64,000 bases of DNA from an uncultured Flavobacteriales bacterium (GTDB taxonomy: Bacteria > Bacteroidota > Bacteroidia > Flavobacteriales_F > PHOS-HE28): the NCBI GenBank assembly GCA_963814325.1, contig CAWFCK010000001.1, forward strand, positions 306,880 to 370,879. Direction: 5' to 3'. The translations under genes and the position numbers were made by a program. Below, in pieces: positions 1 through 64,000 of this stretch. Position 1 is the stretch's first letter, and each line of letters opens with the position of its first letter. Below the pieces are notes generated by a model. That model saw nothing but the letters and a program-made list of their open reading frames with translations. It did not search any database and was not told where the DNA came from.

Positions 1-3000
1 CCACTTTCACGGTCTGCCCGGTGGCATCGTACGACGACGTCCGCGCATCATTCGTGCTCAGTTCATCGACGGCACCATTGGGGGCACCGGTCTCGGACGA
101 GAACGAGTGGGCGCCAAGTGGTGAAGTGATCAGGGGCAGCGTTACCAGCACACTGTCGCCGCGCGCGATCGCGGGGCCGCTCCAGTTGTACGTCTGCACG
201 ATGTTACCGTCGATCCGCGAGATGATCTGCGCGCTGGTCAATGGGTTCTCACCGTAGTTCTTCAAGTACACCTGTGGGAAGAGCTTCTGGTCGCAAACGG
301 TCCCTTCAGGAGCGAGGATCGCGCTGATGCCCGCATCGTTGAAGCCCGGATGGCTCACCAACAGGCCGAAGCTGCCTTCAGCTGTTCCACCGGCGTTGTA
401 CACCAACAAGCGATAGTTGCTGTTGGGGGCCAGCGGTGGCAGGGTGATCGAACCGTTGCAGTTGCTCGCACAGAACACTTGCCTGAGCACCCACGCCGCT
501 GCATGCACCGCTGTAAATCGCCATGTTCATGTTCGGCGCCGTGTACTGGTCGGGGTCGGTGCTGTTCACACCGATGAAGACATCATATGAGGTGTTGGGT
601 CCCGTGGCGAAGTCGAACCACACGCCTTGCACCATGGCAGACCGCTGCACGTTGTGGGCGCATCGGCATAGGAGCACGCCTGTTGATACACGCTGGGCAG
701 GGTGCCATCACCAATGATCGATGTTCCCACCGGGACGCTGTTGGCGCAACGATCGTTGGCCTCCGTAAGCAGCGCAGTAAGGGTTGCAGAACACGCTCAG
801 CTGATAGGTGCCTTCCAGCGCACCTGCGCCATGCACCATCACTGTGTATGTCTGCCCGTTCACCGCGCGAAGGGTGACCTCGCTACCGCCACCGGGGCAA
901 CCCGCGGCGTCATCGTTCATCACATTGCAGGTAAGGGCGGTGCAGGCACCTTCGAACACCGACAAACGGGTGTCGAAGTTGGTCTGGCCGCACAGGCTGA
1001 AGGTCACATCCTCATCGGCTGCTGCCGTGTAGCTGAAGAAGTTCACACCACCTGTGGAAGCCGCTCCGTTGAAGGGGCAGGCACCGGCAGGGATGTTGTT
1101 CGAGCGTCCCACCGTGCGACCGAAGCGCAGGTCACCGCAGGCCAGGGCCACCGGTGTGCAGGCATTGTCGCTGATGTCGAGCTTCTGCACGCAGAGCGTG
1201 AAGGGACCGGCACCCGTGGCGAGCTGCATCACGCGCATGGTGTAGAAGTTGCCCGTGGTAAGACCGGTCACCAGGGTCGGTGCGCCGGAGGTAATGGCCG
1301 CGCTGCAGTAAACCTGGTTGATTGCGGAAACATCGCAGGCCGCACCATTGTAGATCACGAAGTGCAGGTTCGACGTGCCACCATTGGTGAGCGTTACGAA
1401 CGCATCGGGCGCCGTGGCCTGGAAGGTGTAGTAGGCATCGTTGAACACGCCGAAGGTGTTGAACACGCAGCTCGGGTTCGCACCCGCCGTATTCGTGGCG
1501 CAGCTCAGGTTGCCACCGAACGGAACACAGTTGGGATCCATGGTGATGGCCTGTGCGTTGATGCACAGATCGTTCGCCACCAACGGATTGCAGAGCGGGC
1601 CGCAGGATACGGTCATCTGGAACGTTCCGCTACTGGAGAAGTATCCTTCTACAACGATGTAGTAGGTATTGCCGGGCAGGGCGTTCCACGTGATCGAGCT
1701 CTGCACGCCGCACACGTCATCGGCACCCGCCACACCCACCGGGCTGGCGCAGCTGCCTTGGAAAATGTGGATGCGCGTGTCGAAGCTCGTGCCGGCACAA
1801 AGGCTGGCCGTTACTTGCTCTCCGGTAACCGTGGGTGTATACACATACCACACACCGTTGTCCACCGTTGCCTCTCCACCAGCTGCCTGGCTCGGCAGGT
1901 TCTCGGTGGTGGCGGCCACGTTGGAACCTGTGATCACATCGCCGCAGGCCACGGGGATCGCGTTCACGCAATCATCGTTCGCCGGCGGAGGTGCCAGCGT
2001 GGTGAAGAATACCGGACCGCGGTTGTTGCTGTATGCATCGCCTACGTTGTTGCAATCCTGGCGGACGTACACCTCGTAGGACGTGGTGGGGACCAATCCC
2101 GTGATCGCACCTGGGCTGGTGGCGAACGGACCGTACACCGTTCCGCCACCGGCGGTGTTCCCTGTGCCGGGAATGAAGCCCGGTGCACCCACTTCCACGA
2201 AGAACTGGCTACCCGTGCAGCTTGCGCAGGTCCAGTTGGCCGTGGCGGTGACACTGGTGACATCGCTCAGGAAGAGCGCCGTTGGCGTTGCGCAAGGGAG
2301 CGGACAGGTGATGTTGAAGGTCTGCGATACGCTCACTGTGCTCTCCTCATCCGCGAGGATGTAATAAGTACCTGCAGCCGGTATCGTGAAGTCCTGCGTT
2401 CCGGTTCCGAAGAAATCGCGGATGAAGGTCCAACCCGTCTGGTCGCACGTACCCGGAGCGGCTTTGAAGAAATAGTCGATGTAGGTGCCGAAACTCGCGG
2501 ACGTGACGTTCAGCGTATACGTTCCCGCATTGGGTGCAGTGAACAGCCAAAGCCTCTCCTGGCCCGGAGTGGAGTACGGACCACCACCTGCAGCTGCAGG
2601 GTTCCAGGCACCTGTACCCGCAAGGGTGATCGATGTGGGTGTGGCGCAAGCCAGCGTGGGCGAGGTAGCGCAATCGATGCCCGTGGTGAAGTTCGTGCCG
2701 GTGTTGCTGCTGAACACACCAGGCGAGCATTCCTGACGCACATGAACGGTGTAGGCCGTGCTTCCGCTCAATCCGCTGATGTTCACAGGACCCGCAACGA
2801 ACGGACCTCCGGGGACCAAGGTGCCGGTACCAGCCGCTGCGCCAGTGCCGGGTGTATAGCCCGTAGGACCGTATTCCACATAGAACACGCCCGTGCAGCT
2901 TGTGCAGGTCCAGTCCACCGAAGCGGTCGTACCCGTCACGCCGGATGTAGAGACCGTGGCAGGCTGAACACATGCCGGAGGTGTACAACTGGTCGTTCCT

Positions 3001-4853
3001 GAGTACATCAACGTACCGGGTACATTGGGCTGGCCGTTCGGCGATGTCCAGGCGTTACCGCAGTTGTCGTATCCGGGCTCGGCTTTGAAGGAGTAGACCA
3101 GTACGCCGAACGGGTCGTAAAGACGAAGACCATCTTCGGTATACGTATCGTTGCTGGTCCACACAAGGGAAATGGTGGATCCACTGCAGATGCTCACAGG
3201 CACGTCCACAGGACCGCAACCAGAAGACAGGTTAGCCGTGCCGAAGGTGCCCAAGGAAGCACCGTTCTGCAGGATCTGGAATGCACCGCCATTCCATCCA
3301 TCGCCGTATTGATCGGTGAAGCGCAGGATGTAATTGCAGGACGTACCAGCACAGGCCGTGGTGAAGTTCACCGGCGCTGCGTTAACGCTGTACAACGTTC
3401 CCGGAGTGCACTCCTGACGAACGTACACGCTGTACCCCGTCAGGGCCGTGAGGCCAGTGATGGTCACTGGGCTGGCCGCGATCGCACCGCCGGTCCAGAT
3501 GGTTCCACCTGCACCGGCTGTGCCGCCGGTACCGGGGGTGAAGCCCGTAGGACCATATTCCACGATATACTGACCCGTGCAACCTGCGCAGGTCCAACTG
3601 ACATCAGCGCTTGAGGTGGTCACATTGGAAACGGCCGGTGTGGGTTGTGTGCAGGCCACAGCGCAGGAGCCGGTGTACGAAACGTTCAGGTCAAGGCCGG
3701 TACCAACAACGCTACCATCGGAGGTGAACTGGACCGTGAGGGTTTGGCCTGCCGTTCCCGTGTAACTGATCGTACCGCTACCACCCACGTTCTGGGCAAG
3801 AATGGCACCACCGGTACCGGAACCGTCACGGATGTACAGGTGATCGCAGCAGCTTTCCAGACCGAAGGTTCCACTGATGCTGATCACCGCTCCTCCCAGT
3901 GCATTCAGCACGGTGTATCCGTTGGCGTTGTTGCTGTAACTGCCGGAACCTGCATGGTCCTGAAGAACCGTGTTCGTGCCGCAGGCCACGCTGTTGTTGC
4001 CCGAAAATGGAACAAGCGTGACCGGTGGAAGGCAGGATCCCGAGTAGGTCACTGCAAGGTCGAAGCCGGAAAATTCCACACTACCATCCGAGGTGAAACC
4101 CACAGTGAGCGTCTGGCCCGGGGCCCCCGTGTAGTTGATGGTGCTATTGCCGGATACCGGCCCGAAGACCACAGCACCACCTGTGCCAGATCCATTGTAT
4201 ATGGTGATGAAGTCGAAAGAGCTTTCCGTGTCATACGATCCCGCGATGTTGATCACTGCGCTGTTCGCGGCGTTCAGTACGGTGTAGCCATTGGCATTGG
4301 TAGCATAGTTGCTCGTACCAGCATGATCCTGCAGGGTGACGTTGCTGCCGCAGGTCACACTATTGTTTCCACTGAAGGGGACCAGCGTAACGGTGGGTCC
4401 AGCGGAACAGGTGGTGGAGTATGACATCGTGGTCGCTGAGGTAAGCGCCGAGCACGAATAGTTCGTGAGCAGGATCGACCGCGTAGTGGTGACCGTTTCC
4501 GTGTAGGTGATGGTGGAGGCCGCTCCATTACAATCGTCATCACTGGACGCGAGCACCGCTCCTCCGGTAGCCGTATCGTACAGCCGGAGATAGGTGTCAT
4601 TAAAGGCCGTACACGTATTGAAGTTGTATGTACAACCGGCCGTGGTATTGAACGACCAATAGACAAAGGAGCCACTCTCTCCAACCACGGTCTGTACCGG
4701 TATGGTCGGGGTCAGCGTTCCCATATCGGTAGCCGCACTGCAGAATTGTGCGTTCGAGGTGTTGCTCAGGAATAATCCTGAGACCAGCGCCATGAGCATT
4801 AGCCACCAAGGCGTTCGCCGAAGCGTGCCCGGCGAAGAGTTAAGTCCATTCAT
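1..4853 (-). CDS. Giant secreted multidomain surface protein (CUB-like, Cys-containing FN3-like and Cys-bounded PPC-like modules). The 3' end lies beyond the window start. Frameshifted as assembled.
   Basis: ORF 708..4853 (1381 aa) starts with the signal peptide MNGLNSSPGTLRRTPWWLMLMALVSGLFLSNTSNAQ. It has two CUB-like modules (FDFITIYNGSGTGG, DHLYIRDGSGTGG) and three FN3-like modules (SWTCxxCTGxYxVEYGPTGFTPGTG...YVRQxC). It also has repeated modules of the form DDxCxxAxxV...WYxYTP...FDTRxxxFxGxC. Below 708 the protein continues in other frames (ORF 378..677, plus an unlisted frame reading ...NYRLLVYNAGGTAEGSFGLLVSHPGFNDAGISA...SSYDATGQTVKV to nt 1). This tail is collinear with residues of the neighbouring gene 5151..7826. 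Confidence 0.8.
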
Positions 4854-5088
4854 GTTGTAGGGCGTTAGGTTGGGTTAGGTGTTCACTACATGAGTTGGTG
4901 GCTAAGCGGGCCATCTCCGTTGGTAAGTTCCACTTGGGCATTAAGCCCCACGGAACTGCTGGCACTGATGTGATTCTGCGGATGAGCGTGTGGAGCGTTG
5001 GTTTGGTCGGGTGGGGGTTGATGTTGGTCGACAGTTCGGTTCGGTGGAGTAATGTACAGGGTTGGAACCGAAGATCACGTGATCTGAG

Positions 5089-5126
5089 AAAAAAAAAGCG
5101 CCCCGCCGATCAGGCGGGGCGCTTTT
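5089..5126 (-). terminator. Rho-independent terminator downstream of the 5151..15689 gene
   Basis: Read on the minus strand: a 10-bp GC stem (GCGCCCCGCC / GGCGGGGCGC, 5098..5107 and 5113..5122) with a 5-nt loop, followed by a run of 9 T (plus-strand A run 5089..5097). It lies 25 nt after the stop codon at 5151. Confidence 0.75.
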
Positions 5127-5150
5127 ACAGAGCTCTATCCGGGCGGTCGC

Positions 5151-8100
5151 TTAGCGCACCACGGTGAGGCGTTGGGTGAACTGCTTGTCGTTCACCGTGA
5201 TGTTCACGGTGTACACACCAGCAGCGATGCTTGCATCGAGGTTGAGCACGGTGCTGAAGACAGCGCCGCCGTTCTCATACTCGTTGGTCATCACGCGCTT
5301 GCCGTACACATCGTACATGTCCACCGTGATCCGCTGCGTTGCATCAACGAGCTCGTTGATCTGCAGGTTCACACGACCGTCACGCACAGGGTTCGGCCAC
5401 AGTTGCACATCGCTTTCCACCACGGTCTCCGGTGTGCGACCCGCGTTGTCGCCGTTCATGCCGGGGTTCAGGATGGTCACGGTGCAGGCAGCTCCGCAGT
5501 ATCCGGTCCAGGTCGTGCCCACCAGCGCATTCACCGTTACCGTGTAGGTGCTGCCGTTCACCAGCGGGTTGGTCACCCAGCTGAGCAGGCATACATACGT
5601 GGGGCGTTGGATCTCTCGCATATAACCTTCTCCCACGTTCACAAAGCGGAAGCGGTAGGCCGTTGCAGCGTACAGGGGTTGTGCCCAGATCTTGTCACTT
5701 CCACCAAAGGCCTTGGTCACGCCGCAGCTATGTGTGGGCAGGGACGGGTTATTGATGAGCGTGGGGCAACCGATGGAGGCCGCGTCGATGGACATTTCGC
5801 AACCAGCTCCGAAGTTGTCGTCAGAGAATCCGGCAGTATTCTGGTCAACACGGGCACGTGCGAAGTACACGGTACCTGGTGTCAGCGGGTTGGTCACCAT
5901 TTCGGAGAACTGCACCCAAGGGCGGGGCAGTGCGATACGACGGCGGAAACCGGCGTTGGGATCGCTGAACTCGAACTGGTACGTGGTCACACCCGGTACA
6001 GCAGCGGTGTACACCTTGCTCTGCATCGTGTTGGTGAACACGTTGCACTCGCTGGGCAGGATCGGAGAAGGCCCGAGCGGCAGGCAGAACTCGTGTGCGA
6101 AATAGGACGGGTTCACTGGCGTCAGGGAAGGTGACTGACCGGTGAAGGTGCCGTTATCATGCAACACGACACGGCCGGTTTCATCCCGTAGCTCCCAGGT
6201 TCCAGTGCTCATTCCATTGGCATCCTGCACAAAGAAGTAGAAGCAGTTGCCGAAGGTGGTGGGCAGGCACACGCTGGTGTTGATCGTCACGTTGTTCTGG
6301 CCGGTATAAGGTCCACCGGACCCTACAGGGAAGAAGAAGGCATCGAACAATTGCCAGGAGGTTTCGCCACCATTGCCGTCCGTAGTGATGGACACCACCA
6401 CGGTCTGACCCGTCGCATCGTAGGATACGGTGGTGTCGTCGTTGGCGGGGATCTCATCCGTTGCACCGTTCGGGTTCGAGGTGCTCACCGTCATGGTGTG
6501 CGGGCCACTGGTGGTGGTAATGGAGTTCAGCGTAAGCGTCACGCTGGCACCCGAGGCCAATGAACCTGTCCACGGCTGCACATAGCTGTTGCCACCGGCA
6601 ATGCTCACGTTGATGTCCACCGAGGTCAAGGTGGCTTCACCATTGTTGGTGAGCACCACCACGGGCTGAAGCACCAGGTTGCACAACACGCCCACGGGGT
6701 AGGTCACCGCCGAGATGCTGGCGTCGTTCACACCGGGGTGATCCAACACCAGGCCATAGCTACCGCGCTGCGACGTACTTCCGTCGTTGTAAACGAACAG
6801 CTTGTAATTGTCGCCGGGCGTAAGCGCAGGCAGTGCGTTCGCTCCGTTCGCGTTCTGCGTGCAAGCCATCTGGCCAGTGGCCAGCAGGTTCGCGCATGTG
6901 CCGCTGAACAGGGCGTAGTTCACCGTGGTAGCAGAGAACTGCGGATCCAAGGCGTTGTTCCACAGGTACAGGTTGTGCACGGCGTTCGCGCCGGCATTGA
7001 AGCTGTACCAGTTACCGATGGCCGGAGCCGCGCCGGAGCAGGTAGGAGGACCATCCACGAGCGAACAGCTGTTCGCATCGGTCATGATCACCTGGCTGCC
7101 ATCGGCCAGCTGGCTGGTAATGGCCATTGGTGTTCCGCAGGCATCGTTGTCGTTCGGATCCACCGAGCAGATCGTCGAGCAGAATGCGCTCAGCTGGAAC
7201 ACACCATCATTGGCGGCATTGCCGTGCACAGCGATGTAATACGTCTCGCCGTTCAGTGCGCGGAAGGTGACCTCCGTGCTGCCGTTGGGGCAACCGGGAC
7301 CATCATCAACAGCGCCTACGCAGGTGAGGTTCGTGCAAATACCGGAGAACACAGAGATGCGGGTGTTCATGCCACCTCCGCAGGTGCTCATGGTCACATC
7401 CTGATCAGCCACGGCGTTATACACCCACCAGCTTACACCGCTGGTGCTGGGGCCACCATTGTAGTCGCACTGGGCCAAGGGAGGCAGGGTGTTGGTTCCG
7501 CCGAGTGTGAAACCGGTCTTTGTCTCGCTGCAGGCAATGGTGCCCGCGGTGGAACATGTGAACTGCGGCGTTACGCACGCCACGGTTGCGCTCCAACCGG
7601 CCTGGTTCACCGAACCATCGCTGATGTGCACGAAGGTGAGGCAACCGCTGGGGTCAGTGGAGATCACCGTGCCGGGAATACCGGTGTTGTTCGGTGCCAC
7701 CGTTCCCCACCAACCACCCGCACCGAAGTTCGGGGTGGTCGTAGGCGTACCATTGGGGCTGGCGATCTGCGGCGATGCCTGAGTTGGTCCATTGTAGACG
7801 TACAACGGATCCCATCCGGATTCCACTTGGAAGGAGGTGAACTCACGATCACGCGGTCACCGGCGTTGTTCGGGCAGATCGTATTGAGGCCCGCTGTGCC
7901 GTTGATGTTGTTCGGGTAAATACCAGCAGGTCCACCCAGATCGTAGTAGTTACCACCGCAACCGGGCAGGGTAGTGAAGTTCGCGGGACCATAGCTGTTG
8001 TTGCTGAAGGTGGTGTTGCCACCGTCGCAATCCTGGCGCACATAGGCAATGATGTTCTGACCGGCGGGCAGGCCCGTGAGGGTCACTGGCGAAGCAGCTG

Positions 8101-11100
8101 CTGCGATCGCCGTGCCACCGAAGCCAGCCGTTGCTCCTGTACCTGGCGTGAAGCCGGCAAGGCCCCACTCCACGATGTAAGGACCAACACAGCCGCTGCA
8201 CGTCCAGGCGATCTGGGCGCTGCTTGCTGTAATGCTGCTGGCCGTAACGCCAGTGGGAACCGTGCATGCGGTCGGAGGTGCGCAGGCGATGCTGGCATCC
8301 CAACCTGGTGCGGTCACCGAGGGGTCGCTGGTGAAGGCGAAGGTGAGGCAACCCGTGGGGTGGGTGGAAACGAACGCCGTACCGGGCGCGATCTGTGTTC
8401 CCCACCATCCGCCGGTGCCGTACACGTTGTTGCCCGAAGGCACACCGTTGGTGCTGGCGAACTGTGGCGAGGCAATGCTGGGGCCGTCGTAGATGTACAA
8501 GGAATCCCAACCGCTTTCGGTGCTGAACGAGTTGAAGCTCGCGATCACCACTTCGCCAGGGTTGGCGCCACAGAAGGTGCGGACAACGTTGGAGTTGTTG
8601 AGGTAGACTCCGCGCTGCTCCGCCGTTGTCATAGAAGTTCTGGCCGCACAATACTTCCGGTGTGGTCAGGTTCACAGGTCCAACGTTGGTGCTGTAATCA
8701 ACCGACGGCGTGCACTCCTGACGCACGTAGAAACTGTACGTGGAGTTGCTGGCCAATGGGCCGATCGCCACAGGGGAAGAATTGCTCGTTACGATCGTTC
8801 CACCGGTCCCAGGCAGGCCTGCAGTACCCGGCGTGAAGCCGCTCAAGCCGTACTCCACGATGTAGGTACCCACGCAACCGGCACAGGTAAAGCTCACGCT
8901 TGCTGTGGTCACAGAGGTGCTGGCAACAGTAAGGCCAGAGACTGGAGGACAGCTGGGCACGTTGAAGGTGTTGATCGTGCACGTTGGGGCGGGCGGTACG
9001 CAGTTGGTCGGTTCAACCCTCCAGTAGTACTGGCCAGGTGCAAGCGGACCGGCCACGAACGACGTGGTGGTGGATGTACCTACCAGGGTGGTTGGCGTTA
9101 CGCTGTTGTCCAAGTAGATGTTGTAGCTGGACGCTCCCACAGCACCGGTGAAGGTGAGGGTGGGCGAGAAGGCCACGTTGATCTCATTGTTCAAAGGCGT
9201 GAAGGCCGTGGGACAGGTGGGTGCAAGAGCATACGTGGTGAACGAGTTCACACCGCAAGTAACATTCGCACCCACACAGTTCACGGGCTCAACGCGCCAG
9301 TAGTAAACGGTGTTGCAGGCCATGACGAAGGGAACAGCGATCGATGTGGTGAGGCTGTTGCCCAACAGTGTTCCGCCGGTTCCGTTCGTTACATCGGACA
9401 GGTTCGTACCGAGGTACACGTTGTACGATGCGATCACGCCGGTTGCACCGCTCCAGCTCAGCGTTACACCACTGTAGTTCACACCGGTTGCTGCATTCGC
9501 AGGTGTGAAGGTCGTGGCGCACGTAGCTGTCTGGTTCAGTGAGGTGAAGGTGTTCGTCGAGCAGGTGGTGTTTATGCCGAAGCAGTTGATCGGCGCCACA
9601 CGCCAGAAGTACTGGGTGTTACACACCAACACAGGTGTCGTGGCCGTGGTGCCCGTCCCCGCGGCCAGGAACGTTCCGCCCGTGCCGTTCTGCACGTCGG
9701 TCTGGTTGGTGCCGAAGTACACTTCATACCCCAGTGTGCCAGGGCCGGCCGTCAGCCAGCTCAGCGTGGTGGCCACCAATGGCAGGTTGCTGGCCAGGTT
9801 GGCCGGGCTGCTGATGGATACGCAGGGAGGAGGCGTGCTCGTGGTGGTGAAGGTGTTCACCACACAGCCGGTATTCGTACCCACGCAGTTGGTGGGTTCT
9901 ACGCGCCAGTAGTACTGCGTGTTGCAGGTAAGTGCAGGCGTGGTAGCGCTGAGGCCTGTGGTGGTCGTCAACACCGTGGTCGGCACGGGGTTCGTGTCGA
10001 AGTACACCGTGTAGGACGAACCAGCTCCGATGCTGTTCCAGGTCAGGGTCTGCGCCGTGAGGCCAACGTCGGTCGTGCCCGTAACTGGTGAGTACACCGT
10101 TGGGCACGTGACCGAGGTAGGCGTGGTGAATGCCAGGACGGTCGAGCAGGTGCTGTTCAATCCGAGCGCGTTGCGCGGACGTACCATCCAGTAGTAGGTG
10201 GTCTGGCAGGCGAGCGGTCCGGTCACATAGCTGGTACCCGGTTGGTCAGTGCTCACCACGGTCGTGGGTGGGTTGTTCGTGTCGAAGTACACATCATAAC
10301 CCGTGGCCGCGTTCGGAGTGGAAGCATTCCATGTGAGCGTGGTGCCCAACAAGTCGGGCAAGCTCGCGTTGTTGGACGGGGGCCGTCTGTACTGGGCAGC
10401 TCGCACCGCCTTCGTCGACGCAGATCGTGAACAGGCCGGTGGCGGCACCGGTTCCGTTGTGGTAGATGCGCACGAAGTAAGGCGTGCTGGGCGTGAGGCC
10501 CGTGGTGGCCACGGTCTCCGTACCACCGACGCCTGTGGCGTTCTGGCAGTAGAGGCTGGTGAGCGTACCGCAGGTACCGCTGAACACCTGCACCACCGCA
10601 TCGTACAGCACGTCGCCCACCACCGTAATGGTCGGGTTCGTTACTGAAGGGGTGAACGTGTACCACACATCGTCATCCGGTGTACCCACACAGGCCGGGA
10701 TTGCAGCCGATGGGGTACCACCGTTGCTGTTGCCGTTGGTCGGTGCGCAACCCACTTGCGGGGTGATCGTGAACGCACCGGAGCAATCGTCGTTCGGCAG
10801 CGGGTGCGAAGAGCACCAAGGCGAATTCGCCGATGTGCGCCCAGTTCGGTTTTTCGATCGTGACCGTGGGGGCGCTGGTGTAGCCGTAGCCACCCGTCTG
10901 CAGGGTCATGCTGGTGATCACACCGGCGGTCATGTTGGCCGTGGCAGCAGCATCAGTTCCGCCGCCGCCGGTGATCAGCACACGCGGACCGGTAATACCA
11001 CCGCTGGTGGTGAGCGAGTAGCCCGATCCACCGTTGATCAGGTTGAAGCTGATCACGTTGCCACTGGCATTCAAGTTGGCTGTGACCTGGGCCTGTGCTC

Positions 11101-14100
11101 CACCACCTTCGTGGTACACACGGATGTAGTAATCATTGCTGGGGGTGAGGCCCGTGAGGACTGCATCCACCACTCCACCATCACCAGCGGACACCACGCA
11201 GACGGCGGGGGCCAGGGGCGTGGCAGCAGGGGCGTTCAGCACCTCAACGCGAGGCTTGTAACCACCCGATCCGTAGACACGCGCTGTATAGATCGGCTGC
11301 GAGGCCGTGAAACGGAACCACACATCATCATCTGCATTGCCGCTGCACACGGTCTGTGCCGAAGGCGTTGCAAAACGGGATGAGTAGAAGTTGCCGCAGA
11401 GGTTACTGGGGAAGCTGGGCTGAGGCGTGAGCACGGTGGCCGTGGCAGCTTCGTTATTCACCGGTGCGGTTTCAGCAGGAGGCGTGAAGCCGGCGTAGGC
11501 GCCCGGCGTAAGCTTGATGCTGGAATTGCACTCAGGCATGCTGCTCAAGGCGTTCGCGCCCTGGCTGGCCAGCACCATTCCCGCATTGGAGAAGGCGGTG
11601 GTGTTCTCGTACTGCATGGTGAACACCTGACCGGGCAGCGGGTTGCCGTTGATCACGCTGGCACCAATACCCGTGGTGTAGGTGTAGCGGTGGTTGTTCG
11701 TTCCGTTGAATCCTTGGAACAGACCGTAGTTGAACTTGATGCTGTTGTCCGATTCGTCCAATACCACCTGGAAGGTAAGCGAGGGTCCCGCGGCACCGAA
11801 AACGGTGTAGTTGTTCCATTCCACCACGATCTGGCGTGAACCCGGGGTGCCACCGATGATCTGGTAGCGCGAACGGGCGTTCACCGTGGCATTCGTGAAG
11901 TCATGGGGGTTGGTGGTCAGGTCATCCCAGAACGGGGCTACGATCAAGGGGATCGACGCATTGATCACGTTCGAGAAGGTGGTAAGGGTCGTGCTGGGGC
12001 TGGAGGCCGTGATCAGCTTGATCCAACCGTTGGTGCACATATTGAAGCCCGTGACCGTTTGCCCGAGGTACTGGAACGTGGAGGCCGGAATGCTCACTGC
12101 CGGTGAGGTCTGGTCGTCCGTGCTCGTCCCGGTGAAGCCGACGCTTGAACCCGTGTTCAGGATGGAATTGAACGTATTGCCGGTGGTGCGTGCAACCGTG
12201 TAGTTCAAGTTGACAGGCACGTATGTAGAACTCCAGGCGAAGTAGTCATCACCCGAAATGGTGATGGGGCCTGGTGCACCGATCGCCGTCGTACGGCTGC
12301 CTGTGGCCGGAAGGCCGCCGGTGCCGCTCGTCAAGCTGCGCACGGTCCAAGGACCGGTCAGTGCGGTGCTCTGCGCAACGAACAGGCTCTGCTGGTCGCT
12401 GTTGAGCAGGTCGTTCACGTTCCAGTTCAGCGTGGCCGTCGGGTTGTTGCCGAAGGTCGTACCTCCGGGCAACTGCAAGCGATAGGAACGCGTGCCTGTG
12501 ATACCCACGCTTCCGCTCGGTGCACCCACCTGGGTGGCCGAGAAGGTCGTGGCCGTGTTACCGGCGAAGGGCACGGCGTTGTTCGTGGTCCCCGTGTTCA
12601 CGGCGAAAGCCGCTTGGAACGGGAAGGTGCGCGTGAGCGGGCCACCGATGTTGGTGAGGGTGATCCTGCCGAGCACGCTGGCGGTGGTGGATCCCGCCTG
12701 ACCTGCGTAGTTCGGGTTGGAGAAGACCAGCGTGTTCGCGCCTGTGTTGAGGATGCCCGCTGTCAGGGTGATCGGAGCAGCTGCGTACAGTTCCAAGTTA
12801 CCCGCAGAGAGGGTGAAGCCTTGGTTGCCTGCACCCATGGTCAGCGCGTTGATGCGACGGTTCGAGGGCATCAAGGGACCCAGGTTGGCCTCCGTGTGCG
12901 GGGCGTTCACCGTGACCGGTGTTACACCGTTGATCGCACTCGCCGTGAAGTTGGACATGTTCAAGTTGAACAATCCAATGCGAGCAGTAGGTGTTACAGC
13001 CGCCACCTGGGGAGCAACGACCGTGCTGAGCGCCATCGTCGGTGCTGCAGCATAACCGAAGCCAGGTGTGGTGACCGTGTAGTTGTTCAACTGCCCGACC
13101 CCGTTGAGGTTGGCCGTCACCTGCGCCCAGCAACCGGCCGGGATGGTGAGGACCAGACCTGCGCCACCACCACCGGTGATGGTGAAGCCCGTGGGAGGAA
13201 CCGAATACAGGGCCGAGGTCGTAAGGTAGCAGCTCACCACCTGGCCTGCGGCCACCGTGGTCGTAAAGACGTTCGTACCTGAAATGATCGTTCCACCCGT
13301 GAAGGTCACCGTGGGAACGCTGGTGTACCCAGTGCCCGCTGAAGTAACGAAGTTCACCAGCGAAGGACCACCGATGCCGACCGTGGGAGGGGCCGTGTAA
13401 TAACCGTAGCTGCCCGAGGCACCTACGCCACCCACGCCCTGACCATTGTTGATCGGCAAGGCGCCGGATACCGTGGCCGTGGCCTGCTTCTGGCCAAGGG
13501 TGTTCGCCGCACCGATCGCGATCGGCACGACCACACTAACGGCCGTCGGGTTCGTTCCCGAAGCAGTAGCAAAACCAATAGCGGGCGAGGCAAAGAGGCC
13601 CGATCCCGCGTTCGTGATGTTCAAGCTGCGTACAACCTGGTTGGTTGCGTCATAGTTCAAACTGACCGATGCTGCAGTGCCGGCATAGGCTAAGTGTGGC
13701 CGCACCGCTCGCAGCCGTGCCGGAGAGATGCGTCGGGGGAGCAGCGTCGGCCGCGAGGCCTCCAACCGTTACAGTGTAGAGGTTCGTACCGTACCAGATC
13801 TGTGCGCCCGCGGTAAGCGCGGTTGTTACCTGGAAGCCCGTGCCGATAACGCCGGTGGGGCCGAGCCAGAGAAGCTGCGCCGTGCCATCAGGAGCAATAC
13901 CGGTGGTATGTACGGGCGGGTTCGTCGCATCCGTGGTACCGGCCGTTGTTACAAGGTAGACGTTACCACCGGAAATGAGCTTGGCGTTCAGAATAACCGC
14001 CGTGTTCGCCACCCAAAGACCGGTGGTGCCTGCGGGCCAGGTACCCGTTACTTGAGGCGCAGCCGGGAGCAGTGAACCCATGGCGGTCACCACGGCTTCC

Positions 14101-15689
14101 TCCACGCGTCCGTTCGTCGGCTGTCCAAAGATCTGGGCGGTGTTGTCCAGTTCCAGATTGCCATTGGTGTTGATCGTGCCGATCAGCGGGTTGATGTTGC
14201 CACGGATGATCAGGGGGGTGTTGATGTTCAAACTACCCGAGCCCTGCATGTGGATCACGCTCACGATGCCCTTCGTGGCCGTGCCGGCCAGGGTACCGCT
14301 ATTGTTCAAGTTCATCGTGCCGGAACCTCCGAAAAGCATCGAGGCGACCACGAGGTCGGCATAACCGGCGTTCGTGAAGTTGCCGAGGAAGTTCAGGGTA
14401 ACCCCGCCCAGACCGGTGGTCATGGGGTAGAAACGGCCCGTGGCACCAATGTCGAAGTTGCCGGTGCAGGTCATGGCGTTGGCCGTGGCGTTCCACTGCA
14501 TTACACCATCCACCTGGTAATTGAGGTAGTTGATCACTTGGTCAACCGTGACCACAGCGGTGGAAGGAATGCTGATGTTGTTACCGGCAGCTGGCACCAC
14601 GCCACCCGCCCAGGTACCTGGGCTGCTCCAAAGACCACCCGTTGCCGTGGTGGTGAAGAGGGAGGGGGGAGCCGTGGTAAAGCTGTTCACTGCGCAAGTG
14701 GCAGGACCGCCACCGATGTTCGTCGGAACGACCATCCAATAATAGGTGGTGCCAAACGCCATTGCAGGTGCATAGGTTGTGGCAGCAGTACCCGTCAGTA
14801 CGCGCACTGAGGAATCCTTCGCGGCCACAAGCGCCGAGTTGGTGGAGAAGTAAACATCATAGGTGGGTGCAGGAGCTCCACCAGCACCAGACCAGGAAAG
14901 AACTTGGTTGGTAGCAACCAACGTCGCGAGATCCGCTGGAATAAATGCCGTAGGACAAGTCGCAGGCGAGGGTGTGGCGGAAACCAACAGAACGTTATCG
15001 ATCGCGTGTGGAACAGCGGTTCCGCAGCATGTGTCGGTCTTCCAGGAAATGAAGATACGGACCGTGGTGCCTGCGAGTGAGGCAGGCAATGTGGCCGTTA
15101 CGGTGAAAGCAGTTCCTGCGGCGCCTCCTCCGATGGAGTTAGCAACCCAGGTTGCACCCGTGATACCTGTAGGCACACTGGTATTGCCACTTAAACCATA
15201 GGCGCTACTGTTGGGCGTCAGGGACGTCGGGCCATAGAAGACCTGGATCATATCAAAACCGCTTTCGCCAGCTCCTTGCCAGTTGAAGGAGAGGCTGATG
15301 GCCGTTTCGCCAGCGGGAATGGTTATATCCCGGTAGATGAAGGCAGCTGTGTTCGAGGTGAGACTATAGGTATAGTCAGTTGTCGAACCAGTTGCGTTCG
15401 CCCATGCACAGTTGCCAGCGAACGGAGGTGCAGTCGCCGGATAAGTTGTGGTAGGTTGTGTGCCCACAACCCACTGGTTCGTGGCATGGTTGATAACGGC
15501 CGTTGTCCAGTTGTTATCAAATAAGGTTGGCCCCAAGTCGAAATTGCCCCCGTTGGCCGGTCCGATCAGAGTTGTCTGTCCAAAGGACTGTGCGATGCCC
15601 AAGAGCATGAGCGCACAGAACATGGCGATCGAGCGCCACCAAGGCGTTCGCCGCGTTCCCGGAGCGGTGTGTGTGTTCGGATTATTCAT
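5151..15689 (-). CDS. Giant (~3,500 aa) T9SS-sorted multidomain adhesin-like protein, split into 6 ORF fragments by single-nt frameshifts
   Basis: The minus-strand fragments 13650..15749, 10673..13765, 10294..10893, 7950..10601, 7664..8632 and 5151..7826 join collinearly. One example is ...SGAATLS|YAGTAASVSLNYDATNQ at ~13688. The N-terminus is MNNPNTHTAPGTRRTPWWRSIAMFCALMLLGIAQSFGQ (signal peptide; ATG at 15689). Content includes GSGYTxxPTVT/GGGG repeats, five tandem ~95-aa modules (TWxx...Y.VYFxTN...CNTxYYWRVxPxNCxG...FTT), Cys-FN3 modules, two CUB-like modules and PPC-like modules. The C-terminus LWPNPVRDGRVNLQINEL...GVYTVNITVNDKQFTQRLTVVR is a typical T9SS type-A sorting domain. Confidence 0.75.
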
Positions 15690-15821
15690 GTGACGGGTTT
15701 TGGTTGGGTTGGTATTTGCGGACGAGGGTCTTGGTGAATGCTGTGGCATTGATCACTGCGGAGGAGGGGTCTGCTCTGGAGTAGTTGAACTCCGATGCGC
15801 ATACCGCGATCTCCGCGGAAC

Positions 15822-16262
15822 TTAGTTGCGTGGGTGCTTTTGTTTTCGCTTGTCTTTTCTATGCTTCACATTGGCCGGTGCTTCTTCCGGAATGACCACC
15901 GGTGTTGGGGCAGCTTCCGGCGTAGGCTCGATGCGTGGTTCCGGCTCCATGTCCGGCACACCCGCCAAAGGTTCAGTTGGCTCGGGCTTGGAAACGGCCT
16001 TTTCGGCCTCGCGCTTATTGGCCAGCAGTTGTTCGTTGTAGATGTCCACGCCCTTGGGGTCGTAGCACATCACCATTTCCGGCTTTTCCGGGATGGATTT
16101 GTAGAACGCGGCATAGGACGAATCCTGGGCGACGATCTGCGCCACCACGGCAGCATCCATTTCCACGGGCTTGAAGTCCTGGGCGCGAAGTGCTGTGATC
16201 TGGGAAAGGCCACAGCACAACAAAAGGGCGAGCAATAGACGGAGGGGCATTGTCGTTCTCAT
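15822..16262 (-). CDS. Hypothetical secreted protein with a Pro/Glu-rich C-terminal half
   Basis: ORF 15822..16277. The internal start gives MRTTMPLRLLLALLLCCGLSQITALRAQ (signal peptide), followed by a low-complexity PEPTEP... tail. No family was recognised. Confidence 0.55.
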   Translation of the reverse strand: MRTTMPLRLLLALLLCCGLSQITALRAQDFKPVEMDAAVVAQIVAQDSSYAAFYKSIPEKPEMVMCYDPKGVDIYNEQLLANKREAEKAVSKPEPTEPLAGVPDMEPEPRIEPTPEAAPTPVVIPEEAPANVKHRKDKRKQKHPRN

Positions 16263-16593
16263 TGCAGAGCAGATCATTCGTCGCAGGTCCGTTCCGTCGA
16301 ACGCATTGAAACCCTCGGCTCTCTTAGGGCCGTAGGCTTTCGCCGAGGGGTTAACAAGTTTTGGATGACGGAAAGGATTATTGGAGCGGGACTAAGGTAT
16401 TGGCGCAAATGATCCAAGCGGCGAAAAATAATTTTGTCAACAGGAGGCAACTGATCACGGTCGATCACGAACGCGGAGGGTCGGGGAGGGGGCGTTCCGG
16501 TTGAAAAGCCCGTGAAGATAGGGAAAATGGCCTCCGGGTTCCGCTCTGCGGATCTTTTGAACATCCCGGGCGCTCCCCCCGTTCAAGGTGGCC

Positions 16594-17364
16594 ATGAAGC
16601 CCCGGATCGCCCCCTGCCACTATGTGTTGCTCGGCCTGTTCATTTCGACCATGATCCCGACCCGCGTCCTGGCGCAGCACGTGGATGAGCCCCTGTTCGC
16701 CGAAGAGCTCTTCACCATACCCGATAGCCTCTTGGGCCAAAGCGAGCCCATCGATGCCTACGAGCCGTTGGTTCGGGCGCTCGGAGGTGATTCCATTCGG
16801 CGGTGCGATGGGCAACCATGCAATGGCTACATGGAGGACCACTATGCCGATGGCGTGCTGAAGCACCGTGGCTATTACCAGGATGGGCATTTGTTGGTGT
16901 ACAGGAACTACTGGCCCAATGCGCTCCTCGAGCGCGAATACCAGGTAACGAGCAACACACGCAGCAGCCTGGCCACCTTCCACCCGAACGGCCAGCCGCG
17001 CACCACCACGGTGTACGTGAAAGGCGAACAGCGCAGCTATAGCGAGCACTACGTGAACGGCCAGTTGCGCTACGCCGAGGAGCGGCATACCGACTTACCG
17101 GTATACACGCGCATGGACCTCTTCGCACCGGACGGACGGCCCATCAGCACATTGGAACTTGTTGATAAGAAGCGTGTGGTGATGGCGCAGAAGGAGTACT
17201 GGCCGAACGGCCTTATCCGTTGCGAAGGACGCTCACAATACGACCGCCAGCAAGGCGACTCGCAACGCATCGGGGAATGGGTGTACAATGACGAGAGCGG
17301 GCAGGCCTTGCGGAAGGAGAGTTATGTGGGAGGCAAGGTGCACCTGGTGGCGGAGGTGAGGTAG
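16594..17364 (+). CDS. MORN-repeat-variant / YwqK-like repeat protein with signal peptide
   Basis: ORF 16588..17364. MKPRIAPCHYVLLGLFISTMIPTRVLAQ is followed by repeated G.Y..YY.NG.L-type units (GYYQDGHLLVYRNYWPNALL, HYVNGQLRYAEE, EYWPNGLIRCEG, GEWVYNDESGQALRKESY). Confidence 0.6.
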   Translation: MKPRIAPCHYVLLGLFISTMIPTRVLAQHVDEPLFAEELFTIPDSLLGQSEPIDAYEPLVRALGGDSIRRCDGQPCNGYMEDHYADGVLKHRGYYQDGHLLVYRNYWPNALLEREYQVTSNTRSSLATFHPNGQPRTTTVYVKGEQRSYSEHYVNGQLRYAEERHTDLPVYTRMDLFAPDGRPISTLELVDKKRVVMAQKEYWPNGLIRCEGRSQYDRQQGDSQRIGEWVYNDESGQALRKESYVGGKVHLVAEVR

Positions 17365-17365
17365 G

Positions 17366-17557
17366 GGGGTAACCGCAACTGCGAGGCCGCATTTGGGCCG
17401 AAGCAGTCTTTGATCGGGGGGCGGGGATCGAAGATCGCTTCGCCCGGGACGGGCTCGCGAATCGGGAGGGATCAAAGATCGCTTCGTCGCCGAGCCTCCT
17501 CGCGAATCGGGTGGGATGCAAAGATCGCTTCGCCCGAGACGGGCTCGCGAAGCGGGA
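17366..17557. repeat. Hairpin-repeat array 1a: one short type-B element plus three type-A units (~44 bp each)
   Basis: The type-B element (ggtaaccgcaactgcgaggccgcatttgggccgaagcagtctttgatcgggggg) starts 3 nt after the stop at 17364. Three units of form GATCxAAGATCGCTTCG-[core]-CTCGCGAAxCGGG follow. The last ends 3 nt before the GIY-YIG stop codon (17560). Confidence 0.9.
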
Positions 17558-17559
17558 GG

Positions 17560-17862
17560 TCACCAGGTCGCAAGGAGTTCGTCATACAGATCCTTCCAAG
17601 TGGGATTGAACGCTTCGATCAGCGCGATCTTCTTCTTCCGGCTTCCAGCCTTCAACTGCTGTTCGCGAGCGATGGCCTCGTCGATCGTTGGGAAGAGTTC
17701 GTAGTAGACGAGGTTGTGCAGGTTGTAACGGGCGGAGAAGCTGTTCGGGTAGAAACGGGTCTTGTGCTTCCATGTCCGAATGATGAGTTCTGATGTCATG
17801 CCCACATATAAGACGCCATTCGGCCTGTTGGTGACGATGTATGTGGCGCCGCCGCGTTCCAT
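17560..17862 (-). CDS. GIY-YIG nuclease family protein (small URI-domain type, ~100 aa)
   Basis: ORF 17560..17871. From the ATG at 17862 it reads MERGGATYIVTNRPNGVLYVGMTSELIIRTWKHK...YYELFPTIDEAIAREQQLKAGSRKKKIALIE. The GIY (YIV) ... YVG motif and the C-terminal E...K..R..K motif are typical of COG2827-like GIY-YIG proteins. Confidence 0.85.
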   Translation of the reverse strand: MERGGATYIVTNRPNGVLYVGMTSELIIRTWKHKTRFYPNSFSARYNLHNLVYYELFPTIDEAIAREQQLKAGSRKKKIALIEAFNPTWKDLYDELLATW

Positions 17863-18573
17863 GGGGATCAAAGATCGTTTCGTCGCGGGGCCTCCTCGCG
17901 AAGCGGGTGATCAAAGATCGCTTCGTCGCGGAGCCTCCTCGCGAATCGGGGGGTAACCCAACTGCGAGGGCGCCGCGGCCGAAGCCAACCGCTACTGCGA
18001 GGCCGCATTTGGGCCGAAGCAGTCTTTGATCGGGGGGGTGGGGAATTAAAGATCGCTTCGTCGCCGAGCCTCCTCGCGAAGCGGGGATCGAAGATCGCTT
18101 CGTCGCAGGGCCTCCTCGCGAATGCGGAATTAAAGATCGCTTCGTCGCAGGGCCTCCTCGCGAATGCGGAATTAAAGATCGCTTCGTCGCAGGGCCTCCT
18201 CGCGAATCGGGTGGGATCAAAGATCGCTTCGTCGCAGGGCCTCCTCGCGAATCGGGGGGATCGAAGATCGCTTCGTCGCGGGTCATCGCTGCGCGTTGCG
18301 CAACGATGCCTGTCCTTCGGACCCTCGCGAAGCGGGGGTAACCCAACTGCGAGGCCGCCGCGGCCGAAGCTAACCGCTACTGCGAGGCCGCATTTGGGCC
18401 GAAGCAGTCTTTGATCGGGGGGCGGATCAAACGCTTCGTCGCAGGGTCATCGCTGCGCGTTGCGCAACGATGCCTGTCCTTCGGACCCTCGCGAATCGGT
18501 GATCAAAGATCGCTTCGTCGCAGGGCCTCCTCGCGAAGCGGGGATCAAAGATCGCTTCGCCCCAGGGCGGGCT
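17863..18573. repeat. Hairpin-repeat array 1b: 11 type-A units (two carrying a nested ~45-nt insertion) plus 2 long type-B elements
   Basis: The array begins 1 nt from the GIY-YIG ATG. Unit consensus is GATCAAAGATCGCTTCGTCGCAGGGCCTCCTCGCGAATCGGG. Two copies at 18126..18209 are identical over 40 bp with a 42-bp period. Long variants lie at 18258..18337 and 18424..18500. Type-B elements lie at 17951..18037 and 18337..18423. Confidence 0.9.
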
Positions 18574-18591
18574 CGCGAACAGGTATAACGA

Positions 18592-18619
18592 CCGCGGCCC
18601 CGACTTGTCGGGGCCGCGG
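18592..18619 (-). terminator. Putative dnaK terminator hairpin (12-bp perfect GC stem, no U tract)
   Basis: CCGCGGCCCCGA (18592..18603), loop CTTG, TCGGGGCCGCGG (18608..18619). It lies 20 nt downstream of the dnaK stop at 18639. The absence of a T run lowers confidence. Confidence 0.5.
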
Positions 18620-18638
18620 AACTGAATAATGGTAGTGC

Positions 18639-20608
<1,970 letters not shown>

Positions 20609-20680
20609 CTACCTGTCAGGTACCACCGCCAAGCCTTGCCAGATGCGGGCTGTAGGGCTGTCAAAAGGACAGCAGCGCGA

Positions 20681-21763
20681 CTAATCGCAGCCGGGACTGC
20701 CGGGCAAGCAGAACTTCAGGCCACTGGTGTAGGCGCCGTTCAGCAGCTCATCCTTCGACTGCTGGTTCAGGTCCTTGCGGCCGTTGCTGTCGCCCACCTG
20801 CTTGTACATGCGGCTGCTCACGATGCCGTAGCCGCCGACGACGTTCGAATAATCCGGTCGCTCCTCCACCAGCCCGCTGATGGGGTTGGCCAATTGCAGG
20901 TAGGTGTGCAGGTCAGGTCCGGCCACCCACCAGTACAGTTCGATGCCGCGGAAGATGCGTTTGGTCACCAAGGCTTCATTGAAGACCGGTTCCACGTTCG
21001 GCACACGCGAGGCCACCGTTTGGTAGAACAGTTCGCCATTCAAGGATGCCGAGATCTGGTCGCCAGGTGCGGTGCCGGTGATCACCGTGCCGATCTGTGA
21101 GGCGAAGTTCTTGGGGTGCACAGAGCCATCCTCCAGGATCTCATCATAGAACACCCTATAGTATGACTCATACCGGCGGGCGTTGGCCGTGGTGAACCAG
21201 AAGGCCGTGTAGGGCACATAGCCTGCACCCGCCCGGAAGCTGATGTCGGTGTTGAGGTTCTGCGTTGGGTTATAGATGGACAGGTCGTTCACGACGGGCG
21301 TGCTGCCCGTGATCGTATTCCCTTTCACGGTAAGTGCCACACGGTAGCGGGCGGTCACGTCCAGGTTTCCGTTCGCCTGATCGCCCCGGAAGTAGTACAT
21401 CTTATGCACTGGCCAAGCAAAGATCCCTTCGGGCCGGTTGGTCAGTACGGTATCACGCAGTTCGAGCGTCGCCAGCACGTTCCCTGCGGCATCGGTCTTT
21501 TCGATGCGTCGCTGATCGGGTGGCAACTGCTCTTCGGTGTACTCCGTGGAATCAGGGATCTGGGCGTATTCAAAGGCGTTCCCTGAACCGAGGAAGGCCT
21601 TGTTGATCTTCACCCAGTGGATGTTGTCGTTCTTGTTCAGCAACGCATACACCACGGTGATCTCCTTGTAGGGAGCGGTGACATCGAGGTCGGTGCTGCA
21701 GCCATAGAAGAAGGACGCAGTGACCAGGGCCAGCAGGGCGCGAACGGAGCGGTTGAACATCAT
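20681..21763 (-). CDS. Hypothetical lipoprotein
   Basis: ORF 20681..21826. The internal start [27 protein letters not shown] gives a lipobox (FFYGC). The 360-aa reading frame is intact. The family was not recognised with certainty; it resembles Bacteroidetes DUF-type lipoproteins. Confidence 0.6.
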
Positions 21764-21933
21764 GGGTGGCCAAAGATACCGAAGCCTGCCAGCTTCCTGG
21801 TGCCGAGGTTGACCAGCCGGTCGCATGGCGGCCCACCATCGGTGCGTTGGCTATCGTGGGCGGTTTAGCTTTGAGCGCCCTCCGTAACGTGGGCCCCCCA
21901 ACAACGCCCACGCCGGGCCACGGCGCACCACGC

Positions 21934-22753
21934 ATGAGCATGCACAAGGAGGTCAAACGCGTGACCACGCACACGCTGCAGGAGATGAAGCAAAAGGGCG
22001 TCCCCATCGCCATGCTCACCGCCTACGACTATTCGCTGGCCCGGCTGGTGGATGCCGCGGGCATGGACGTGATCCTTGTGGGGGACAGTGCCAGCAACGT
22101 GATGGCCGGACATGAGACGACATTGCCCATCACCCTGGACCAGATCGATCTACCACGCCAGTGGCGTGGTGCGCGGTTGTGAACGGGCACTGATCGTGGT
22201 GGACCTGCCCTTCGGCACGTATCAAGGCAATTCAAAGGGCGCGTTGAACTCGCGCCATCCGCATCATGAAGGAGAGCGGCGCCCATGCCGTGAAGCTGGA
22301 AGGCGGCGAGGAGGTGCTGGACAGCGTGGACCGCATCCTGACCGCGGGCATCCCGGTGATGGGTCACTTGGGTCTCACCCCCCAGAGCATCTACAAGTTC
22401 GGCACCTACGTGGTGCGGGCGCGGGAGGAGGAGGAGGCGGACCGCCTGAAACGCGATGCGAAGCTGCTGGAGGAAGCGGGCTGTTTCGCCCTGGTGCTGG
22501 AGAAGATCCCGGCCGCACTGGCGGCCGAGGTGGCCAAGAGCATCAGCATACCGGTGATCGGCATCGGTGCCGGTGGCGGTGTGGACGGGCAGGTGCTCGT
22601 GCTGCACGACATGCTGGGCATCAACAAGGAGTTCAATCCGCGCTTCCTGCGCCGCTATGCCGATCTGCACACGGTGATCACCGGACGCGGTGGGCAAGCT
22701 ACGTGAAGGACGTGCGCGCCAAGGATTTCCCGAACGCCGCCGAGCAGTACTGA
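21934..22753 (+). CDS. panB: 3-methyl-2-oxobutanoate hydroxymethyltransferase (PanB), interrupted by about four +1 insertions
   Basis: Fragments 21766..22182, 22112..22753 and 22266..22706. The protein reads [70 protein letters not shown]...[10 protein letters not shown]...[14 protein letters not shown]...[14 protein letters not shown]...IPVIGIGAG...[12 protein letters not shown]. Removing the extra bases at ~22146, ~22253, ~22683 and ~22699 restores one frame ending ...[16 protein letters not shown]. Confidence 0.9.
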
Positions 22754-22759
22754 CCGGCC

Positions 22760-23464
22760 GTGCACGAGCTCTACAGCGATGCGTACCTGTTGGCGGTGAA
22801 CAAGCCCGGCGGCATGCCGGTGCAACCCGATCCCACGGGCGATATGTCCCTCTTTCAACTGGTGCAGACCGGACCGCCGGAGCGCCCCGATGCCGGCATG
22901 CCACATCGCGTGGACCGGCCGGTGAGCGGTGTAGTGCTCTTCACCCTCACGGCCGAAGCGCTTGCGGCCATGAGCGCGCTCTTCGCCGAGCAGCGGGTGC
23001 ACAAGATGTATTGGGCCGTGGTGGAAGGAACTCCGGGTGACAAGGGTTCGTGGATGCACCGCCTTACGCATGATGCCCATGCACCACAAGGCCCGCGTGG
23101 TGGAGGACACCGAGGGGCACCCCTGCATGCACGCATTACCGCCGGCTGGCACAGGGCGATCGCTATGCGCTGTTGGAGCTGATCCCCGAAGGCGGACGCT
23201 TCCACCAGTTGCGTGCGCAATGCGCGGCGGCCGGTATTCCGATCAAGGGCGATGTGAAGTACGGTGCGCGTCGCGGCGAAGCAGGACCGCACCATCGGAC
23301 TGCATGCGCGGTCGATCACCTTCGAGCACCCGTTCACCGGAAAGCAGGTAGTGGTGGAAGCGCCGCCGCCAACCTCGCCGTTGTGGAAGGCGTTGCTGGA
23401 GAAGGTGCGGGTGAGGCGATCAAAGATCGCTTCGTCGCGGAGCTTGCTCGCGAACACGGGCTAG
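22760..23464 (+). CDS. RluA-family pseudouridine synthase, frameshifted; its 3' end runs into repeat array 2
   Basis: ORF 22760..23182 reads LLAVNKPGGMPVQPD...HRVDRPVSGVVLFTLT (the HRLDxxTSG-type motif). It continues in 23173..23757 (LLELIPEGGRFHQLRAQCAAAGIPIKGDVKYG) and 23264..23464 (IGLHARSITFEHPFTGKQVVVEAPPP). The last ~15 codons (RRSKIASSRSLLANTG*) are translated from the first repeat unit. Confidence 0.75.
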
Positions 23465-23833
23465 GATCGATCGCTTCGTCGCAGGAGCCTCCTCGCGATG
23501 GATCGAACGATCGCTCGCGGCTGTTGGTGCGCACCCGCTCGCGAATCGGGGGTAAGCAGCACCAGCGAGGCCGTCTCGGCCGAAGCCTACCGCTACTGCG
23601 AGGCCGCATTTGGGCCGAAGCAGTCTTTATCGGGAGCGGGGGGAGGTCAAAGATCGCTTCGTCGCCGAGCCTCCTCGCGAAACCGGGTAGGATGATGATC
23701 GCTTCGTCGCGGAGCCTCCTCGCGACACGGAGGATCAAGATCGCTTCGCGGTGCTGAGTGCACATCCGCTCGCGAACACGGTTGATCAAGATCGCTTCGC
23801 GGGTGTTGAGTGCACACCCGCTCGCGAAGCTGG
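23416..23833. repeat. Hairpin-repeat array 2: 7 type-A units (three with alternative cores) plus 1 long type-B element
   Basis: Same conserved flanks as array 1 (AAGATCGCTTCG ... CTCGCGAA). The cores include GCGGGTGTTGAGTGCACACCCGC (7-bp stem). The type-B element lies at 23551..23640. The array ends 1 nt before the priA stop codon (23834). Confidence 0.9.
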
Positions 23834-26323
23834 TCACATGGGATCCACGTCCACCACGAGGTGCACGGCGCGGTGCGCTTCTTCGGCGAACAGCCGGTCG
23901 ATGGTGTCGCTGAGGAATTCCTTCTCCGCACGATAGTGGCTGCGGTCCAGCTTGAGCAGGATGGAACGCAGGTGCTTGTCGCGCACGCGGGCCACGGGCG
24001 GCGGCTCGGGCCCGAGCACGCGATCGCCGAAGCGTTCGCGCAGCATGCTTGCGAGCACGTTGGCCTGGTGGTCACACGCTCCTCCAACGCGATGCTTCAG
24101 CGTGATCGCCACCAGCCGCGTGAACGGCGGATAAGCCATGCGCGCGGCGATTTCCAGTTCGCGCGTCGTACATGCCGTCCGTATCATGCGCCGTGACCAG
24201 TCCGATGACCGGGTGGTGGATGTCGCGCGCTTGGATGTACACCGTGCCGGGATCGCGCTTGCGACCGCTTCTGCCCGCCACTTGTGACATCAGTTGGAAG
24301 GCCCGTTCATGCGCGCGCAGGTCCGGGAAGCGCAACAGGTGGTCGGCGTTGACGATGCCCACGATGGTCACCTGATCGAAGTCGAGGCCCTTGGTCACCA
24401 TCTGCGTGCCCACGAGCATATCCACGGCCGCCTTCGCCGAAGCGTGACAGGATGCGCTCGAACGCATGCTTGCCGCGCGTGGTGTCCTGGTCCATGCGGG
24501 CGATGCGCGCATCCGGCAGGAGCAACGCGAGTTCCTCCTCGATCTTCTCCGTGCCGAAACCCAGCATGCGCAGGCGGTTGCTGCCGCAAGCCGCGCAGCG
24601 CACCGGCGGTGGGTAGCTCCTGCCGCAATAGTGACAGCGCAGGCCGTGCTGCTGCTTGTGGTAGGTGAGGCTCATATCGCAATGCTCGCATTCGGGTATC
24701 CATCCGCAGGTCTCGCATTGCCACACGGGCACATAGCCGCGGCGGTTCTGGAACACGATCGCCTGCTCTTTCCGCGCGATGGCCTGCTTCGATGCCCTTC
24801 AGCATCACATCGCTGAAGTAGCCCCGCATCTGTCTTGCGTTTCTGCGCGTCGGCGATGTCCACGCGTTCCACTTTCGGGAGCACCGCTTCGCCATGCCGC
24901 ACGAGCAGTTCGGCCAGGCCGTACTTGCCGTGGTGCGCATTGAAGAAGCTCTCCATGCTGGGCGTGGCGGAGCCGAGCACCACGCGGCGCACCGGCGGCC
25001 AGCGCCAGCACGATGGCCATGTCGCGCGCGTTGTAGCGCGGTGAGGGTTCGTGCTGTTTGTAGCTCGCGTCGTGCTCCTCGTCCACGACACCAAGCCGAG
25101 CTTATTGAAGGGCAGGAAGAGCGCAGAGCGCGCGCCGACCATCAGCGGATGGCCGGCCGGATCGTTCAACATGCCGCAGCCACAGCTCGGTGCGTTCGCG
25201 CGGCGAAAGGCGTGAGTGGAACACGCTGACGCGATCACCGAAGCGGTCGCGCAAACGCCCGATCACCTGTGTGGTGAGCGCGATCTCCGGCAGCAGGTAC
25301 AAGGTCTGTTCGCCGCGCTCCATGGCCTGCGGCGATCAGCTCCATGTACAGCTCCGTCTTCCCGGAGGCGGTGACGCCGTGCAGCAGGCAAACCGGTTTG
25401 TCGTGTCAAAGCGCGCGTGCAGTTCGGTCCAGTGCTGGTGCGCTGTGCGGGCGAAAGTTCTTTCCGCCTTCCCGGTGCCGGATGGCGGAGGTGGGCGCCC
25501 CGGCGGTGCGTTCGTACATTTCGAAGAGCCCCTTCTCCACAAGCTTCTTCAAATGGGCCGCGTGGTTCCGTGGAGCGCAGGAGTTGCATCGCGTTTCACT
25601 TCGCGCGGGCTCGTCGCTCAGGCAGCGGCTCGTTTCCACGTAGCGCATCAGCAGCGCCAGGAGCTTCGGTGCGCGTTCTCCAGCTTGTCGAACCAGGCGT
25701 GCAGCGCCTGCTTCCGCTGGACGCTGCGGGCGTCAAGCTTCACGAAGCGGTCCATCCGGGGCGTGAAGCTGCTCACCGATCTCCTCGGCGATGCAGCAGG
25801 GTGCCTCGCTCGAGCATCCGCTTGATCACGGGCATGGGGTCGCTTCAGGCCCAGCAGCTTGCCGGCATCGCCGAGGTTCAGTTCCTGGCGCTGTTCCAGC
25901 GCGTCGATCAGTATGTCGTGCTTCGCGTTGCCCGGTCCAGTGCGCGCGGGCCTGCGGCTGGCGCCGCACCAGCCGTGTTTCGCTGCTGAGCACCAGTGCT
26001 CCGGGCATGCGCGGCGAGCATCACCTCGCCCAGCTGCACATGTAATGCTCGCTGATGCGCTCCCACAGTTCCATCTGTCTTCCGTGGCGATCAGGGCATG
26101 ATCATCGAGCACGCTGAAAGCACGCTGCGCGGAGAGCGATGCAAGGGCGGCCTCCGCGTGCAACCTGCCGCACCACGGCACTGAATACATCTTGCGGCCC
26201 GTGCCGAAGGGCACCACCACACGGTGGCCCGGGCAGCACGCGCGCCGTGAGTTCCTCCGGCACTTCGTACGTGAAGAGGCCCGGGTACCGCCAGCGGCAG
26301 GATGAGGTCGGCGAAGGGGGCAC
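23834..26323 (-). CDS. priA: Primosomal protein N' / replication restart helicase PriA, heavily frameshifted (at least 8 indels) as assembled
   Basis: The minus-strand fragments are collinear with PriA. The N-terminus reads FADLILPLAVPG|LFTYEVPEELTARVLPG|HRVVVPFGTGRKMYS (26102..26440 / 25648..26649). The Walker A region reads LLHGVTASGKTELYMELI. Next come ERGEQTLYLLPEIALTTQVIGRLRDRFGDRVSVFHSRLSPRERTELW (25102..25323) and VVLGSATPSMES. The Cys-rich zinc region reads FQNRRGYVPVWQCETCGWIPECEHCDMSLTYHKQQHGLRCHYCG...RCAACGS (24307..24756). Further on: LVGTQMVTKGLDFDQVTIVGIVNADHLL...SQVAGRSGR, and the C-terminus in 23834..24187. The start is approximate (a GTG near 26323, in a C-run). Confidence 0.85.
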
Positions 26324-26716
26324 GGCGGACGCAAGTTTACTCGCCGGACCCGTGATGCATCCGGAAAGAAGCCGTCGTTGTCTAGGGGTGGTTGGACCGG
26401 TCGAGCGGAAGGCGGTCCGTTGGCGGGGGCGAAGCAACATTTCGCGTCCCGGGCGTGTCTGTTACATGGAGCACGGCTCCGGACACATGAACAACGAAGG
26501 ACAAGAACACGAAGAAGGCGGACGATCGGTCGGTCTATGACCTGAGCACACCCATCCTGGACAGGTACTATCGGCGGATGCGTAAGCACATACGGTTCCC
26601 GCGGTACTACAAGAAGGCGTTGAACTGGTAGGGTGCCACGGATACGCAACGATCGTCGGCGCGGAGTCGACGACGGAGGCTGCTATCTTGCGCTGCTCCC
26701 AACCATCCAACGTTTC

Positions 26717-29465
26717 ATGACATCCATCCCGTACGCTTCCTGTCTCGCCGCTCTTGCGTACCGCTCTTCGCGCTGGCGCAATCCGGGGCGAACTGCATCA
26801 ATTCCATCCCGTCACCGAGGGCAATACACGGCCCAGGCGGACAACTACTGGTACAGGTTCGTTCCGAACGGTGACCGGCGTGTACCATCTGTCCACCTGC
26901 GAGCTGGTGACCTGCGACACCAAGATCTGGGTATACAGCTACTGCGCCGGCCTGGTGGTGGATGAAGGTGGGCCTAACGCGCTGGCCTACAACGATGATG
27001 CCTGTGGCCGAACGGCTGCACACAGGTGGACTCCGTGGCTCACGGCAGGGGAGACCTACTACATCCGCATCGGCGACTACCAGGACGCGCTGCGGCTGGT
27101 GCCCCGGTGACCTGGCAGATCTATTCGGACACGACACCACCACCACCGACATGTGGGGCTGGGGGAATCGCTTGTTGAGCCGTTGCCATCGAGCCTGATC
27201 AGTTCGCCAATGAGCTGGAGTTCACCGTGAGCGAAGGGCGGGGACGGTCATCCTTTCGCGGCGGCTACCTCGGTGGATCCGTCTGTTTCGATAGTGCCAC
27301 CTGCGTGGTCTTCACGATCAACGGATGACTACGGTGATGGCATCGCGCCGCCTGGCGGCATCTGGCTGCCGGTGGACAGCGTCGTGGAGGTGGACAGCAT
27401 CGTCGGGCAACTTCGGTCCTCGGAGATCCGTGAATCGGATTGCCCGGAGGGATTCAGTTGTGTGTCGCGCGATCGACGTTCCCGAGGGCGCCCACACCGC
27501 GCCTGCTGCCGAGACCTGGTACACCTTCACGCCCGCACAGACCGGGTTCTATGCCATTTCCACCTGCACGGGCAACACCTGCGACACGCGCATCTGGTTG
27601 TACGATCATTGCCAGGACCTGCTGGTGACCGACAACAACGAGGGCACCATTTACTACAGCGACAATGAATGCGGGCAGCAGGCCAACATCGGCGCCGCCA
27701 TGCTGGCATCAATGCCAGACGTACTGGATCCGCATCGGTGACAACGGCGCGGGCTGTCGCGGGAGCGATCAATGGAGCATCACACTACAATGGCCCGGTG
27801 AGCGGATGCACGGATACCGAACGCGTGCAACTACGACCCGTTCGCCACCATCGACGATGGCAGCTGCCTGCAGCCCGGCGATCCGGACTGCCCGGACGGA
27901 CCGGACCTGCTGATCGTGCAGAGCTCGTTCCAGAACTCCATCTATGGGCAGATCCTCACGGTGAACCCGAACAACTGCTACATCAGCGAAGGCTGCTTCA
28001 ATGGCTTCGGCGACCGCGAGATCATCCGCTTCACCACACACATCAAGAACGATCGGCAACGCAGGACTACTATATCGGTGCGCCTGGAGCGAACCCCAGC
28101 CAGTTCACCTTCGGCAACTGCCACGGCCACTGGCACTACAAGGGTTACGCGGAATACATCCTCTTCGACACCACGGCCAGGAGGTGGTGAACGGTTTCAA
28201 GAACGGCTTCTGCGTGCTGGACCTGGAGTGCAGCGGCGGTGGAGCAGCGCAGTACGGTTGCAACAACATGGGCATCAGCCCGGTTGCGGTGACATCTATG
28301 GCAGCAGGCCTGGATTGCCAATGGATCGATGTGACCGGCATCCCGGAAGGGCGACTACATCCTGGTGGTGCGCTGCAACTGGGACAACAGATCCGGACGC
28401 GCTCGGGCCGCGTGGAGACTAACCACGTGAACAACTGGGCGCAGGTGTGCATCGAAGTCGGTGCGCAACCCCGACTTCTCGGTGACGTCAACACGAACTG
28501 CGAGCCCTACGTGGATTGCGCGGGCAGGTCTTACGGCAGCGCCCAGATGGACTGTGAAGGCGTTTGCAACGGCAGCCGCCTGATCGGCGACCTGGACATG
28601 GACAACGACCAGGACTACACCGATGCGCAGGACTATATCGAACGGCATCCTGGGCAACGACATCAGTGCGTTGAGCTGCAACGATGCCAATGCCGATGGC
28701 CGAGATCACGGTGACGGATGCTGCGATGGTGGCCAACTGCCGATACTGGAACCTGGCCTTCGAAGACCCGGACAGCAGCGGCACGCACGACCACTGCAAC
28801 TTCCCCAAGCCCCATGTGGTGAACCCGTACGACTCGGTGATCTTCACCATCGGCGCGTTCGACCTGGGCCAGGGCTACTTGGATGTGTACATGCGGAATC
28901 CCGAATCTGCGCACGGTGGGGTATGAACTGTTGTTCAGCGGCATCGAGATCACCACCGTGGAGAACCTGGCCGATCCGGGAGACTACCCGGTAACGCCGC
29001 AGGCCAGCTTCGGCGGCCAACGCGTCATCTCCGTTTCGTACGTGGATTCGAGCATCGCGCGCAGCACCACCTTCCAGCCAGCTGTGCGTGTGTACTTCAC
29101 CAACCCCCAGAGCGTGATCTGCATCGCCGAGGTGGTGGATGTGGTGAACGAGACCTACACCAACTCCACCACGGCGCTGCAGGACGCGTGCATCCTGAGC
29201 ACCGGGCTGGCCGCGCCGTTGGCGGCAGCGGGTGTGAGGGCACTTCCGAACCCCTTCGTGGAAAGCACGGTGGTCACCTTTCACCAAGCAAGTTCGGGAG
29301 CCGCGGCGGTGGAGCTGTTGGACCTGCAGGGCCGCGTGGTACGATCCTATGCGGGTGTAAAAGGCGGGCGGCTGGTGATCCGAACGTGGCGACCTCGCGC
29401 CGGGCACCTACTATGTTCGCATTATTGGTGCTGTTTCCCCTGCTGGCAGGCTGGTGGTGGAGTAG
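26717..29465 (+). CDS. T9SS-sorted secreted protein with two PPC-like modules, a lysyl-oxidase-like (LOX) catalytic domain and a dockerin-like Ca-binding repeat; heavily frameshifted
   Basis: Signal peptide MTSIPYASCLAALA... at 26717. The PPC-like modules include WYRF..TGVYHLSTCELVTCDTKIWVYSYC...AYNDDACG...GETYYIRIGDY and WYTFTPAQTGFYAISTCTGNTCDTRIWLYDHC. A CTDxxACNYDPFATIDDGSC linker follows. The LOX-like block reads FTFGNCHGHWHYKGYAEYILFD (28101..28165), GFKNGFCVLDLEC...YGCNNMGISPGCGDIYG..LDCQWIDVTGIPEG, and ETNHVNNWAQVCIEV. The dockerin-like repeat reads GDLDMDNDQDYTDAQDY...CNDANADGEITVTDAAMV. The C-terminal T9SS domain reads VRALPNPFVESTVVTFHQ...VELLDLQGRVVRSY...GTYYVRI...GRLVVE* (stop at 29463..29465). 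Confidence 0.75.
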
Positions 29466-29578
29466 GCCTGGCGGTCAGCTTCATCCTGGTTTGTTGAAAA
29501 GTGCCGGTACTATCCAACAGGTCACCCCTGCATGCATCTACATTCGTTGCCGAACTCAACCCCCCCAGCGCTCCAGTC

Positions 29579-30485
29579 ATGGCGCATACCTATCTCAAAT
29601 CCGCTCTGGTAGCGGCTCTCGTCCTGGCCTTGCAGGCCTGTGGCGGAGATCAACAGCCGGCCGAAGGTCAACCCTCGGACAAGGACACGCTCGACACGGC
29701 CGCTGCGCGCACCGATGGTGGCGTGGTGAAAGTGGGTGGCCAGATCGTTGCTGTGCCTTCTCCCGTGCAGACCGCCCTGCTGATCAAAAAACTCGGACTC
29801 CCTTACGAAAAGGAGCTGCCATTGGACGCGGGCGTGCTGGAGAAGCTGGCCACCAGCGACCAGCATGCGCTGGCTTTGGGGGCTTTCGGAGCCGACCTGG
29901 CCTATGTGACGGTGCACCGCGATGGTCAGCGCGCGCTGACCATCCTGCAAACGATCCAGACGCTGAGCGGCAAGTTGGAGCTGAGCAACGCCTTTGATCA
30001 AGGGCTGCTGGACAACTTCAAGCAGAGCCTGAACAATGAGGACAGCCTGCTGCGGTTCTCCGGCACGGCCTACCGCGCCGCTGACCAATACCTGAAGAAC
30101 AATGACCGCAACGTGGTGAGCAGCTCTGGTGCTGGCCGGCGGGTGGATCGAGAGCATGTACCTCACCGTGAGCGGTGCAGGTGCCAAGCCCGATGCCGCG
30201 CTGATGAGCCGCCTGGGCGAGCAGCGCAGGACCCTGACCGCACTGGTGGCCATGTTCGAGCAGGGTGAAGCGGCCAAAGGCCGCGAGAATTTGCTGGCCG
30301 GCCTGAAAGACCTGCTCAAGGAGTATGATGGCGTTACCACCACCTACCAGTTCCAGCCTCCCACCGTGGACGCCGCCAAGAAGACCACTTACATCAACAG
30401 CGCATCCACCGTCGCCATGGCCCCTGAAAAGTTCGCGGCCATCGCAACCAAGGTGAAGGCTCTCCGTACCACGATCACCGCCTGA
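29579..30485 (+). CDS. Hypothetical lipoprotein (one frameshift near 30125)
   Basis: MAHTYLKSALVAALVLALQACGGDQQ carries a lipobox. ORF 29501..30268 continues in ORF 30129..30485 (...LAGGWIESMYLTVSGAG...KVKALRTTITA*). Confidence 0.55.
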
Positions 30486-30489
30486 TCAT

Positions 30490-30909
30490 ATGCGCAAGAC
30501 GACGCACCTTCTTATCCTGGCCGCTTTCCTGTTGATCGGGTCCGTGGCGAACGCTCAGTGCGACACCATCGCCAGTGTCTGTGAGAAGCACATCTCGGAG
30601 GCCTATATCCCCGACGGTCAGTTCTACCGCGCCCTGCTGCGCGAGGATGAAGTGGCCGAGTTCGGCCTCACGCTCTATGGAGGCACCACGTACCGTGTGG
30701 CCGCCTGCAGCGGATTGAACGATGGGAACCTGGTCTTCAGTGTATATGACAAGGACCGCAACCTGTTGTACACGAACAAGGAGTTCAACAACGATCCGTA
30801 CTGGGACCTGGTGATCGGCAACACGATCGATGTGACCATGGAGGCCCAACTGGACCCCAGCAAAGCAGGCTCCGGATGCGCCGTGCTGCTCATCGGCTTC
30901 AAGAAGTGA
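30490..30909 (+). CDS. Hypothetical small secreted protein
   Basis: Intact 139-aa ORF with signal peptide MRKTTHLLILAAFLLIGSVANAQC. It starts 5 nt after the upstream stop, so it is probably co-transcribed. Confidence 0.6.
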   Translation: MRKTTHLLILAAFLLIGSVANAQCDTIASVCEKHISEAYIPDGQFYRALLREDEVAEFGLTLYGGTTYRVAACSGLNDGNLVFSVYDKDRNLLYTNKEFNNDPYWDLVIGNTIDVTMEAQLDPSKAGSGCAVLLIGFKK

Positions 30910-30953
30910 CCCTTCGCGGGCACTGACCGTCCCGCTCTTCCTGCAACCTTACC

Positions 30954-30986
30954 AGCGGCCCTCCCGTAAAGAGGGCTGCTCTTTTT
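30954..30986 (+). terminator. Rho-independent terminator after 30490..30909
   Basis: AGCGGCCCTC (30954..30963), loop CCGTAAA, GAGGGCTGCT (30971..30980; one mismatch), then CTTTTT. Confidence 0.6.
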
Positions 30987-31017
30987 GGGTCCTGACCCTG
31001 GAAGGCGCATGTGACAG

Positions 31018-34000
31018 ATGAGCGAGAAGATACTCAAGGCCCTCTTACAGCTGTTCGCGATCATCGCGAAAGTGGACGGATCCACGGCGGCGAGCCGCAG
31101 CGGTGCGTCCGTTGCCCGTTTCCTGCGTCAGCAGTTCACGCCGGACCAGGCCGCGGCCCACATGGCCGTGTTCGAGAGCTTCGTGATGGCCTTTCACAGC
31201 AGCGGTGGCGCCTCCTCGCAGGGCCGTAAGCGCACCAGCCTCAACAGCGTGAAGGTGTTGAAGATCTGTGCGCAGGTGAACGAAGAGCTGACGCAGCGAC
31301 AGAAGTTCATCGTGCTGGTGCACCTGCTGGAACTGATCCACTCCGATGGCGAGGTGGGCGAGCAGGAGCAGGAGTTCGTGAGCACCGTGGCCGAATCATT
31401 CAACATCCAGCACGCGGAATTCCAGCGCTGCCAGGCCTTCGTTCAGGCGGAAGCAGCGACGGCAGGACAGCCGAGGACATGCTGTACATCGATGCGGCGC
31501 ATGAAGCCGCAACGGAGAAGGCGCGCCACCTCCATGCCCACGGACTCAAGGGCGAAATGCGTGTGCTGCACGTATCCAGCGTGGCCCTGTATCTGATGCG
31601 CTACAGTGGCGAGGACCGCGTGTTGCTCAACGGCCAGCCGATCCACCGCGACCAGGCCTATGTACTGAGCAACGGCGCATCGGTGCGTCCGCCGAACGGC
31701 CAGCCGATCTATTACAGCGATATGCTCTCCAGCTTCATGCACCGCGAAGGCGGCGACAGGCTGGTGTTCAAGGCCGACTCCATCGAGTACGCCTTCCCCA
31801 ACGGGCGCATCGGCCTGCATGAGCTGCACATGGCCGAAACGAGCGGCAAGCTCATCGGCATCATGGGCGGCAGCGGCAGTGGCAAGAGCACGCTGTTGAA
31901 CGTGCTGAACGGCAACCTGAAGCCCAGCAAGGGGCACATCACCATCAATGGCATAGATGTGCACACCCAGAGCGATCTGATCCGCGGTGTCATCGGCCAC
32001 GTGAGCCAGGATGACCTGTTGATCGAGGAGCTCACCGTGTTCCAGAACCTCTTCTTCAACGCCAAGCTCTGCTTCGGCGACCAGACGGACGAGAAGATCA
32101 CCGAGCGCGTGATTGCGCCTTCTGCAAACGCTCGGCCTGTACGAAACGAAGGACCTGAAGGTGGGCAGCCCCTGGAGAAGACCATCAGCGGTGGCCAGCG
32201 CAAGCGCTTGAACATCGCCCTGGAACTGATCCGCGAGCCCAGCGTGCTCTTCGTTGACGAGCCCACCAGCGGCCTCAGCAGCCGGGACAGCGAGCACATC
32301 ATGGACCTGCTGAAGGAGCTCGCGTTGAAGGGCCGCATCGTGTTCGTGGTGATCCACCAGCCCTGCTCGGAGATCTTCAAGCTCTTCGACCGCTTGTTGC
32401 TGATGGACCAGGAAGGTCACCCCGTTTACTACGGCGATCCCGTGGATGCCGTGGTGTATTTCAAGAAGGTGACGGGCCAGGTGAACAGCGAGGTGGGCCA
32501 GTGCGATGCCTGCGGCAACGTGAACCCCGAGCAGATCTTCGACATCCTCGAAGCCCGCATCGTTGACGAGTACGGCAACGAAACCGATCAGCGGCGCATC
32601 AGCCCCGAGGCCTGGAACGAAGTGTTCCGCGCGCAGATGGAGGTGCGCGTGGGGCGTGTGGCGGATGGCAAGACCGTGCCGAAGAGCACGTTCAAGGCGC
32701 CCGACAAGTTCAAGCAGATGCTCGGTGTTCTTCCAGCGCGACCTGCTAAGCAAGCTGGCCAACCGCCAGTACGTGCTGATCAACATGCTCGAGGCGCCTG
32801 CACTCGCCTTCGTCATGGCCTTCTTCCTGCGCTACCACCGCTCGCGTGCCGGGTGATGCGGGCGAGTACATCTTCCGCCAGAACGACAACATCCCGCAGT
32901 ACCTCTTCATCGCGGTGATCGTCGCGCTCTTCCTGGGCCTCACCGTGGCGGCCGAGGAGATCATCCGCGACAAGAAGATCATCCAGCGCGAAAAGTTCCT
33001 GTCCTGAGCCGGAGCAGTTATCTCCTGAGCAAGATCGGGCTGCTCTTCATCATCAGTGCCATCCAGACCCTGCTGTTCACGCTCGTGGGCGATCAGGTGC
33101 TGGGCATCCACGGATTCACGCTGGTGCATTGGGCCGTGTTCTTCTCCACAGCCTGCTTCGCCAACGTCCTCGGCCTCAACGTGAGCGCCAGCTTCAACAG
33201 TGCCAAGGTGATCTACATCATCATCCCGGTGCTGATCATCCCGCAGCTGCTGTTCAGTGGCATCATCGTGCGCTTCGACAAGCTGCATCCCGTTCTTCGC
33301 GAGCGAAAAGAGCGTGCCGTGGATCGGTAACATCATGGCGAGCCGCTGGGCCTACGAAGGCCTCGCCGTGTCGCAGTACAAGGACAACGAATACGAGCGT
33401 CTCTTCTACGACTTCGACCAGCGCATGAAGACGGCGAACTGGAAGAAGGACCTGTGGGTGCGCGACCTGCAGGACCGCAGTGCCACCTTGCGCCGCGCGT
33501 TGCACAAGGGCGATGACCTGCGCCAGAACATGCTATGACATCGGCCTGATCCGCGTGGAGATGGCCAAGGAGACTGCGGGCGCATCAACGGCTTGAAGTT
33601 CGATGGTCTGTCCAAGTTCACCCCGGCCGAGCTACAGGAGCCTGTGCTGGATGACCTCGACGCCGTGCTGAACACCTTGACGACGCATTACCGCAACACC
33701 TACAAATCGGCCGAACGCGAGAAGGAGGCCTTGATCGCCAGCATGACCGCCACACCGGCGTTGCGCAAGAGCTACTTCGAACTGCTCGACCACCAGCGCA
33801 ACGAGAGCCTGGCCGATCATGTGACCAACAAGAACGACGTGAACGTGATCGCGGAATCGGGTGGCGAACTGGTGCAGAAGAGCGACCCCATCTACGTGGA
33901 ACCGCGTGAAGGCGGCTTCTTCGCCGCGCACTTCTACGCTCCCGTGAAGCGCATCTTCGGCGACAGCGTGCAGACGCCCTGGGCCAACATCGGCTTCATC

Positions 34001-34099
34001 TGGGTGATGACCGCCCTGCTCGCCCTGGCATTGAAATGGAACTTCTTCCCCTGGTTGGTGGAGCGTGTGAGCACCAAGCCCTGGGAGCGAACGCCGTGA
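31018..34099 (+). CDS. Fusion ABC transporter: TerB-like N-domain + ABC ATPase + ABC-2-type permease (~1,027 aa), frameshifted several times
   Basis: The N-terminus is TerB-like: LLQLFAIIAKVDGSTAA...KFIVLVHLLELIHSDGEVGEQEQEFVSTVAESFNI. The ATPase has Walker A GIMGGSGSGKSTLLNVL, signature ISGGQRKRLNIALELI and Walker B SVLFVDEPTSGLS, followed by VIHQP. The permease pieces lie in 32563..32856, 33085..33330 and 33257..33538 (LSRSSYLLSKIGLLFIISAIQTLLFTLVG...IIIPVLIIPQLLFSG...NIMASRWAYEGLAV). The C-terminal part is in 33593..34099. Confidence 0.8.
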
Positions 34100-34122
34100 G
34101 GTGCTTCGCGATAACGGATAAC

Positions 34123-34151
34123 AAAGAACCCGGCCATTGGCCGGGTTCTTT
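34123..34151. terminator. Bidirectional terminator hairpin between convergent genes
   Basis: AAAGAACCCGGCC / GGCCGGGTTCTTT (13-bp stem), flanked by an A run on one side and a T run on the other. It lies between the stops at 34099 (+) and 34172 (-). Confidence 0.6.
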
Positions 34152-34171
34152 CATTTCAGGGTGGCTGGCGA

Positions 34172-34570
34172 TCAGGAGTTCGCTCCGTCGACCTCCTCGA
34201 TCTGGATCATCTTGAAGGGGATGTTGATGATGGCCTGGTAGTCCTCACCGGCCTCCAGCATATCCTCATCGTCCTGCTCGTAGTGCCACAGCACGGCGAC
34301 CTCATTCCCGGTGGTGCGCACCAGTTCGAGCTTCTTGAACACGTCCAGGATGCACTTGCTGCTGCTGGTGTTGAAGTACTCCAGCTGCACGTGCAGGACG
34401 GTCTTCGGCTTGGGGTCGCGCGCGTAGCGGTCGATCCAGTCGATCAGGGGTTTGTAGAACTCGATGCTGTTCTCCGGAATGCTGCGGCCCTTGAGCTCGA
34501 GCAGGCCGGTGTTGTCGTCGAAGTTGACGGTGGGGGTCTTTGAGGGTCCTTCGAGTATGATAGCTGCCAT
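34172..34570 (-). CDS. DUF1987 / SiaC-family regulatory protein
   Basis: Intact 132-aa ORF: ...PTVNFDDNTGLLELKGRSIPENSIEFYKPLIDWIDRY...LHVQLEYFNTSSSKCILDVFKKLE...VLWHYEQDDEDMLEAGEDY. This matches my recollection of the SiaC/DUF1987 pattern. Confidence 0.8.
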   Translation of the reverse strand: MAAIILEGPSKTPTVNFDDNTGLLELKGRSIPENSIEFYKPLIDWIDRYARDPKPKTVLHVQLEYFNTSSSKCILDVFKKLELVRTTGNEVAVLWHYEQDDEDMLEAGEDYQAIINIPFKMIQIEEVDGANS

Positions 34571-34581
34571 GGCAGATGTGT

Positions 34582-35141
34582 TCAGGTGGTCACGTTCACG
34601 TTCAAGCTGAAGAAGGCGTTCTTCTCATCCAGCGGTACGAAATCCGTATTCAAGTTTACGGCCACTTTTCCGTGCAATGTCGATAATGCCCAAACCGCCC
34701 CCCCCAGCGCGACCATAGCGGCCGTTGTTCAGGGTCTGTTTGTACAGGTCGCGCAACTCGACCGGATCACAATCGTTGATCCGGTCCAGGTGCGCAACTA
34801 AGCCCCGAGACCTCGTCACTCGCCATGAAGTTACCGGTAAGCACGGAATAGCCACGCTCGTTGTGACCGATCATCACCACCCCCTGTGCCGGGGCGTCCG
34901 CCCATTGGTCGTCGGCGAGCGAGGCCACTTTCACGTTGTGGTGATAGAGGTTCTGGAGGCATTCCATCACCACGTTGAACACGCGTTTGCGCGCCTGGGC
35001 ATCGGGTTCCATGGCCTCCATCTTGCGCTCGACCAGGGCCAACAGGGCCGTTACCAGTTCCGGTGAGAGGTCCCCCTTGAACGAAAGCATGATCCGCTGT
35101 TTCTCCAGGGAATCGTACAGATCGTAGACGTGTTCGAGCAT
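34582..35141 (-). CDS. SiaB-like (DUF6272) GHKL-ATPase-fold protein kinase; two frameshifts
   Basis: MLEHVYDLYDSLEKQRIMLSFKGDLSPELVTALLALVERKM...KRVFNVVMECLQNLYHH (34767..35246). It continues ...LRDLYKQTLNNGRYGRAGGGGLGIIDIARKSGRKLEYGF (34625..34855), then shifts frame to VPLDEKNAFFSLNVNVTT* (stop at 34582..34584). It ends 12 nt upstream of the SiaC-like start. Confidence 0.65.
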
Positions 35142-35292
35142 TGTGCGGCCGGAAAAGTGGACGCTGGAACAAAGGAATCCGCGTGGATGCGGCATGTAAG
35201 GCGCCCGGCACCGGAGTTTTCCACGCAGTTGTGAACGCATCGGCACAGCCGCCGGAGCGCTTCACGTACTTTCGACGGCTTTTCAGTGCGGC

Positions 35293-36049
35293 ATGGCCTG
35301 GTACAAAGAGTGGTTCGGCACCCGGTATTACAAGTTGCTCTACGGTCATCGGGATGAGCAGGATGCCCGCGCGTGGGTGGATGTGATCGTGCAGCACGGA
35401 AGCATGCGGCCCGGCATGCGGCTGTTGGACCTGGGATGCGGCCGCGGGCGGCATGCCCGGCTGTTCGCCGAACATGGATTGAAGGTGACGGGCATCGACC
35501 TCTCCAGCGCCAGTATCGACGACGCACGTTCCGAAGGCCCCGGTGTGGAGTTCGTGGTGCATGACATGCGGAAGCCGTTCGCGCGTGAGCAGTATGATGC
35601 GGTGGTCTGTCTGTTCACCAGCCTGGGCTACAGCGAGGATCGCGCAGATGACCAGCAAGCCGTGGAGAATGCGGCCCTGGCCCTGGTGCCCGGCGGCCTG
35701 CTCGTGCTGGACCTGTTGAACGGAGCGCTGGTAAGGGCAGGGTTGGTGGAGGAGGAGTGCCAGCGTTCGGGGGAGGTGCTACTTCACCATCAGACGCTGT
35801 GTGGAGAACAATGACATCGTAAAGCGCATCAGTGTTGCGGAGGGTGGTGAAGAGCACGCGTTCATGGAACGCGTGCATGCCTGGACGCGGGCCGAGGTGT
35901 GCGCCATGGTGGAGCGCGCAGGGCTTTACATCGGCGCAGTAACGGAAGGTCCGGAGCCGCGACCATTCGATGAAGGCCGATCGCCGCGTATTGTTGTGTG
36001 GGCCCGCAAACCGGGCGGAACTTCAACTGAATTGTTCGATCACCCATGA
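35293..36049 (+). CDS. Class I SAM-dependent methyltransferase (one frameshift near 35780)
   Basis: RLLDLGCGRGRHARLFAEHGLKVTGIDLS is the SAM motif I. It is followed by VVCLFTSLGY and LVPGGLLVLD. The protein continues in ORF 35801..36049. Confidence 0.8.
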
Positions 36050-36753
36050 ACCTGGGCCTGCTGATCCTGCTCTTCCTGGCATTGCCGATCCTGGCGAGCG
36101 CCTGGGTGCGCTATTCCAACCCCGGCGCCGATGGCATCAAGCTGCTGCTGGCCTTCAGCGGGGCCTTCCTACTGAGCGTGGCCGTGCTGCACATGCTGCC
36201 GGAACTGTACATGGAAGGTGGTGAAGGCATCGGCCTGTGGATCCTGGGCGGCTTCCTGCTGCAGGTGGTGCTGGAGTTCTTCAGCCGCGGCATCGAGCAC
36301 GGCCATGTGCACGTGCACAAAGGTCATGACCACACGCTGCCGCTGGCCACGCTGCTCAGCCTGTGCCTTCATTCCTTCGCAGAGGGCATTCCGTTCGCCG
36401 ATCCGCGTGTGCATGGCAACCTGCCCTTCGTGGCTGGCGTGTTGATGCACAAGATGCCCATGGCCATCGCGCTGGCCACGGTGCTGCAACGGTCCCATGT
36501 GCCGGCCGGACGCTCGTGGGCGATGATCGTAGTCTTCGCCCTTTCCGTTCCCTTGGGCATCGCCACCGGCGTGCTCGGGCTGGACCTGCTCGGCGGGGCG
36601 CCCATCCTGCGGGCGTTGGGGCTGGCCATCGGCATGCTGCTGCACATCAGCACCACCATCATCTTCGAGAGCACACCGGACCATCGCTTCAATGCGAAGC
36701 GCTTCATCACGGTGCTTGCCGGGGCCCTGCTGGGCTACTTCACGTCACATTAA
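36046..36753 (+). CDS. ZIP-family divalent metal (zinc) transporter
   Basis: Intact 235-aa ORF with multiple TM segments. It has a His-rich loop IEHGHVHVHKGHDH, plus HSFAEGIPF and GVLMHKMPMAIALA motifs. Its ATG overlaps the upstream stop (ATGA). Confidence 0.85.
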   Translation: MNLGLLILLFLALPILASAWVRYSNPGADGIKLLLAFSGAFLLSVAVLHMLPELYMEGGEGIGLWILGGFLLQVVLEFFSRGIEHGHVHVHKGHDHTLPLATLLSLCLHSFAEGIPFADPRVHGNLPFVAGVLMHKMPMAIALATVLQRSHVPAGRSWAMIVVFALSVPLGIATGVLGLDLLGGAPILRALGLAIGMLLHISTTIIFESTPDHRFNAKRFITVLAGALLGYFTSH

Positions 36754-36769
36754 TTCCGCCCCGACATAC

Positions 36770-36800
36770 TTGCGCGGTATTGCCGCCGTTGTTTACTTTG
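36770..36800 (+). promoter_or_regulatory. Candidate Bacteroidetes-type promoter (TTG ... TACTTTG) for the 36820..41469 operon
   Basis: TTG at 36770..36772 and TACTTTG (matches TAnnTTTG) at 36794..36800, spaced 21 nt apart and 20 nt upstream of the ATG. A second TACTTTG lies at 36811..36817. Pattern match only. Confidence 0.25.
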
Positions 36801-36819
36801 CAATTCAAAGTACTTTGTA

Positions 36820-37479
36820 ATGGAACCGACCAACGCCGCCTCCGACCTCGCCCACATCCGCACGATGATGGACCGCAGCACGCGCTTCATTTCGCTCAGC
36901 GGGCTCAGCGGCGTCTTCGCCGGGGTGGTGGCCCTGGCGGGCGCTTGGGTGGCGCAGCAGTACATACATCTCTTCACGGCACCGAATGCGGACCCCATCG
37001 CCTACAGCCCGATACGCGGTGACCAGGACTATGGCTCGATGTTGATGATCCTTGTCGCTATCGCGTGTACGGTGCTCGGTGTTGCGTTGCTCGGTGCCAC
37101 CTGGTTCACCTGGCGCAGGAGCAAGCGCCTGGGGCAAGGGCTGTGGGATCAGGCCGCGCGCCGCTTGATGTGGAACCTGTTGATCCCGCTGGCCGCTGGT
37201 GGGCTGGTGTGCCTGGCGCTGATGTATCACGGACTGCCTGGACTGGTGGCGCCGGCCACGCTGGTGTTCTACGGCCTCGCCTTGTTGAACGCGAGCAAGT
37301 ACACGCTGGAGGAGATCCGCTGGCTGGCCGTGAGCGAACTGGTGCTGGGGGTGATCGCGTGCTATTGGATCGGCGCCGGACTGATGTTCTGGGCGCTCGG
37401 CTTCGGTGTGTTGCACATCGTGTACGGCGGCCTGATGTGGGTGCGCCACGAACGGGGTGCCGATGGGACCACAGCATGA
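36820..37479 (+). CDS. Hypothetical integral membrane protein (operon gene 1)
   Basis: Intact 219-aa ORF with about 5 hydrophobic segments. Its stop overlaps the next ATG (ATGA at 37476..37479). Confidence 0.6.
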   Translation: MEPTNAASDLAHIRTMMDRSTRFISLSGLSGVFAGVVALAGAWVAQQYIHLFTAPNADPIAYSPIRGDQDYGSMLMILVAIACTVLGVALLGATWFTWRRSKRLGQGLWDQAARRLMWNLLIPLAAGGLVCLALMYHGLPGLVAPATLVFYGLALLNASKYTLEEIRWLAVSELVLGVIACYWIGAGLMFWALGFGVLHIVYGGLMWVRHERGADGTTA

Positions 37480-37772
37480 TCGAGCAGCTCAATAAGGCCT
37501 TCGAAAGTCGCGTCAGGCTGGGCTTGATGGCGGTGCTCGTGGTGAACGACTGGGTGGACCATGGCACCCTGAAGGAGCTGCTGGGCGTAACCGACGGCAA
37601 CCTCGCGAGCCATATCACCGCGCTGGTGGCCACGCGCTATGTGCAGGTGCGAAAGCGCTTCGTGGCCAACCGGCCGAATACTTCCTACAGGTCCACCGCC
37701 GTTGGTGTGAAGGCTTTTCGTGCCCACCTCGACGCCATGGACCAACTGCTTCGCAAAGACCTGCGCCAATGA
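37476..37772 (+). CDS. Small winged-helix transcriptional regulator (HTH_34-like)
   Basis: MIEQLNKAFESRVRLGLMAVLVVNDWVDHGTLKELLGVTDGNLASHITALVATRYVQVRKRFVANRPNTSYRSTAVGVKAFRAHLDAMDQLL. This matches the wHTH pattern seen in small Bacteroidetes regulators. It has ATGA overlaps at both ends. Confidence 0.75.
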   Translation: MIEQLNKAFESRVRLGLMAVLVVNDWVDHGTLKELLGVTDGNLASHITALVATRYVQVRKRFVANRPNTSYRSTAVGVKAFRAHLDAMDQLLRKDLRQ

Positions 37773-39322
37773 ACACCTCCACCATGAACCCGAAACGTCT
37801 CACGCTGCTCACCCTGTTGCTGGTCGCCATCATCTTCGACCGCCTGTTCTGGCAGGAATCCATCGGGATCAATCTTGCCTTGTTCGTCCTGCTGGTGGCC
37901 GGAATGGTGGCCTACGACCGCGGATGGTCGGGACTTTCGGTCCCTGCGCGCATGGGCGGGGCGGGCCTGTTGCTGAGCGCGTCCATGCTGGTCTTTTACG
38001 GAAGCATGATCGCCACATTCGCCACCTTCTCCTCGCTGTTCCTGTTCACTGCGCTGGCCCATGCGCCGGCCATCCGCACGGTGACCGCCGGCATGGCCCA
38101 ATGGATGGTGAACGTGGTGTGCGCGCCGTTGGGTGTGGGGCAGGCGTTGGGCGACGCCGCACCGGACACGCCGGGCATGCAGCGGTCGTTCCGATGGTTG
38201 CGCATCGGGGCGTTGCCCTTGTTGATCACCGCCTTGTTCTTTCTGCTGTATCGCGGCGGCAACAGTCGCTTCGATGCGCTGTCGGCAAGCATGCTGGACG
38301 GTGCTTTCAATTGGATCGGTGATGTGCTCGAAGAGGTCTTCACGGCCCACACGTTCTTCTTCCTCTTCGGCCTGCTGTTGTGCGCCTCCCTGGTGATCCG
38401 GTTCGCCGGCACGTGGATCGAAGGTTCTGAAGCCTTGTTGAGCAATGCGATGCAGCGCGTGCGGATGCGCCGACCCAAATGGCTGGCACCGCTCGCCATG
38501 GGCGCGCTGGACAAGGAGCGTCGCATGGGCGTGATGCTCCTGGTGCTGCTGAACGCGATGCTCCTGGTGGTGAACGTGATCGACGTCAACTGGGTATGGC
38601 TCAGCTTCTCTGTGGAACCGGGCATGAGCCTGAAAGAGTTCGTGCATGAAGGCACATGGTTGCTGATCATCAGCATCGTGCTGGGCATGGCGGTGCTGCT
38701 GCGCCTGTTCCGTGGCAACCTCAACTTCCATGCAGGCAATCGCACCTTGGTGATGCTCGCGACCGCTTGGCTGGCGCAGAACTTCATCCTCGGGATCTCC
38801 GTCTTCCTTCGCAACTATCACTACATCGCCTTCCACGGGCTGGCGTACAAACGCATCGGCGTCATCGTGTTCCTGTTGTTGCTCCTTGTGGGACTGGTCA
38901 CCCTGTACATCAAGGTGCGCCAGCGGAAGACCTTCTTCTACCTGCTTCGGGTGAACGGATGGGCGGCCTTCGCCGTGATGGTGTGCCTCACCACCATGGA
39001 TTGGGACAGCACCATCGTACGCTACAACCTTTCGCATTCCAACCAGGGCGAGATCGACATCGACAATTACCTCGCGATGAGCGACAAGGTGCTGCCGCTG
39101 CTGGTGAACAACATGGATCGGGTGCGCGAGCAGATGGCCAAGCACCGCCTGAACAAAGTGCGGTGGGTGGAACACCTGGACCCTGCGGAGTTCGATGCCG
39201 CCGTGGCCGCCAAGCGCGACGCGTTCCTCCAGCGCCATCGCGAACAACACTGGCAGAGTTGGACGTTTGCCGACAGTCGCACGTTCGCCGCCTTGGGATC
39301 AACGGTAATGGAAGCCCACTGA
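37769..39322 (+). CDS. Large polytopic membrane protein (DUF4153/DUF4173-like)
   Basis: Intact 517-aa ORF: MNTSTMNPKRLTLLTLLLVAIIFDRLFWQESIGINLALFVLL..., with more than 10 TM segments and a soluble C-terminal ~100 aa. The family assignment is from memory only. Confidence 0.6.
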   Translation: MNTSTMNPKRLTLLTLLLVAIIFDRLFWQESIGINLALFVLLVAGMVAYDRGWSGLSVPARMGGAGLLLSASMLVFYGSMIATFATFSSLFLFTALAHAPAIRTVTAGMAQWMVNVVCAPLGVGQALGDAAPDTPGMQRSFRWLRIGALPLLITALFFLLYRGGNSRFDALSASMLDGAFNWIGDVLEEVFTAHTFFFLFGLLLCASLVIRFAGTWIEGSEALLSNAMQRVRMRRPKWLAPLAMGALDKERRMGVMLLVLLNAMLLVVNVIDVNWVWLSFSVEPGMSLKEFVHEGTWLLIISIVLGMAVLLRLFRGNLNFHAGNRTLVMLATAWLAQNFILGISVFLRNYHYIAFHGLAYKRIGVIVFLLLLLVGLVTLYIKVRQRKTFFYLLRVNGWAAFAVMVCLTTMDWDSTIVRYNLSHSNQGEIDIDNYLAMSDKVLPLLVNNMDRVREQMAKHRLNKVRWVEHLDPAEFDAAVAAKRDAFLQRHREQHWQSWTFADSRTFAALGSTVMEAH

Positions 39323-39324
39323 TC

Positions 39325-39807
39325 ATGAACGCACGACGCATGGAACGCCGGATCCGGAACTGGACGTTGTTCTTCATTGCCGCCTTGTGGTTCAGCGGCC
39401 TTACCGCTGTTCCGTTGGAATGGGGAACGCGCTGGTTGAGCGACGTAACGTTGAACTGGCCGGGTCCGTGGCATGCGTGGGCTGAACAAGCCGCGGTGGC
39501 CATCGCCGATGTGGGTGGCAAATACCCGTTCCTGTTCTATGGCACGGACTGGCTGGCCTTCGCGCACATCGTGATCGGCATCGCCTTCTTCGGTGTGCTT
39601 CGCGATCCCGTGCGGAACAAGTGGATCATTGAGTGGGGCCTGTGGAGCTGTGCACTGGTGCTGATACTTGCGTTCGCCTGGGCTCCTGTCCGCGGTATCC
39701 CCTTCTTCTGGCGCTGTGTGGATGCCTCCTTCGGCGTGCTGGGTGCGATACCGTTGTGGCTGGTGAAGCGTGACATCGATGCCCTCGAAAAGCTGCGCTC
39801 CTCATGA
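39325..39807 (+). CDS. Hypothetical membrane protein (operon gene 4)
   Basis: The ATG lies 2 nt after the upstream stop and is in-frame with the tail of ORF 38656..39807: MNARRMERRIRNWTLFFIAALWFSGLTAVPLEWG...; four TM segments. Confidence 0.6.
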   Translation: MNARRMERRIRNWTLFFIAALWFSGLTAVPLEWGTRWLSDVTLNWPGPWHAWAEQAAVAIADVGGKYPFLFYGTDWLAFAHIVIGIAFFGVLRDPVRNKWIIEWGLWSCALVLILAFAWAPVRGIPFFWRCVDASFGVLGAIPLWLVKRDIDALEKLRSS

Positions 39808-40735
39808 TCCGTAAGCTGCTCTCGCGCCGGACCGATGGCCCATTTTCGGCAGGTGTACTGCTCGCATTCGGTTGTGTGATCGCCTTCGCACCGGACCCGT
39901 TCGTGCTGATGATGGTGCGCGCCTTCATGTGGCAATGGGCCTTGTTGTTACTTGTAGTGGCCCTGTTCGCCTTGGGCACACGGCGTTGGTGGAGCGCTGG
40001 TGGCGCGCTGGTGGCGGCGGTGCTGCTCCTGTTCCCCCTGATCGCACCGCGCAGATCGATCCAGCGGTCGGCGGACGGGAGCTGTTGCGCGTGGCGCAGA
40101 TGAACGTGTTCCAGCCGAATGACGATCATGCGGATGTGATCGCGGCAGCACTGGCCTCCGATGCCGACGTGATCTCCTTCCAGGAGGTGAGCCCGGCGTG
40201 GTCGCAAGCGCTGCTGGAAGGCCTGGGCGAACGCTATCCGTTCCACAAGCTGGTGCCGGAGAGCAACTGTTATGGCATCGCCCTCTTCAGCCGTCTACCG
40301 CTCCTGCGGACCGAGGTACTTCCGCTGGCGCGACGATCGATGATCTGTGCCGAGGTGGCCACGGAGGCCGGTCCTGTGCGCCTGTTCAGCGTTCATGCTA
40401 CATCGCCCGGCAGCTATGCGCACTTCCGCGAGCGCAACGACCAGCTGGACCGCTTAGCGGATATGGTGAAGGCGAGCCCGATGCCCGTGGTGGTCCTTGG
40501 CGACCTCAACGCGGTCAGTTGGGACAAGGCCCTTGTGCGCTTGTGCGATCGCACGGGACTGCGCGAAGAGCTGGGCCCTGAGCAGGCCACTTGGCCCAGT
40601 TTCGCCGGGCTGGCCCTCATTCCGCTGGACCACATTCTCGTGACCCAACAGTTGGCCGTGCGTGGATCCGACCTGTTCCAGATCTCCGGTTCGGACCATC
40701 GCGGTGTGGTGGCCACCATCTGCTCCCGTTCATGA
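39804..40735 (+). CDS. Membrane-anchored endonuclease/exonuclease/phosphatase (EEP) family protein (one frameshift near 40050)
   Basis: The N-terminal TM region is in ORF 39804..40103. The EEP domain is in 39872..40735: LRVAQMNVFQPN...DVISFQEV...LFSVHATSP...VVVLGDLNA...LDHILV...GSDHRGVVATI. Confidence 0.75.
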
Positions 40736-41469
40736 TCAGCCAACGGAATTGGATCAAGCTGCTGCCCTGGGTCACAGCCTTCGCCATCGCCATGGCCTTT
40801 TTGGAAAGTGCCGTGGTGATCTACCTGCGCGAGCTGTACTACCCGGTGGAATTCCGCTTCCCGATGGCGCCCATCAAGCGGCACATCGCCATCACCGAGC
40901 TGCTGCGCGAGCTGGCCACCTTGGTCATGTTGCTGGCACCGGGCGCCCTGATCACCACGCGGCGGCTGGAACGCTTCGCCTGGTTCATCTACTGCTTTGG
41001 GGTGTGGGATATCTTCTATTACGTATTCCTCAAGGCCATACTGGATTGGCCTGCCACGTTGTTCGATTGGGACATCCTGTTCCTTGTGCCGGTGGTGTGG
41101 GTGGGTCCGGTATTGGCGCCCTGCATCGTTTCGGTCGGCTTGATCGCCATTGGCGTGTTGCTGCTGCGAAGACGTGAGGCGGAGCCCGCGTTCGCATTCC
41201 GCCCATGGGAATGGGGCCTGTTGCTGACGTCCGGGGCATTGATCCTGTATACGTTCCTGGAAGAGCCGCTGGAACATATCCTGCGTTCCGCATCCTCAGA
41301 AGGCCCCCTGACCTTGCCGGAAGCCGGGCATGATGCGTTGGCCGGTCTGCGCGATTACCTGCCGGAGCAGTACAACTGGGCCGTGTTCATGGTTGCCTGC
41401 ACCATCGCCGGCGTGGTGGTCCAACGGCTGGGGCGACGTACAATGGTGAAGCCGGTTGCCTCCGGATAA
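40732..41469 (+). CDS. Hypothetical membrane protein (operon gene 6)
   Basis: ATGA overlap with the upstream stop. MISQRNWIKLLPWVTAFAIAMAFLESAVVIYLRELYYP...; about 6 TM segments; intact. Confidence 0.6.
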   Translation: MISQRNWIKLLPWVTAFAIAMAFLESAVVIYLRELYYPVEFRFPMAPIKRHIAITELLRELATLVMLLAPGALITTRRLERFAWFIYCFGVWDIFYYVFLKAILDWPATLFDWDILFLVPVVWVGPVLAPCIVSVGLIAIGVLLLRRREAEPAFAFRPWEWGLLLTSGALILYTFLEEPLEHILRSASSEGPLTLPEAGHDALAGLRDYLPEQYNWAVFMVACTIAGVVVQRLGRRTMVKPVASG

Positions 41470-41531
41470 CACGCGCCCCTGTTGATAAAGAACGAAACCT
41501 CCACCGGGCAACCACGTACAAAGGGTACGTC

Positions 41532-41861
41532 TTGCCCATGGAACCGAAAAGCAAAATGGTAGCAGAAGCCAGGATCTTCCTCCGATTGGGGTTGTTATCG
41601 TTCGCAGGACTGATGTTCTATTACGCCCATCTGTTCCTCGACCTGTTCGACAATGCCTTCCTGTTCAAGGCCTTGGCCATTACCTTCCTCGTTATTACGC
41701 TTCCCCTTCCGATCATTGCGTTCAACAACAAGAAGCTCTTCCCCGAGATCAACGGCACGGGAAAACTGATGTTGAACTGGGCCACGCTGCTCCTCTTTGT
41801 GCACCACTTCCTGATGACCTTCATCTTCGTGATGATCCTGAAGGAACGCGGTCCTTTCTAA
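41532..41861 (+). CDS. Small hypothetical membrane protein in a lower-GC pocket
   Basis: Intact 109-aa ORF with three hydrophobic segments. Local GC is visibly lower than in the flanks. Confidence 0.45.
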   Translation: MPMEPKSKMVAEARIFLRLGLLSFAGLMFYYAHLFLDLFDNAFLFKALAITFLVITLPLPIIAFNNKKLFPEINGTGKLMLNWATLLLFVHHFLMTFIFVMILKERGPF

Positions 41862-42144
41862 GAGGTAATAAAAAGATCACGCTGATCGCAACCTTCCTAC
41901 ATCCGTTCACGTTCCACCACCATAGGCCTTCACAAGGGCCGCAAAGCATCTGATAAACCTGGCCTACAGGAGGCAATAAAGCCCAAGAGCATAAAAAGCC
42001 TTCATCCAAGCCCGTAAGCTCGGAGACCAGGATACTCGAAGCGCGCCCCGTAAGGCGCGCTTCGCCATTTCACACATGGTGATCGCGTATCGGCCGCTTC
42101 AGCGTTCGTGGAGGATGTCGCGCGCTTCAGTGCACGGCGTTGAG

Positions 42145-42705
42145 CTACCCGCGCATCCGATCATTTGCCGTTATGCACCACATCAGTTCATCCAGGAAGC
42201 GGCCGGTGCGTTTGGCCCAGTCTTCCGGATGGAGCGCATTCCCCGCTTCGTCGAATGCCTCCTGCACCTTGGGCACGGGCAATGTCGCAGGCACCGTCCA
42301 TGCGCGCAGCTTCCATAGGCTGAATTGCAACGAAGTGATCACCTGTGATCCCCCGAAGGACCCATCGCTCACGGTGCAGATGGCCACCGGCTTGCGGTGC
42401 CATTGGTCATTCAACACGTCGATCGCGTTCTTCAGGCTTGCCGGATAGCCGCCATTGTATTCCGGGGTAACGATGATCACGCCGTCCGCTTTCGCCATGC
42501 GCATGGCGTACTCCTGGAGGGAGGCGGGCGCATCCACGAGGTTCTTCAAGCGTTCATGGAAGATCGGAAAGTCGAGCTCCGCGAGGTCGATCAATTCGCT
42601 CGTCGCATCGCCACGCGCTGCAATGGCCTTCGTGAGGTGCAGTGCCACGCGCGGGCTGCGGCGGCCAATGCGAACGCTTGCGGAAAGGATCAGGATGTGG
42701 GGCAT
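42145..42705 (-). CDS. NAD(P)H-dependent FMN reductase family oxidoreductase
   Basis: MPHILILSASVRIGRRSPRVA...ADGVIIVTPEYNGGYPASLKNAIDVL; intact. Confidence 0.85.
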   Translation of the reverse strand: MPHILILSASVRIGRRSPRVALHLTKAIAARGDATSELIDLAELDFPIFHERLKNLVDAPASLQEYAMRMAKADGVIIVTPEYNGGYPASLKNAIDVLNDQWHRKPVAICTVSDGSFGGSQVITSLQFSLWKLRAWTVPATLPVPKVQEAFDEAGNALHPEDWAKRTGRFLDELMWCITANDRMRG

Positions 42706-42734
42706 GACGCCCAAGGTAATCAGCGGGCAGGCCT

Positions 42735-43490
42735 TCAGGCCGGTGTGCCGAGCAGTTCCCTCAGCTCCACAGCAATGCCCTGGAAGCCACGTCCCATGCG
42801 CGGCCCGGCCATCACACCGGTCGGCGTGGCGATCGTGCGATAGCTCTGCATGATCGTGAACAGTTGCGTGCTGTCAAGGTCGCAGACGATCCCGCCGCTC
42901 TCACCGTGCACCCAATCCACATTGAAGGCGTAGTTCATGGCGCCGTGGAGATCGTATTGCGCGGAAACGATCCCCGTGTTGGCATGTCCCTTCAGGAAGA
43001 AGTTACCGCCGCCGAGGAAATCGCCTGTGGGGCTCAAGTTCGCACCTTTCACCACCGGCGCAGGGAATCCGTAGGTGAGCACCTCGGTGCCTTCCGGCAC
43101 CAGGTCGAGCGATACCGCCAAGGGCTCCAGTGAGAAGCGGGGATCAACCGGTGTGCCGAGCTCCAACACGGCCAGATCATGTGCCGCATGCTCCAGCGGA
43201 ACGCCGATCACCGGGCAATGGAAGGCGAGCAGGTTGTCGTCGGTGAGGGTGAACACCACGAACTTGTCCCTGGGGTCGCGGGACTGGGCGTTGTTGAAGA
43301 TGTGAAAGGCCGTGAGGATGTACCGGTCGCGAGCAATGCAGGCGCCCGAGCCCACGAAGCCCAGTTCGAAGCCGGGCGGCGCCGTAGTGGATACGTTCGG
43401 CGCAACAGCCTTCGGGCGGATGCGCAGGATGGCACAGGCCGATCGGCGGATGCGCGCGATCGCGGGGATCAATTCCTTGCTGCTGGCCAT
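42735..43490 (-). CDS. Trypsin-like (S1/Trypsin_2) serine protease without signal peptide
   Basis: Catalytic-triad context: ILTAFHIF (His), HDLAVLEL (Asp), VHGESGGIV (Ser). No N-terminal hydrophobic signal. Intact, 251 aa. Confidence 0.7.
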   Translation of the reverse strand: MASSKELIPAIARIRRSACAILRIRPKAVAPNVSTTAPPGFELGFVGSGACIARDRYILTAFHIFNNAQSRDPRDKFVVFTLTDDNLLAFHCPVIGVPLEHAAHDLAVLELGTPVDPRFSLEPLAVSLDLVPEGTEVLTYGFPAPVVKGANLSPTGDFLGGGNFFLKGHANTGIVSAQYDLHGAMNYAFNVDWVHGESGGIVCDLDSTQLFTIMQSYRTIATPTGVMAGPRMGRGFQGIAVELRELLGTPA

Positions 43491-43514
43491 TCGGCCGCAA
43501 GCTAACCCGGGCGG

Positions 43515-44800
43515 TTAATGTCCGGGTGCGAACACGAAGCGCGCGGTGCCCACGGCCGTCCTCAGGAAATACGCGCCCGGCGCAAGTCCGCTGAGCGACA
43601 CGCTTCCCGTGTTGCCCGTGATACGGCCATTGCGCATTTCCCGACCCATGGCATCGAGCAGACTGAAGGCCCCGAGGAGCGCGTTGTTGCCAGCGTTGAC
43701 CATGAGCAGGTCACCCACCGGCCACGCTTTGAGTTCCTGCGCGATCGGCGTTCCAATTACCGCATTGTCGGGATCGATGCACGGGCCGAAGAACACAGCG
43801 GAGGTCACGTCCGGCAGGTTGTCGAACGTGTACGGCTGCTCATTGCCTGCGTATTGCCCGGGAACGGTGATGCCGAAGAACGGCTGGCCACCGGTGAAGG
43901 TGTCATTGGTCACGGACAGGGTGTAGTCACCCGGAGCAACGCATAGTGTGTCATAGTCGGATTGCTCAGCATTCCCCAAGGCGAAAGTGCCCGACCCGAC
44001 CACCACATTGTTACCGTCGATCAACTGCCAATTCAACGTATCGTTGATCAGCCCGTTCCCCATGTTGTTCAGATATACCACCATCGGCGCGCATGGTGCA
44101 GGCGGACAGAGGTTCACCGTGATGTCGTAGCTGCAGGCCTGTTGCTGGTAGAAGTTGGTCCACAGAGTGCAACTGGCCCTGGAACGGGCTGGTCGGAACC
44201 GTGGCACCGTCCACGAGAGCTAGCGTGTGGTAGCTCTCGCCGGCAATGCCGAAGTAGTTCACCGTCTCACGCGCTAGGCTGTCCGTTCCCTGCAACAGCA
44301 CAAAGCCCGGGTAGTCGAACAGCGTGGTGCTGTTGTTGAACACATGCACCTGGACCGCGGTATCGCTGAAGGCCGACCATTGCACGTGGTCGATGATCAG
44401 GCTGTCGCAGGCCGTGGGCACGAACTGCGACACCACGAACTCGTGCTCGGGCGCGGGTGCCCCATCATTGATCGGACACGCCGGAAATGGAGATCACGTA
44501 TTCACCAGCGGGCAGCATACCGATGTTGAAGCTCTCATCGTGCGGTGTCAACACGGGGATGCCAATGCCTTGCGCCGCCGCGATCAGCGTGATCGAGACG
44601 GTGTTACCGTTCACGCTGAACGATGCCTCCGCGATGAAGGAGTTCGTGCTGGAAAGGTCACCGTGCACCGTGATGGTGATATCGTCGTTCGTGGTCGGTG
44701 ATGCCGGGATGACCTCGATGTTATTGATGTAGTAGTAGGTCTGTGCACGGGAGGAGAGCGTGCAGGCCAACAGGAGAAGGAGGGTCAGGATGTTCTTCAT
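43515..44800 (-). CDS. T9SS-sorted secreted protein (two frameshifts)
   Basis: Signal peptide MKNILTLLLLLACTLSSRAQ (ATG at 44800, in ORF 44465..45010). The protein continues in 44011..44436 and 43515..44207. The C-terminus LKAWPVGDLLMVNAG...FSLLDAMGREMRNGRI...LAPGAYFLRTAVGTARFVFA is sorting-domain-like. Confidence 0.7.
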
Positions 44801-44897
44801 GACGGCATGGGTGTTACGTGGATGACGCATCACGCGGCAAATATGATGCCTCCGGAAGCTATTCGGGAGCCCCCGGTTTACATTGCCGGCGGATAAC

Positions 44898-45698
44898 ATG
44901 AAGAAGATCAACGACACCACCATCGCCCTGCTCATCGATGGCGACAACGCACAGCCGAAACGCATCGGCTCCATCATCGAGGAACTGAGCAAACAGGGCA
45001 CCATCACCATTCGCCGGATCTATGGCGATTGGACCACCACCGGCATGACCGGCTGGAAGGAGCTGCTCAATGCGAATGCCATTCAGCCTGTGCAGCAGTT
45101 CGCCTACACGAAGGGGAAGAACAGCACGGACAGTGCGCTGATCATCGATGCCATGGACATCCTGCACAGTGAGCGGGTGGATGCGTTCTGCATAGTGAGC
45201 AGCGACAGCGATTACACGCGGCTGGCCACGCGTCTGCGCGAAGGCGGCCTCTATGTGATCGGCATCGGCGAGAAGAAGACGCCCGTGGCCTTCGTGAAGG
45301 GCTGCGACCGGTTCATCTACGTGGAGAACCTGGACGTGACCGAGCCCGTGGTCGAACATGCCGCGGTAGCCATTGGCGGTTCGGGCGGCGGTTCGCGGGG
45401 TGGTGCCGGCGCAGGTCGACGGGGTGGAAAGTCGGCAGCCAAGGCGCCAGCCGCCTCGCTATCGCAGAATGCGGAACTGATGCGCAAAATGCGGAAGGCG
45501 TATGACAACGCCCGCGGTGAGGAGGATGAAGCTTCCCTGAGCCTGATCGGCCAGGCCTTGCGCCGATTGGACCCGGGGTTTGACCCGCGCAGCTATGGAC
45601 ACGCGTCCCTGTCGTCGCTGGTGCAGGCCTTGAAGGACAGGCTTGAAACGCGACGGGAGGAGAAGGGGAATATGGTGATGGTGCGCTTCCGCACCTGA
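44898..45698 (+). CDS. NYN (LabA-like) domain protein with C-terminal OST-HTH/LOTUS domain
   Basis: IALLIDGDNAQPK...IRRIYGDWT...NSTDSALIIDAMDIL...FCIVSSDSDYTRLATRLREGGLYVIGIG is the NYN part. A Gly/Arg linker follows, then SLIGQALRRLDPGFDPRSYGHASLSSLVQAL (OST-HTH). Confidence 0.85.
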   Translation: MKKINDTTIALLIDGDNAQPKRIGSIIEELSKQGTITIRRIYGDWTTTGMTGWKELLNANAIQPVQQFAYTKGKNSTDSALIIDAMDILHSERVDAFCIVSSDSDYTRLATRLREGGLYVIGIGEKKTPVAFVKGCDRFIYVENLDVTEPVVEHAAVAIGGSGGGSRGGAGAGRRGGKSAAKAPAASLSQNAELMRKMRKAYDNARGEEDEASLSLIGQALRRLDPGFDPRSYGHASLSSLVQALKDRLETRREEKGNMVMVRFRT

Positions 45699-45728
45699 GC
45701 CATCCGTGGTCCGCACCGATGTGCGAAC

Positions 45729-46220
45729 TCAGCTCTTCATGTTCTCGAACTGCAACGGGACCTCAAAGTCGGTCGTGCGGCACAGCTCCATCACGGCCTG
45801 CAGGTCGTCGAACTTCTTGCCGTTCACGCGGATCATCTCGTCCATGATCTGCGGTTGCACCTTCAGGCCGCTGTCCTTGATCGCCTTGACGATCTTCTTG
45901 GCCTTCTCGCGCTCGATCCCGTTCTGGATCTTGATGGTCTTGTACAGCAGCTTGCCGCTGGGCTGTGGTTCCTCCTTCAGGTCGTAGCTCTTCACGTCGA
46001 TCTTCTGCTTGGTGCTTCGCTCCAGCAGGATGTCAACGATGGAATCCAGTTTCAAGTGATCCTCCGTGCCCACCTTGATCACCAGGCCTTTCTTGTCGAA
46101 CTCGATCGTGCTGTTACTTCCGCGCAGGTCGTAGCGCGTCTCGATCTCGCGTTTGGCGGTGTTGATGGCGTTGTCCAGCGTTTGTGGATCAACCTTGGAA
46201 ATGATGTCGAAGGAGGCCAT
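45729..46220 (-). CDS. yajQ: YajQ-family (UPF0234) nucleotide / c-di-GMP-binding protein
   Basis: MASFDIISKVDPQTLDNAINTAKREIETRYDLRGSNSTIEFDKK...VQPQIMDEMIRVNGKKFDDLQAVM; intact, 163 aa. Confidence 0.9.
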   Translation of the reverse strand: MASFDIISKVDPQTLDNAINTAKREIETRYDLRGSNSTIEFDKKGLVIKVGTEDHLKLDSIVDILLERSTKQKIDVKSYDLKEEPQPSGKLLYKTIKIQNGIEREKAKKIVKAIKDSGLKVQPQIMDEMIRVNGKKFDDLQAVMELCRTTDFEVPLQFENMKS

Positions 46221-46339
46221 GGGGTGTTGCGTTCATGGGGTGCTTTGGAAAACACGGCATAAAGGAACGGCCGTTCTATCGGGGGCCAGACCAAGGGGCG
46301 GAGGAGAGCGGCGCTATGCACCAGCCTGCGGAAGGCAGC

Positions 46340-46504
46340 TCACTCGATCACTTCAGCCTTCGGGTAACGCTGCTTCCAGAAGGGGAAGGCCTTCATGCTC
46401 TTCAGCAGGACGGTGGTGCGTGGGTCCAAGCGGACCTTGATCTGCTTTACTCCGGGCTTCAGGGGCGGTTGACTAAGGATAAGGGTCTTCTTGCGGCTGC
46501 TCAT
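46340..46504 (-). CDS. Possible small ORF (54 aa), unknown function
   Basis: Not in the ORF track (shorter than 60 aa). My translation is MSSRKKTLILSQPPLKPGVKQIKVRLDPRTTVLLKSMKAFPFWKQRYPKAEVIE*. It has GC-rich third positions like neighbouring genes. No family was recognised. Confidence 0.3.
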   Translation of the reverse strand: MSSRKKTLILSQPPLKPGVKQIKVRLDPRTTVLLKSMKAFPFWKQRYPKAEVIE

Positions 46505-46685
46505 GTTCTTCTTCAATTCCGTTCACTCCGCCGATAAGGATAACCGTGCCGAAGGATAGGATGTCAGGACCGCTAATATGGTCATTTTTCGGCGAAAAAT
46601 GCTAATGTGCTGAACATCAGACGACATGTGAAGTTCTTCTTTCGGCCGGCCAACTCCGCATACTTCGGCCATTCTGTCGTGGATC

Positions 46686-47218
46686 CTACTTGTTGGGTTC
46701 GAACTCCAGGACGAGCGAATTCATGCAGAAGCGTTTGTGGGTGGGCGGGGGGCCATCGTCGAACAGGTGGCCCAGGTGACCATCGCAACGGCCGCAGCGG
46801 ACCTCCGTTCGCGCCATGCCATGCGACCGGTCCTCGAGGTAGGTCACCGCATTGGGGCGGACGCCTCGAAGAAGCTTGGCCATCCACAGGAGCTCGCGAA
46901 CTTGCCATCGCTCCGGAACAGGGCGTTGCCACAGCACGCGCATCGGTAAAGGCCGATCCCTTCGAAGTTCCAATACTTCCCGGTGAAGGCGTATTCCGTG
47001 CCCTGCTCGCGCGCGATGTGGTATACGCTGTCCGGCAACACCTTCTTCCATTCCGCATCGTTGACGTTCAGGTGCGCAGTGTCGGTCAGGGAGTAGTAGG
47101 GATTGCCTGGTCGTTGCATGGCTGCGGATGTTGGTGCGTTGGTGGGTGAAGCATGCTGGGCCTCGCAAGCCTGCAGGGCGACCAGCATCAACAGCGGGAT
47201 CAAAACCGTGGTGCGCAT
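46686..47218 (-). CDS. msrB: Peptide-methionine (R)-S-oxide reductase MsrB with lipoprotein-type signal (one -1 frameshift near 46860)
   Basis: [20 protein letters not shown]...[55 protein letters not shown] (46844..47290). It continues [48 protein letters not shown] (46686..47225). Confidence 0.85.
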
Positions 47219-47286
47219 GGTACAAAGGTCGCCGGTCAGCGCGTGTTCTTCGACAGCCGGACCGTGATGTTCCGTGGGTGATCCGT

Positions 47287-48574
47287 TCACATCAACAGGA
47301 ACGCGGTGATCGCGCCGGCCAGGATCACGGCGAAACCGATGCCCGCGTATCGGCGCACATGCGGCCCGCCGATCGTGATCACGATCAACGATTTCACCAC
47401 TGTGTTCGCCAAGCCGGCGAGCAGGATGCTTTTGGCCAGCACGGCTGGCTCGGCTTCCACGTTGCTCACACGCGCCAGGCTCAATGTGATGGCATCAATG
47501 TCCGTGAGACCGCCCAAGGCACTGGCCACATAGGGTCCCGCGTCACCGATGTGGTCCATGGCATAGGCCACCATCCACTGCACCGCCATGAACAGCAACC
47601 CGAACTGCACGGCCATCCAGAAGTTCAAGGGGTTCTTGATCAAGCTGGTGCCGGTCTCTTCCGCTGGTCGATCTGCGATGAAGCGCAACGGCCACCAGCA
47701 GGCCAATGGCTGCCATCGCGACCAACGGAATGATCAGCCGAGTGGCCAATGCGGCATTCACCACCCACACTTCCAATAGCATCCGAAGGAACATGATGGT
47801 GCAGGCGGCAATGATGCCGACGGCCGCCGTGCGACCGGCTGTCGCGTTCTGTGCATGCGCTTGACGCGAAAGACCGAGCGTGACCGCTGTGCTGGATACC
47901 AAGCCGCCTAGCGCCCCGGTCAGGATGATGCCCGCACGATGCCCGAGGAACTTGGTGAACAGGAACGCCACCAGGCTGATGCCGCTCACCAACACCACCA
48001 TGCTCCAGATATCCTTCAGGTTCCACACCAGATACGGGCCGAAATCGCGGTCGGGGAGGAAGGGCAGCACCACGGCCGAGATGATCACGAACTGGATGAA
48101 GGCCCGGATCTCCGCCTTCGTCAACCCGGCGATGAACCGATGCAACGGGAGCTTCAAGGAGAGCAACGCCGTGATGATCACCGTGACGATGATCGCCAGC
48201 AGTATGTGCCCGTCAAAGCACACGGCCCCGAGCAGGAAGGCCAGTATGCTCGAGAGCTCTGTGGTGCCGCCGTAGTCGCCCTTGTGTGCCGTCAGCGTGT
48301 AGGCGGTGATCAGCATCGCCGTGAAACCCAGCAGCGATGCGGCCATGATCCACACGCCGTAGTGATCGCTGAGGAAGGCGGACAGGAAACCGAACAGGGT
48401 GAAGAGCGTGTAGGTGCGGACTCCGGCGAATAGATGCTCGTCCTTCTCCACTACGCGCTTGGCGTATTCACGCTCCAACCCGATGAGGAAGCCGATGCCC
48501 ACGCTCACCATCAGCCGGACCAGGAGGTCTGTGGATGCGGAGGTGGAGAGGAGGTCGTCCATTGGTTCTGGCAA
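47287..48574 (-). CDS. MgtC/SapB-family plus DUF4010 membrane protein (one frameshift near 47690)
   Basis: [20 protein letters not shown]...[13 protein letters not shown] is the MgtC-like N-terminus. The C-terminal part is in ORF 47287..47706 ([18 protein letters not shown]...). Confidence 0.75.
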
Positions 48575-48645
48575 AGATGGCCTCAGCGGCCGGGCACGGA
48601 CCTGACGACCATCATGCTGAACCGATAGCGACGCATGGCGCTACC

Positions 48646-50389
48646 TCAGATCCGCGCCTGGTACGTATACAGCTCGTAGTAGCGGCCCTGCTTCGCGATC
48701 AGCTCGGCGTGGGTGCCGCGTTCGGCGATGCGGCCCTGTTCGATCACAAGGATCTGCGTAGCCTGGCGGATGGTGCTCAACCGGTGCGCGATCACAAAGG
48801 TGGTGCGGTCCTTCACCAGCTCGTTCAAGCTCTTCTGGATCAGCGATTCGCTCTCGGTGTCCAGGTTGCTCGTGGCCTCGTCGAGGATCAGGATCTTCGG
48901 GTCGGCCAGCATGGCCCGGGCAATGGCCACGCGCTGCCGCTGGCCTCCGCTCAGCTTCACACCGCGCTCGCCGATCACCGTGTCCAAGCCGAGCTCGAAG
49001 CGATCCGTGAATTCGTTGACGTAGGCGGCATTCACGGCCTTGCGCAATTGCTCCTCGCTTGCGTTCGGTCGGGGGAAGAGGATGTTCTCGCGGATCGTGC
49101 CCTCGAACAGGAAGTCGTCCTGCAGCACCACGCCGAGGTGTTGGCGATAGCTGGTCAGGCTCACTTTGCTGAGGTCGTTCCCGTCGAGTGGTGATCACGC
49201 CCGACTTCGGGGTGAGGAAGGTCGCGGCCAGTCCGGCGATGGTGCTCTTGCCGGAACCGCGAGGTGCCCACCAGCGCCGTTACGCTTCCCGCACGGTGCA
49301 TCGAAGGTGATGTTGTTCACCACCTCCTTGCCTTCCTCATAGGCGAATGACACGTCCTTGAACGCAATGTCGCCGCGGATGCTCGAGCAGCCGCATCGGA
49401 CGTTCATCCGGCACGTCCTCGGGCTTCATGTTCATGATCTCCTCCGTGCGGTCGAGCCCTGCGAAGGCCTCGGTGAGCTGGCTGCCGATGTTGCTCATCT
49501 GCACGATCGGCGCGATCATGAAGCCGAGGTACAAGGTGAAGGAAAGGAACTCGCCGCAAGGTCAGTTCACCATGGATGATCTGATAGCCCCCGATGCCCA
49601 TGATCCCCGCACTCGCCAGGCCCAGCAGCAAGGCCGAGGCACTGGTGATCACGCGCCGTTGAGGTCAGGCTCTGCTTCACGTTCTGGAACAGGCGCTCCA
49701 CGCCTTTCTCGAAGCTCTTGTTCTCCTGTTCCTCTGCATTGAATCCCTTGATCACGCGCACGCCGTTCAACGTTTCCGTCAGGCGTCCCGTCACCTCCGC
49801 ATTGATCACGCCCCGCGTGCGGAAGATCGGGCGGATCTTGCCGAAGGCCTTCATCGCGATGAGCGCGAAGATGCCCACAGGCACCAGCGTGCTCAGGGTC
49901 ATCAGCGGGCTGATCCGGATCAACAGCACGAGCGAGGCGATGGCCGTGAGCGTGCCGCCGACCAGCTGCACCAGGCCCGTGCCCACCAGGTTCCGCACAC
50001 CTTCCACATCGCTCATGATCCGGCTCACCAACGCGCCGCTCTTCGTGTTGTCGAAGAAGGATACGGGCAGCGAGAGGATCTTGCGTTGCACCTGTGCCCG
50101 CAGTTTGCTGATGAGCAACTGCGCTTCCACGCTGAGCAGCTTCGTGAGGTAGAAGGACGTGACGCTCTGCACCACGATGGAGCCCACCACCATCGCCAAC
50201 AAGGTCCAAAGCATGTCCAGGTCCTTGCTTGGTACTACATCGTCCAGCAGCAACTTGGTCTGCCACGGCAGCACCAGGCTGGCGCCGCGGCTGATGGCGA
50301 TCAGCAGCAAGGCCGATCAACACATGCTCCCGGCGAGGCCAGATGAACTGCCTGAAGGCCTTGCCCCAGGTCATGTTGGTGGTGGTCAT
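48646..50389 (-). CDS. MsbA-like ABC exporter (fused permease + ATPase), at least 5 frameshifts
   Basis: The N-terminus MTTTNMTWGKAFRQFIWPRREHVLIGL has its ATG at 50389. The TMD is in 49567..50310 (FFDNTKSGALVSRIMSDVEGVRNL...). Further pieces lie in 49404..49652, 49337..49534 and 49195..49407 (IAFKDVSFAYEEGKEVVNNITFD). The NBD is in 48646..49164 (LSGGQRQRVAIARAMLADPKILILDEATSNLD...AHRLSTI). Confidence 0.85.
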
Positions 50390-50618
50390 TGAGGTGGTAG
50401 AGGGGGCTGCGTGAAGTGCGGCGGCACGGCTGCGAAGCGGACGCTCAGCGCGTGAGATGCGGGAGGACTTGATGATCAAATGTGCCGCGAAGGTAGAGGT
50501 GCTCGACAGGGTGGGACGTTCAACTGCCTTAACCGGGAACCGGCTCTTGCGGGGGATGAACGGTTTTCTGCGGACCTTGCGCCCTCGTCCATGCACTCAC
50601 TGCTGCGGCGAAGCGAGC

Positions 50619-51363
50619 ATGCGGATGCGTATCAACAAGCTGCTGGACACAGCGAAGATCCCGAACAACGGCGGAGAGCTGCGCCTTTACCAGCGCGGCG
50701 ACGACTTCAGCATTGAGGTCGTCGGCATCGCGGGAAGATCTGATGTCCACGGCCATCCACGGCTCGGAGGATGCGTTGGCCGAACTCGCGATCAAACGTC
50801 TGAAACAGCCCGAAACCGCGCGTGTGCTCGTCGGTGGCCTGGGGATGGGCTTTACGCTTGCCGCTGCGCTGAAGCACGTTGGACCCAAAGGTGAAGTGGT
50901 GGTGGCTGAACTTGTTCCGGAGGTGGTGCGTTGGAACCGCGGCCCGCTCGGTGCGCGCGCCGGTCAATCCATGCTCGACCCGCGTGCCAGCGTCCGGGAG
51001 ATGGATGTGGCGAAGGTGATCACGGACGAGAAGGGCGGCTTCGATGCCATCCTGCTCGATACCGACAATGGGCCCGAAGGACTGACACAGGCCGCCAACA
51101 GCAGGCTTTATTCGCATCGCGGATTGAAGGCGGCATGGGATGCACTGCGGCCCAACGGCATCCTCGCCGTGTGGTCCACGCATCCGGACGCGCCCTTTAC
51201 CAAGCGCTTGGGCATGGCCGGGTTCCGCATAGAGGAGATCCCGGTGCACGCCCATGGCACCAAGGGCACGCGGCATCACTTGTGGTTCGCGAAGCGCGGA
51301 GGTGATGGAACCGGAGCGGTCACAAGTCGCGATCGGAGATCCGGTGGCCGATCATCGCGCTAA
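50619..51363 (+). CDS. Spermidine-synthase-like / class I methyltransferase-fold protein (one frameshift near 50730)
   Basis: MRMRINKLLDTAKIPNNGGELRLYQRGDDFSI (50457..50894). It continues LMSTAIHGSEDALAELA...RVLVGGLGMGFTLAAAL...FDAILLDTDNGPEGL...NGILAVWS (50713..51363). Confidence 0.65.
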
Positions 51364-51393
51364 CTGGGTACCTTGCGAGGAAAGTCTGATGCT

Positions 51394-52234
51394 ATGAATG
51401 AAATGAACGCACGGTTCCACGCTCTTTTTACCGTTTGCGCGATGGCGTTGGGAGCGTGCATACAAGCGCAACCGATCAACGTGGGTGATCGTGATAGTGC
51501 GGCCTTTGTTTGTGCGGATACGTTGATTCCAAGGCACCAGCATATCAGCGGGCGCAGTGGATGATCTACAGAGCAACTTCGGATGTTTGTTCAGTGGTGA
51601 ACGTGCAGGTGCCTGGGTCCGGTTCTCCATGGCCACTGGAGGTCTGCTCGGTTTCACTATAACGCCCGACTTCAGCACCACGGACCTTGACCTCGCGCTG
51701 TGGGGCCCGGCGAGCTCATACGTTTGTCCACCTCAGGCTGATCCAGTACGCTGCTCGTTCGCATCCAGGATCTCCCAGCCTTCGAGCAGCATTGGATTGA
51801 TGGCGAGTGCTACGGACACATCCGAGGTTGCTGGTGGCGATGGCATGTTGGCGTTGCTACCGGTGAACGCGGGTGATGTTTATACGCTCTTCATTGACGA
51901 CTTCTCCATGTCCGGCGGTGGTATCGCGATCAATTGGCTGCTGCTTCAAGGGGCCTCCTTGTCCTGCACACAGCCCGTAAGCACGGCCCTTCCGGAAAAT
52001 AGCACCACGAATAACGCTCGGGTACTCGTCATGCACGATGTGATCGAGGTCTCCGGTCCGCAGGGCCTTATTAGGGCATCACTGATCGACGCTCTGGGGC
52101 GCGAGCTGGTCACTCGGATCGGCCATGGGCAGGTCACGCTTCCCACCAACGCGCTGGCGCCCGGACGCTATTCCGTATTGATCAAGCAGCCGACCGGTGA
52201 GGTCGATCGGCGTGTCGGCGTGGTGATCATGTGA
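51394..52234 (+). CDS. Secreted protein with probable T9SS C-terminal domain (one frameshift near 51545)
   Basis: Signal-like MNEMNARFHALFTVCAMALGACIQAQ. The body is in ORF 51557..52234. The C-terminus VIEVSGPQGLIRASLIDALGRELVTRIGHGQVTLPTNALAPGRYSVLIKQ...VVIM is sorting-domain-like, although it lacks the PNP motif. Confidence 0.6.
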
Positions 52235-52367
52235 TCACCAACTTTCTGATCAGTTGAACTTGACCGGAGATCCGGTGACCGACCAAGGCGTTGACCGCAT
52301 TCATAGCGCAGGTTGCCTTTGAGCACGTCGTTGCGCTCAGCACATTAGCACCGAATGCTCGGTCCAA

Positions 52368-52804
52368 CTACTTCGGCAGCGGACTGCCAACGGCCACATT
52401 ACAGTCGTGACCCGGCTGGCCATGCGGTGGGTTCATTCCCGGGGCAGTGGTCGTAGGCATCTGTGATGTGTTCATGGTGACCGGCGGCCCTGCTGGCGCG
52501 GGCGCAGGTGTGGCCCCCGCCGGTGGCGCGCTCGACAGCGAGGCCCCAACGGGGATCTCGCACCGATGACCAGGCGCACCATGGGCCGGGTTGGGTATCC
52601 GCGATCGCGGCCGTTACCGCGGGATGTTTGCGAAGGCACCTCAACCGCAGCGGAAGGCGGTATCGCGGCCGGAGCAGGAGGCGTGCTGGAAGTCGTTCCA
52701 CCCACTGCGTCATCGGTCTTCTGGGCGCTGTCCTGTTCCGCACAGGCGGCAAGCAGCATGATAAGGGCGAAAGGGAAAAGGCCGGAATATGCGCGCATGT
52801 TCAT
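52368..52804 (-). CDS. Small lipoprotein with two C-terminal NPxHGxPGHxC(D/E)xxVG motifs (frameshifted near 52610)
   Basis: MNMRAYSGLFPFALIMLLAACAEQD carries a lipobox (ORF 52472..52873). An unlisted third frame then reads continuously: ...NPAHGAPGHRCEIPVGASLSSAPPAGATPAPAPAGPPVTMNTSQMPTTTAPGMNPPHGQPGHDCNVAVGSPLPK* (stop at 52368..52370). Confidence 0.5.
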
Positions 52805-52874
52805 GAGTAATGGTGATCCCGACTCTTCTTGCAAGCAGGGTAGCTCAAAGATAGGTCCCGCTGGGCTGCGCACC

Positions 52875-53129
52875 TCAATGCTTGAAGTGCACGAACAACC
52901 GCCCGAAGTTATCCCGGTCCTTGTCGATGCGGTGATACATCTTCTTGATGTGCGGCTGCTGAAGGAAGCGGATCACCTTCTTCTTCAACTGCCCGCTGCC
53001 CTTGCCGGGAATGATCTCCACCATGGGGATGCGCTTGTCCACGGCCTCGTCCATGATGTCGTTCAACGCACGGTCGATGTCCTTCCCCTTGTTGAAGATG
53101 TCGTGGAGGTCGAGCTTGAGTTTGGACAT
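52875..53129 (-). CDS. Smr-domain protein (small MutS-related)
   Basis: MSKLKLDLHDIFNKGKDIDRALNDIMDEAVDKRIPMVEIIPGKGSGQLKKKVIRFLQ; intact, 84 aa. Confidence 0.7.
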   Translation of the reverse strand: MSKLKLDLHDIFNKGKDIDRALNDIMDEAVDKRIPMVEIIPGKGSGQLKKKVIRFLQQPHIKKMYHRIDKDRDNFGRLFVHFKH

Positions 53130-53135
53130 GGTCTA

Positions 53136-53571
53136 TCAGTATTGTCTGTTGCATACGTTTGATCTCGAAAATAACTTCGCGGCTTTTGGGGGTGTTGCCG
53201 ATCTCGATATAGCCGGCTTGGCGGTAGAATCAGCCGCACGCGTTTCCGGTGTCGGTGCTGAGGCTGAGTTGGTCGCAGCGCCGGAAATAGTGCGCGAGCA
53301 TTTGGTCGTGCAAGGCCCTCCCGAACCCCTTACCCTCATGTTCGGGCGCCACGAACAGTGCCCACAGGTTCCGCATCTCCACATCCACCATCACGAAGGC
53401 GGTGATCTCACCATGTAGTTCATGCACCCAGCTCATCGTATCGCGCGCCATGAAGTCGTGGTAATCCTGTTCCGTAATCAAGGAAGGATCGCTCAGTTGG
53501 TTCTCGCGCACACGCGATCGGATCACGTGCATCGCAGCGACATCCGATGGTAGTGCCGGGCGGATGGTCAT
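53136..53571 (-). CDS. GNAT-family N-acetyltransferase (C-terminus frameshifted; end approximate)
   Basis: MTIRPALPSDVAAMHVIRSRVRENQL...VMVDVEMRNLWALFVAPEHEGKGFGRALHDQML (ORF 53230..53613). After the frameshift the protein continues as FYRQAGYIEIGNTPKSREVIFEIKR. Confidence 0.7.
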
Positions 53572-53951
53572 TGGGCGGAGCTGAAATACCCTTGGTACCA
53601 CTCCTTCTCCCAATGGTCCAAAGCGGTTCCCTCGGTGCGCGTGCCATCCAGCAGATCGCGCAGCAACTGCAATGAGCGATCATCCCGCTGCGAGATCACC
53701 GGTATGCCCGCGCGGATCAGTGCTGCCGCAGCCACTCCAGGGCCTTGCTGATAAACCTTGTGCTCCGCGAAGCGTGATCCGAGATAGGTCACCGTGCTTC
53801 CACAGGCCCCGCTCATGTCCATCAGGATCGCAACATCCACCTTCTCACGCAAGGCCCTCTCCCGCATCTCGTAAGCGGCCTTCACCATGCCTTCGGTCAA
53901 ATCAGTGCCATCCTCGGCAAGTGAGCGCGCTTTGTAATACACCGACTTCAT
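53568..53951 (-). CDS. DUF523-like (TudS-type) protein, apparently lacking its N-terminal ~40 aa
   Basis: VDVAILMDMSGACGSTVTYLGSRFAEHKVYQQGPGVAAAALIRAGIPVISQRD resembles the DUF523 C-terminal half (AILK..SPSCG...Y.G.F....G.GVTAALL...GI.V.S). The Cys-rich N-terminal part is absent, and nothing homologous is visible upstream in any frame. Confidence 0.45.
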   Translation of the reverse strand: MKSVYYKARSLAEDGTDLTEGMVKAAYEMRERALREKVDVAILMDMSGACGSTVTYLGSRFAEHKVYQQGPGVAAAALIRAGIPVISQRDDRSLQLLRDLLDGTRTEGTALDHWEKEWYQGYFSSAQ

Positions 53952-54860
53952 GGAAGCCGCCGCAAAGCAGGTGAAGGAACTCCGGCCCGAAGGTTGACGT
54001 CCTCATCGCGATCACCCACCTGGCCTATGAAGACGACATCAAGATCGCCAAGGCTTTCCCGGAGATCGACATGATTATCGGCGGCCATGAGCATGAGATG
54101 CACCGCATCGAAATCGCAAGCCTGCCCGGCATCTACAAGGCCGACGCCAACGCGCGCTCGGTGTTCGTTCATGAGTTCGGCTTCGATCCCATCACCCGCA
54201 AACTCCAGAAAAAGTCAACTCTAAGAAGGCTCTCGGCGGATGTCCCTGAGGATCCAACCGTGAAGGCAGATGTTTGATCGGTCAAGATCGCGACGACTGG
54301 CTTCCAAGCCACCAGGCTTCAGCCCGAAGCGAAGGTCGCCACCGTTCCGATTGCTTTGGACGGCAGCGAGGCGAGCGTCCGCAACAAGCCGACGGAACTC
54401 GCCAAGATCATTGCCGATGGCATGCTCGCCGCGGCTCCGGGAAGCGAGATCGCGATCTACAACGGAGGCTCGATCCGAATCGACGACACGATCCAGCCGG
54501 GCGAACTGACCGAATACGACGTCATCCGCATCCTGCCGTTCGGCGGCAAGATCGTGTCGATCAAAGTCAAAGGCGAGTTTCTCAAACGGATTCTTGCTCA
54601 GGGAATCGCGAACAAGGGCCAGGGCGGCTACCTCCAGACCGCAGGGATCACCTACAACCTCGACCAGCCCCTGCACAAGGGCGCGCCAATCGAGGGCGGC
54701 CGGGACTACATCATCGCGATCAGCGACTTCCTGGACCGGCAACGAGGAGAATTGGGATGGCTTAAGAAGGACGGCAATGCTCGATACCACCGCCCTTCAG
54801 GTGCACGAGGACATCCGAAACACCACGATTGCCGAACTGAAGCGCAGGTTTGGAAGCTAG
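53950..54860 (+). pseudogene. 5'-truncated and frameshifted 5'-nucleotidase / metallophosphoesterase (UshA-like) remnant
   Basis: It begins mid-domain: ...AAKQVKELRPEG|VDVLIAITHLAYEDDIKIAKAFPEIDMIIGGHEHEMH (the C-terminal His motif of the calcineurin-like fold). The 5'-nucleotidase C-terminal domain pieces follow (IALDGSEASVRNKPTELAKIIADGML...IAIYNGGSIRIDD...YDVIRILPFGGKIV). The first ~180 aa (DxH, GDxxDR and GNHE motifs) have no room upstream. Confidence 0.7.
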
Positions 54861-54924
54861 CTTCAACGCGAATGATCGTGCCCAATAGTTGGGATTTTCC
54901 CAAGTGATAATGTACTATAGAGGC

Positions 54925-55394
54925 ATGAGACGAAAGGCTGCATGGCTAGCTGCATTACTGGTGGCGTGTGTCAGTGGGTGGATGCTCCTTCGCGCTCCAG
55001 GTCATGTGGAGCCTTCCCGCGACCTTCTGATCGGCCGATGGGAAGAAACACATTCGGATGGATCGGCAATCCGGTGGGAGTTCTCGCCTGATCTGCAGCT
55101 TCTCGCGGACCATCGGTGACAGCGAGGCCAAAACCACAACTGGTAGGTGGTCCGAAAAGTCCCAGTTCCTTATCCCTAACATTTGACTCCGGAAAGCAAA
55201 GGGTGGAGGCAGGCGGCGCGAGAATGGTCCTCTCGCTTGAGTTCTTCCAACCGTGGCCAAATCGGAATCAAAGGAACGATGTCCCCGATTCGGCGGCTCT
55301 AAGAGCTTCGCCCTTGAGCCTGCATGAAGCCAAGCCATTATTCTTTGGTGCGATCCGACCGGAGCCCGACACCGTCCACGGGATGAAGTTTTAG
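54925..55394 (+). CDS. Hypothetical small exported protein (frameshifted)
   Basis: MRRKAAWLAALLVACVSGWMLLRAPG...GRWEETHSDGSAIRWEFSPDLQL continues in other frames (TTTGRWSEKSQF / LSLTFDSGKQRVEAGGARMVLSLEFFQPWP...) to the stop at 55394. Confidence 0.35.
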
Positions 55395-55570
55395 GAGGCG
55401 GTCAAGTCCGTGTTCGGAAACGGGCGCCAGTTTGAGGCTGGACTTTCCCCGCCGTCCCGTAGGGTCGTGAAATTGCGATGGCACCCCTCCAGGTGAGGGT
55501 TTGCTGCATTCCCACTACCGGGGTCTTCGAACGCCAGGCTATTGGGGCTATGATCCCTCCGGGATCACCT

Positions 55571-56016
55571 TTATCGCCTGAACTCCTCGGCAAGTTTCAA
55601 CATCTCTACCCGACTCGCCTTCCCCGATTCAATCGTGAAGAACAGGGTCTTGCCTTCCAGCCAGGAGATTGAATGCGTGTTCCCAGCCCCAGCGGGTCGC
55701 CGTAGAAGCAGAACTGTTTGCCCTGATTCCCCATAATGGCCTCACCCACTTTTTGAGGCCCATTTATATGCCAGGTAAGCCATGGCCGACTCTTCGATGG
55801 TAAGACGCCACCTTCGCTTGCCTTCAGCAAAGTACGCCCGTGCTTCGTAGATGGGAGTGCCTGTGGCTGGAAGATGTAGCTCCTCTCCTCGACGCTCGTA
55901 GGTTGGGGCCAGTCATCAGGCAGCGGCCACTTCTTAATTTCGCCCTTGAGTGCGCTCCATGATTTGACCGGTCGAACGTCGTATCCCAGCTTCCAAGGAT
56001 CGGGCCTGCCGGTCAT
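55571..56016 (-). CDS. Hypothetical protein (one frameshift near 55680)
   Basis: ORF 55606..56016 plus the shifted tail ...THSISWLEGKTLFFTIESGKASRVEMLKLAEEFRR* (stop at 55571..55573). No confident family. Confidence 0.4.
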
Positions 56017-56734
56017 CGGGTCTTTTGGTTCGCTGGACGAGCGGTTAACGGACTGCGCGATTGCCTCGCGAAGGGAGCCAGGGTGGGCGAACTACTTACG
56101 GCACTAGCCCAAGGCACTCCAGCGCCCGAGACCGGCGCAGCTCTTCCGCCACGTAATGATGGGCTGAATACATAAGTGAACACGGTGGGTGCGGTCCAGT
56201 CCTGCTGGTTAATGGTCAGCCTGATAGGTCGCTTCGTGGTGGGGTCGATTTCGCAGGTGAAGTCCCGCCGGTTGCTTCCTGCGGGGAAAGACCATGTGTA
56301 GACGAAACTCGTGGCGGCCTTCTGACTGCTAACGGGCTCTCCTGCGAGGAGCCCGAAGGGGTTCAGCATGTCGTTCGTCAAGGCGAAAAGGTTCGCGAGG
56401 CTTGGGGCCCCTTCCTGCGGTGCGGTCAGATCAGAATCGTTTCGTGACCCCGTCACCCGGCCGTCGAGGCGATCTGTGCTTGTTGGACATCGGCCCTACC
56501 ACGTCGATTTCGTACCGAAAAGGTGCGGCCGACCAGTTCGCTTCGTAGCTGTAGAAGCCCTTATGAGTGCCGGTGATGGAGACCCAGACACGGACATGCC
56601 CAGATGTGTCGGCCCTCCACGCCCGGACGACATCCTCCCATGCAGGAACAGCAGCCGACACGTTGATATTCTCGCCACATCCATAGAACGAGAGCGCAGA
56701 GCGCTAGACCGATGCTCCACCGCCGCTGTTTCAT
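56013..56734 (-). CDS. Hypothetical lipoprotein (frameshifted)
   Basis: My translation upstream of ORF 56431..56661 gives MKQRRWSIGLALCAL..FYGCGENINVSAAVPAWEDVV... (lipobox). It continues in ORF 56013..56456. Its stop overlaps the next gene's start (56013..56016). Confidence 0.4.
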
Positions 56735-56801
56735 GCGTTCATTGTACGAACTCGTAGTGCCCAGCCATCACTCATCTCTCACGCTGGTAGCCTTTCTCGT
56801 G

Positions 56802-57398
56802 ATGAGCAAAGAGGTAACCGGGCAAGCAGGGCGCATCATTCTCCTCAACGGAGCGTCAAGCTCAGGGAAGTTGACTCTTTGCGCGATGTCTCCAGGCGAA
56901 ACTCCCCGAGCCTTTCGGCACTACTCGATTGATCACCTCTTGGCGGTGCTGAACCTCCCGCATGATCGCATCTCAGCTGACCAGTTTCCGTGGCGCGAAC
57001 TCCGCCAGAGCTTCTTTGAGGGGTTTCATCGCAGTCTGCCCGCCTTTGCCTTGGCGGGAAACAACCTGATCGTGGAGCACATTGTCGAGTCCGCCGAGTG
57101 GATGGACCGGCTTGCTCATTTGCTTGAGGGCTTAGATGTGTTTTTTGTGGGTGTGCACTGCCCACTGGAAGAACTTGAGCGACGTGAACGGGAGCGGGGC
57201 GATCGCCGGCTTGGCGATGCGCGCAAGGACTTTGAGACGACGCACACATTTTGTTCCTATGATTTTGAGGTTCTGGGCAACAGAACCGCCGGAGACGAAT
57301 GCGCAAGTGATCATCGCCGCATGGCTGCAAAGGGACGCTCCAACCTCTTTTTCGCAGAACTGCAGCTTGAAGATGCTGACTCCACTCAGGTAACGTGA
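56802..57398 (+). CDS. Chloramphenicol-phosphotransferase-like (CPT family) P-loop kinase
   Basis: GRIILLNGASSSGK (P-loop) ... FFEGFHRSLPAFALAGNNLIVEHIV ... VFFVGVHCPLEELERRERERGDRRLGDARKDF ... YDFEV. This is collinear with the CPT family as I recall it. Confidence 0.65.
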   Translation: MSKEVTGQAGRIILLNGASSSGKLTLCAMSPGETPRAFRHYSIDHLLAVLNLPHDRISADQFPWRELRQSFFEGFHRSLPAFALAGNNLIVEHIVESAEWMDRLAHLLEGLDVFFVGVHCPLEELERRERERGDRRLGDARKDFETTHTFCSYDFEVLGNRTAGDECASDHRRMAAKGRSNLFFAELQLEDADSTQVT

Positions 57399-57419
57399 GA
57401 TGGAGTTGGAGTCAAACAC

Positions 57420-58122
57420 ATGAGAGGCCTCCATCGAGAAATCCACCGGGCACATCGGATCGGTTGGCTTCGAGCTGCAGTCTTGGGCGCGAACGACGGT
57501 GTCGTATCTGTTTCTAGTCTCGTAGTTGGCGTTGCTGCAAGTGGCGCACCTCAGTCCAACGTTATGCTGACCGGGATCGCCGGTTTGGTTGCCGGCAGTG
57601 TCGTCGATGGCTGCGGGTGAGTACATCTCGGTTCAATCGCAGCGTGCGGACACCGAGCAAGCAGACCTCGCCCGTGAGCGGCGTGAGTTGGCGGAGGAGC
57701 CTGAGAAAGGAGATCGACGAACTCACGGAGATCTACGTCAGCCGAGGCTTGGAAGCATCTTCTTGCTCGTCAGGTCGCGGAGCAGTTGACCGTCAGCGAT
57801 GCGCTGGGCACGCATGCGCGAGAGGAGCTGGGCATTACGGATACGCTCATGGCCCGGCCCATTCAAGCTTCTCTTGCATCCGCGGCAGCGTTCGCGGTTG
57901 GCGCTATCGTTCCGATTCTGGCTGCGATGTTGGCACCGGAGAGATCCTGTGGGCCTCGTCACGAGTGCGGCCACCATCGTGGGCCTGACCGCGCTCGGCT
58001 CACTGGCGGCCTATGCTGGAGGCGCCTCAATCTTAAAAGGAGCTATTCGGGTCACGTTTTGGGGAGCCTTGGCCATGGCGGTCACGGCCGGTGTCGGCAA
58101 GCTCATCGGCACGTCGGTTTAG
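57420..58122 (+). CDS. VIT1/CCC1-family iron/manganese transporter (frameshifted)
   Basis: WLRAAVLGANDGVVSVSSLVVGVAA...; MAAGEYISVQSQRD(A)TEQADLARERRELAEEPEKE..ELTEIYVSRGL; GITDTLMARPIQASLASAAAFAVGAIVPIL; AIRVTFWGALAMAVTAGVGKLIG. Confidence 0.8.
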
Positions 58123-58486
58123 CGCGGCGCCTTCTTCTTCGCCAAGTTGTTGACCACGTGCGTCGGACTATGGTCCGAATGAGCGACTCAGGCAGAAGCG
58201 TGTCGTGTCGGAACTGGACCGTCCCCTTCGATGTCTTGTAGTCCTTCAGGAGATCGAAGGAAACCTCCACCGTCGCCCCGGAAAGAAGGAACAGTGGTTC
58301 TTGAAAGCCGCAAAGCCAACTAGGTAGCCGTTCAGTTTGTAAACCGGAAATCCCGTAGCTGATGCACTCTTCCGCCTCGGGAACTTCGTCGCGGATGATC
58401 GCCCGAAGTTGCTCAAGAGTAGCCCTCGCGACCTCGGATTGAACTTGATCAAGGTAAGCATCGACGGTCGGAGCTGGCTCGTCCAT
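58119..58486 (-). CDS. DUF1801 (YdhG-like) domain protein (frameshifted)
   Basis: VDAYLDQVQSEVARATLEQLRAIIRDEVPEAEECISYGI; the alternate frame reads PVYKLNGYLVGFAAFKNHCSFFPG; then LKDYKTSKGTVQFRHDTLLPESLIRTIV. The shifted end HVVNNLAKKKAPR* has its stop at 58119. Confidence 0.65.
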
Positions 58487-58538
58487 CGCAGCGTTTTACC
58501 ATGATGGGCCCTCTCCTAAAGCGTGCCAGAATCCTTCT

Positions 58539-58858
58539 ATGGAGCAAACTTCCAGCCATTACTTGAAGTTCGTTGAGGCCTATCCGGAAGTTGGCGCGGC
58601 GTACCGCTCTTTGGCGAAGCCGCCGCCGCCGCCGGTCCGCTGGACAAGAAGACTGTGGCCCTGATCAAACTCGCGATGTCAATTGCATCGGCGCAAGAGG
58701 GAGCCACCCACTCCCATGCGCGTAAAGCCCTCGATGCGGGAGCCACTCATGAAGAAATCCGGCATGCCGTCATCCAAGGGGTTACAACCCTCGGCTTCCC
58801 AAGCATGATGCGCGGCCTCGCGTGGGTGGAGGACGTATTGAGCAAGACGGATTCTTGA
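58539..58858 (+). CDS. Carboxymuconolactone decarboxylase / AhpD-like family protein (one frameshift near 58615)
   Basis: MEQTSSHYLKFVEAYPEVGAAYRSL.. continues LDKKTVALIKLAMSIASAQEGATHSHARKALDAGATHEEIRHAVIQGVTTLGFPSMMRGLAWV. Confidence 0.7.
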
Positions 58859-58972
58859 GTTTGCCACCAGAGGCGCCGGATAGTTACCTTGCGCCTAATG
58901 ACCCATAAAGGGCAGGCATGTCCAGGATGCAACGCATTCATATATTTCGATGTGTTGTGGTATACTCGGATC

Positions 58973-59341
58973 ATGCCCGATCCTGATCTCTCGCAGATGT
59001 TCAGAGCCCTCGGAGACCCCACGCGCAAGCGGATATTTGAATTTCGTCGGCGATGTTGTCCCGTCGCGGTCGAAGAAACCGGCGATGTCCACCCGGTTCA
59101 AGGCGTGACGGTAGGCGAGGTGTGTTGCCACGTCACCGGCGTTGACAAGTTCAGTTCGACGATTTCCTTTCACATAAAGGAACTCCGCCTCGCGGGCTTG
59201 ATCCATGCGGAGAAGAATGGAAAATTCATGATTTGCGCCGCTCGCAGAGAGGCGATTGACGAACTGACGAACTACTTCCTGTCGCTCCCCAAGCCCGATT
59301 TGGCTTCGTGTGCACCCGTCGAGTTTCAAGGAAGTCCCTGA
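58973..59341 (+). CDS. arsR: ArsR/SmtB-family metalloregulator
   Basis: MFRALGDPTRKRIFEF...VGEVCCHVTGVDKFSSTISFHIKELRLAGLIHAEKNGKFMI; intact. Its stop overlaps the arsD ATG (TGATG). Confidence 0.8.
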   Translation: MPDPDLSQMFRALGDPTRKRIFEFRRRCCPVAVEETGDVHPVQGVTVGEVCCHVTGVDKFSSTISFHIKELRLAGLIHAEKNGKFMICAARREAIDELTNYFLSLPKPDLASCAPVEFQGSP

Positions 59342-59701
59342 TGAAATCACTTCAAATCTATGATCCAGCCATGTGCTGTTCCACCGGAGTTTGTGGGCGA
59401 AGCGTGGATCCGAACTCCTTAAGCTGGCCGCCGACGTCGCCTTTCTCAAGAGTCGTGGTGTGCAGGTTGAGCGTTTTAACCTGGGGCACCAGCCCGCGGC
59501 ATTCGTAGGTAATCCCCTGGTCGCTATCAGAAATGGGACCTGAAGCCGAGAACTTGCCGATCTTCGTCGTTGATGGAGAGGTCAAAGCAAAGGGGAACTT
59601 ACCCGGGCCGAGCAGAACTCGCTCGGTGGTTCGATCTTGACCTGGGTGTCACCGCAGACAAGCCGCGCGTCGAGCTCCGAATGTCCCAAGGAGACGACTG
59701 A
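59341..59701 (+). CDS. arsD: Arsenical resistance operon metallochaperone/repressor ArsD (frameshifted)
   Basis: MKSLQIYDPAMCCSTGVCG..SVDP (the hallmark N-terminus). After shifts: ELLKLAADVAFLKSRGVQVERFNLGHQPAAFVGNPLV and LPIFVVDGEVKAKGN.PG. Confidence 0.8.
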
Positions 59702-61415
<1,714 letters not shown>

Positions 61416-61427
<12 letters not shown>

Positions 61428-62468
61428 CTCACCCAGCGCTGCTGCTCCCGGCAGCAGCCGATGGTCGAAATCGAACAGGCAGAGATTCTCGCAAGGAGTC
61501 TCGATCCCTGGATGAGCCACGTATTCTGGAGCCCAAGACGACGCCGAGGCCCCGATTGTGGGGAACCGCTCGGCAACCGAGCTCATTGAGTTCGCGTAAG
61601 AAATTTGCCTGGCCGTCTGGGCTCGCGGGATATCCTGGCACGAGCTGCCATTCTGTCCCCACGAAGTTGCCCGTTTGATCCTTCCACCCGAGCGTAAACG
61701 GATATGCGGTTTCGACGATCATGACCGGCTTGAGGAACTTGGCAGCAAGGCCGTTCATATTCTCCCCGAGTTGGGGCAGCGTTCCATGCCACCAGGGATA
61801 GTAGGAAATCCCGATCCAATCGAACTGCACGCCCAGGTGCTTTGATCGGCGAAGAAGAACATGCACTCCCAGAATTTCCACCTTGATCGTGGTGGATCAT
61901 CACGCGCGTTTTGCGACCACCCTTAGCCGCGCGCACGCCTTCGACACCCGCTCTTAGAAGGGTTGCCAGAGGCGCAAGGTTGCGGGCAGATCTTCGCCCA
62001 AGCGGCCAAAGAATGCCGTTCCGAATCTCGTTTCCAACCTGGACCGAGTCCGCGGGTGTCCCTTGCGCCGCCAGCTTGTCAAGCGTCTCTTGAGTGTGCT
62101 TCTTGACTGCAGATGCCAACTCGCTTAGACTCAGCGACCGCCACGCTTCGGGTGTCGGTTGCTTCTGCGGGTCGGCCCAATCGTCGGCGTAGTGGAAGTC
62201 GATCAGCAAGTGCATCCCTAGCTTCCTGCCATCGCGCGCCAGTGCCAGGGTGCGCTCGACGGAGCAATACCCGTCCCTGGGGTTTCAGCCAAACACGCAG
62301 ACGCAGGAGTTTGCTTCCGGTTTGGGCGAGGGCATCGAGCGCATCGGTCTTCTGCTGCCCGACAAAGAACTCGGCTTTCAAATCACGATATTGCGGCACG
62401 AACGATGCATCGACACCGTTCAGCAGGGGGCGCGCGGCGGCAAACACTAGGGAAAGAGCGAGAATCAT
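61416..62468 (-). CDS. Glycoside hydrolase family 53 endo-beta-1,4-galactanase (frameshifted)
   Basis: GVDASFVPQYRDL...LLRLRVW; MHLLIDFHYADDWADPQKQPTPEAW; VQVGNEIRNGILWP; FDWIGISYYPWWHG; VMIVETAYPFT. The shifted end ...WAPEYVAHPG...NLCLFDFDHRLLPGAAALGELTN* has its stop at 61416 and overlaps the arsA 3' end by 12 nt. Confidence 0.8.
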
Positions 62469-62470
62469 GA

Positions 62471-64000
62471 CTAGCGCGGACCTCCAACTTGGATCAGCTT
62501 GCTTTTGAAGTTAAAAGCTCGTTTGCCCGAAATGCGGGTTACGGTGACCGCCGTCGAGCCGTCAGACCCCAACCTCAGCCAGCACGAATCGCCTGCTTCG
62601 TAATCGGAACGTCATCCCGTTCGTGGTACAGCAGACCGCTACCTGCTCCTGCCCCGTAATGCCGAACCAAAATCGCCGACTCGTCGTTCATCGTGGCGTG
62701 GCGGAACCTTCTTTCTGCCAGCGTCGGTATCAAGGCACCTTCCCGCACATAGACGGGAATCTTATCGAGGCAGGCGTGATGTCGATGGGTCTGCCATTGC
62801 CAGCCAGTTCACCCGTCTCGAAGTCGTACCAGTTCCCTTTGGGAGCCGAACCTTACGCGTCTTCTGGCCGGTGAGCATGGGCGCAACCAGCAGATCATCC
62901 CCCAGCAGGTACTGATCCATCTCCTCTCCACCATCGACGAGGGCCATCGGGCGGATTACGGGCAACCCCTCAAAATGATACTGGGCAAATGCCGTGTACA
63001 GATACGGCGAAGGCTTGTACGGAAGAGCATCGCCTTCTTATCGCCTCCTCGTATCCAGGAAAGCTCCAGGGTTTCGTGCCCGAAGACCATGCGTTGAGTT
63101 GGGCGATGTGCGAGACCGCCGCGGTTTGCATACGACGGACCCACTCTTCGCCGTCCTTCGCTTCGCGGGCTTCTGCGCACCAGAGCACGCCGGAATAGCC
63201 TGTACTCACCATGCCCGCGATGTACTCCCGATGGTCGTAAGTATCGCTATAGAGGGCGAAAGGAAATCGGCTCGCCGCCCCGTTAGAACCACGCACCAAG
63301 CCAAATGTCCGCTTGCCCTGAGCCCGAAACATCAAGTCCAGCTCCTTCTGCCAAAGCACACCGTAGATCTGCCGCATTCGAAGTCCTGAAAGTCCCGATG
63401 GGAAGGTCGCGTGATCAGGCCACAGCCAGTTGTCGAACCCGTCTACCTCGTCAATCTTGTAGCCACTCACCCCAACGTCCAGGTGTTCTTTCTTGAAATA
63501 GTCCCGACGATCTTCGCCGCGGCCGGTACCGCGAGGTCGGGAACGGGTCCCAGCCACACCATGTGCGAGCCAAAGTACTTTTCCAAGGGTGCGAAGACTG
63601 GGAGACTTCTCAGCAACGTAAGGGTTTGTCCAAAGGTTCCAGCCTAGGGGACCCCATCCTCACCGAGGTCCTTGATCAACTTCGCTGGATCGGGGAACCG
63701 CTCTTTGCTCCACTCAAAGGAGCATGGGTACGACTTCGATTGCCAACCCGGCTCCAGGCCGAGCACATCGAGCGGAAATCCACGCTTGCGAAACTCGGCG
63801 ACTTCCTCGGCAACTTGTGCTTGCGTGGCGAGAGAGGGGGTTCGGTGCCAAAATCCCAATGCCCACCGCGGCGGCAGAACTCCACCCCCGCAAAAGAGGT
63901 TGTAACTGCCGGCATCGCGTTCATCGCGGATGGCCCTTCAAACACCAGGACCTCCAAGCCGGGCCCTTGAACGTTTGCTTCCACGAACTCGGACGGGGGC
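62471..64000 (-). CDS. Glycoside hydrolase family 31 (alpha-glucosidase/xylosidase-like); 5' end beyond the window; frameshifted
   Basis: ALGFWHRTPSLATQAQVAEEVAEFRKRGFPLDVLGLEPGWQSKSYPCSFEWSKERFPDPAKLIKDL; GVSGYKIDEVDG...WPDHATFPSG; RFPFALYSDTYDHREYIAGMVSTGYSGVLW; MPVIRPMAL...YLLGDDLLVAPML...VRLPKG.WYDF; IPVYVREGALIPT. The stop at 62471..62473 lies 3 nt before the GH53 start. Confidence 0.75.

Follow-up and report, generated by a model that had tools for sequence, protein, structure and literature searches.

The hairpin repeats crowded around a small GIY-YIG gene in the DNA analysed here, and the gene itself, very probably represent a Flavobacteriales branch of the Ssn nuclease system, in which the ORF would encode the nuclease and the flanking repeats would be the lineage's own version of the NTS/SRM elements, within the larger class of CGTC-tagged REPs. 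The window is a stretch of 64,000 nucleotides from contig CAWFCK010000001.1 of an uncultured Flavobacteriales bacterium, and the pairing was rediscovered in it independently, from raw sequence. The preliminary description had taken a partnership of this sort to be undescribed; this no longer holds, as Ssn proteins, GIY-YIG proteins of about 94 aa encoded between NTS/SRM hairpin repeats, were published in 2025 (Chenal et al. 2025, Nat Commun 16:2388; PMC11893778). The pairing of nuclease and repeats is real, but it is a member of the Ssn system first described in Neisseria and not a new kind of association.

The ORF (Table 1) encodes a protein of 100 aa that matches the GIY-YIG family of Pfam (PF01541, E = 1.4e-9, residues 6-78), bearing out the earlier reading of the ORF, and no second domain was detected in the Pfam search. 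The ATG at 17862 is the start common to the family (MERGG...), and in the alignment of 47 family members no variation is seen at Y19, R29, H33, E67 and N86 and almost none at Y8. The AF2 model of the protein is a compact single domain (pLDDT 95.7), and a Foldseek search with it returned credible matches to GIY-YIG folds only, the closest solved structures being the stand-alone proteins BH0048 and EF2693. The NCBIfam profiles gave no match for the protein, its exact sequence had no record in the assemblies index, and a sequence search of the PDB found no Ssn structure, with a weak match to UPF0213 (E = 0.33) as its only result. A clade-specific helix, QLKAGSRKKK, was also noticed in the protein. 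The locus is syntenic in a second species (L001), where the gene shows 22 synonymous and 3 non-synonymous codon differences and its flanking genes have around 79-88% nucleotide identity with those of the window; the gene is under purifying selection across the two species.

The orthologue of N. gonorrhoeae, taken from a chromosome filed under plasmids, was used as a stand-in for the SsnA of N. meningitidis. A tblastn search with the window protein led to one single place in this chromosome (E = 3e-17, 92% coverage, in a 7.3-Gb database), where a 94-aa ORF carries canonical NTS copies on its flanks. The two proteins share 42% identity over 92 aa (BLASTP, E = 5e-27), the comparison of their profiles with hhalign gave a probability of 99.8%, and the catalytic Tyr, Tyr, Arg, His, Glu and Asn of the ORF product align pairwise with the corresponding residues of SsnA. 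Ssn proteins, which have cd10448 (GIY-YIG_unchar_3) as their top CDD assignment and form a clade in the GIY-YIG tree, were delimited by Chenal et al. at a blastp E < 1e-10, a coverage ≥75% and a size of ≤150 aa, SsnA having 94 aa (PMC11893778). Measured against the gonococcal orthologue, the window protein falls inside these limits of E value, coverage and size with its 100 aa and one GIY-YIG domain and keeps Y8, Y19, R29, H33, E67 and N86, so that it very probably belongs to the Ssn family.

The repeats around the gene were delimited with Tandem Repeats Finder at 17424-17559, 17866-17950, 18041-18279 and 18487-18579, with a period of 42-45 bp and 81-92% matches, and their core AGATCGCTTCG was found 24 times at ≤1 mismatch, against 1.2 expected, a number reached in 0 of 100 shuffles. 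Four elements (one B element and three A units) lie on the stop side of the gene, and thirteen on the start side, namely eleven A units, one of them degenerate and two long, plus two composite B'B elements. The same counts had been given in the preliminary description, whose "type-B" elements are units of the same kind on the opposite strand. The close bounding of the gene by the 42-45 bp unit was likewise recovered, the nearest units lying 3 nt from its stop and 0-4 nt from its start, and the asserted lack of repeat-free space for a promoter is correct at the level of the sequence. The GATCTTTG box of the unit was considered as a putative Bacteroidota -7 promoter element. A fixed distance between the units and the gene ends was looked for and not found, the units being close but variable in position. 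The copies at about 18126-18209, described earlier as identical over 40 bp, agree at 40 of 42 positions, with a 75-nt run identical at an offset of +42, and such near-identity between neighbours implies recent duplication.

The three A units downstream of the gene are NTS-like when read on the minus strand, in the same sense as the gene. Upstream, the degenerate A unit at 17863-17907 reads CGAAAC for CGAAGC and leaves 0-4 nt up to the ATG, a junction common to L001. The B element on the stop side, of a type also present in L205 with a canonical CGTCACT box, lies directly past the stop codon (17362-17364) of a convergent MORN-like gene, and the distal A units of the upstream array abut a terminator-like hairpin of dnaK (around 18596-18619). 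A CRISPR-like array was rejected because the units adjoin each other without spacers. No known RNA family accounts for the repeats, since an Rfam scan of the whole window at the gathering threshold gave no match, and a permissive scan of 17300-18700 gave two sub-threshold chance matches only.

Table 1. Positions of the ssn-like gene and of the repeat elements in the window.
Feature	Position	Strand	Evidence or remark
ssn-like gene, single-domain GIY-YIG nuclease (predicted)	17560..17862	-	Pfam, alignment, BLASTP, hhalign, AF2, Foldseek
B element, NTS-like: ..AACT-GCGAG-gccgcatttgggc-CGAAGC-AGTCTTTGATCGGG	17366..17421	+	
Three head-to-tail A units (17423-17466, 17467-17511, 17513-17556), downstream of the gene	17423..17556	-	
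Pair of A units just ahead of the start codon	17863..17950	-	
Composite B'B, two consecutive hairpin units (17956-17999, 17989-18034)	17956..18034	+	composite also in L001
Five near-identical head-to-tail A units, 42-45 bp period	18041..18256	-	
Long A unit, usual clamp around a 56-nt inner palindrome	18256..18336	-	ssDNA fold -24.6 kcal/mol, z = -4.0
Second composite B'B element	18341..18419	+	
Second long A unit, 3' box slightly degenerate	18419..18500	-	
Two A units, distal end of the upstream array	18498..18584	-	
Second array, first block of three A units, of which the third is degenerate	23415..23550	-	orthologous array in L001 at 4480-5070
Second array: composite B'B element	23557..23635	+	
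Second array, second block of four A units, two of them with inner module cgggtgtgcactcaacacccg	23642..23833	-	ssDNA fold z = -3.7

Read on the sense strand of the gene, the unit consists of a 5' box, an outer clamp stem, a GAG/CGAA internal loop, an inner hairpin and a 3' box. The clamp is TCGC/GCGA in A units and ACTGC/GCAGT in B units, the internal loop is invariant, and the inner hairpins are several and interchangeable. The claim that the units form hairpins stood for those with long inner palindromes, whose folds as ssDNA are much more stable than those of shuffles (z = -3.7 and -4.0); the commonest A unit has a moderate advantage over shuffles (z = -1.8), and no difference from them could be made out for one short-module unit (z = -0.9). 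Stronger support for the hairpin than these folding energies is given by the covariation of the outer clamp, where 89% of the cells are paired, compared with 13-52% when the clamp is slid, and where the third pair is T-A in 54 cases, C-G in 42 and G-C in 2, a degree of covariation reached in 0 of 500 shuffles. The inner modules recur between species with compensatory stems, and the loop of module cgggtgtgcactcaacacccg is found in L203 and L205 with covarying stems. An architecture of clamp, invariant loop and modular inner hairpin is useful for learning what such tiny enzymes read, and the clade may be a source of new ssDNA-cutting specificities, the application in view in the 2025 paper (PMC11893778).

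In the window the 5' box is CCSNNTTC, eroded from CCGTCATC, and the 3' box is GATCTTTGATC. Across relatives with 63-100% protein identity the 5' box runs through the series CCGTCATC, CCGTCTTC, CCGCCTTC and CCSNNTTC, and L205 carries both A-type and B-type units with canonical boxes. In the wider Bacteroidota clade the unit reads CGTCATT-GCGAG...CGAAGC-AATCYMG, with both end boxes (CGTCATT at the 5' side, AATCY.G at the 3' side) common to the Neisseria NTS. The likeness to the published Ssn systems (PMC11893778) thus extends from the protein, a single GIY-YIG domain of around 94-100 aa, to the repeats, which are oriented hairpins on both sides of the gene, are present elsewhere in the genome too, and begin 2-3 nt past the stop codon in the window and in Neisseria alike. 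The two systems differ in the core of the repeat, a continuous 8-bp ATTCCCGC stem in NTS against a short clamp, the GAG/CGAA loop and a variable inner hairpin in the window, in the eroded 5' box and the GATCTTTGATC 3' box of the window, and in the arrangement of the window units, up to 13 of which follow each other in head-to-tail arrays. The window comes from a Flavobacteriales host, and Bacteroidota are not named in the main text of that paper; the window clade is known from its sequences, whereas the biochemistry comes from the Neisseria and Wolbachia enzymes.

CGTC-tagged REPs, which include dRS3 of Neisseria and RPE-4/6 of Rickettsia, are intergenic palindromes that carry CGTC (or TGTC/CCTC) as an unpaired tag on one end, begin their stem with A-T pairs and finish in a short 3' tail; they are reported from five phyla, Bacteroidetes among them, and have no associated transposase (Di Nocera, De Gregorio, Rocco 2013, BMC Genomics 14:522; PMC3733652). 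The tag, the stem base and the tail are present in units of the wider Bacteroidota clade and in L204 and L205. In the window, however, the tag is degenerate (CCSNNTTC; some units CCGTGTTC) and the stem is interrupted, with variable inner modules of up to 56 nt, whereas the described families have continuous stems of 8-9 bp with loops of 4-5 nt. Those families are mostly head-to-head dimers, with negligible head-to-tail dimers and rare clustering (PMC3733652), while in the window the prevailing arrangement is the head-to-tail array, into which opposed B elements are set.

The association between gene and repeats was measured in 80 metagenomic homologue loci containing 82 homologue genes. In their flanks, 8-mers enriched 25-47-fold assemble into CCGTCATTGCGAGGAGCGAAGCAATCCAG, and units reach a density of 5.6 per kb in the 100 bp nearest the gene, falling to 0.1-0.2 per kb past 300 bp. 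At least one unit was found within 500 bp of 58 of the 82 genes (71%), and on both sides of 36 (44%), compared with 71% and 42% for the published Ssn homologues (PMC11893778). A related unit is present in 54% of the gene-adjacent intergenic regions and in 8% of the others (OR 13.7, p = 3e-18), and among the closer relatives L001, L203, L204, L205 and L208 both flanks are occupied in 5 of 5 examined. Together with the shared end boxes, the graded series of 5' boxes and the clamp covariation, this enrichment supports that the flanks carry NTS-related oriented hairpin repeats. The preliminary description had named two genomic outcomes as contrary to a partnership, units without enrichment next to GIY-YIG genes and orthologous genes in relatives never flanked by repeats; given the enrichment and the flanked relatives, both fail. 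That nuclease and hairpin repeats are functional partners, as then proposed, is supported because two independent lines, the homology to SsnA and the enrichment of repeats beside the gene, agree.

The published SRM motif, HGTCWYN(0-2)YYVSBRHN(0-5)WNVSBRGN(0-2)RNCYNB, an operational search string from 29 genomes, gave 9 matches in the 3.3-kb gonococcal locus used as positive control. In the whole window it had 0 matches (0.5 expected), hence none in the flanks of the gene, and it was found within 500 bp of only 1 of the 82 homologue genes. As the motif misses these repeats, current surveys probably undercount Ssn/repeat pairs, and what is added here is a large Bacteroidota clade of Ssn homologues whose association with hairpin repeats is as tight as in the proteobacterial ones.

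A second array (23415-23833) lies between the convergent 3' ends of an rluA-like gene and priA, with no GIY-YIG gene. The pattern GATCGCTTCG-N(5-35)-CTCGCGAA proved too permissive for scanning contigs, yielding mostly single chance matches in unrelated GC-rich genomes; among the matches listed there were at least five informative Flavobacteriales/Bacteroidota loci, as well as solo units without the gene in related MAGs. Units therefore occur without the gene, so that their adjacency to it is an enrichment and not an exclusive relation. The arrays differ strongly between the window species and that of L001, in which those around the gene are much shorter and the second array is longer, and turnover between the two species is shown by this comparison. 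The assembly of the window is indel-prone, with frameshifts in dnaK, panB and priA, and L001 is a short-read MAG, so that assembly could account for some of the difference in copy number. A pseudogenised neighbourhood was rejected in favour of assembly indels because all three of these genes are affected. Head-to-tail arrays that change several-fold between sister species provide a natural test case for a possible repeat expansion driven by Ssn nicking, which bears on how the transposase-less CGTC-type REPs spread.

The mechanism proposed for the window is carried over from the tested enzymes. In experiments SsnA bound its own flanking hairpin repeat in the form of ssDNA and cut the DNA immediately upstream of this repeat, cleavage being restricted to ssDNA, site-specific, on one strand and a few nt 5' of the hairpin; it is abolished by mutating the GIY/YIG tyrosines or the metal-binding residue, and the Neisseria and Wolbachia Ssn enzymes cut their own flanking repeats (PMC11893778). 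By analogy, when the DNA of the window becomes single-stranded, as in replication, in repair or in incoming transforming or conjugating DNA, the unit would fold, and the small monomeric nuclease would bind the hairpin with its oriented flanking boxes and nick a few nt 5' of it, leaving duplex DNA and RNA untouched. Within a head-to-tail array, nicking is predicted at the unit junctions, where subsequent repair or slippage would add or remove whole units, which would account for the rapid change of copy number between species; under this scheme the nuclease may have a causal part in array growth. A cellular role such as restricting or modulating the recombination of incoming ssDNA, as in Neisseria, may be envisaged on the same grounds. 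Of the earlier proposal that the protein recognises or mobilises the repeats, recognition is well supported by homology, and mobilisation is conjectural. The 5' box is called crucial for recognition by SsnA (PMC11893778), and its erosion in the window means that recognition of these exact units is not guaranteed.

Other explanations of the locus were weighed against the Ssn reading. It is hardly credible that a housekeeping GIY-YIG gene merely sits in a repeat-rich spacer among generic REP-like units acting as terminators, mRNA stabilisers or protein-binding sites; the second array and the solo units without a gene would agree with this, as would the position of arrays where convergent genes meet with their 3' ends, a common site of terminator-like repeats, but coincidence is at odds with the odds ratio obtained from 80 independent loci, with the occupation of both flanks in all closer relatives examined and with the cleavage of their own flanking repeats by the homologous Neisseria and Wolbachia enzymes (PMC11893778). 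A mis-assembly or inflation of long tandem arrays in an error-prone assembly appears very improbable as well. The frameshifts in dnaK, panB and priA and the much shorter arrays around the gene in L001 speak for it; the errors observed, however, are indels and not duplications, the array units vary in module type and order, unlike the collapse or inflation of one repeat, and the unit types recur at both loci in an independent MAG from short reads, whose second array is even longer.

More is to be said for a selfish cassette analogous to a REPtron, although we regard it as rather unlikely. In it, the block of units, ssn and units would be mobile now or would have been so recently, and the scattered units and arrays would be non-autonomous copies, MITE- or REPIN-like, amplified or mobilised in trans; it is compatible with the Ssn explanation as an added layer. 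The genomic context of the gene differs in every genus, one cassette separates an ABC_tran gene from its usual neighbour, an ABC2_membrane gene, L131 and L197 have two copies within a few kb, most of the upstream units follow the sense of the gene while the downstream ones are of mixed orientation, as in an IS, and the arrays turn over fast and contain near-identical neighbours. CGTC REPs also lack a transposase partner, and the same idea was raised by Chenal et al. (PMC11893778). Against mobility, synteny and purifying selection are observed for the gene in two species, and slippage or unequal recombination is a simpler source of head-to-tail arrays. Moreover, GIY-YIG nucleases hydrolyse DNA, and we know of no strand-transfer or ligation activity in them. 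If such a cassette existed, Ssn would be the long-missing mobilising enzyme of the CGTC-type REPs. It seems doubtful, and we hold it as a speculative extension, that Ssn itself drives the amplification of hairpins into head-to-tail, BIME-like arrays, through nicking at junctions followed by slippage or template switching, with the eroded 5' box and the QLKAGSRKKK helix reflecting a re-targeted specificity; were it so, Ssn would be the missing propagating enzyme of these REPs, a hydrolytic-nuclease counterpart of RAYT.

Returning to the Ssn reading, the window gene shares its catalytic fold with the GIY-YIG homing endonucleases (I-TevI, Seg proteins) and with UPF0213/YhbQ, but the former have separate DNA-binding domains and cut duplex DNA, and UPF0213 differs by its weak sequence match to the window protein, given above; to our knowledge UPF0213 proteins have no association with repeats. 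The analogy with REP, BIME and RAYT, which the preliminary description made by likening the layout to a REPtron, had already been drawn by Chenal et al. (PMC11893778). As in REPtrons and REPINs, a gene lies between hairpin repeats that its product is thought to recognise, and the repeats are scattered intergenically, form mosaic clusters in two orientations and are expected to be recognised on single-stranded DNA. The flanked gene of the window, however, encodes a GIY-YIG hydrolytic nuclease in place of an HUH/Y1 tyrosine transposase, and its repeats would belong to the superfamily tagged with CGTC rather than with GTAG.

The Ssn family of nucleases (CDD cd10448) consists of GIY-YIG proteins with a single domain and a length of about 94 aa, whose genes are bordered by hairpin repeats, called NTS in Neisseria and SRM (Ssn-related motifs) more generally (Chenal et al. 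2025, PMC11893778). When the nuclease encoded in the window was searched with tblastn against a plasmid collection, two Neisseria gonorrhoeae chromosomes were matched, in one place each (E=3e-17, 92% coverage). The matched place is a 94-aa ORF with canonical NTS copies upstream and one more beginning 3 nt past the stop codon, in a 3.3-kb locus holding nine SRM copies by our own implementation of the published motif, which identifies the ORF as the orthologue of SsnA in the gonococcus. Both PLSDB records concerned (NZ_CP119140.1 and NZ_CP119142.1) are complete chromosomes of about 2.17 Mb, mislabelled as plasmids. The orthologue shares 42% identity with the window protein across 92 residues (pairwise BLASTP, E=5e-27), and a profile comparison of 47 family members with it gave 99.8% probability. 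The catalytic residues Y8, Y19, R29, H33, E67 and N86 are all conserved, and a confident AlphaFold model (pLDDT 95.7) had only GIY-YIG domains as credible structural neighbours (BH0048, Slx1, EF2693 and UvrC); a search of the PDB for an Ssn structure found none. By homology, the window protein is thus a member of the Ssn nuclease family, and its gene is called ssn here. The preliminary description knew of no described partnership between a GIY-YIG nuclease and REP-like repeats; such a partnership had in fact already been published (PMC11893778).

Features of the window discussed in the text
Feature	Coordinates	Strand	Remarks
ssn-like ORF	17560-17862	-	100 aa, intact, single in 17366-18584; GIY-YIG sole Pfam match, E=1.4e-9
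dnaK	18642-20548	-	frame-split over two to three reading frames, compared with the intact L001 orthologue
panB	21934-22750	+	frame-split over two to three reading frames, compared with the intact L001 orthologue
priA	23837-26315	-	frame-split over two to three reading frames, compared with the intact L001 orthologue
Second array	23415-23833		mosaic of A and B'B units (B'B, two consecutive B hairpins), without a GIY-YIG gene; flanked by an rluA-like gene and priA, whose 3' ends converge on it

Tandem Repeats Finder detected four arrays around the ORF, with periods of 42-45 bp. With up to 1 mismatch allowed, the window contains 24 copies of the 11-mer core AGATCGCTTCG, against 1.2 expected by chance (24 was reached by 0 of 100 shuffles). 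Unit-by-unit annotation, in which one degenerate unit was read directly off the sequence, reproduced the counts reported previously: three A units and one B element on the stop side of ssn, and two composite B elements and eleven A units, one of them degenerate and two long, on the start side. The tight bounding of the ORF was confirmed, with a gap of 3 nt at the stop codon and of 0-4 nt at the ATG. Near-identical copies with a 42-bp period were also recovered: in one neighbouring pair 40 of 42 positions agree, and 75 consecutive nt are identical at an offset of +42. Two points go beyond the preliminary description, namely the second array and the nature of the "type-B" elements. Each of these proved to be a unit like A lying on the opposite strand, so the array is a mosaic of opposed hairpins.

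On the gene-sense strand the A unit reads CCSNNTTC-GCGAG-(inner segment)-CGAAGC-GATCTTTGATC. The B unit is AACT-GCGAG-(inner segment)-CGAAGC-AGTCTTTGATC. Base pairing joins the positions adjoining GCGAG to those adjoining CGAAGC, as TCGC/GCGA in A units and ACTGC/GCAGT in B units, and the inner segment is drawn from a small set of modules, the shortest 11-12 nt long and the longest a palindrome of 56 nt. When units were folded as ssDNA, those with long modules were far more stable than their shuffles (z = -3.7 and -4.0; -3.2 for the Neisseria NTS), the commonest unit was moderately so (z = -1.8), and one short-module unit was the same as shuffles within noise (z = -0.9), so that folding partly supports the hairpins proposed before. 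A formal count of covariation covered 105 distinct clamps, their inner modules taken out: 89% of clamp cells are paired, a share that drops to 13-52% on sliding the partner column, and 0 of 500 shuffles reached the observed covariation, two of the five clamp pairs being uninformative because the search pattern sets them. The third pair is T-A in 54 cases, C-G in 42, G-C in 2 and unpaired in 6. Inner modules are shared between the window and its closer relatives with compensatory stems, the loop TGTGCAYTCAACA being found with GGCTTG/CAAGCC, GCCTTG/CAAGGC and CGGGTG/CACCCG.

Since the published SRM motif gave zero matches across the window, repeat relatedness was tested directly in 80 metagenomic loci encoding homologues at 48-61% identity. 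The most enriched 8-mers (25-47-fold) in the 250 bp beside the gene assemble into CCGTCATTGCGAGGAGCGAAGCAATCCAG, and the position-wise clade consensus, CGTCATT-GCGAG...CGAAGC-AATCYMG, has the 5' and 3' boxes of NTS (CGTCATT-CCCGCG...GCGGG-AATCYRG). Unit density is 5.6 per kb up to 100 bp from the gene, but 0.1-0.2 per kb past 300 bp. A unit lies within 500 bp of 58 of 82 genes (71%), and on both sides in 36 of 82 (44%); among Ssn homologues, 71% carry at least one SRM in the flanks and 42% on both sides (PMC11893778). In an intergenic-only comparison, resting on crude gene calls, units were present in 64 of 119 gene-adjacent regions versus 13 of 166 others (odds ratio 13.7, p=3e-18), so that this enrichment and the SsnA homology support in substance the nuclease-repeat partnership proposed in the preliminary description. 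In two loci at 63-68% protein identity the unit is CCGTCATC-GCGAG...CGAAGC-GATCT, and one of them (L205) has A-type and B-type units, oppositely oriented, on both sides of the gene. The 5' box is CCGTCTTC in L203 (72% identity), CCGCCTTC in L208 (73%), and CCSNNTTC in both the window and the closest relative, L001. In sequence, the units of the closer relatives bridge that of the wider clade to that of the window, whose repeats are, on this comparison, the clade's own version of SRM.

L001 is a Flavobacteriales MAG locus with 97% protein identity, in which dnaK, ssn and a MORN-like gene follow one another as in the window. It belongs to a different species, its flanking genes showing 75-88% nucleotide identity to those of the window. 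The two ssn genes differ in 22 synonymous and 3 non-synonymous codons, which indicates a vertically inherited gene under purifying selection. The splitting of dnaK, panB and priA, all essential genes, speaks for an assembly prone to indels, probably a long-read one, and against real pseudogenes, and 1-nt length differences anywhere in the window therefore need caution. The arrays around ssn differ sharply: upstream, the window has 13 elements and L001 about 2.5 units, and downstream the figures are 4 and 1. As one assembly is indel-prone and the other a short-read MAG, this copy-number contrast is in part provisional, and so are exact unit lengths. The orthologous second array in L001 (4480-5070) is longer than that of the window and has another unit order. 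The arrays turn over fast.

The cassette is also found in other genera, where its genomic surroundings are unrelated. In L203, units, ssn and units (3729-4660) stand between ABC_tran and ABC2_membrane genes, normally an adjacent pair, as if the cassette had been inserted into the spacer of an operon. Solo units, lacking an ssn gene within 8 kb, also occur in other Flavobacteriales/Bacteroidota MAGs. Two ssn homologues lie on one contig in L131 (3476-3751 and 6001-6276) and in L197 (2125-2388 and 7455-7742), 2.5-5.5 kb apart, so some genomes have clustered paralogues.

By analogy with characterised homologues, the window nuclease would bind the folded unit on ssDNA, read the hairpin plus its oriented boxes, and nick a few nt 5' of it; SsnA binds its repeat only as ssDNA and only on one strand, cutting a few nt upstream (PMC11893778). 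In head-to-tail arrays such nicks would fall at unit junctions, and gain and loss of whole units by slippage or repair would be easily explained. In Neisseria, the Ssn system reduces the integration of transforming DNA carrying the repeat (PMC11893778).

Chenal et al. likened NTS-ssnA-NTS to IS200/IS605, REP, RAYT and BIME (PMC11893778). Di Nocera et al. (2013) defined "CGTC-tagged REPs" in five phyla, Bacteroidetes among them, with Neisseria dRS3 as family CGTC-1. Such repeats lack an associated transposase and occur predominantly as head-to-head dimers, with head-to-tail dimers negligible and clustering rare (PMC3733652). Compared with these, the long head-to-tail arrays and the interrupted, modular hairpin of the window are unusual; in the sample of 119 gene-adjacent flanks, most carry no more than 0-2 units, and more than 4 occur in a single flank. 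The protein's family membership, the relatedness, gene association and clamp covariation of the repeats, the selection on the gene and the fast array turnover are shown by these data, and the locus is a lineage-specific addition to the Ssn/SRM (CGTC-REP) system, in which the nuclease-repeat pairing itself was already known. What it adds to that system is a repeat variant that escapes the published motif and an unusual tandem organisation.

In the helix following the catalytic Glu (residues 68-78), the window protein has QLKAGSRKKK, of which KAGSRKKK is consistent across the Bacteroidota clade, and gonococcal SsnA has QLKKWNRAWK (the clade-differing part being KKWNRAWK). This clade-specific difference goes along with the difference in hairpin core and may determine specificity. 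At 17863-17885 (gene-sense ...CGAAACGATCTTTGATCCCC-ATG), the last unit has a 3' box, GATCTTTG, that ends 6 nt before the ATG and resembles TAnnTTTG, the Bacteroidota -7 promoter element; this unit may thus provide a promoter from which ssn is transcribed as a leaderless mRNA, unless transcription reads through from dnaK. The G+C content is 54% in ssn, 60.6% in the window and about 64% in the arrays. Very large secreted or adhesin-like proteins are encoded nearby (window 13650-15749, minus strand; L001 11616-20303), one of those in L001 with Por_Secre_tail, fn3, GEVED and Laminin_G_3 matches, consistent with a Bacteroidota host with a type IX secretion system.
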